Shown: in pieces, positions 1-24,102 of the stretch | How positions within the stretch are numbered: the first letter of the stretch is position 1 | Layout of the letters: each line of letters starts with the position of its first letter | Virus record (IMG/VR): IMGVR_UViG_3300017925_000171 | DNA length: 24,102 bases | Source of the DNA: a virus | Direction: 5' to 3' (one strand) | The notes under the pieces: model-generated | Told to the model about the DNA's origin: nothing | Database searches by the model: none | What the model saw: the letters and a program-made list of their open reading frames with translations, nothing else | Position numbers and translations under genes: made by a program

Positions 1-1
1 C

Positions 2-295
2 CTCGTCAACGGGAAGGTACGGTCCAAGCTCCTCTTCATCACGGGAGGGCACCGACTGAGCTACCAGTCCCACGAGAGGCGGGGAGAATTCTGGAGGGTC
101 CTCCGCGGGACGGTTCTGGCGACGGTCGACGGTCAGGAAACCCTCATGCACGAGGGCGACCGGATGGAGATTCCGAGGCGGGCGAAGCACCGGCTCGCCG
201 GCAAGACGGACGCGGTCGTTCTGGAGATCCCGGTCGGTCCGTTCGACGAGGCGGACATCACCCGATACGAGGACGACTACGGGAGGGCGCCGTGA
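2..295 (+). CDS. Cupin domain protein, type II mannose-6-phosphate isomerase-like C-terminus (5' truncated)
   Basis: Manual translation from base 2: ...GHRLSYQSHERRGEFWRVLRG...MEIPRRAKHRL...VVLEIPVGPFDEADITRYEDDYGR. The LSxQxHxxRxExW and DIxRxEDDYGR motifs are typical of PMI type II. Stop TGA at 293-295. Confidence 0.85.
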   Translation, partial: LVNGKVRSKLLFITGGHRLSYQSHERRGEFWRVLRGTVLATVDGQETLMHEGDRMEIPRRAKHRLAGKTDAVVLEIPVGPFDEADITRYEDDYGRAP

Positions 296-504
296 TCTAC
301 GATTACGAGAAGGTGACGGAGGTCCGGCTGGACCGGGATGCCAAGCGGCTCGAGCTCATCGTGAACGGGAAACGGGTCGCGGTCGAAGGCGTCGAGGGCC
401 TCTTCCTGAAGTCGATACCGTTCATCGACGAGCAGGGCATCGCGCACCTGAACAAGGGGCGGGTGTCGATCGGGACGGACGGAATCGCCGTCGCGGGTGA
501 TTAA
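292..504 (+). CDS. Hypothetical protein (70 aa, beta-rich)
   Basis: GTGA overlap with the cupin gene, GGAGG upstream, GC3-rich codons. Confidence 0.7.
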   Translation: MIYDYEKVTEVRLDRDAKRLELIVNGKRVAVEGVEGLFLKSIPFIDEQGIAHLNKGRVSIGTDGIAVAGD

Positions 505-1013
505 GGGCCGGGCGCGGGGCACTTGTTCCCGCGCGTCGGGTGCATCCGGACGAACTGGAGGATTCGGGCGGGCTTCTCACCCTCCTCCCAGCAGAAGCGG
601 TTGACCTTCTGGAATCCAGCGTTCTCCAGCGCCCGGATGCTCGCCCGGTTGTCGAAGGTGACGTCTGCGGCCAGGACGCGGCACCCCTCGGTGCGCAGAG
701 CATCCTCAGCGTTCATCCGGTAGGTCCGGGTGCCAATCCCGTGGCCTCGCATGTCCTCTCGAACGGCACCCTGCTTCAACGTACAGAGGAACCAGTCGTT
801 CTGGACCCAGTGGATTCCGGAGACGATGTCGCTGGGTCGTCCGGGCTCGCAGAGCATAGTCCAGTTGGGGGCACGGCTGGCCTCCTCGATGACCTCCTCG
901 GGCAGGCCCTTCTCGGAGTTCTTCTCCAGGAACGTCTTCTTGGCCCGCTGTTCGGCTTCCTTCGAGGGGAATACGCAGGCCACGAGGCGCTGGGCGAGAT
1001 CGTCCTCGGGCAC
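501..1013 (-). CDS. GNAT family N-acetyltransferase
   Basis: Acetyl-CoA motif A (AVREDMRGHGIGT) and motif B (DNRASIRALENAGF). Six Cys residues. Confidence 0.85.
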   Translation of the reverse strand: MPEDDLAQRLVACVFPSKEAEQRAKKTFLEKNSEKGLPEEVIEEASRAPNWTMLCEPGRPSDIVSGIHWVQNDWFLCTLKQGAVREDMRGHGIGTRTYRMNAEDALRTEGCRVLAADVTFDNRASIRALENAGFQKVNRFCWEEGEKPARILQFVRMHPTRGNKCPAPGP

Positions 1014-1065
1014 GGATGGGGATAGGGCTCTTCAGCGTTAAGAACTCTTGCCGAGAAAAGGGTTG

Positions 1066-1097
1066 GACCGGGGCGCGCGGAGAGACGCACCCCGGTC
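1066..1097 (-). terminator. GC-rich hairpin followed by a short pyrimidine/T tract downstream of the small basic protein gene
   Basis: Minus strand GACCGGGGTGCGT-ctctcc-GCGCGCCCCGGTC forms a 13-bp stem (two G-U pairs), followed by caacccttttctc, in the intergenic gap 1014-1124. Confidence 0.45.
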
Positions 1098-1124
1098 TGG
1101 GGTTGGAAGGTGGTGAGGTGCGGC

Positions 1125-1343
1125 CTAGCCGCCCCGGCGCATCTTCGTGCCGACGCACGACATGGCCTTCACGAGTTCGGCCTTGCTCATCCCGCGGTGG
1201 ATTCCACACTCGCGGGCCGCGTTGCCGGCTCGGATCTGCTGGGGCGTCTTCGCGTACTTGCTGGGTCGCCAGGCGAGTACGAGATGACCCTTCGGCGAGA
1301 GCTTCTTGACGATGGCGTTTCGGCCTCCGGATACGATGGTCAT
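1125..1343 (-). CDS. Small highly basic protein (72 aa), putative nucleic-acid-binding or virion core protein
   Basis: 15 K+R versus 2 acidic residues. Has its own TATA box and GAGGT SD. Function is inferred from composition only. Confidence 0.7.
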   Translation of the reverse strand: MTIVSGGRNAIVKKLSPKGHLVLAWRPSKYAKTPQQIRAGNAARECGIHRGMSKAELVKAMSCVGTKMRRGG

Positions 1344-1349
1344 TTTCGG

Positions 1350-1384
1350 ACCTCTGGATGGGAATTGGGAAGGGGGGTTATAAA
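1350..1384 (-). promoter_or_regulatory. Archaeal-type TATA box plus Shine-Dalgarno for the small basic protein gene
   Basis: TTTATAA at 1384-1378, about 35 nt upstream of the ATG at 1343, and GAGGT at 1354-1350. An isolated AT patch in GC-rich DNA. Confidence 0.65.
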
Positions 1385-1403
1385 CGCCGCCCCAAATTCT
1401 TGG

Positions 1404-1712
1404 TCAAGTCAAAACGATGACCTGTCTAAGTCCGTCGTGATCTGTGACGAGAACCGGGCCGAGGTCGTGGGTGATTGGGCCACCCTTCGTCGCGACGACG
1501 ATCCGCGCCTTCCCGTAGGTGATCTCGTCGAGGGGAACGTAGTAGACGCCCTTCTCGCCGTTGGACCGCTTCCGGACCAACCCCTCCTCGGCCAAACGTC
1601 CGATCCGGTAGCGAAGGGCCGAGTCACGCTTAGCCAGGACCTTCGAGAGCTGATGGATCGTGGCCTCCTTCGTCAGGAGCGCCTGGATGATGCGGCTATC
1701 GAGTTGGTCCAT
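1404..1712 (-). CDS. Winged helix-turn-helix transcriptional regulator (ArsR/Lrp-like N-terminus)
   Basis: MDQLDSRIIQALL...ATIHQLSKVL...SALRYRIGRLAEEGLVRK...GVYYV matches the wHTH pattern. Confidence 0.8.
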   Translation of the reverse strand: MDQLDSRIIQALLTKEATIHQLSKVLAKRDSALRYRIGRLAEEGLVRKRSNGEKGVYYVPLDEITYGKARIVVATKGGPITHDLGPVLVTDHDGLRQVIVLT

Positions 1713-2471
1713 TCAAGCTCCTGGAGTCGTGGCGTGCGAAGCTCGACCCGCCAGTATACGAGCGCGTTTGACAGGGTCGGCCCAAGCAGCTTTGAGAGCC
1801 GCGGACCGCTTGGCCCTAGTAGCTGGTTGCCGCTGGGCATCCAGCCGATTGCGGGCATGGTCGGGATCGTTGGCCACGCGCTTCATGGTAGCGGAACGTG
1901 ATTCCCTAGCACCGGGTCGGGACCACTCTTCGGTCCTCAGCGCGGAATTGCGTTGGCGGTAACTTGAGGAGGACCGAGTGGCTACCTCCTTGTCTCGATA
2001 GGCGGCATCAGTCCAGAGGTCGGAGATCGCCTTCGCTTTCTTCTGGACGACCTCAGGCCGGGTCTGAGCTTCTCGTTGGATGACGACGTTCCTTGCACGA
2101 ACAGTTGGGTCGCTAAGCACGATTTTGGCTGCCTCGCTCATTCGGCGGCGAGTCTCCCCAGAGATGGCGCAGGAAGGACCGTTTCCCACCTTCAGAGTGT
2201 AGCCGTCCGGTACGAGAGCGTGATGGGTAATGGCATGGGCAAGCTCCCGCGAGTTCAGGTCGGTGCGGTCTGTAACTACCTCGAGAACCCGAAGGTCGAA
2301 CTGGTCAGCTCCGTATTTTAGAATCGCACGGTGAAGTGGCGAGTCGTACCTAGGACGCTTTGCTTCGGATTGGTGCTGCCACCAGCGAACCTCTAGCGGT
2401 CGGATGGTCTGTCCGACGTAGCACTTCCCGGTCGCCCGGCACGTCACGAGGTAGATGATTCCGCCCGTCAC
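1713..2471 (-). CDS. GIY-YIG homing-type endonuclease with C-terminal helical (NUMOD3-like) repeats
   Basis: GIIYLVTC...GKCYVGQT...RWWQH...ELNSRE...GYTL, followed by repeated W/L-x-DP-x-x-R units. Start reassigned to GTG 2471 (GTGA overlap with the thioredoxin gene). Codon usage is less GC3-biased than neighbours. Confidence 0.88.
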   Translation of the reverse strand: MTGGIIYLVTCRATGKCYVGQTIRPLEVRWWQHQSEAKRPRYDSPLHRAILKYGADQFDLRVLEVVTDRTDLNSRELAHAITHHALVPDGYTLKVGNGPSCAISGETRRRMSEAAKIVLSDPTVRARNVVIQREAQTRPEVVQKKAKAISDLWTDAAYRDKEVATRSSSSYRQRNSALRTEEWSRPGARESRSATMKRVANDPDHARNRLDAQRQPATRAKRSAALKAAWADPVKRARILAGRASHATTPGA

Positions 2472-2998
2472 CCGCTCCCCTCGGTCCGTTCCATGCACGC
2501 TACGATGTCCGCGGGGTCCTCGTACGACTCGCAGGCCTTGTTCGGGTCTTCCTCGGTAGGGGTTACGTCCTTACCCGCGGCGATGTCGGCGACGACCTGC
2601 TCGAGGTCGGGAGGGTCCATCGCCCCGCTGAACGCGACGACGCGCTCTCCGTTATGGTAGAAGACCGTGGTCGGTGTCGAATCGGCGCCCTCCTCTTCGG
2701 CCAGCTTGGAGCAGCCGTCCTCCTCGATCGAGGCCTCGACCGCGGCGAACCCCTTGTTCTTCCCCATGAGACCGACGGCGGCGGCGACCTGGTCGGCGCA
2801 GTGCGGGCACCCGGGCTGGGTGATGACGAACGCGACCACGGGCTTGAGCTTCTTCGCGGAGGCGACCGCGTCGGAGGAACAGTCCGCGATGGTCTCCTTG
2901 GCAGTCTCGAGGTCGGTGAGACGGGTCCGGCAGGCCGCCTCGTCGTTGATGACCCCCTTCAGGACGGCGCAGACCGTATCGGGGTCGGGGAGCGGCAT
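2468..2998 (-). CDS. Thioredoxin-fold protein (CPHC active site) with Cys-containing terminal extensions
   Basis: QPGCPHC motif, cis-Pro motif STPT, and FYHNGERV...GA. Real start is ATG 2998; the 5' part of track ORF 2468..3469 is an off-frame shadow. Eight Cys in total. Confidence 0.85.
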   Translation of the reverse strand: MPLPDPDTVCAVLKGVINDEAACRTRLTDLETAKETIADCSSDAVASAKKLKPVVAFVITQPGCPHCADQVAAAVGLMGKNKGFAAVEASIEEDGCSKLAEEEGADSTPTTVFYHNGERVVAFSGAMDPPDLEQVVADIAAGKDVTPTEEDPNKACESYEDPADIVACMERTEGSG

Positions 2999-3000
2999 CT

Positions 3001-3384
3001 TCAGACCTGATTGGGCGCGAGGGCAATTAAGGTGTCGGCGGGCGGGGTCTGGTGACGAGGGCGGTCCGCGAGGAGGAGCTCGACCAGGAAGGCGTGCTTG
3101 TCTGGGAAATTCTTCTCCAACGCCTCGAGGACCCCGAGCTCGCGTAGGATCCGGAGGCACCCCAGGCGGGTTTCCAGCGGCCAGCGGAGAAGGAAGGCCC
3201 ATTCCGCCTCGAACTCGGCCCTGGAAAGGGGCCTGGGGCGCGTTCCCGGGCGGTCCCCCGTGTCCTTGGACGTCCGGGCCTCTTCCAGAGCCTCCTGGAG
3301 AGCCTCCCGTTCCTCGTCCGTCAGGGATTCCGAGGCAAGGGCCGTCTCCAGCTGTCGGGCGTAGACGTCGAGGTAGTCGGTCAT
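3001..3384 (-). CDS. Hypothetical protein (127 aa)
   Basis: ATGA overlap with upstream gene, GC3-rich codons. Confidence 0.7.
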   Translation of the reverse strand: MTDYLDVYARQLETALASESLTDEEREALQEALEEARTSKDTGDRPGTRPRPLSRAEFEAEWAFLLRWPLETRLGCLRILRELGVLEALEKNFPDKHAFLVELLLADRPRHQTPPADTLIALAPNQV

Positions 3385-3605
3385 ACGGCCCCTGCGCGGT
3401 GGACGAACAGCGTACGGTCCCGTTCGAGGAGCACGACGAGTCCGGAACGGCAGGCCTCGAGGATAGCATCGAAGAACTTGTCGGCGTCCTCCACGGTATC
3501 GCCGTCCTCGGCGGCGACCAGGAGGACGGTGGCCCTCAACCGGGCCTCCGTCTCCGCGGTGAGCGGGACGGGGGTGAACCCGGGGGGAGTGTCGTTTCCG
3601 CTCAA
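3381..3605 (-). CDS. Hypothetical protein (74 aa)
   Basis: TTGA overlap with the AAA+ gene stop and ATGA overlap downstream. Confidence 0.65.
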   Translation of the reverse strand: MSGNDTPPGFTPVPLTAETEARLRATVLLVAAEDGDTVEDADKFFDAILEACRSGLVVLLERDRTLFVHRAGAV

Positions 3606-4588
3606 ACCTGAGCCTCCTGGCCGAGCTGGGAGATCAGATGGACGGCGTCGGCGTACGTGCGTGCCATGTTGGCGATGCGGACCGCGTCCCGCAGGTCACG
3701 GGACTTGAACGAGACCCCCTCCGCGATGACCTTGGCCACGGCCTCGGAGCAGCCCCGGTTTAGGAGGTGGTAGAACGCGATTCGCCGGAACTCCTCGGGA
3801 GTATATTCCGGCATCCTTATCAGGTGAAACCTGGAGACCAGCTCCGGTCGCATCTTCCGGGTGGTGTTGCAGGCGGCGAAGAACCGGGTCGTGATCTTCT
3901 GGAGGCCCGACTCCCCGTAGTGCTGGACGGATACCTTTCCCTCGAGGACGGACAGCAGGACCTTCTGGGCCTCGTCGTCCATCTTCTCGAGCTCGTCGAT
4001 GACGCAGATCGCGGGCTTCTGGACCATGGCGAGCTCGCGGATTCCCGGCTGGGACATCCCCATCCCGTAGCGCATGACGGACCCGGGGAGCGTGTTGATG
4101 GCGTCGAGGAACAGGCTCTTGGAGGAAGCGGGCGGCCCGAGGAGGAGACAGTGGACGGGTTCACGGGCACCGAGGGCGAGGTTCAACTCGTACTTCACGC
4201 CGTCGAACCCTATGATCTGCGACCAGAGGTCGGGTCGGGCGCCAGGGGGAACGGGGGCGGCCTCGACGGGGGAGCGGTACCGCGCGCTCTCGCGCGTGGT
4301 CTCGAAGAGGTACTGGCCCATCGCCTCGCTGAGGGCGGCAGGCTCGTGGATGACGTAGCCCCCGGACACCTTGTCGAGGAGACCGTCGATGACGAGGCGG
4401 GTCAGGTCGCGATCGAAGACGCGGACGTCGGACCACTTGAAGGGCACGTCGCCGTGCTTCCTGCGCCAGTCGAGGGCGAGGCGGAGGGCTCCGACCGCCC
4501 CGCGGTGTGTCCAGAGCCAGAGCTTGAGCGAGTCCGCGGGGCCGGCCTGGGAGCGCACCGCGGCGCTGGGGGGTTCGTTCTCAGTCAT
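3602..4588 (-). CDS. MCM-related / RuvB-like AAA+ ATPase with N-terminal wHTH-like domain
   Basis: Walker A VHCLLLGPPASSKS, Walker B ICVIDELEKMD, sensor 1 FAACN, Arg finger LVSRF, and lid RDLRDAVR. Compact archaeal-type MCM-like architecture without the Zn/OB N-terminal domain. Confidence 0.85.
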   Translation of the reverse strand: MTENEPPSAAVRSQAGPADSLKLWLWTHRGAVGALRLALDWRRKHGDVPFKWSDVRVFDRDLTRLVIDGLLDKVSGGYVIHEPAALSEAMGQYLFETTRESARYRSPVEAAPVPPGARPDLWSQIIGFDGVKYELNLALGAREPVHCLLLGPPASSKSLFLDAINTLPGSVMRYGMGMSQPGIRELAMVQKPAICVIDELEKMDDEAQKVLLSVLEGKVSVQHYGESGLQKITTRFFAACNTTRKMRPELVSRFHLIRMPEYTPEEFRRIAFYHLLNRGCSEAVAKVIAEGVSFKSRDLRDAVRIANMARTYADAVHLISQLGQEAQV

Positions 4589-4594
4589 GGAGCA

Positions 4595-4852
4595 TCACTC
4601 AGTCCAGGGAGCAGGGGCGCCGTCCTCGACACCGGATACAGGAACCTCTCGGCATCCCGAGCAGTGGTGTCGGGCGGGCTTACCACGTTCCAGGATGGGC
4701 CACCTGTCCCGGCACCATTCCTCTCCGTGGATGGGGCAAAGGTGGAAGGTACGGGGCCACCGGTCGACGAGGCCCCCGATGACGGGAACGAGGGGTGACC
4801 CGTGGAATCCGATCGCGTTCGGGGCCGTCCCCACGCTGGTGGCCGAAACCAT
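4595..4852 (-). CDS. Hypothetical Cys/His-rich protein (85 aa)
   Basis: This frame is GC3-rich, has purine-rich SD GAAGAGGGG, and carries CPIH...C...HCSGC. Confidence 0.5.
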   Translation of the reverse strand: MVSATSVGTAPNAIGFHGSPLVPVIGGLVDRWPRTFHLCPIHGEEWCRDRWPILERGKPARHHCSGCREVPVSGVEDGAPAPWTE

Positions 4853-4883
4853 GGCCCCTCTTCAAAGGGGCGCTCAAATCGCA

Positions 4884-6212
4884 TCATGCCCGCGCGTCCG
4901 CGTCCGACGGCATCTCGGTCCAGGTCCGCCCGTCGATAACGGCCTTGTCGTGGGACCGGGCGTCGGGCCACCCTCCGAGTTGTTTGAGGAAGAAAGGGAT
5001 GCGAACGGCAGCGCAGGCATCGCGTAGAGACCTAGCCCAATCCAATTCCATGGGACGAGACCGTGGTCCGCTCTCACCCCCGCAAATTACCCAAGAAATC
5101 CCCAGCGCTGGCCAAGGCAAATCTTTGAGATGGCCCTGTCGGACACCCCGTAACGCGCCGCGATATCCTTCAACGACTCCCCGGCGAGTCTGCGTTTCCG
5201 AATCTCCAAGACCTGAGAGTTCGTTAGCTTCGCCATGACATTGGCCTCTCCCTGTTGGTCCAGTCGCCCGACTTTGAGCACACGAAGCGCGTGGACCACA
5301 TTCCCAGATGGCGTCACTAGTTCGAGGTTGTTTGGCCGATTGTCCCACTTTCGGCCGTTCCTGTGATTGACGGTCAATCCGTCGGGTATCGGGCCATTGA
5401 AGTGGCGATAGACCAATCGGTGGGCCAGAGCGAAGTATCGTATCGAATCGAACATGGCTCTCACCTGGAGATAACCAGAAGGTACCCGGTGCTCCGCCCT
5501 CCGCCGTGGGCACGCGATCATCCGAGATGATTTCCCTCTCCCAGGACCGCGGTTCGCAGCAACCCTCCAAACCCGGCCCTTCGAATCTATATTCAGGTCT
5601 CCCCTCATAACGGCTTTGTAGACCATCTCCTCTCGGTGTAGGGTTGCGACCATTGATTGGGCTATATTTAAGCCAAGTAGATAAGTCTACTGGTCCGAGA
5701 AGTGGTTCGCAGGAAAGGAACCGTATGCGCGCGTGAACGTTGAGGAGTGGGGGAATCCGTCGGTTCGCGTTTGTTTGGTTTTCGACACTGGCCCCCAGCC
5801 AGACATTCGGGTAGCCGTCGCCCCAATCGGGGGGGAGCATGTGGGGGATGTTCTCGGGGCGTTTGGTGAGGACCTGGAACACGTGCCGCTTCGCCTCGCG
5901 CATCACGTCCCACACCTCGGCGCGGAACTCTTTCGGGACTGTTTCGTGGAACAGGTCGCTCCGGGAGTTGACGAAGACCATCCTAGGTTCTCTCCACTGG
6001 AGAGGTAGTTTGAGCCGGTCTGGGAAGCAACGAACATTGAGTGGCGCGTTGGGGTGCGTCCAAGGAAGGTACGGCTTGCCCTCCTGCGTCATTCGGAACC
6101 TCCTGTCGAGGGTCTCGGCGTAGCAGTGCCGGCAGCCTTCGCTGACCTGAGAGCAACCCACGATGGGGTTCCAAGTGGACTCGGTCCACGCAATCCCGGT
6201 CTTAGCGCCCAT
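4884..6212 (-). CDS. DUF5131 / phage Gp37-Gp68 family protein (radical-SAM-like three-Cys motif) with an approximately 190-codon in-frame insertion
   Basis: TGIAWTESTWNPIVGCSQVSEGCRHCYAE, VFVNSRSDLFH, FQVLTKRP, NVWLGASVENQ, RFLSCEPLLGP, then after the insert WVICGGESG and PFFLKQLGG. Start reassigned to ATG 6212 (GAGGT SD). Confidence 0.9.
   Translation of the reverse strand: MGAKTGIAWTESTWNPIVGCSQVSEGCRHCYAETLDRRFRMTQEGKPYLPWTHPNAPLNVRCFPDRLKLPLQWREPRMVFVNSRSDLFHETVPKEFRAEVWDVMREAKRHVFQVLTKRPENIPHMLPPDWGDGYPNVWLGASVENQTNANRRIPPLLNVHARIRFLSCEPLLGPVDLSTWLKYSPINGRNPTPRGDGLQSRYEGRPEYRFEGPGLEGCCEPRSWEREIISDDRVPTAEGGAPGTFWLSPGESHVRFDTILRSGPPIGLSPLQWPDTRRIDRQSQERPKVGQSAKQPRTSDAIWECGPRASCAQSRATGPTGRGQCHGEANELSGLGDSETQTRRGVVEGYRGALRGVRQGHLKDLPWPALGISWVICGGESGPRSRPMELDWARSLRDACAAVRIPFFLKQLGGWPDARSHDKAVIDGRTWTEMPSDADARA
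5087..5653 (-). CDS. HNH homing endonuclease (HNH_3-like plus C-terminal HTH) nested in the +1 frame inside DUF5131
   Basis: GYLQV...AHRLVYRHFNGPIPDGLTVNHRNGRKWDNRPNNLELVTPSGNVVHA, then GEANVMAKLTNSQVLEIR...IAARYGVS. Alternative start is ATG 5626. Confidence 0.9.
   Translation of the reverse strand: MVATLHREEMVYKAVMRGDLNIDSKGRVWRVAANRGPGRGKSSRMIACPRRRAEHRVPSGYLQVRAMFDSIRYFALAHRLVYRHFNGPIPDGLTVNHRNGRKWDNRPNNLELVTPSGNVVHALRVLKVGRLDQQGEANVMAKLTNSQVLEIRKRRLAGESLKDIAARYGVSDRAISKICLGQRWGFLG
5663..5672 (-). promoter_or_regulatory. Candidate internal TATA box for the nested HNH gene
   Basis: Minus strand CTTAAATATA, formed by the L-K-Y codons of DUF5131, about 38 nt upstream of ATG 5626. Similar spacing to the promoter at 1378-1384. 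Confidence 0.4.
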
Positions 6213-6813
6213 GCCCAACCTCTCGGAGGACATCGACGAGCTTGGCTCTCGCCGTGTTCGCATGTTTCTCAGCATCGTTGAAGGAGATCGCCTGCGTCTG
6301 GACGACGTCGTCCAGGGCTGAGCGGACCCGGTCCTTCAGTAGTCTCTCCCGATCGAATTCCTTAACCAGCGCCCGGGCCGCAACCCGATAAGGGGCTCCT
6401 GGGTCATCCGACCACTGGAACTCCTCGGAGGCGTCCGTCGGTGCGACGATGTGGCCGCGCCCATAATCGTCCTTACCCGCGCTCGGCCAGCTGCGCTTCA
6501 ACGACACGAGGTAAGCGTTGGAGTCGTCGGCCCATTCGAGCACGTAGGCCCGGTCGATGTCGACCTCCGCCGGATAGGCCTCGGCGATGAACATCGGCAC
6601 GGCGCGCACATAGTCGAGCCACTCCGGAACAACGGTTTTGGTGACGCTGCCGAACTCGGGCTCTGTCGGCGGGTGCCCGAGATTGAAGGCCTCGGGAGGT
6701 CCCGCGATCGCATTGAGGACGGACCGGGTCTCGGCCAGAATCGGCCCGGACAGAACGGGTGCGATGACCTGGATGGGCTCGGGCCCGTAGGGATTCTGGA
6801 TAGTCTGGGTCAT
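6202..6813 (-). CDS. Hypothetical protein (203 aa)
   Basis: ATGA overlap upstream, GC3-rich codons, overlaps the DUF5131 start. Confidence 0.75.
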   Translation of the reverse strand: MTQTIQNPYGPEPIQVIAPVLSGPILAETRSVLNAIAGPPEAFNLGHPPTEPEFGSVTKTVVPEWLDYVRAVPMFIAEAYPAEVDIDRAYVLEWADDSNAYLVSLKRSWPSAGKDDYGRGHIVAPTDASEEFQWSDDPGAPYRVAARALVKEFDRERLLKDRVRSALDDVVQTQAISFNDAEKHANTARAKLVDVLREVGHGR

Positions 6814-7049
6814 GGAAACGCCGCCACTCCTGCCGTCATGTAGCGGAGGATCACGAAATAGACGCGCAAGTCGGAGGTCTGCACCAGGTCGCCGTGTGGA
6901 CCGACCCAGATGAACATGCGATAGCCGTCCTCGATCTCGAGAAGCGGGAGGCGCATCGACTGTTGGAGAACGTACGTTCGCATGGGTGGCATACCGCTGA
7001 GGACCGATAGCGCATCCTCGGTCTCCGAGGCTGGGAATACCGCGCTCAG
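6810..7049 (-). CDS. Hypothetical protein, tandem paralog of 7046..7285
   Basis: ETEDALSVLSGMPPMR...RLPLLEIEDGYRMFIWV. Start uncertain: CTG at 7049 inferred from paralog alignment, versus GTG 7145 in the track. Confidence 0.65.
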   Translation of the reverse strand: MSAVFPASETEDALSVLSGMPPMRTYVLQQSMRLPLLEIEDGYRMFIWVGPHGDLVQTSDLRVYFVILRYMTAGVAAFP

Positions 7050-7285
7050 AGCCTTCCTCGGAACTGGTTTCGGCCCCACCGCGGGCGGCGGATCGAGACG
7101 TACCGGGCCGGGTCCGGCGGCAAGATGCCGCAGGACAGCACCCACTGGTACATTCGGAACTTTCCGTCGAGGTCCATCAAGGGGACCCTCGCGTCGCGGT
7201 CGTCGTATTCAAGGCGCTTCGGGGGCATCGCGCTCCCGAGAAGGGTCAGGACGTCGTCCGTCTCCCACCCGTTTACGGGTGCCAT
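7046..7285 (-). CDS. Hypothetical protein (79 aa)
   Basis: 3' part of track ORF 7046..7717. ATG 7285 follows a GGAGGG SD. GC3-rich codons. Confidence 0.7.
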   Translation of the reverse strand: MAPVNGWETDDVLTLLGSAMPPKRLEYDDRDARVPLMDLDGKFRMYQWVLSCGILPPDPARYVSIRRPRWGRNQFRGRL

Positions 7286-7461
7286 CCCTCCACGAGGAGG
7301 ACGAGTATCGTGGACACGACGAGCACGGCCGTCGCGACCAGGAGCCCGGCCAACAGGTAGCCCAGACCCCCGTTCGACTCCTTGGGCTCGTTCTTCGGCA
7401 TGTGACCGTAGGGGCCGAGTCGGTGGCGCTCCGAATCCTCCCAGGTGTCGTTCGACTTCAC
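7273..7461 (-). CDS. Small membrane protein with one C-terminal TM helix (62 aa)
   Basis: GLGYLLAGLLVATAVLVVSTILVLLV hydrophobic span. GC3-rich from GTG 7461. Confidence 0.7.
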   Translation of the reverse strand: MKSNDTWEDSERHRLGPYGHMPKNEPKESNGGLGYLLAGLLVATAVLVVSTILVLLVEGWHP

Positions 7462-7517
7462 GGTCCTGCCTTCCCTTGGGAAGGCCCGGGATGAAATAAG
7501 CGAGCGGCCCGGTGTTC

Positions 7518-7790
7518 TCAGCGACCACGGTCCTCTTTCGGGAGTTTTTCGAGCAGAGCCTTGAGTCGGTCGTAGAGGTCGGGCACGTTGTCCCGCTCCT
7601 CGACGTACCATTGGTCGACTGCGGCTTCGAGCAGCTCTCGGGTCTCGCGGCGGTTGGCGTAGACGGGGTCGGCCTCGACGAGTTCGGCGGCCTGGTTGTA
7701 CGCGTGGCACGCCGCAAGGTCGGCAGGGGACCCGGTGGAGCTCTCCGCTACCCGGGACGCCCGCCTCCGCAGCTCCTCGACCAGCGTCAT
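7518..7790 (-). CDS. Hypothetical alpha-helical protein (90 aa)
   Basis: GC3-rich from ATG 7790 (MTLVEELRRR...). Confidence 0.7.
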   Translation of the reverse strand: MTLVEELRRRASRVAESSTGSPADLAACHAYNQAAELVEADPVYANRRETRELLEAAVDQWYVEERDNVPDLYDRLKALLEKLPKEDRGR

Positions 7791-7803
7791 GGTCTCGGTT
7801 CCT

Positions 7804-8142
7804 TCAGGATGTCCCTGAGCCGAGCGGCGACCGTCCCCGGGGAAAGGGCCCAGAAAGGGCCCATAGGGCTTGGTTGACATCGGTGTCGTTGGCCTCGACG
7901 TCGGAGAGGAACCGCTCGACGTCCTTCCGAAGCGGCGCGTCGAGGTGCAGGTACTTGTAGACCTCGTCCATGGACCGCTGGATCACGACCGCTCCTTCGG
8001 TCTCGATCCCGTCTTCCCAATGTTGGAGGACGGTCATCAGGTGGTCATGTGCATAATGCGCATGGGCGTTGACCTCGTCATCGAAGGAATGGGAGGCGGA
8101 GTCGGGGCAAACGAACCCGCAGGAGCAGGGGTCAGCGGTCAC
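7804..8142 (-). CDS. Hypothetical protein with N-terminal Cys/His cluster
   Basis: CSCGFVC...HAHYAHDH. TAGTG overlap with the HerA-like gene. Confidence 0.65.
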   Translation of the reverse strand: MTADPCSCGFVCPDSASHSFDDEVNAHAHYAHDHLMTVLQHWEDGIETEGAVVIQRSMDEVYKYLHLDAPLRKDVERFLSDVEANDTDVNQALWALSGPFPRGRSPLGSGTS

Positions 8143-9707
8143 TACCCCTCCTTCTTGACCAGAATCCGGTCCCGAGCTGCGGCCACGAGAACGTAGCCCT
8201 TGTCGATGTTCCGAAGGAACCCTTGCTCCGCGAACTTCCCGAGGATCCGGTCCATGTTGTTCCAGCCCGCGCCGCCGCTCCAGGTTCCCCAGCCTCGGGC
8301 TCGGAACTCCTTGGTGACCTCGTTGACGGATTTCCGCTCGTCAAAGAAGCCCTGGGCGATGAGCAGGGCGACGCGCCCGTTGTTGTCGTCCCCGGAGGCC
8401 TCGACGCGGACCTCGCGGACGTGGACCGTCATCGATGGGACCTCGTGGGTGACGTGAAGGTCGACGCGCTCGCGGTCCTTGGGCTCCGACCCGTGTCCCG
8501 CCAGCCCCCGCATGATGGTATCTTGTCCGGGGGCGGCCTGGGCCCGGTCGGCGGCGTGTTCCAGCTTGGACCGAGGCGTTTGAAGCGCGATGGTCTCCAC
8601 CAGGTGGTCGTTCTGTGCCTTCAGCTGAGCAATCTCCTGGGACTGTCGCGCAATCGTGTCCTTCAGTCGCTTCCTTTCTTCCTCGTCCACATCCTTCTCC
8701 TTGAGCTTCGGTCGGAACAGTTTCGCCATCTCCTCGGCGGAGTCGATACCCTCGGCGACCCGGACGGCGTGAAGGTCGTCGAGCCAAGTGGGCTGCGCGT
8801 AGACCTTGGTGACCTGCTCCCCGCGAACGCAGAGGAACTGCCCGAGGCCCAGGCTCCGAACGGCGTCGGGTTTGACGGACCGGTCGGGAGCCATCTTCAG
8901 GACGCGCTTGATCTCGAGGTCCAGGACCTGCCGGCCGAAGAGCCAGGTGCCGACCGACCGCATGACGTCCATGTCGAGTCCCGTGAGGCTCTGCGAGTCG
9001 ACCCAGAGGAAGCGCTGCACCCGTGCGCCCTTTCGGATCAGGTTCTCCAGGGAGAGTTTGGCGGGGGTCCTGCGGTCTTCGGGGATGAAGTCTCGGGCCT
9101 CGGGGAGGACCACGATGACGGGAGCGTTGATGTGGCCCTCCATGAGCCAATCGACGGTGGCGGCGATGACGAGCTGCTGGACGGCCGGGGAGAGGCCCTC
9201 GAGGTCCATGACGGAAAGCGTCTGCGCGGTCAGGTTCGGTTGGGGGTCGAAGTGGACGGACTCGAGGGCCTCGCGGATCTCGGAAACGTACTCGTTGAGC
9301 TCGGTGTAGACTTTCTCTTGGAAACTGCCGGAACGGGCCTTGGACAGGGCGGTCCGAATGTTCGCATGGACGCTGGCGAGGTCGTGGGTTCCGCGGGTGA
9401 GGCGGATGAGGTCGCCGCGGTAGAACTTGGCCTTCTCCATCAGGTGGGCGGAGATGAGACCCTCGACGAACCGCCAGTCGGTCCGCTCGCGGAAGTAGGG
9501 GGAGATCCGCTTGGCTCCCGGGAAGGAGAGCTCCCCGCGGCTGGTCCGGAACGCGATGGCGGTCTCTCCGGCACGGGCCATGAACCCCTCGAGGGCGGTC
9601 GTCTTGCCGCTCATCTGGGTCAGGCCGGTGATCCCGAGGTGCTGGGGTTGGAAGGCGACCTCCTTGCCGGACGGGACCTCGAACCCGATGCGGAAGCTAC
9701 CGGTCAT
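8142..9707 (-). CDS. HerA/FtsK-superfamily-like P-loop ATPase with coiled coil and C-terminal wHTH-like domain
   Basis: HLGITGLTQMSGKTT (Walker A variant), VIVVLPEARDFIP (Walker B variant), LIRKGARVQRFLWVDSQ (HerA-type R-K-G...hhhhSQ), FGRQ, and LGLGQF. Confidence 0.75.
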   Translation of the reverse strand: MTGSFRIGFEVPSGKEVAFQPQHLGITGLTQMSGKTTALEGFMARAGETAIAFRTSRGELSFPGAKRISPYFRERTDWRFVEGLISAHLMEKAKFYRGDLIRLTRGTHDLASVHANIRTALSKARSGSFQEKVYTELNEYVSEIREALESVHFDPQPNLTAQTLSVMDLEGLSPAVQQLVIAATVDWLMEGHINAPVIVVLPEARDFIPEDRRTPAKLSLENLIRKGARVQRFLWVDSQSLTGLDMDVMRSVGTWLFGRQVLDLEIKRVLKMAPDRSVKPDAVRSLGLGQFLCVRGEQVTKVYAQPTWLDDLHAVRVAEGIDSAEEMAKLFRPKLKEKDVDEEERKRLKDTIARQSQEIAQLKAQNDHLVETIALQTPRSKLEHAADRAQAAPGQDTIMRGLAGHGSEPKDRERVDLHVTHEVPSMTVHVREVRVEASGDDNNGRVALLIAQGFFDERKSVNEVTKEFRARGWGTWSGGAGWNNMDRILGKFAEQGFLRNIDKGYVLVAAARDRILVKKEG

Positions 9708-10041
9708 CGGGCGGGTTACCTCCGATGCCCAGGATCAAGACATTCGTCGGGGGCGGCACGCGGTCCGAGGCGAAGATCGCCGCGAGCCGGAGCACCACCT
9801 GACGGACCTCGGCGTCCGTGCAGAGCTCTTCGCCGAGCCGCTCCTGGAGGGCGTCCATCGCCTTCTCCAAAAGGTAATCGACGCGCTTCCGGTTGAGGAT
9901 CGTGAACTGGTCGATAGCGGCGCGTACGGCAGTCCCATCGGTCCAGGAGACCCCCGCGGCCTTGAGGGCGGCGATGAGCTCCTCGTCGGTGCGAACGGGA
10001 ACCTCCGGAGGCCGGGAGGCGTTGGGGGCTGGTTCGCTCAC
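9697..10041 (-). CDS. Hypothetical protein (114 aa)
   Basis: GTGA overlap upstream, GC3-rich codons. Confidence 0.7.
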   Translation of the reverse strand: MSEPAPNASRPPEVPVRTDEELIAALKAAGVSWTDGTAVRAAIDQFTILNRKRVDYLLEKAMDALQERLGEELCTDAEVRQVVLRLAAIFASDRVPPPTNVLILGIGGNPPDDR

Positions 10042-10382
10042 CGACGTCTGGCTCCCGAGTGGTTCATCTGGGCGAGGTCACGAGCGGTGAGCGCCCCCGC
10101 TGAGTAGGCGAAGGCGCCCAGTATCATGCTCAGCTCAGCAAGGTCCTCGGTCTTGAGGTCGTCGGGAGTGAGCCGAACGGAGGTCGAGTAGAACCACATC
10201 GAGAGGCGCAGGCGACGCTTTAGCGACCGGGGTAGGTCCGGCATGTCTGCGAAGGCCTCCTCCAACGACGGATACCGTCCTTCGTGGACGTGGTCGTAGA
10301 TGCGGTCGAGCAGCTCGCGTTCGGGCTGGGAAAGGAGGACCTCGACGGGGCCGTAGTCCTTGAGGAGACGGTCGAGCGGCAT
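10038..10382 (-). CDS. Hypothetical protein (114 aa)
   Basis: Real start is ATG 10382 (TGATG overlap); the 5' part of the track ORF is a shadow. Confidence 0.7.
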   Translation of the reverse strand: MPLDRLLKDYGPVEVLLSQPERELLDRIYDHVHEGRYPSLEEAFADMPDLPRSLKRRLRLSMWFYSTSVRLTPDDLKTEDLAELSMILGAFAYSAGALTARDLAQMNHSGARRR

Positions 10383-10672
10383 CAGCCGACCCCCGTTGGG
10401 GTTTCGGTCTCGAACGCCCGGATGGACTTCGCCCGGCGCTCGATCTCCCCCTGGTAGTCGTTCATCAGCACTCGAAGAACGTCTCCGGTGAGACGAACGA
10501 CGACCCGAAGCTGGCCGGGAGCGGCAGGTTGACCCTTGACGGGGATCTCCGGCTGGTGAACCTCGAAGGCGGTGGGGTTCTCGATCTCGAGCCAGGCGTG
10601 CTCCTCTCCGTCGAAGCATTCCGTGTAGAGGTGGAACTTGGCGCCGCAGACGATGGTGCTCTTGGTGCTCAT
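10382..10672 (-). CDS. Hypothetical protein (96 aa)
   Basis: ATGA overlap, GGAG SD, GC3-rich codons. Confidence 0.7.
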   Translation of the reverse strand: MSTKSTIVCGAKFHLYTECFDGEEHAWLEIENPTAFEVHQPEIPVKGQPAAPGQLRVVVRLTGDVLRVLMNDYQGEIERRAKSIRAFETETPTGVG

Positions 10673-12291
10673 GAAGGGTTCTCCTTCTGGTTCAGGTCTC
10701 TGGCGATCGCGTCGAAGGTCGATATGACGACGGGGCTGGGGTCCGCCCGAGCCGCAGCCGACGGGGGCTCTCCATCCCGTCCTTTGATGGGTTCGCGGGC
10801 GGACTTGGAGTCCCGGATCTTGCAGGCTTCGCGGAGCCAGGAGCAGTGGTGTTCCTTGCAGTCGCCGAGGTTTCCCTGGTGGTCAAGGGCTTCCAGGAGC
10901 AGGGTTTGAGCGGAGTCGCGCTCCTGTTCGTGAACGTAGGCGTTTTTCTCCTCGACGCCCAACCTTCCTTGAAGGTCCGCGATTCGCACCCCTCTCCGTT
11001 CGACCTCGGCCCGAGCGGACGTAAGATGCTGGGAGAGTTCTCGATTCACGGATTGCTGATGAGCGAGCTGGGCCCTCGCGGAGTCGCGCTCCTCCTCGAA
11101 CTTCTTCACGTTGTTGTACAGTTTGGAATTGTGGGTTCGGAGGGTTTCGACCTCGGCGCGGAGGGCGGCGACTGTTTCCGTCTCCAATTCCGCCGCACAG
11201 AAGGAGCAGCGCCTCGTGATGTCCCCGTCCCTCCATACGTGAGTCTCGAGACGGTTCTCCCCGCACACGGGGCAAAGCTCGTAGGTCGGGGTGTCCGCCC
11301 TAGTTGAGGCCGACTGGTTGGTCGAGGTTGGTACGCTTGCGCGGTTCGAGACCACTTCTCCGTCAGGGCCTTGCGGCCTACCGCCGTCGGCTGTCTCCCG
11401 GGCGGACTGGGAAAGAGGGGAAGGGGTGTCCGCCCGCATTCCGTCCGGGACTAATGGCACGGTAGCCGTCGGAGTGGGCACGGCGGCTTCCGAACGCCGG
11501 TTTGACCCCGGCTCCCCGGATGCCGTGCGAGCGGACAGGGACTCGAGTAGCGGGGCCACCTCGGCGACACGGCTCAACCACTCCTCCCGTGTCAACAGGT
11601 CTGCCCGGTAGCATAGCCGTTCGAGGGCCTTTCGGAGCGCCGGCGCGTTCATGATTAGTGGGACATTGCTCCTCCTGGGGACCAACGCGATGACCCTGGG
11701 TCCGCCAGCATCCGAAAAGGACCGGATGACGGTGTAGGGGAGCTTGGCGTCATCGAGAGCCCTCGAATACGAGCTTTCCCCGAACGGGTCGCTCGTCCAG
11801 CCGAGGTTGTCCGCCGGCGCTTCCGGTTGTGAGCCGCGCGGGTTAGGGGAAGACCCGTGTTCGGAAATCCCCTCGGAGTCCGTCCGAGGCGAGGTCGGCT
11901 CCTGGCGTCCGTCCGTGGAAGGGAGCGGAACACGGGCGGTCGCGGGGCCGGCGTCGTTTCGGGCGAACTGGTATGGGTTCTCATGGAACTTCGTCATGAA
12001 CGTGATGACGCGGTCGTGCCACCTGCGATCGAGGACGGCATGCCCCCCCTCGGCGGTCTTTTGACCTTGCGTCTTGCTCGAATCGAACCAGAAGTCGCTG
12101 GCGACGTGGAGCAGCACGGCGGCGTCGTGGAGGTCATCCTTCAGCGACGGGATCTGTCGCAGGAGGTCGGCGGTCTCTTGGAACTCGGCCCGAACCTCGT
12201 CCGTGTAGACGGGGTTTCGGGCGCGTTCCTCGGACCTTCGTGCCATCCACTCGATGCGTTCGGTTGGCGTCTCAGGCGCGGGGTCAGTCAT
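10669..12291 (-). CDS. Mosaic phage protein (540 aa) with low-complexity linkers, a CxxC...CxxC Zn ribbon and a coiled coil
   Basis: CPVCGENRLETHVWRDGDITRRCSFC followed by heptad-rich ALRAEVETLR...; two S/P/T-rich linkers. Confidence 0.7.
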   Translation of the reverse strand: MTDPAPETPTERIEWMARRSEERARNPVYTDEVRAEFQETADLLRQIPSLKDDLHDAAVLLHVASDFWFDSSKTQGQKTAEGGHAVLDRRWHDRVITFMTKFHENPYQFARNDAGPATARVPLPSTDGRQEPTSPRTDSEGISEHGSSPNPRGSQPEAPADNLGWTSDPFGESSYSRALDDAKLPYTVIRSFSDAGGPRVIALVPRRSNVPLIMNAPALRKALERLCYRADLLTREEWLSRVAEVAPLLESLSARTASGEPGSNRRSEAAVPTPTATVPLVPDGMRADTPSPLSQSARETADGGRPQGPDGEVVSNRASVPTSTNQSASTRADTPTYELCPVCGENRLETHVWRDGDITRRCSFCAAELETETVAALRAEVETLRTHNSKLYNNVKKFEEERDSARAQLAHQQSVNRELSQHLTSARAEVERRGVRIADLQGRLGVEEKNAYVHEQERDSAQTLLLEALDHQGNLGDCKEHHCSWLREACKIRDSKSAREPIKGRDGEPPSAAARADPSPVVISTFDAIARDLNQKENPS

Positions 12292-12761
12292 GTTGGCCTC
12301 CCCGCCAGCGTGGTGACCGCGAACGGCGCGAGGGCCGCCCCCAGGCGGTTGGTCTTGTCGCTGATCTCCGGGTCGGAAGACCCTTCCTCCCGGTTGTTCA
12401 TCTCGACGACGTCGTGAGCCGCAGAGATGAGCTCGGTCAGGTTGGCCCGTTCGAGCATCAGGCGGACCAGGGTGGGACCCAAGGTTTCACCGCACTCCCC
12501 AACGGGAGCCAGCCAGACGTTGGAGCTCAGGTCCATCTCGTAGAGTCCCCCCTTCCAGCCCTCCATCTTCTGGCCGATGGCGGATTTAGCGTCCCTGAGC
12601 ATCGAACCGACAGTGACGTTGGCGCAGGGCTCGAAGGCGAGGTCCTGGTAGTAGCCCCGGTAGGAGTGGGGGTGGTGGAACCCGATCGGGCAGACCTTGG
12701 TGGGATCCTCCGCCTCGAGCGCGGCGATGAGGCCCTTCAGGGTCGGTTCCCAGGCGCTCAT
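12288..12761 (-). CDS. Conserved phage hypothetical protein (157 aa)
   Basis: HSYRGYYQDLAFEP...EGWKGG...W motif, recalled as recurrent in phage proteins. ATG 12761 with GAGGT SD. Confidence 0.75.
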   Translation of the reverse strand: MSAWEPTLKGLIAALEAEDPTKVCPIGFHHPHSYRGYYQDLAFEPCANVTVGSMLRDAKSAIGQKMEGWKGGLYEMDLSSNVWLAPVGECGETLGPTLVRLMLERANLTELISAAHDVVEMNNREEGSSDPEISDKTNRLGAALAPFAVTTLAGRPT

Positions 12762-12955
12762 GGGAACCTCTGTTTTCGGGCGGCCTCGAGCAGGGCCGCG
12801 GTATCCTTCGCGTGCTGGACCGCGTAGTTGAGGAACGCGTGTTCCTCGTTCTCGGTGGTGGCGGCGGCGGCGCTGTCGATGTCGGCGGTCACCTGGCGGG
12901 AGGATGCACGGGCCCCGGCGAGGCGCTGGGTGGCGGACAGTTCGGGTCCGGTCAC
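12758..12955 (-). CDS. Hypothetical protein (65 aa)
   Basis: NTGA overlaps at both ends. Confidence 0.6.
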   Translation of the reverse strand: MTGPELSATQRLAGARASSRQVTADIDSAAAATTENEEHAFLNYAVQHAKDTAALLEAARKQRFP

Positions 12956-13185
12956 TTGGGCACCTTCCCGAACTGAACGGTCCGCTCCAGCGCCTCGGCT
13001 CGGTTCTTTTGGTTTTCCTGGGCGCAGGTGATCTCGAGCGCGGTGATGGCCCAGAGCGTCTGGATGCCGTTGAGCCGTTCGAGCCTCGGAGCGGAACCGA
13101 CAAGTCTCACCGTCTCGGGGAACATCCGCTTGGCGAACTTCCGGAGGGCCCGAATCTCCTCCGGGGAGTAGTCCCAGTCGTTCAC
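12952..13185 (-). CDS. Hypothetical protein (77 aa)
   Basis: GTG 13185 with GGAGGT SD and GTGA overlap. Confidence 0.65.
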   Translation of the reverse strand: MNDWDYSPEEIRALRKFAKRMFPETVRLVGSAPRLERLNGIQTLWAITALEITCAQENQKNRAEALERTVQFGKVPK

Positions 13186-13478
13186 TTCGATACCTCCGGC
13201 CACAACGGGTCGTGACCCGGGTAGTAGCTCTTCGCGCGTTGGGCGCTGGCGTGGCTCTTGGCGAGCTCTTCGAGCAGGTGGGTCGGGATGTTGATGTGGA
13301 AGTGGCGGTTGGGGTAGTCCTTGGCCGTAGGCTCCTCGAGCGGGCCGTTGATGACCAGGCTGACGCCTTCGAGGTCGTGCTCCACGCGTTCGACCTCGTA
13401 GACCGCCGAGTTGGAGAACTTCCCGTTCGCGTAGTCCCCGAACCGAACGAGATGGCCGCGGTCGATAGGGTCGCTCAC
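13182..13478 (-). CDS. Hypothetical protein (98 aa)
   Basis: GTGA overlap, GGAGG SD, GC3-rich codons. Confidence 0.7.
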   Translation of the reverse strand: MSDPIDRGHLVRFGDYANGKFSNSAVYEVERVEHDLEGVSLVINGPLEEPTAKDYPNRHFHINIPTHLLEELAKSHASAQRAKSYYPGHDPLWPEVSK

Positions 13479-13678
13479 GGCGCCCTCCTGCGGGCGAGGA
13501 AGTCCGCGAAGGCGACCTTCATCAGGCTGAACGCGCGCCCCCGACCATCCGAGTCGGTTTGCTTGAGCTTGTCCGCCTCGACGGCGTAGGACAGGCCGAA
13601 GTCAATGGCGAGCTGGGCGTACTCGGTGCCTGCCCAGGACGGGTCCTCCTTGAGGCTGGTGACCTTGGTGTCCGTCAT
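13475..13678 (-). CDS. Hypothetical protein (67 aa)
   Basis: ATG 13678 (TGATG overlap with the annealing protein gene), GGAGG SD. Confidence 0.65.
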   Translation of the reverse strand: MTDTKVTSLKEDPSWAGTEYAQLAIDFGLSYAVEADKLKQTDSDGRGRAFSLMKVAFADFLARRRAP

Positions 13679-14514
13679 CAGTCCGCCTCCGTCCCACCCA
13701 AGAGGTCCGCGATTGCCCTCTTCGAGGCCCTCGTCCACGCCTTGGTCGAGGCGAAGTGCTCCCGTTGGCCCATGGGAACGGGTTTGCCCGGTCGGTAGTC
13801 CTTGTCCCCGGGCTTGCCCTTCTCGCGGGTCGTCGCGGAGATCTCCGACAGGCGGCACGACCCGATCCCCTCGACCCACCTCTGACCCTTGCCGACGCGG
13901 ATGCGGACCCGGTAGCGGTAGTCGTACGGAGGCTCCCCCGGAGCCGGTTCGTCCACCTCGACGCGGCCCTCTTCGTAGTCGATCTGCTGGATGGAGAGCC
14001 CGAACGGCATGGCGAGACGCATCGCCCCGGTCCGGTTCATCTCCTTGGAACCCTCGATGACGTCGTAGCAGGATTCGTTGTCGAGAATGGCGGCCCGGAA
14101 CTGGTCGAAGGCCTGCCACAGGCGGATCGAGTCCTGGATGTTGATCTCGGGCTCCACGAGGAACAGCGAGGGCGGGTGCGCGGAGTCCGGAACGACGAGC
14201 TCGGCCTCCTGCGCCGCGGGCTTCGGCGCCTCGGCGGGCTTTCCCAGCTTGTCCGCGGTGACGAAGTCAGGCGCCATCTGGGGCTCCTCGGGCGGCGACT
14301 GCGGCGTGGCCTTGGCGGTCCGGCGTTCCTTGAAGCCGTCGAGCCACTCCTTGGCCTGGCGCTTGGTGACGCGCGGGTCGTTGGCGGCGGGCGGGTCGAC
14401 GCCGTACTCGATGAGGAGCCTCCGCTGCGCATCGGAAGCGGGGCTGTTGGGATCGTAGGCGGCGGGCGATGGCGTGTTCGGGTCCTGGGAACTCTTCGGA
14501 TTCGGTTCGGTCAT
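13678..14514 (-). CDS. Putative ssDNA-annealing protein (Rad52/RecT/Erf superfamily-like) with an N-terminal DUF3072-like helical module
   Basis: NRTGAMRLAMPFGLS...YRVRIRV...RWVEGIGSC...EHFASTKAWTRASKRAIADLLG resembles viral annealing proteins. N-terminal PASDAQRRLL...VTKRQAKEWLD. Confidence 0.7.
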   Translation of the reverse strand: MTEPNPKSSQDPNTPSPAAYDPNSPASDAQRRLLIEYGVDPPAANDPRVTKRQAKEWLDGFKERRTAKATPQSPPEEPQMAPDFVTADKLGKPAEAPKPAAQEAELVVPDSAHPPSLFLVEPEINIQDSIRLWQAFDQFRAAILDNESCYDVIEGSKEMNRTGAMRLAMPFGLSIQQIDYEEGRVEVDEPAPGEPPYDYRYRVRIRVGKGQRWVEGIGSCRLSEISATTREKGKPGDKDYRPGKPVPMGQREHFASTKAWTRASKRAIADLLGGTEAD

Positions 14515-14545
14515 TGGTGCTCTCCCACCTTGACTCGTGATTTCG

Positions 14546-14704
14546 CTAGGCGCTGGATGGTCTCCGTTCGGGACGGGTGTAGTCGAAGCGATTGTGGCAC
14601 TGGGGGCACATTGCCGGGTCGTCGGCCCTGGTCAACCAGACGTATCCGTCGAACGGGCACCTCAGCTTCGTCCCCGCACTAAATCGCGTTCCGGGCTCTG
14701 GCAT
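14546..14704 (-). CDS. Small Zn-ribbon protein of archaeal-virus type (52 aa), probable regulator, probably leaderless
   Basis: LRCPFDGYVWLTRADDPAMCPQCHNRFD matches C-x2-[C/D]-x3-W-x6-P-x2-CPxC. Start reassigned to ATG 14704. Confidence 0.7.
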   Translation of the reverse strand: MPEPGTRFSAGTKLRCPFDGYVWLTRADDPAMCPQCHNRFDYTRPERRPSSA

Positions 14705-14740
14705 GATGGTTTCCCTAAGATGATAGGTAATATTTGAAGG
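14705..14740 (-). promoter_or_regulatory. AT-rich promoter region, candidate TATA for the 14704->left transcription unit
   Basis: Minus strand TTCAAATATT at 14738-14729, about 25 nt upstream of ATG 14704, as expected for leaderless archaeal mRNA. One of very few AT-rich intergenic gaps. Confidence 0.55.
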
Positions 14741-14755
14741 CACCGAGTGGGGGGA

Positions 14756-14908
14756 CTACCAGAATCCCATGCCCTCCATCTCGAGACGATAGCGCGGGGG
14801 GAAGGTGACCTTCCCGTCCCTGTGGTCGCCGGAGTGCCCCTTGGGCTCGTCGCGGCAGACTCGGAGCTCGCCGTTGACCTCGGCGGTGACCTTACAGCGA
14901 CCGCTCAT
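14756..14908 (-). CDS. Small Cys/His protein (50 aa), missing from the ORF track
   Basis: MSGRCKVTAEVNGELRVCRDEPKGHSGDHRDGKVTFPPRYRLEMEGMGFW*. ATGA overlap, GC3-rich codons, C...C-x5-GH-x-G-x-H motif. Confidence 0.65.
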   Translation of the reverse strand: MSGRCKVTAEVNGELRVCRDEPKGHSGDHRDGKVTFPPRYRLEMEGMGFW

Positions 14909-15219
14909 GGTTTGGGCCCCAACGTCCGGTCGACGGTCTTCTTCACAGCCTCACCGGCCTCGAGCAGGGCCTTCTGGAACTGGTCGAACCCGATGCGGGC
15001 GAGGTCCAGGCCCAGGGTGATCGCCTCACCACCGAGCTGGTCGGCGGTGTCGAGAAGGCTCCTGTCCCCGGAGCCGTCCGTTGGGCGGGTAGCGGACCCA
15101 GCAGGCGCAACGGTGACCTGCGTGCCGTCCGAGTAGACGACCGTGACGGACATCACGGTTCGGGCGGGTTTTGGCGCGTTCGGCGGTGGCGGCGCTGGCG
15201 ATGTTTTGCTGTCTCCCAT
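14905..15219 (-). CDS. Hypothetical protein (104 aa), Pro-rich N-terminus and amphipathic C-terminal helix
   Basis: TGAATG junction upstream, ATGA overlap downstream. Confidence 0.65.
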   Translation of the reverse strand: MGDSKTSPAPPPPNAPKPARTVMSVTVVYSDGTQVTVAPAGSATRPTDGSGDRSLLDTADQLGGEAITLGLDLARIGFDQFQKALLEAGEAVKKTVDRTLGPKP

Positions 15220-15597
15220 TCACGTTCCCTTTCCTTTCGTCCCGATGATATCGAGGACCTTGAAGCGTTGGTGTACCCGTTCGATCTCCTCGCGTACGTC
15301 CGGACTGTCGGAGTCGGACGCGATGGCGAGTAACCCCCCGAAGTACGGGTGTTCCGGTGGAGTCATAGCGAGGCACTGGTCGACGTGCTGTTGGAAGACG
15401 TACGAGACCGCGGTGTCGATATCATCGAAGTGCCAGACTCGGTCCTCGAGAAGACGCTCCTTCCGGGTTCGGGAGGCGTACGCGGTGGTCCCTGGTTTGG
15501 AGGCGAGCAGGAGACCGGGGCATTTCTTGAGCGTACAGGTTCTGTTGGACGGGTGGACGTGGACGTCCCACGGACCCTTGATGGTCGCCTTGGTCAT
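15220..15597 (-). CDS. Hypothetical protein (125 aa), paralog of 21093..21512
   Basis: ATG 15597 (ATGA overlap). HVH and FDDIDTAVSYVFQQHVD motifs. Confidence 0.7.
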   Translation of the reverse strand: MTKATIKGPWDVHVHPSNRTCTLKKCPGLLLASKPGTTAYASRTRKERLLEDRVWHFDDIDTAVSYVFQQHVDQCLAMTPPEHPYFGGLLAIASDSDSPDVREEIERVHQRFKVLDIIGTKGKGT

Positions 15598-15821
15598 TCG
15601 ACCCCCGACGTATTGCCGAGGGTCACGAGGATCGCCTTGCTGGAGACGGGGTAGACCCATTTCGCCCAATAGGACCGGGCCTGTCTCTCGTTGGCGGCGA
15701 CAACCGTGAGGTGACAATTGGAGCAGAACATCTGGCAGTCTCCCGTGATTGGGATGGCCGTGAACGGGCGGACAACGACGGTGGACCCCTTCGTCTTGGG
15801 GTTGTGCTGGCAGGGCGTCAT
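15594..15821 (-). CDS. Small Zn-ribbon-like protein (75 aa)
   Basis: GC3-rich codons; C...C-x3-CSNC...A...W pattern. Confidence 0.6.
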   Translation of the reverse strand: MTPCQHNPKTKGSTVVVRPFTAIPITGDCQMFCSNCHLTVVAANERQARSYWAKWVYPVSSKAILVTLGNTSGVE

Positions 15822-15827
15822 TGGTTC

Positions 15828-17519
15828 CTAGTGCGGCGCCGGGTAATCGAACTTCTCGCCATCGAGGAGCTGCTTCACCGTCCGGACCTGTAGGCGCATG
15901 TACGGCTCCGACCGGGTCAGACTCGCTTGGGCCGGGCGATAGGTTCCGACGCTCGCGGCCTCCTTGGTCATCTCCTTCGTCGCGTCGTTGAGGGTGATGA
16001 AGAACCCGAAGGTCGCGTTCTGGCGGCGCATCGTCCCCGACAGGTCCCGAATGTCCCGCGAGCTCGTCTTCCCGCCCTTGACTTGGGCGAGGATCAGGCG
16101 CTCCGTGCCGTCGACCTCCTGATACCTGAGCCGCCCGTCGATACCCTGGTCGGCCCCCTTCTGCGGCTTGCCATCCCTCATGTTCGGGTGGACCCCGGCC
16201 AGTCCGCAGGCCCAGGCCTGGAATTGGTACGGGTCTTGGGTGAACAGCTCCTCGGCTCCGGCCTCGTCCTTGGGCAAACCCACGACCTCATAGGTCCGCG
16301 GGTTTACGCCATCGGCCGTGAGCCGCGCACGGATGATGGATACCGCAACGTGGGTGATGTCAATCCCAACCCACCGACGCCGAAGACTCTGAGCGGCGGC
16401 AATTGCCGTACCGCATCCACAGAATGGGTCGAGGACAACTTGGCCGGTATCCGTACTCGATTCGATTATCCGTTTTAGGAGCCCTCTTGGCTTCTGGGTT
16501 TGAAACCCAGTCTTCTCGTCTCCATCTTCGAGCCAGGCAACATCCTCGTCGATTCCGTCCTCGGTTCCAAAAAGTATCCCGCGGGTGCCTGGTTGGTACG
16601 CCCAGATATCCTGGTAAGGGACCCCGGTACCAATGTACTGCTTGTAGGTCGGCATACCGGATTCGCTCTTCGGCATCTCAATTGCGCTGTCAGGCTGGTC
16701 GGCGAGGTAGTCAAGCTTCTGCTGGAGGGTCATGTTCTCGCCCCCGTTGGGCAACAGTTTCTTGAGCGAGCCCGCAATGGCCCAGTGCCGACCGCGTTCG
16801 GTAGGGTCGAACCCCCTCCAGGCCTCGCCGCTCGAACCGTGACTCACCCCGGCGCCAGTTAGCGTCTGCTGCCGGAAGAGGCCCTTATCGTCAGAGCCTT
16901 TGAACCGGCCCTCGATGTAGCTCTTCGGGTATGGGCGCCTTCCAGGATGGAACATGGACTTGTCGCTCTTGGTATAGAACAGGATTGTGTCGTGAATCGG
17001 CCCGAATTGGCGTGTCAACTTGTTGTGGGCAGTCTTACGGCGCCATACGATTTCGCTCCGAAAGTTCTCAGGATGGAAGGTCGAATCCAATAGAATCTTC
17101 AGGTAATGACTGGCCGTCGGGTCGCAGTGCAGATAGATGCTCCCCGTGGATCTCAGCACCCGTCGGAGCTCCGCGAGTCGCGGTGCCATCATGCAGAGGT
17201 ACGCGAGCATGTCGTTCTCGCCGAGTATTGTCCGTAGCCCGGAAACCGTGTCGGCAAGCTTCCCGCCGGCCTTCAGGATCTCGTCGTACTCCTGCTGGGC
17301 TCTCGGACCCCAACCCCAGGTGTCGTTGAAGGCGTTGACCTGCGCCTCCGAACCCTTGAAGACGGCGTTGTAGTTCCGCTGGGAGTTGAACGGAGGATCG
17401 AGGTAGACCAGGTCTACCGACTCGTCCTTGATGTAGCGGCGCAGGACGTCGAGGTTGTCTCCGTAGTAGAGGGTGTTCGTCGCTCCGCGTTGGTCTTTCT
17501 TCCCTTGCATGTTCTTCAC
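15828..17519 (-). CDS. Site-specific N4/N6 DNA methyltransferase (beta class) fused to a C-terminal Mrr-like PD-(D/E/Q)xK nuclease domain
   Basis: LYYGDNL, VYLDPPFNS (motif IV), GSIYLHCD, FQTQKP, and VLDPFCGCGT (motif I). C-terminal GADQGIDG...LAQVKGG...RDIRDLSGTM...GFFITL. Confidence 0.92.
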   Translation of the reverse strand: MKNMQGKKDQRGATNTLYYGDNLDVLRRYIKDESVDLVYLDPPFNSQRNYNAVFKGSEAQVNAFNDTWGWGPRAQQEYDEILKAGGKLADTVSGLRTILGENDMLAYLCMMAPRLAELRRVLRSTGSIYLHCDPTASHYLKILLDSTFHPENFRSEIVWRRKTAHNKLTRQFGPIHDTILFYTKSDKSMFHPGRRPYPKSYIEGRFKGSDDKGLFRQQTLTGAGVSHGSSGEAWRGFDPTERGRHWAIAGSLKKLLPNGGENMTLQQKLDYLADQPDSAIEMPKSESGMPTYKQYIGTGVPYQDIWAYQPGTRGILFGTEDGIDEDVAWLEDGDEKTGFQTQKPRGLLKRIIESSTDTGQVVLDPFCGCGTAIAAAQSLRRRWVGIDITHVAVSIIRARLTADGVNPRTYEVVGLPKDEAGAEELFTQDPYQFQAWACGLAGVHPNMRDGKPQKGADQGIDGRLRYQEVDGTERLILAQVKGGKTSSRDIRDLSGTMRRQNATFGFFITLNDATKEMTKEAASVGTYRPAQASLTRSEPYMRLQVRTVKQLLDGEKFDYPAPH

Positions 17520-18211
17520 TCTTGGATGGTTGTTCCGATGGACTGCGACTGGATTCTGGCGGCGGACCCGGTGGTTGCCGCCGGGTCCTCCGCCCCCCCA
17601 CCGTTCAGCTGATCCACGGGCCCGGGGCCATGAGGGCGACGTGGGGCGACACGTCTTTTCCCGGGCTTGGGGTCTGACGGTGGAGGCGTGATGTGAGGGT
17701 TGTACACCCGGAGCGGGATGCCGCGCCAGGCGAGGTGGATGAGCAGCTGTTTGAACCAGTACGGGCCGTCGCCGTACAGTGGGGCCTTGAAGTCGTAGAT
17801 GAGGTACTTCGTCGCGGCGTTCCTCCTACCCTCGGCTTTGTCCTTCTCGGTCTGGCCGTGGGGACCATCGACCCAGGGGGGAAAGTCTTCAACGACCTTC
17901 GCAACCCCCCCTATGGCGACGGCCAGTCGTCGACAGGTTGGTCCCTCGTTCTGACCGAGCAAGGCGAGGATGTCGCTGGTTTCTCCCATGTGGTCAATGA
18001 AGATGATGTTGCCGTTGGGCTCGATCATCACCCTGTGGAGCGGGGCCCCGCGCCCGCCGCACTTGAACCGAAAGGTGTAGGACCGCCCCTCTTTGAGCTC
18101 CTTGACTACCTCGGTCGCCTGGTTGTTGAGGCAGCCGCGCTCCGACCTCTCGGTCGTGCTGACCGGGGTGGGGGTCTCCTCGAAGAGGTTGACGACGTGG
18201 CGCACTGTCAC
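17516..18211 (-). CDS. Hypothetical protein (231 aa) with a C-H-H-C domain, paralog of 19371..19835
   Basis: GTG 18211 (GTGA overlap). RFKCG...PLHRV...PNG...DH...LGQ...PTC. Confidence 0.75.
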   Translation of the reverse strand: MTVRHVVNLFEETPTPVSTTERSERGCLNNQATEVVKELKEGRSYTFRFKCGGRGAPLHRVMIEPNGNIIFIDHMGETSDILALLGQNEGPTCRRLAVAIGGVAKVVEDFPPWVDGPHGQTEKDKAEGRRNAATKYLIYDFKAPLYGDGPYWFKQLLIHLAWRGIPLRVYNPHITPPPSDPKPGKRRVAPRRPHGPGPVDQLNGGGAEDPAATTGSAARIQSQSIGTTIQE

Positions 18212-18699
18212 GTTCCCCCCCACTTGGTCCCGCCGTCGGTCTTGAGCCCGACTTGCCGGCAGAGCGAGCGGTACTTCTCCGCGAGGTCGGCGTCCACCCA
18301 TGCCGTCGGGGATGCCTTCGTGAAGTAGGCGACCCGGACGGCGACGGGGCCTGGAACCATCTCCCACCTGCGGCCACGCCTTACGCGTCGGCGGCGGCCG
18401 TCCGTGCTGACGGCGACCCAGAGACCCGGTGAGCAATCGCAGCCGAGGTCCCAGCAGCCGGCGTGGGAGTGGGACTCGTTGGGGTGGTAGATCCGGGACG
18501 CGCTGGCGCTCAGACCCGACTTGAAGTCGATGCTCGGCCGTAGCACGGCCCGGTGAACGACCCCGTTTCGGGTGTAGGAGCGGATGGTCGCCCCGAGAGC
18601 TCTCGCCTCAACCTCGAAGTCCCGAAGGGTGTGGATCGGCTCGCTTCCCCTGGCGAGGTGCCCGAGGACGCTGGCGATGGGGGGTTCAGTATCGGTCAT
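18208..18699 (-). CDS. Hypothetical protein (163 aa) with a His/Cys cluster
   Basis: HSHAGCWDLGCDC; GC3-rich codons; overlaps both neighbours. Confidence 0.7.
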   Translation of the reverse strand: MTDTEPPIASVLGHLARGSEPIHTLRDFEVEARALGATIRSYTRNGVVHRAVLRPSIDFKSGLSASASRIYHPNESHSHAGCWDLGCDCSPGLWVAVSTDGRRRRVRRGRRWEMVPGPVAVRVAYFTKASPTAWVDADLAEKYRSLCRQVGLKTDGGTKWGGT

Positions 18700-19039
18700 G
18701 GGGTCCTTGGGTGGGTTGGGTCACGGGGGTCAGAGTGATGTTCGTGACGTTCGGGGCCGGCCACATCTTGTGCTTCTTCTTCGGGTCACCGATTTGGACG
18801 CGCAGAGGTTTGTTGTAGTGCGTAGCGGCGCCGCATCTGTCGCAGTGGAGCGAGAATACGAGCCATCGGCCTTCGCTGAAGTCCCACTCCTTGGCGCCAT
18901 CGACCTCGGTGACCGGGCTCGAGACTATCGTCCCGCCGCACCCGGTGGGGCAGGGACCGACCTCGCGGCCCCCTCCGATGGTGTCGAGGATCTTCGCGGT
19001 GGTCCGCTCGCGGGAGGGAGGACGTCGGCGCTTGCTCAT
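18686..19039 (-). CDS. Zn-ribbon protein (117 aa)
   Basis: CPTGCG...CDRCG; ATGA overlap. Confidence 0.75.
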   Translation of the reverse strand: MSKRRRPPSRERTTAKILDTIGGGREVGPCPTGCGGTIVSSPVTEVDGAKEWDFSEGRWLVFSLHCDRCGAATHYNKPLRVQIGDPKKKHKMWPAPNVTNITLTPVTQPTQGPHDRY

Positions 19040-19374
19040 CGGCCAGCCTCCTCTTCCTCAGCACGGAACCGACGGAGGAGTTTATCCTCAGTTCCGTTCA
19101 TCTTTCCAATGTCACTGATGGCGACCAGCGGCTTCTCGTAGTTGGGGTACAGCACCAGTATGGATACCGTTCCATCGCATCGGGAGGAGTGGGTGACAGC
19201 GCCGTGAACCGCAATCTTGGCGGAATGGGTTCGGACCCCGTTAGCGTGCTCTACCCACCGGAGGGACGCTCCCCGAGCTCTCTGGCAACAGGACCAGAAA
19301 TAGGTCCGCCCCATGCCTACGACCAGCGTGTCGAGGATCTCACGTGTCGATTGGGTGATGGGAGGTACGTTCAC
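19036..19374 (-). CDS. Hypothetical protein (112 aa)
   Basis: GTG 19374 (GTGA overlap), ATGA overlap downstream. Confidence 0.65.
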   Translation of the reverse strand: MNVPPITQSTREILDTLVVGMGRTYFWSCCQRARGASLRWVEHANGVRTHSAKIAVHGAVTHSSRCDGTVSILVLYPNYEKPLVAISDIGKMNGTEDKLLRRFRAEEEEAGR

Positions 19375-19835
19375 GCCAGCACCCCCACGGTCTCCATCGC
19401 GGGCATGGCCTCGGTCAGCGTCGGTCGGAGGCTGGCCCCGAACGCGATGAGGTGATAGCCGAGCCTCGACCACTGGGGCACCGTCCGCTTCTTCCGCAGG
19501 AACTCCCGACAGACCTCCTTGGCGGCATCCTGGGGCGCGTTGAGCGCCATCACGATGTCGCCGCAGGTGGGCCAGTCGGGCTGTCCGAGCATCTGGAGTA
19601 CGATCGAGACGTCGTCGTGGTAGTGGTCCGGGAAGTGGACCTCGCCGTTCGGGAGGAACTGGACGCGGTGGAGGGGGCCGACCCGGGAGCCGCATCGGAA
19701 CCGGGCCTCGACGGGGAACCCCTTGCGGAGCTTCACGACCCAGTGGGCGACCTCCGGGGTGGAGAACCCTCGGGCGAGCTTCTCCGGGTTCGTGACGGGG
19801 ACCGGGATCTTGGCGAAGACGGAGAGAGTGGTCAT
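19371..19835 (-). CDS. Hypothetical protein (154 aa) with a C-H-H-C domain, paralog of 17516..18211
   Basis: ATG 19835 (ATGA overlap). RFRCG...PLHRV...PNG...DH...LGQ...PTC. Confidence 0.75.
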   Translation of the reverse strand: MTTLSVFAKIPVPVTNPEKLARGFSTPEVAHWVVKLRKGFPVEARFRCGSRVGPLHRVQFLPNGEVHFPDHYHDDVSIVLQMLGQPDWPTCGDIVMALNAPQDAAKEVCREFLRKKRTVPQWSRLGYHLIAFGASLRPTLTEAMPAMETVGVLA

Positions 19836-20134
19836 GGGATCTCCCCCGTCTTCCGCGCTTTCCATTCGTGGTCGCCGCACCCGAGGGTCAGGAGGCCTTT
19901 CTCGTCTTGTACGGCGACCTGAGTGTCCCACTCGATGTCGGTGGTACCCTCCCATTGGAGGTGCGGGTTCTCGTCGTTAGGGCCGTGGTTGACGAGCCGG
20001 GCGGTGGCCTGGACAGTATCGAGCTCCCACTGGGGCAGCCGATTACATGTCGGGCAGCGAAGCGGGGAGAAGGGTTTCTCAGCCTTCAAGGCGTCGAGGG
20101 CGGCGGCGGTCGAGGGCTTCAGACCGGCGCTCAT
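19832..20134 (-). CDS. Zn-binding hypothetical protein (100 aa)
   Basis: CPTC...WEGTTDIEWDTQ...CGDHEW. Confidence 0.75.
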   Translation of the reverse strand: MSAGLKPSTAAALDALKAEKPFSPLRCPTCNRLPQWELDTVQATARLVNHGPNDENPHLQWEGTTDIEWDTQVAVQDEKGLLTLGCGDHEWKARKTGEIP

Positions 20135-20349
20135 TCGACCCTCCCCTCGACTCGGTTCGGTGGGACCTTGAACAGTTGGCTCCCAACCTTGACCGCGAGC
20201 GTTCCCTTGGGGAGCGCGTCGAACATGACCTCGCCCTCGTAGTACTTCCGAACGCCCACTTTGGCCTGGGTCCAGAACCGAACTTTGTCGCCGGTCCGGT
20301 ACTGCGCGAGGGCGGTGAGGACCTCGTTGGTCCGGTGCTCCTCGCTCAT
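20131..20349 (-). CDS. Small SH3/KOW-like beta-barrel protein (72 aa), array member 4
   Basis: VLTALAQYRTGDKVRF...GEV...AVKV...KVPPNRV; ATGA overlaps. Confidence 0.7.
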   Translation of the reverse strand: MSEEHRTNEVLTALAQYRTGDKVRFWTQAKVGVRKYYEGEVMFDALPKGTLAVKVGSQLFKVPPNRVEGRVE

Positions 20350-20597
20350 GGGTCCTTCTGGATTACGTATCTCGGGACGGCGCGGAGGATCAGGTCGTAC
20401 GGAATCTCGGCGATGAAGTCCCGACGACCGCTGTTGAGCAGGAGCCGGACCGTGACCGACCCCCGGATCCGCCCGCGGTGCTCGATGACCCCCATGTATT
20501 CCTCGCGGCCACCGACCGGGAGCTTGACCCAGACATGGTCCCCGACGGTGAAGTTCGAGAGGGCGCGTAGGGCCTGGTCGAGCGCGGGGTCGGTCAT
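20346..20597 (-). CDS. Small SH3/KOW-like beta-barrel protein (83 aa), array member 3
   Basis: ALRALSNFTVGDHVWV...GVI...VTVRL...EIPYDLI. Confidence 0.7.
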   Translation of the reverse strand: MTDPALDQALRALSNFTVGDHVWVKLPVGGREEYMGVIEHRGRIRGSVTVRLLLNSGRRDFIAEIPYDLILRAVPRYVIQKDP

Positions 20598-20866
20598 GGG
20601 GACCCCCGCGTTGGGCGAGCGGGGCCGAGGACGCACTCCGGGGGAAAGACCCAATGGTCATGGACGACGACCCGGTCCTTCGTGCGCCGGGTGGTGAAGC
20701 AGACGGAGCCGGGCTGGTCGAACTCGCGGTCACTGAATCTCTCGAAGACCGCGATGCGGGCTCGCGCCTCCCCTGGGAACCGTACTCTAATGCGGTCGCC
20801 TGGTCCGTAGGCCCCGAGGGTCGAGAGGACTTGGGAGACCTGCCCGGCCTTGGACTTTCGCTTCAT
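20594..20866 (-). CDS. Small SH3/KOW-like beta-barrel protein (90 aa), array member 2
   Basis: VLSTLGAYGPGDRIRV...AVF...VCF...VFPPECV. Confidence 0.7.
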   Translation of the reverse strand: MKRKSKAGQVSQVLSTLGAYGPGDRIRVRFPGEARARIAVFERFSDREFDQPGSVCFTTRRTKDRVVVHDHWVFPPECVLGPARPTRGSP

Positions 20867-21096
20867 GCGGCGACCTCCTGGACCCGGTCCCTCACCAGTT
20901 CGAGAGGCACGATGTAGATGACGTGCCAGCCGGGCATGTCGAGGGCTATGGAGATTCGGCCGGGCTCGGGGGTGAACTCTCGGACGACGACGCCGGGCTG
21001 TTCGATGGTCCACGTGTGGTCGGGACGGAACGTGACCCTGTCGCCCACCTGGAAGGAGAGCGCGGCGAGGACCGCCTTGGTCGTCGGCTCGCTCAT
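20863..21096 (-). CDS. Small SH3/KOW-like beta-barrel protein (77 aa), array member 1
   Basis: VLAALSFQVGDRVTF...GVV...ISIAL...IVPLELV. Confidence 0.7.
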   Translation of the reverse strand: MSEPTTKAVLAALSFQVGDRVTFRPDHTWTIEQPGVVVREFTPEPGRISIALDMPGWHVIYIVPLELVRDRVQEVAA

Positions 21097-21512
21097 GGTT
21101 CCCTCCCCATCGCCAGGAGCGCAACCTGCGTCTTGATGGCCTCTCGGAGCCGGACCGCGTCCTCGGCGGTGAAGTACGTGGGGTGCGGCTTGATCGCCTT
21201 GAGGGGGTCCTTCTCCTGGATGAACCGGGCGCCGTCCCAGAGGTGGCTCTTGTCGTGGTGCTCTCGGTCGTACACCTCGCCATCGAATATCTTGGGGTCG
21301 GACAGGTCCCGGTGCGCGTGAACGGCGTACGCGGCGGCTTCGTCGATGGTGGCGAAGCCCCGGAAGATGGGAAGGCCGTCCACGTCCAGCCCCTCGGAGT
21401 GCTTCATCTGGGCGGTCCACGGGAAGCACCGGACGACGAACAGGGACGCCTCATCGGAAAGGATGCCCTGGTGGACGTGGTAGTGAACGGGAGGTAGTGG
21501 GTCGGGCGTCAT
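21093..21512 (-). CDS. Hypothetical protein (139 aa), paralog of 15220..15597
   Basis: ATG 21512 (ATGA overlap). HVH and FATIDEAAAYAVHAHRD motifs. Confidence 0.7.
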   Translation of the reverse strand: MTPDPLPPVHYHVHQGILSDEASLFVVRCFPWTAQMKHSEGLDVDGLPIFRGFATIDEAAAYAVHAHRDLSDPKIFDGEVYDREHHDKSHLWDGARFIQEKDPLKAIKPHPTYFTAEDAVRLREAIKTQVALLAMGREP

Positions 21513-21883
21513 GCGGAGCCCCCCTCGGCAATCGTGGAGAGGATGGTGTTGGTCTGTTCGATGTGTCGGGCAACGGATATTTCGCTGGCTCCGGCGATGG
21601 GCTCGTTGCCGTGGTCGAGCAGGCAGAAGACCCAGCCGGCGCGCTGGACCGAGTAGCGGCAATCGGGGTTGACGCAGTAGTAGCAACCCTCGACCAGACC
21701 CACCTCGCGGCCAGATCGGCGGAGATAGCCCGAGCTCGCCCGCACGAGAGGACCACAGTTCGGGCACCGCATCGACCAGCCGTAGCTCACCGAGTGCTTG
21801 CCCAGGACTCGCCTCGGGTGGTAGCGGTCGTAGCCGGAGAACCGCCCGTCGGGGTGGCGGGGGAAGGCGATGAATCGCGTCAT
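21509..21883 (-). CDS. Zn-binding hypothetical protein (124 aa)
   Basis: CPNC...CYYCVNPDC; ATG 21883 (TGATG overlap). Confidence 0.7.
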   Translation of the reverse strand: MTRFIAFPRHPDGRFSGYDRYHPRRVLGKHSVSYGWSMRCPNCGPLVRASSGYLRRSGREVGLVEGCYYCVNPDCRYSVQRAGWVFCLLDHGNEPIAGASEISVARHIEQTNTILSTIAEGGSA

Positions 21884-22386
21884 CAGTACTGCCGGCACCC
21901 CCCACAGGTATCGAGGAACTCGGCGAACTCGAGAACCCAGTCGGTCATCCCCTTCTCCGGCACCGCGACGTCGGCGTCGTCGGGAATCTTCGGCCGCCTG
22001 TCGCCACCAATCTTGAACAGGAGGCCGGAGATCCCCTCCTGCGTGGCCCTCTTGACCGGGGCGGTCCCGGAGATCACTTGGAGCGCCTCTCGGGTCTCCT
22101 TCGGAACGTCGCCCTTGGGTTGATCGAGGACGACGGGCCAATGGAAGCATCCGCCGGAGTACGGCGTGTCCGAAACGGAGAGTATCCGCAGGCGGTTCTC
22201 GCTGACCACGGTGCGGAGGAGCTTCGCCCACGCCTTGCCGGTCTTGACGTGGATGAGCTTGCCGTCGTTTCCCCCGGCCCAGTCGGTCATGTCGGCCCCG
22301 GCCTGGTCGAGGATGGAGGCCATGTACGAGTGACCCGACCAATTGGGATGGGACGAGCCGTTGCGGCCCGCGTAGTCCATCCCCAT
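21883..22386 (-). CDS. Phage hypothetical protein (167 aa)
   Basis: TAGATG junction; C-terminal VLEFAEFLDTCGGC motif recalled from phage proteins. Confidence 0.75.
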   Translation of the reverse strand: MGMDYAGRNGSSHPNWSGHSYMASILDQAGADMTDWAGGNDGKLIHVKTGKAWAKLLRTVVSENRLRILSVSDTPYSGGCFHWPVVLDQPKGDVPKETREALQVISGTAPVKRATQEGISGLLFKIGGDRRPKIPDDADVAVPEKGMTDWVLEFAEFLDTCGGCRQY

Positions 22387-22779
22387 CTACGGTCCCCCCT
22401 CCTGGGCTTCAGCCCTAGCCTGTCGAACCTCTGACCTACGACTGTCAAGATGGAGGGAATTGGGATTCCTCTCCGACCCGAGGATGTAGTTCGCCATTCT
22501 CGAGTCCCGCCGAATCTTGGCCATGATGAGGAACCGCCAATGGGGCTTCTGGACCCCGGTGAGCTGGAGCCCACGGTCGATGAGCTGGGCGCCGTCGCTC
22601 TGCTCCCAGTCCCCGCACTCGCGGCAGATTCGGACGGAGGGATCGACCAAGGACGGGACCCAAGTACTCGACCCCTTGACGGGGAGGTACTCGTTCCCGC
22701 AGTAGTAGTGGCACCTGCGCCGCTTCGTGCCGCCGATGGTGGCGACGACGTCGCGGGCGGTGGCTTCGGTGGCGCTCAC
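22387..22779 (-). CDS. Zn-ribbon protein (130 aa)
   Basis: CHYYCG...CRECG; GTG 22779 (GTGA overlap). Confidence 0.7.
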   Translation of the reverse strand: MSATEATARDVVATIGGTKRRRCHYYCGNEYLPVKGSSTWVPSLVDPSVRICRECGDWEQSDGAQLIDRGLQLTGVQKPHWRFLIMAKIRRDSRMANYILGSERNPNSLHLDSRRSEVRQARAEAQEGGP

Positions 22780-23267
22780 GGGCTTTCCCCCTTCACGATG
22801 ATTTGCTCGGCTTCGTCCAGCGTCCCGGCATGTCCCTGTTTGACAAGATGGGCTTTGAACCCGACGCGACACTCCTCGTTCTTGACCGCCAGTTTTCCCG
22901 CGTCCTTGATGGCGCTGTTGCCGATTGGGAGGTCAACGAAGGCGGTCGTACAGAATACACAGTCCTGCGCGATTACGCTGTCCAAGTGGCTCGGGTGCTT
23001 GATGAAATGGAGTGTCATCGACCGGCGGATGATGCCCGGGGTCCGCTCGCGCTGTCGGAGGCGGTTGACCTTCGCGTTGGCATTGACCTTCTGGGCAAAG
23101 AGCTTCTGGCGGCGGACGACGGCCTTGGAGTAGGGACCCGCGAGACGGTGTTCCTCGGCCCGGGCGTCCTTCCATTCGGCGACCGCGGCATCGCGTTCCA
23201 CGATGGCGGTGGCGAGGGCCGGGGATCGGATGGCCCGAAGGACCTCGGGGGTGGTGGGGTCGCTCAC
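22776..23267 (-). CDS. Hypothetical protein (163 aa), coiled coil plus C/H cluster
   Basis: GTG 23267 with GGAGG SD (GTGA overlap); CVFC...C...H. Confidence 0.7.
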   Translation of the reverse strand: MSDPTTPEVLRAIRSPALATAIVERDAAVAEWKDARAEEHRLAGPYSKAVVRRQKLFAQKVNANAKVNRLRQRERTPGIIRRSMTLHFIKHPSHLDSVIAQDCVFCTTAFVDLPIGNSAIKDAGKLAVKNEECRVGFKAHLVKQGHAGTLDEAEQIIVKGESP

Positions 23268-23722
23268 TCTTCCTCCTTGGGGCAGGGGCCGAAATCGGCC
23301 CCGAAGACCGAGCCGGTGGCGAGGACCGTAAGGGCCTGTTGGAGCGGTCGCCGACTCGGGTTGGACCCCTTCGTGAACCCCCACGAGCCGATGATGCGGT
23401 TTCGGTGGGTGAGGACCCACTTGGACCCGAGGGTGTGGAGCAGGTACTCCCCGTTGTCGCCGTTGTCCCCATCGGTCCGGTCCTCCCCAAGGTAGGCGGA
23501 TGTGCCGTCGCGTTGCCGCGCCAGGACGGCGAGGGACAGGAGGACGTTGGGCGGCGTGCCGTCGTTTCCATCCTTCTCGTGGCGCTTCGTATCGCGGACG
23601 AGCGCGAGCATGGCGTCCTCGGCTCCGCCCCAATGGCGGAAGAGGGTGGTCTTGAACCGATGGTCGGGGGCGTGGGGGGAGATGAGATGCTCGCAGACGC
23701 GAATCGAGCCTCGGTCTCCCAT
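23264..23722 (-). CDS. Phage hypothetical protein (152 aa)
   Basis: MGDRG...LFRHWGG...DNGEY resembles a recurrent phage family (MGxR...YxHW...DNGxY). Confidence 0.75.
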   Translation of the reverse strand: MGDRGSIRVCEHLISPHAPDHRFKTTLFRHWGGAEDAMLALVRDTKRHEKDGNDGTPPNVLLSLAVLARQRDGTSAYLGEDRTDGDNGDNGEYLLHTLGSKWVLTHRNRIIGSWGFTKGSNPSRRPLQQALTVLATGSVFGADFGPCPKEEE

Positions 23723-24049
23723 CTACCGCTCCTCCCCAATCATCGCCAGCACCTTCGCCGTTTCCACGGCCCCGGTCCACCGGACCCGAAGGGCGGGTTC
23801 GTGGGTGGGGTCCACGTCGAACTGGACAGGGAAGGTGCGGAACGACGAGGCGACGTACCAAGCGGCGACCTCGTCGATGTTGCCCTCGGTCCGACCGATG
23901 ACCGCCTTCATGGCGGCGCGGTGTTCGGGGTCGAGGTTCTCGTGGAGGGCGGCCGGGATCTGCTCGGGCGTTCCCGCCCAGAAGAGGCCCAGGGAGCGTG
24001 GCCCGATGAGCCGAATCTTCCAGCGGCCTTCGGTGTCTCCGTCGCTCAC
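23723..24049 (-). CDS. Hypothetical protein (108 aa)
   Basis: GTGA overlap with GGAGGT SD; TAGATG junction downstream. Confidence 0.7.
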   Translation of the reverse strand: MSDGDTEGRWKIRLIGPRSLGLFWAGTPEQIPAALHENLDPEHRAAMKAVIGRTEGNIDEVAAWYVASSFRTFPVQFDVDPTHEPALRVRWTGAVETAKVLAMIGEER

Positions 24050-24102
24050 AGGAGGACCTCCTCCGCCGTCATCTTGGCGATGAACACCTTGCTGAAATCC
24101 AG
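24046..24102 (-). CDS. 3' end of a gene truncated by the window edge
   Basis: LDFSKVFIAKMTAEEVLL*; its TGA overlaps the next GTG start. Confidence 0.5.
   Translation of the reverse strand: MDFSKVFIAKMTAEEVLL

Follow-up and report, generated by a model that had tools for sequence, protein, structure and literature searches.

An I-HmuI-like HNH gene nested in the +1 frame of a phage DUF5131 gene, with the host frame kept free of stop codons

The common view is that homing endonucleases persist within genes only with the help of self-splicing introns or inteins. The seg and mob genes of phage T4 are free-standing homing endonucleases that lie beside their target genes, mobE splits nrdA in Aeromonas phage Aeh1, and LAGLIDADG genes are reportedly fused in frame into the mitochondrial rps3 of ascomycetes (an observation credited to Sethuraman et al., 2009). 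A strategy of overprinting without splicing is already known, its first publication dating from 2025 and concerning a phage methylase: in that article (Genes 2025, PMC11855218), Arsenault, Gosselin and Gogarten described, in DNA methylases of mycobacteriophages and under the name of the ShiLan domain, the same layout as is reported here, and proposed the same reading of the insertion as an unspliced loop. Out-of-frame homing endonuclease genes are also present within inteins, namely endonuclease VII-like ones in actinobacteriophages (bioRxiv 10.1101/2025.01.02.630785) and one in a cyanobacterial dnaX intein (bioRxiv 10.64898/2026.09.14.751524). The locus analysed here, a DUF5131 gene in a viral DNA stretch of 24,102 nucleotides (the window; IMG/VR record IMGVR_UViG_3300017925_000171), joins the type known from the methylases. 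We consider it probable, at roughly three chances in four, that a selfish and unspliced HNH gene is overprinted in this DUF5131 gene, and that the insert is translated in full to give a loop at a site of variable length.

The host gene (4884..6212, minus strand), as delimited by Pfam and by alignment of its start, belongs to the DUF5131 family (phage Gp37/Gp68), which is counted among the subgroups of the radical-SAM superfamily (PMC9477430). Its frame runs without a stop over 4884..6275(-), giving 463 aa, or 442 aa from the ATG at 6212, which is likely the true start, as it matches that of the insert-free homologue P0002 at locus L003. The Pfam match to DUF5131 (PF07505; 9e-84, 281 bits, above the cut-off of 28.9) falls into two stretches on either side of the insert, the first at residues 25-200 (profile positions 1-174) and the second 3' of the insert, and the best fold matches of the protein are to the radical-SAM spore photoproduct lyase, although these are weak. 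A search of the phage GenBank collection returned no close relative and no record that covered the insert, and the N-terminal region is 70-76% identical in DNA to Gordonia and Mycobacterium phages over part of its length only. At its upstream junction the gene has an overlap of 11 nt, the genes here being tightly packed on one strand, and the gene downstream encodes an MCM-like ATPase.

The cysteine triad C-x6-C-x2-C of the N-terminal region (6123..6155, minus strand), presumed to hold the ligands of an Fe-S cluster, is invariant in 68 aligned homologues, insert-bearing ones included (C20, C27 and C30 in the 442-aa numbering), and G378, E380, R386, K410 and Q411 are invariant in an alignment that includes the nested hosts. 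Since the host G-G-E-S-G motif immediately 3' of the insert (5067..5081, minus strand) is still conserved, the C-terminal part of DUF5131 is, judging from that conservation, still under selection. Nested hosts are only about 40% identical overall, yet they keep all the invariant DUF5131 residues, including those that flank the insert on both sides, which therefore points to selection at the protein level on both halves. This bears on the proposal that the host enzyme is dead and that its frame is kept for translation only, either to avoid Rho polarity or for coupling to the MCM-like ATPase gene; the dense one-strand packing and the upstream overlap would suit it, but the retention of the Cys triad and of the GGESG, R and KQ residues in such divergent hosts makes it quite improbable.

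Inside this gene, in the host +1 frame (offset 622 from 6275), lies an ORF of 188 aa (5087..5653, minus strand) with an HNH_3 domain (Pfam 2e-16, 59.8 bits against a cut-off of 24.8) and a C-terminal HTH, for which the matches are weak. The closest solved relative is I-HmuI (PDB 1u3e, E=1e-4), the protein is 42-62% identical to HNH ORFs located at the same site within other DUF5131 genes, and N96, H97, N99, D104, N105, N109 and H121 are invariant in an alignment of three nested HNH copies. GC content by codon position (0.60/0.45/0.66) carries a coding signature, and the insert as a whole is less GC-rich (57-58%) than its flanks (62-70%). From these similarities we take the nested protein to be an I-HmuI-like HNH homing endonuclease, with a predicted cleavage specificity for the insert-free allele. 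The ORF takes up 567 of the approximately 576 inserted bases, which leaves only about 10-30 nt outside it, and its end, W-G-F-L-G-stop, overlaps the host residues G-I-S-W-V-I, with the stop TAA (5087..5089) placed within the host W-V-I codons TGG GTA ATT (5085..5093, minus strand), more precisely within those for V and I. The ORF map and Pfam thus bear out what the first-pass annotation had described from the letters alone, namely an open DUF5131 frame over a full HNH+HTH gene in the +1 frame whose last codons run into the conserved host motif. The stop has the same position relative to GGESG (offset -8, inside W-V/L-I codons) in 11 of the 20 nested loci examined for it, and lies 5-20 nt before GGESG in another 6. 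An assembly artefact was rejected, as both junctions of the insert are also spanned in independent contigs of other samples. The N6_N4 methylase of the window, whose Pfam match is stretched over 362 residues, showed no notable alternative-frame ORF.

A host-frame stop arises wherever an HNH codon ending in T precedes a codon that starts with AA, AG or GA, a rule that was stated correctly at first pass together with the expectation of several stops by chance. The HNH gene of the window has 32 T-ending codons and 43 codons starting with AA, AG or GA, so that 7.3 stops are expected under independence, and none is seen over the HNH gene, while the other same-strand frame has 10 and the reverse frames 5-6 each. 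The synonymous shuffling that had been proposed as a null gave a mean of 7.8 host-frame stops, with none in only 2 of 20,000 permutations (P ~1e-4), and shuffling the order of the HNH codons gave P = 1e-4; for most other nested loci the synonymous permutation yielded P values of 0-0.02. Stop removal costs the HNH protein nothing, because each NNT codon has a synonymous NNC.

The comparison was extended to loci found in viral, genome and metagenome collections by HNH similarity alone, a procedure that carries no bias toward open host frames; the nested ones are located on viral contigs of environmental origin and on MAG contigs that have been assigned to several phyla. In all 26 distinct nested loci the HNH gene is at host +1, the N-terminal and C-terminal host parts are in one frame, and not a single host-frame stop lies between them, so that orthologues with such stops, which would have spoken against the proposal, were not encountered; wherever a divergent DUF5131 gene has a long insert at this site, an HNH ORF is concealed in its +1 frame. 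Pooled over 21 full-length nested copies, none of the 954 codons before AA, AG or GA ends in T, while T-ending codons make up 18.7% elsewhere in these copies, which corresponds to approximately 178 expected stops. In free-standing or adjacent relatives, by contrast, 21.6% of the codons before AA, AG or GA end in T, which amounts to 122 stops; the free-standing ones have 6-13 stops each in the corresponding frame. Two free-standing genes (L012 and L014) that fall inside the nested clade, in a tree made by a quick search and weakly supported, have 7 and 13 stops. Dipeptides that would force a stop number 0 in the frame used by the host and 0-3 per copy in the other frame. In five loci with a broken or truncated HNH (L008, L018, L019, L051 and L060) the host frame is open nonetheless, and every length change in these decayed copies is a multiple of 3. 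The host frame is held free of stops by selection and not by chance. High GC content does produce long spurious ORFs, which are common in the 65-70% GC flanks, and an open frame could be thought a mere by-product of it; however, this explanation is rejected as having practically no probability, on the grounds of the permutation result in the window, the pooled absence of stops, and the free-standing homologues of similar GC, which are full of stops in that frame.

Read in the host frame, the insert gives some 192 codons (5094..5669, minus strand; K-Y-S-P-I-N ... A-L-G-I-S) without stops, placed between the native motifs D-L-S-x-W-L and W-V-I-x-G-G-E-S-G. The segment from CEPLLG to GGESG, motifs included, varies from 24 to 72 residues in insert-free homologues, which suggests a site that is naturally variable in length and permissive. 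Except for the avoidance of stops, the evolution of the host-frame peptide resembles that of a non-coding frame, and the peptide is no better conserved than one: among relatives, median identity in the HNH frame is 52%, as against 29% in the host frame and 31% in the non-coding one. When the peptide was used in a region-restricted database search, the window's own protein was the sole match, which points to weak conservation. Its description at first pass as motif-free and linker-like agrees with Pfam, which matched no family in seven homologous host-frame inserts, and with AF2, in which residues 190-362 of the 442-aa protein have a pLDDT below 50 and the core segments above 90, a low confidence that is not in itself proof of disorder. 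The loop of about 190 residues is best described as hydrophilic and probably disordered. The hydrophobicity of the host-frame peptide was 0.23 in nested and 0.33 in free-standing copies, a difference that may merely reflect GC and was not counted. That the DUF5131 enzyme tolerates such a loop is suggested by the conservation of its residues.

No known intron or intein was found at the locus, within the limits of the Rfam and Pfam libraries. Rfam gave no intron family in the window at E<=10, its matches in the region being at chance level (Atu_C7 E=2.4, bxd_2 E=7.4), and no group I/II intron in 12 nested relatives at E<=1, an outcome in favour of the first-pass reading. A group I/II intron was rejected, as no ribozyme core was found and an intron would not need an open host frame. 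Excision of the insert from the RNA, through a ribozyme or a host factor absent from Rfam, would accord with the classic association of I-HmuI-family HNH genes with group I introns; still, we regard it as very improbable, as all 26 of the 26 nested lineages avoid stops that a spliced insert could afford, Rfam is empty at E<=1 for both the window and the 12 relatives, and hardly any sequence lies outside the HNH ORF.

Hint or intein domains had no Pfam match either in the window or in the seven host-frame inserts, and the comparison of nested loci revealed no conserved nucleophile or His-Asn at the insert junctions; the residues at the C-junction vary (G-I-S-W, L-I-H-W, K-L-D-W, G-I-D-F and others). 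An intein was accordingly rejected, for the insert lacks the Hint blocks, the nucleophile and the His-Asn followed by Cys/Ser/Thr, and AF2 predicts no fold. More broadly, the insert might be translated in the host frame and then removed or cut, whether by a non-canonical self-splicing that uses no Hint blocks or by proteolysis of the loop that leaves two associated fragments. Such removal after translation fits stop avoidance equally well, and there is a precedent in the actinobacteriophage inteins with out-of-frame endonuclease genes (bioRxiv 10.1101/2025.01.02.630785). Nevertheless, it is unlikely, considering the lack of any Pfam family in the host-frame insert, the variable junctions, the weak conservation and absent predicted fold of the peptide, and the HNH ORF that nearly fills the insert and leaves no space for a splicing domain of about 130 residues. 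A split gene of the mobE/nrdA type was also rejected, as the host frame has no stop before the HNH gene; no in-frame start or SD site precedes W-V-I-C-G-G-E-S-G.

The insert-free allele (L003/P0002) has the same neighbour genes as the window, and in the DNA alignment of the two alleles an exchanged tract of 805 nt (4992..5796) replaces 259 nt of the insert-free allele, with ~99-100% DNA identity outside it. Both alleles co-occur in the same peat samples: a contig of run X19 joins position 4991 to 5797 through 259 other letters, and a contig of run X22 stops matching at 4991. The protein is a mosaic: its N-terminal core is 98% identical to P0002, but identity to P0002 falls to 47% in the flank tract, which has 56-67% identity to insert-bearing proteins. 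As far as these alignments can tell, the 805-nt tract is a signature of homing co-conversion and the element is mobile. In many unrelated contigs, relatives of the HNH clade are found within a DUF5131 gene or immediately next to one, and intact DUF5131 genes are their neighbours in L013, L020, L048 and others. This association could be taken to mean that the HNH protein is a domesticated partner of DUF5131 and not a selfish homing gene. We hold that to be improbable: the same samples contain a nearly identical phage backbone both with and without the gene, the co-conversion mosaic and the decayed relatives are hallmarks of a homing cycle, and a place adjoining the target gene is the classic position of a free-standing homing endonuclease.

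As for the expression of the nested gene, a start-anchored comparison of 27 nested loci revealed TATAAT 6/6 with a spacer of 7 in six of them (L004, L016, L039, L043, L050 and L055) and a hexamer with 5/6 matches in three (L009, L044 and L060), while other nested loci have GGAGG-type SD sites in its place. The TATAAT-N7-ATG arrangement may represent the -10 box of a leaderless HNH mRNA. In the window, the same position directly 5' of the HNH ATG (5654..5666, minus strand) is occupied by TATAGC and a 7-nt spacer, a weak match that lacks the final T; no SD site precedes the HNH start in the window, and a sigma-70 scan that required both hexamers found no promoter in 4800..6400. A programmed frameshift from the DUF5131 N-terminal part into the HNH frame was rejected, since HNH-frame stops lie just upstream of the start in many loci (3 nt in L010 and L017, 36 nt in the window), and no slippery site is conserved in the start regions of the nested loci compared. 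The HNH gene is presumably expressed from signals of its own, embedded in host codons.

Taken together, the computational tests support the overprinted loop at a permissive site that the first-pass annotation had put forward as a splicing-independent strategy, and the unspliced reading can be set out as follows. An I-HmuI-like HNH gene would invade the variable loop between EPLLG and WVIxGGESG of a phage DUF5131 gene through double-strand-break repair from a divergent donor allele, with approximately 140 nt and 95 nt of donor flank carried along. The host ribosome would then read through the HNH gene in the register (pos3, pos1, pos2), and purifying selection would clear every NNT|AA, NNT|AG and NNT|GA junction, the outcome being a hydrophilic loop of ~190 residues on an otherwise intact enzyme; we infer that this read-through protein is made and works. 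The HNH protein would be translated separately from signals within host codons (TATAAT-N7-ATG or an SD site) and its translation would end at a stop located within the conserved W-V-I codons of the host. It is tempting, although rather doubtful at present, to see overprinted nesting as a third general lifestyle of homing endonucleases beside introns and inteins, in which a free-standing neighbour enters a permissive loop in the only register in which the genetic code allows silent T-to-C changes to erase all host-frame stops, a TATAAT-N7-ATG leaderless promoter sits in host codons, and the stop is borrowed from a host motif. If that were true, enzymes would repeatedly acquire new disordered loops through such insertions, which might also be forerunners of the inteins that contain out-of-frame endonucleases.

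The 26 loci offer clean comparative evidence for a splicing-free route that was previously argued from a few mycobacteriophage methylases, as one and the same HNH clade has many stops in that frame when free-standing and none when nested. The system is compact and testable (one 1.3-kb ORF and one 188-aa nuclease), and the locus should be useful for studies of overlapping-gene evolution, of how a radical-SAM-type fold tolerates long disordered insertions, and of internal leaderless initiation. It also holds a warning for annotation, as unusually long DUF5131 proteins hide a second gene.

Among the known systems, the ShiLan insertions (PMC11855218) are the closest. In both cases the insertion interrupts a conserved phage gene and contains a complete HNH ORF in a different frame of the same strand, the host frame is free of stops, the HNH ORF terminates right where the insertion ends, neither an intron nor an intein can be detected, a loop is predicted for the insert, and the distribution is patchy among close relatives, with free-standing homologues beside insert-free targets. 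The host, however, is a DNA methylase in ShiLan and here the radical-SAM-family DUF5131, which that article does not mention; the HNH is flanked by zinc fingers there and is an I-HmuI-like HNH_3+HTH protein here; its frame is given as the 'third frame' there and is host +1 here; and the sources are mycobacteriophages there, as against environmental viral and MAG contigs here. What the present analysis adds to PMC11855218 is a quantitative test of stop avoidance with free-standing controls, both alleles in natural samples, and conserved start signals.

Inteins with out-of-frame endonucleases resemble the DUF5131 locus in that the endonuclease gene overlies host-frame sequence which has to remain open, but they keep the splicing blocks that excise the host-frame peptide, which the DUF5131 insert lacks. 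I-HmuI of the Bacillus phage SPO1 shares with the nested protein an HNH_3 catalytic core followed by a DNA-binding tail, although its gene rides in a self-splicing group I intron and no intron was found at the DUF5131 locus. The T4 seg/mob genes and mobE, like the DUF5131 HNH gene, home without an intron or intein and with co-conversion of flanks; in mobE/nrdA, however, the host ORF is split and each of its two parts is translated on its own, whereas the DUF5131 frame is continuous and its C-terminal part has no start of its own. Finally, the LAGLIDADG genes said to reside in rps3 are likewise endonuclease genes inside a protein-coding gene with neither intron nor intein, but they are in the same frame as the host protein and fused to it, whereas the DUF5131 HNH gene lies in a different frame and would be translated separately.

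Within the window, the host ORF (4884..6275, minus strand) is open for 463 aa and probably starts with the ATG at 6212, giving an 11-nt overlap with the upstream gene that is identical in the insert-free homologue (P0002). Pfam matched DUF5131 (PF07505, phage Gp37/Gp68) at 9e-84 in two stretches either side of a gap of ~190 residues, and in this gap lies the nested ORF (5087..5653, minus strand, 188 aa), offset by 622 from 6275 (host frame +1), with an HNH_3 match (2e-16) plus a weak C-terminal HTH. Its nearest solved relative is I-HmuI (1u3e, E = 1e-4), an intron-encoded homing endonuclease. ORFs, Pfam matches and frame offset confirm what the first-pass annotation had proposed, namely an HNH gene nested in DUF5131 with the host frame kept open; the last HNH codons also overlap a host motif as described there, with the TAA stop (5087..5089) falling within the host W-V-I codons, immediately ahead of GGESG.

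The GC content of the insert is 57–58%, versus 62–70% in its surroundings. The neighbours are an MCM-like AAA ATPase, a GIY-YIG protein and an N6/N4 methylase fused to an Mrr-type nuclease domain, so that the DNA around the host gene looks viral or mobile in character, and the window sequence is present in 24 metagenome runs from peat and wetland. The GIY-YIG catalytic domain (4e-7) sits in a 261-aa ORF (1713-2498, minus strand), and this ORF could encode another homing-type nuclease of the contig, in this case a free-standing one. The methylase ORF (15828-17519, minus strand, 563 aa, with a C-terminal Mrr_cat restriction-endonuclease domain) has its N6_N4 match spread across 362 residues, the profile having 221 positions, and no nested alternative-frame ORF was seen within this gene.

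A host-frame stop arises wherever a T-ending HNH codon precedes a codon beginning with AA, AG or GA. With 32 codons of the former and 43 of the latter kind, 7.3 stops are expected in the window's host frame and none is observed. When synonymous codons were permuted among positions of the same amino acid, the mean was 7.8 stops, with zero in only 2 of 20,000 permutations, and a codon-order shuffle of the HNH gave P = 1e-4 for a stop-free host frame. By comparison, there are 10 stops in the remaining same-strand frame and 5–6 in each antisense frame. The earlier rough estimate, that several stops would appear by chance, is thus borne out, also under synonymous shuffling.

A search with the host protein returned two kinds of homologue, P0002 (87% identical) without the insert, and six distant proteins (~40% identical, 391–511 aa) bearing a long insert at the same place. 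Further relatives were collected from viral contigs, species-representative genomes and metagenomes with the HNH only, which introduces no bias towards an open host frame, and loci were classified by tblastn with the N and C parts of DUF5131. This gave 26 distinct nested loci, all with the host N and C parts in one frame, the HNH at +1 and zero host-frame stops between the two parts. The divergent DUF5131 homologues with long inserts at this site likewise all hide an HNH ORF in the +1 frame. In locus-by-locus permutation, 1.5–7.8 stops were expected (P(0) of 0–0.02, except for one short copy). In the 21 full-length nested copies pooled, none of the 954 codons before AA/AG/GA ends in T, versus 18.7% T elsewhere (~178 stops expected). 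At such codons, T makes up 21.6% in the free-standing relatives of this HNH (122 stops), with 6–13 stops in single copies, near expectation, and this includes two copies placed inside the nested cluster of the tree (L012 and L014). Therefore, stop avoidance is a property of the nested state, not of the HNH lineage. Decayed HNHs keep the host frame open too, whether with an internal stop (L008) or with the C-terminal part lost (L018, L019, L051 and L060), and the length changes in these five copies are all multiples of three.

If the insert were removed by RNA splicing, it would need no open frame; in addition, no Rfam intron family was found in the window (E ≤ 10) or in 12 nested relatives (E ≤ 1), and the HNH ORF takes up 567 of the ~576 inserted bases. 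An intein is unlikely, as the Pfam search of the window and the host-frame inserts found no Hint or intein domain, the junction residues are variable and the insert is too full to accommodate a splicing domain. Within the Rfam and Pfam libraries, the claim that neither an intron nor an intein is used is supported on these grounds. The unbroken host frame excludes a split gene that restarts, and a frameshift fusion to the HNH is unlikely, since many loci have a stop in the HNH frame shortly before the HNH start codon.

In pairwise comparison, nested copies have a median identity of 52% for the HNH frame, versus 29% for the host frame and 31% for the non-coding third frame, meaning that there is no detectable constraint on the host-frame peptide except stop absence. 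This peptide is rich in R, G, S, D, E, P and Q (24% hydrophobic versus 38% in the HNH), and its description as motif-free and linker-like agrees with the lack of any Pfam match in the inserts of seven relatives, with a region-restricted database search that returned the window's own protein only, and with AlphaFold2 pLDDT below 50 at residues 190-362 (above 90 in the flanking core segments). In insert-free homologues the CEPLLG..GGESG segment, motifs counted, spans 24–72 residues, and the insertion site is, judging by the sequences, naturally permissive. Nested hosts keep all invariant DUF5131 residues on both sides (Cys triad, GGESG, R, KQ), which suggests that the C-terminal part, having no start of its own, is still translated and under selection.

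An insert-free allele flanked by the same neighbours is found in a second locus (L003), whose DNA is ~99–100% identical to the window outside 4992..5796, where the window has 805 nt in place of 259 nt (net +546 nt, or 182 codons). Relative to P0002, the window protein is 98% identical in the N core and 100% at the C end, while the insert-adjacent stretches show 47–53% identity to P0002 and mostly 56–71% to distant insert-bearing proteins; such a mosaic is the footprint that would be expected of homing with co-conversion of donor flanks. In metagenome run X19, one contig links 4991 to 5797 via 259 other letters and further contigs span the insert, run X22 has the same break at 4991, and both junctions of the insert-bearing allele are bridged by independent contigs. 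Both alleles thus coexist in natural populations, and an assembly artefact is ruled out as the source of the nested form.

After anchoring on the HNH start codons, a perfect TATAAT was seen exactly 7 nt before the ATG in six nested copies, and a 5/6 match with the same spacing in three more; an SD site is absent from all nine, and the geometry is as expected for a putative leaderless HNH transcript. In most of the other nested copies, host Gly codons supply a GGAGG-type SD site. The window counterpart, TATAGC (5661..5666), is a weak match, and a sigma-70 scan of 4800..6400, which requires both hexamers, found no promoter. In L046 (HNH start ~371), the ancestral TAAT-CCAGTGT-ATG context now has ATA for ATG, and ~20 nt further downstream there is a new ATG, equipped with an AAGGA SD site; initiation seems to have switched here from leaderless to SD-led. 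The HNH stop is at the same offset within the host W-V/L-I codons in 11 of 20 loci examined. Because the host register reads HNH positions 3, 1 and 2, a silent NNT-to-NNC change removes any stop there and no dipeptide forces one, whereas the other register has 0–3 stop-forcing dipeptides per copy; this code logic would be a simple rationale for the frame relation.

A quick tree places all nested copies within one 33-row cluster (SH-aLRT 91), adjoined by a set of free-standing copies that immediately precede or follow intact DUF5131 genes (L013, L020, L048 and others). With weak support, this is consistent with a move of the HNH from beside its target to inside it. Free-standing members of the HNH clade are also direct neighbours of intact, insert-free DUF5131 genes in L049, L052, L053, L054, L057 and L061, as they are in L013, L020 and L048; L020 comes from cultured Solidesulfovibrio alcoholivorans DSM 5433. 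Nested copies occur on viral contigs and on MAG contigs labelled Chloroflexota, Caulobacteraceae, Bacillaceae and Azonexaceae. An HNH subgroup (L050, L058 and L062; SH-aLRT 100) occupies a second nested position, likewise in frame +1, where the HNH stop precedes GGESG by 224–278 nt and L050 shows a perfect TATAAT-N7-ATG; this position may represent an independent insertion site in the same loop. A 456-aa ORF in L011 (966-2336, plus strand) holds an HNH of the same clade (1462-2112) with 0 stops versus 7.4 expected in the overlapping frame; it retains DUF5131 remnants (G-I-G-W start, Y-I-G-Y-N-P junction, D-Q-C-R-A-A-G...K-Q tail), lacks GGESG and most of the core, and could be either a host gene in decay or another host gene altogether. 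In L043, the nested DUF5131 gene is followed directly by two tRNA genes (2253-2406; Rfam 63 and 59 bits). L002, also with a nested HNH, has two more HNH ORFs (147-443 and 6066-6560; a weak PF01844 match and PF13392), so several endonuclease genes populate one phage genome.

The reading of the HNH gene as an overprinted loop, probably translated through without splicing, is supported by the sequence comparisons, but the layout itself is already known. Mycobacteriophage DNA methylases with this layout were described in February 2025 (ShiLan domain, Pacc40 gp60 insertion; PMC11855218), with an out-of-frame HNH ORF whose stop ends the insertion, a stop-free host frame, neither intron nor intein, a loop prediction, homologues standing free next to targets that lack the insert, and proposed leaderless initiation; inteins carrying out-of-frame endonuclease genes are a related layout (bioRxiv 10.1101/2025.01.02.630785). 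Unlike the ShiLan type, with its methylase host in mycobacteriophages, the host in the window is DUF5131, which is not mentioned in PMC11855218. New here are this host family, a comparative test that is large, unbiased and internally controlled, the co-occurrence of both alleles in natural samples, and details of starts, stops and frame choice that can be tested.

What the first reader, a model, noticed from the sequence alone, without database searches (positions are those of the whole stretch)
17516..24102. A shared terminal helix tag, T-x-x-[VI]-L-x-[AT]-[LI], on about 14 unrelated small proteins in one gene block
Seen near N-termini: TTPEVLRAI (22776), TARDVVATI (22387), TTKAVLAAL (20863), QVSQVLSTL (20594), ALDQALRAL (20346), RTNEVLTAL (20131), STAAALDAL (19832), STREILDTL (19036), TTAKILDTI (18686), PIASVLGHL (18208), and somewhat further in QATEVVKEL (17516). 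Seen near C-termini: ETAKVLAMI (23723), QTNTILSTI (21509) and PLQQALTVL (23264), plus a partial TAEEVLL in the truncated gene. The domains attached to the tag differ (SH3-like barrels, Zn ribbons, coiled coil, CHHC domain). The codons vary synonymously, so the constraint looks protein-level. The tag is essentially absent from replication and enzyme genes left of 15 kb. Established: T4 internal proteins share a short N-terminal capsid-targeting sequence. Inference: a portable sorting or docking signal marking a cargo or effector set, for example for virion packaging and ejection or for binding a common hub. No such system is known to me in archaeal viruses.
Basis: partly seen in the sequence, partly recalled or inferred. 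Interest (0 to 1): 0.82.

Follow-up and report, generated by a model that had tools for sequence, protein, structure and literature searches.

The report
Shared helix tag on archaeal-virus proteins
About two thirds of 22 neighbouring small genes of an uncultured virus of Thermoplasmata archaea carry the same short helix near one end although their main bodies differ, which looks like a common docking handle whose reader is unknown and may be a chaperone/protease module encoded just upstream.

Summary
The strict motif T-x-x-[VI]-L-x-[AT]-[LI] occurs 6 times in the block (0.018 expected from shuffles), always in the coding frame. Five hits lie at residues 6-14. A softer leave-one-out profile finds it at the N-terminus of 14 of 22 block genes, against 5 of 44 elsewhere in the element and 6 of 71 in two related, GC-matched viruses.

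The block runs about 2.5 kb past the window's right end. It starts directly after a MoxR AAA+ gene, a CHHC-domain gene and a zincin+vWA (DUF2201) gene.

Orthologues in two related viruses keep the pattern through conservative changes. An RNA-level cause found no support, so the constraint is on the protein.

"Unrelated" is only partly right. Six proteins are Tudor-fold paralogues and four carry one CHHC domain. Between families, however, only the helix aligns, and it lies outside the Tudor barrel. The same helix pattern also sits inside the CHHC domain.

Best reading (0.42): a portable docking helix read by one partner, possibly the adjacent vWA/zincin-MoxR module. Main rival (0.35): a structural helix spread by duplication. 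Virion packaging has no support.

Other agents of this scan reported comparable shared tags on small proteins of other uncultured viruses.

The parts
24046..24102 (-). 3' end of an 85-aa gene that starts beyond the window (L001 9420-9677). It has a strict N-terminal tag at residue 5 outside the window. Its C-terminal tag-like end overlaps the next gene's ribosome-binding site.
23723..24049 (-). 108-aa gene with a near-strict C-terminal tag at 23738-23761 and no N-terminal tag
23264..23722 (-). 152-aa gene with no N-terminal tag and only a weak tag-like stretch at 23321-23344
22776..23267 (-). 163-aa gene with a strict N-terminal tag at 23229-23252 (residues 6-13)
22387..22779 (-). 130-aa Cys-rich (Zn-ribbon-like) gene with a degenerate N-terminal tag at 22735-22758, followed by Gly-Gly
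21883..22386 (-). 167-aa gene with no clear tag
21509..21883 (-). 124-aa Zn-ribbon-like gene with a strict C-terminal tag at 21530-21553
21093..21512 (-). 139-aa gene with no N-terminal tag
20131..21096 (-). Four tandem Tudor-fold paralogues (77, 90, 83 and 72 aa). Each has the helix at residues about 6-17. The tags lie at 21058-21081 (strict), 20816-20839, 20559-20582 and 20308-20331 (strict).
19832..20134 (-). 100-aa CxxC...CxxH Zn-ribbon gene with an N-terminal tag at 20087-20110. Thr1 and Ala7 of the tag are invariant in three orthologues.
19371..19835 (-). 154-aa CHHC-domain gene. A tag-like helix precedes the first Cys (19737-19760). A second lies between the second His and the last Cys (19587-19610).
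19036..19374 (-). 112-aa Cys/His-rich gene with a strict N-terminal tag at 19324-19347
18686..19039 (-). 117-aa Zn-ribbon-like gene with a strict N-terminal tag at 18977-19000, followed by Gly-Gly-Gly and a Cys knuckle
18208..18699 (-). 163-aa gene with a degenerate N-terminal tag at 18655-18678. The hydrophobic pattern is kept in the L015 orthologue.
17516..18223 (-). 235-aa CHHC-domain gene, last of the block. Its tag-like helices lie at 18095-18118 and 17957-17980.
6706..6729 (-). The only strict motif outside the block, at residue 29 of the 203-aa gene 6202-6813

Best explanation
The tag is a real, lineage-specific, protein-level element. It is a two-turn amphipathic helix with a Thr N-cap, hydrophobic residues at positions 4, 5 and 8, and a small residue at position 7. 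A Gly-rich turn usually follows.

It is attached near the N-terminus (residues 5-20), and in three cases near the C-terminus, of about two thirds of 22 translationally coupled small genes. Their bodies are Tudor-like barrels, zinc ribbons, a CHHC domain and orphan folds.

I think it most likely works as a common docking handle: one partner recognises the same helix face on many fast-evolving small proteins of the early region. The best candidate reader is the module encoded directly upstream. That module is a MoxR AAA+ ATPase, a CHHC protein and a protein joining a zincin-like HExxH domain to a vWA domain. vWA-MoxR pairs are proposed to capture a peptide of a client and remodel it.

Shown: the motif, its enrichment, its conservation in orthologues, its independence of the Tudor fold, and the gene neighbourhood. 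Inferred: that it docks at all, and to what.
For: - Enrichment and position.
- Orthologues in L018 and L015 keep Thr1, the [VI]-L pair and the last [LI]. They vary the free positions and swap within the allowed sets.
- Between families only the helix aligns: the Zn-ribbon family against the Tudor family gives 16 columns at E 1.4e-4, with nothing beyond.
- A profile of the six barrel paralogues hits Tudor/Agenet repeats from profile position about 12-16 onward, that is, after the helix.
- In the AF2 model the helix is residues 4-14, with lower confidence (about 58-76) than the barrel (about 86). Solved Tudor domains align to residues 15-72 only, at Z about 8 and rmsd 1.4-1.8 Å.
- The tag occurs at either end of proteins and is followed by Gly-rich turns.
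- The block begins right after MoxR, the CHHC protein and DUF2201. In 45 homologues of DUF2201 the HExxH and the MIDAS D-x-S-x-S are invariant. The trio and tagged orthologues recur in L015.
- The literature proposes that the vWA domain captures a client peptide. It also describes zincin plus small, fast-diverging proteins with a conserved terminal peptide attached to vWA-MoxR systems (PMC7159879).
Against: - No binding was tested, because the complex predictor was unavailable.
- The motif is soft. Only 7 of about 17 instances are strict.
- Part of its spread is paralogy: six Tudor-like genes and four CHHC genes.
- The same pattern is an internal helix of the CHHC domain between presumed zinc ligands. 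There it must be structural.
- Helix-then-Cys spacing in the Zn-ribbon proteins resembles that arrangement, but only weakly (E 0.058).
- Other DUF2201 contexts carry no array of tagged small genes (L019).
- Two related viruses show no tag, but only 21 kb around the ATPase gene was seen in each.
Confidence: 0.42

Rival explanations
1. Structural helix spread by descent. The helix-turn module is a building block of a lineage-specific set of small beta-rich or zinc domains. Tandem duplication and fragment shuffling inside the block copied it, perhaps from the CHHC domain. It is kept because it completes each mini-domain's hydrophobic core. There is no common partner.
For: - The pattern sits inside the CHHC domain between the invariant second His and the last Cys in all eight members. 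One member there is a strict match.
- The Tudor-family tag aligns best to that internal helix.
- The tag plus Gly turn plus Cys of gene 18686 aligns to the CHHC helix-loop-Cys.
- Paralogy is evident.
- In the barrel family the helix residues are among the few invariant columns.
- Only 5-8 residues separate the helix from the first strand or the first Cys.
Against: - The same non-hydrophobic preferences (Thr at position 1 rather than Ser, Asp or Asn; Ala or Thr at position 7) recur on different folds. Packing against different surfaces does not predict that.
- The helix is not part of the Tudor fold and is modelled with lower confidence than the barrel.
- It can sit at the C-terminus.
- The cross-family alignments are short and weak, with no body similarity.
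Confidence: 0.35
2. Capsid-targeting or ejection signal. The tag sends the proteins into the virion, as the N-terminal signal of phage T4 internal proteins does, so that they are delivered with the DNA.
For: - T4 internal proteins are a diverse set sharing only a conserved targeting sequence (PMC3012670).
- The tagged proteins here are small, diverse and fast-evolving.
Against: - The tag is not at a fixed N-terminal position, and it also occurs at C-termini and inside a domain.
- No conserved cleavage site follows it.
- The block lies with methylase and replication-type genes on one coupled transcription unit, not with any recognisable capsid, portal or prohead-protease gene in the 34 kb seen.
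Confidence: 0.08
3. Recognition mark for a host machine or a modification. Examples are an unfoldase/degradation signal or a phospho-Thr motif of the pT-x-x-[ILV] kind read by FHA domains. These resemblances come from my memory and are not tool results.
For: Strong preference for Thr at position 1 with an aliphatic residue three positions later.
Against: - No kinase, FHA domain or protease other than the zincin-like domain was seen in the element.
- The segment is predicted helical, whereas FHA ligands bind extended.
- Nothing was tested.
Confidence: 0.06
4. Chance, composition or a nucleotide-level signal. Examples are an anti-Shine-Dalgarno hairpin for translational coupling, or recombination boundary sequences.
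For: - The V-L and I-L pairs are mostly written xTC CTC, which could pair with the ribosome-binding site.
- The genome is GC-rich, with abundant Ala, Leu, Val and Thr.
Against: - Shuffles expect 0.018 hits against 6 seen.
- There are no hits in the other five frames.
- xTC CTC is simply the commonest spelling.
- Folding energies around the starts do not differ from synonymous resamples: mean z 0.08 for tagged genes against -0.06 for the others.
- Orthologues differ in residues and codons.
Confidence: 0.03

Closest known systems
Peptide-processing modules attached to vWA-MoxR ternary systems: a zincin metallopeptidase plus small, rapidly diverging proteins with a conserved terminal peptide (Kaur, Burroughs, Iyer, Aravind 2020, PMC7159879)
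   Same: A MoxR AAA+ gene, a vWA gene and a zincin-like HExxH domain lie next to small, fast-diverging proteins that share only a short terminal peptide. There is also a conserved third component between MoxR and vWA.
   Different: - This is a virus of archaea, not a bacterial conflict system.
- The zincin is fused to the vWA protein (DUF2201).
- There are about 20 tagged genes instead of one.
- The peptide is mostly N-terminal, helical and of a different sequence.
- No radical-SAM/SPASM or AP-ATPase partner was seen.
- Cleavage is unknown.
Capsid-targeting sequence of phage T4 internal proteins (PMC3012670)
   Same: One short conserved peptide on a set of otherwise diverse small viral proteins.
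   Different: The T4 signal works during prohead assembly at the N-terminus. Here the offset varies, some copies are C-terminal or internal, and no link to a capsid module is seen.
Tudor / Agenet / chromo-barrel domains
   Same: The bodies of six tagged proteins have this fold: Z about 8, rmsd 1.4-1.8 Å over 52-54 residues, plus profile hits to Tudor/Agenet repeats.
   Different: They are single-domain viral proteins of 72-116 aa with an extra N-terminal helix. The solved Tudor domains that align lack this helix. The aromatic cage was not examined.
Shared terminal tags on small proteins of other uncultured viruses, reported by earlier agents of this scan (unpublished AI notes)
   Different: The peptide, the position (here mostly N-terminal) and the virus lineage differ. 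Here a candidate reader is adjacent and an internal copy of the helix exists in a Zn domain.

Membership tests
T4-type capsid-targeting sequence | Signal at the extreme N-terminus of each cargo protein | tested here: not met
   The tag starts at residues 5-14. Three copies are C-terminal, and further copies are internal to the CHHC domain.
T4-type capsid-targeting sequence | Cargo present in the virion and signal removed by the prohead protease | not testable with these tools
   This needs virion proteomics. No prohead protease or capsid gene was found in the 34 kb seen.
vWA-MoxR peptide-processing module (PMC7159879) | Adjacent MoxR AAA+ and vWA genes | tested here: met
   L001 4204-5325 matches AAA_5/AAA_3/bpMoxR. 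L001 6290-7555 matches DUF2201 with an invariant MIDAS.
vWA-MoxR peptide-processing module (PMC7159879) | Zincin-like metallopeptidase | tested here: met
   PF13203 domain with invariant H69, E70 and H73 in 45 homologues. It is fused to the vWA domain rather than being a separate gene.
vWA-MoxR peptide-processing module (PMC7159879) | Small, rapidly diverging precursor proteins | tested here: met
   There are no homologues outside the clade. Paralogues are 22-31% identical.
vWA-MoxR peptide-processing module (PMC7159879) | Conserved peptide at the C-terminus (FxSxx, RxD, acidic or FtsH-associated type) | tested here: not met
   The peptide is mostly N-terminal and of a different sequence.
vWA-MoxR peptide-processing module (PMC7159879) | Peptide released by the peptidase | not testable with these tools
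   This needs biochemistry or N-terminal proteomics.
PIP-box clamp-binding peptide | Q-x-x-[LIM]-x-x-[FY]-[FY] (consensus from my own knowledge) | tested here: not met
   There is no Gln at position 1 and no aromatic pair in the motif.
Tudor/Agenet fold (bodies of six tagged proteins) | Five-stranded SH3-like barrel superposable on solved Tudor domains | tested here: met
   AF2 mean pLDDT is 79. PHF1, PHF19 and MTF2 Tudor domains align at Z 7.5-8.2 to model residues 15-72. The profile hits Agenet/Tudor repeats.
Sm/Hfq fold (N-terminal helix plus barrel) | Helix and barrel together superposable on Sm or Hfq | tested here: inconclusive
   There is only a weak Foldseek row for Hfq (TM 0.41). It is not among the top VIA-align rows.

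The most novel reading that the evidence does not exclude
The helix is an address label read by the virus's own MoxR / CHHC / zincin-vWA machine. This virus-encoded chaperone-peptidase would capture, remodel or trim about twenty diversifying small effector proteins (Tudor-like readers, zinc ribbons) through one shared handle. That would be a viral counterpart of the bacterial vWA-MoxR peptide systems and one concrete reader for the shared tags now turning up in several uncultured viruses.
Probability: 0.15. Interest if true: 0.85.

Novelty: new variant of a known kind. Interest (0 to 1): 0.55.

Why it matters
If the helix is a docking handle, a virus of poorly known soil and peat archaea has a modular way to plug fast-evolving small proteins into one machine.

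It would also give a function to the widespread but unstudied DUF2201/MoxR pair of viruses. And it would link this case to similar tags noted elsewhere in this scan.

If instead the helix is only structural, the finding reduces to a lineage-specific expansion of mini-domains. That is of modest interest.

Tried and rejected
- Anti-Shine-Dalgarno hairpin or other RNA structure at the tag codons: no difference from synonymous resamples. The codon pair is the default spelling.
- A simple one-site-per-sequence Gibbs sampler did not converge on any motif. I replaced it with exhaustive pattern enumeration.
- No match in cultured phage genomes by DNA or by the ATPase protein.
- No relatives in IMG/VR for the ATPase, the CHHC gene or the Zn-ribbon family.
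- The metagenome scan found only the same element and L018.
- Gene 19371 has no homologue outside its own cluster.
- No whole genome is held for the window.
- Pfam and PHROGs give nothing for the tagged proteins.
- PDB sequence searches with the CHHC and Zn-ribbon profiles gave nothing.
- ESM Atlas look-alikes for the CHHC protein scored under 0.9.
- A fold search of the CHHC model found nothing above Z 3.3. The model is only moderate and its second helix has low confidence.
- Stop-codon read-through joining a C-terminally tagged gene to the next gene was considered and dropped. TAG is an ordinary stop here (9 of 52 genes), and stop-then-start junctions are in frame by construction.
- DUF2201 contexts elsewhere: L019 has no small-gene array. 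Cultured phages give only weak, unannotated hits.
- Complex prediction (DUF2201 protein with a tagged Tudor-like protein) was not available, so no verdict exists.
- The Atlas structure library was not available.
That table is therefore not given.


Full report
**What the window is.** The 24.1-kb window has 65% G+C. It is coding on the minus strand throughout, and most genes are joined by 4-base start/stop overlaps. A 521-aa P-loop protein (8142-9707) has homologues on long metagenome contigs and in genome bins labelled Thermoplasmata. Cultured phage genomes do not match. The same element occurs at 99% or higher identity in many peat and soil assemblies. I treat it as a virus or provirus of Thermoplasmata-like archaea. 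That host call rests on binning, not on proof.

**Extent of the block.** Locus L001 is the same element in the opposite orientation and gives 10 kb beyond the window's right end. The run of small genes starts there, directly after three genes:
- a MoxR-type AAA+ ATPase (L001 4204-5325);
- a 323-aa protein with no family;
- a DUF2201 protein (L001 6290-7555).

The DUF2201 protein joins a zincin-like domain to a vWA domain. In 45 homologues the HExxH and the MIDAS D-x-S-x-S are invariant. Twenty-two genes follow, down to window position 17516. A DNA methylase fused to an Mrr-like domain comes next.

**Is the motif real?** Yes.
- The strict motif occurs 6 times in the window part of the block against 0.018 expected. 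No shuffle out of 20,000 gave more than 2.
- A seventh strict copy lies in the part of the block outside the window.
- All copies are in the coding frame, and the five other frames have none.
- Blind enumeration of patterns over N-terminal segments returns this very motif as the best one, beyond all 40 shuffled sets.
- A leave-one-out profile scores 2 or more at the N-terminus of 14 of 22 block genes, against 5 of 44 other genes of the element.
- In two related viruses of the same G+C, 6 of 71 genes reach that score.
- About 120 kb of related loci read in six frames show two strict hits, neither N-terminal.
- Six of the seven strict block hits lie in the first 25 residues.

Four fit poorly.

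**Protein or RNA?** The V-L and I-L pairs are mostly spelled xTC CTC, which could in principle pair with the ribosome-binding site. That spelling is simply the commonest in this genome. Folding energies around the starts do not differ from synonymous resamples.

Orthologues settle the matter.
- L018 is a 1.5-kb fragment of a relative with five syntenic genes. Its orthologues of genes 20131 and 19832 carry strict tags with different residues at the free positions and swaps within the allowed sets. Its orthologues of 19036 and 18686 keep a slightly degenerate form.
- L015 has a DUF2201 protein 61% identical to this one. Its Tudor-like, Zn-ribbon and 18208-like orthologues also keep the pattern.

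The constraint is therefore on the protein.

**Are the bodies unrelated?** Partly.
- Six genes form one family: four in tandem at 20131-21096 and two outside the window. Its profile finds Tudor/Agenet repeats among 1.8 billion representatives, with matches that begin after the helix.
- The AF2 model has a helix at residues 4-14 and a barrel at 22-70. Solved Tudor domains superpose on residues 15-72 (Z about 8, rmsd 1.4-1.8 Å). In this family the helix is thus an add-on to a known fold.
- Genes 17516 and 19371 share a Cys-His-His-Cys domain. The 323-aa protein upstream and a 310-aa paralogue inside the block carry the same domain. Nothing solved resembles this domain.
- Several others are zinc-ribbon-like.
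- Profile-profile comparisons between families align the helix and nothing else.

Inside the CHHC domain, between the invariant second His and the last Cys, lies a helix of the same pattern. In one relative it is a strict match. A second tag-like helix precedes the first Cys. AF2 predicts both as helices, the inner one with low confidence. The Tudor-family tag aligns best to that inner helix. The tag, Gly turn and Cys of gene 18686 align to the helix, loop and Cys of the domain, but weakly. In at least one setting, then, the helix is structural, and copying of a helix-turn module by duplication is a serious alternative.

**How it most likely works.** Two readings remain.
- Docking handle. This reading is favoured by several observations:
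  - The same polar preferences (Thr at position 1, Ala or Thr at position 7) recur on different folds.
  - The helix lies outside the Tudor fold and has lower model confidence than the barrel.
  - It occurs at either end of proteins.
  - It is kept in orthologues.
  - The gene context fits. vWA-MoxR pairs are proposed to capture a client peptide and remodel the client. Some bacterial vWA-MoxR systems carry a zincin peptidase plus small, rapidly diverging proteins with a conserved terminal peptide (PMC7159879).
- Structural helix spread by descent. This reading is favoured by the internal copy, the evident paralogy, the short linkers and the softness of the motif.

I put docking at about 0.42. 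Within that, the adjacent module as reader is about 0.15. Structural descent is at about 0.35.

Virion packaging has no positive evidence, and the variable position argues against a T4-like signal (for the T4 facts). The one test I could have run, a controlled complex prediction of the DUF2201 protein with a tagged protein, was not available.

**Relation to earlier notes of this scan.** Notes on this window had already listed the four barrel paralogues and the CHHC pair. I confirmed both and extended them. Agents working on other viruses reported similar shared tags, and two of them named the vWA-MoxR peptide modules as the closest known thing. I took that as a lead. I then read the paper and checked that MoxR, vWA and a zincin domain are really adjacent here, which those other cases did not necessarily have.

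**Verdict.** This is a new variant of a known kind (a shared peptide on diverse small viral proteins) with a testable candidate reader. Interest is moderate.

Noticed in passing
L001 4204-7555 (same element, beyond the window's right end); also L015 7933-11272 and L017 629-3989: A conserved trio: a MoxR AAA+ gene, a gene of about 320 aa carrying the CHHC domain, and a DUF2201 gene (zincin HExxH plus vWA with an intact MIDAS). A second copy of the CHHC gene (310 aa, 40% identical) sits inside the tagged block.
   Followed up: partly
window junctions at 24046/24049, 23722/23723 and 21509-21512: Each of the three genes with a C-terminal tag is followed by a gene that lacks an N-terminal tag. No N-tagged gene is preceded by a C-terminal tag (3 of 7 against 0 of 14, Fisher p 0.026). 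This gives roughly one tag per gene junction. It might reflect shifted gene boundaries or paired products.
   Followed up: partly
L007 8409-12533 and L008 8899-11728: In two related viruses, the small genes around the ATPase gene and the ATPase gene itself end in similar basic-aliphatic-acidic tails. These overlap the next gene's ribosome-binding site. It is a different, C-terminal regularity.
   Followed up: no
L016 11283-13108: In a more distant element (57% G+C, DUF2201 49% identical), DUF2201 is followed by four tandem paralogues. Each has an N-terminal helix, then a CPxC knuckle, and a shared C-terminal end.
   Followed up: no
L018 1-350 against window 20131-23267: In the relative L018, the gene resembling 22776-23267 is directly followed by the orthologue of 20131-20349. 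Eight window genes, including three Tudor-like paralogues, are absent there. The block's gene content is therefore fluid.
   Followed up: no
L001 1-400; L008 16733-17728; L015 4298-5176 and 6473-7564: UbiA-family prenyltransferase genes, next to small membrane proteins, recur in three related elements. They look like genes of the element rather than host flank.
   Followed up: no
window 15828-17519 (-): A 563-aa N6/N4 DNA methylase with a C-terminal Mrr-type restriction-endonuclease-like domain lies immediately after the block.
   Followed up: no
window, many gene starts (for example 20597, 21096, 23267, 12291, 13478): Many proteins of this element and of L015 begin Met-[Ser/Thr]-[Asp/Glu]-Pro. 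This is a genome-wide N-terminal habit, distinct from the tag.
   Followed up: no
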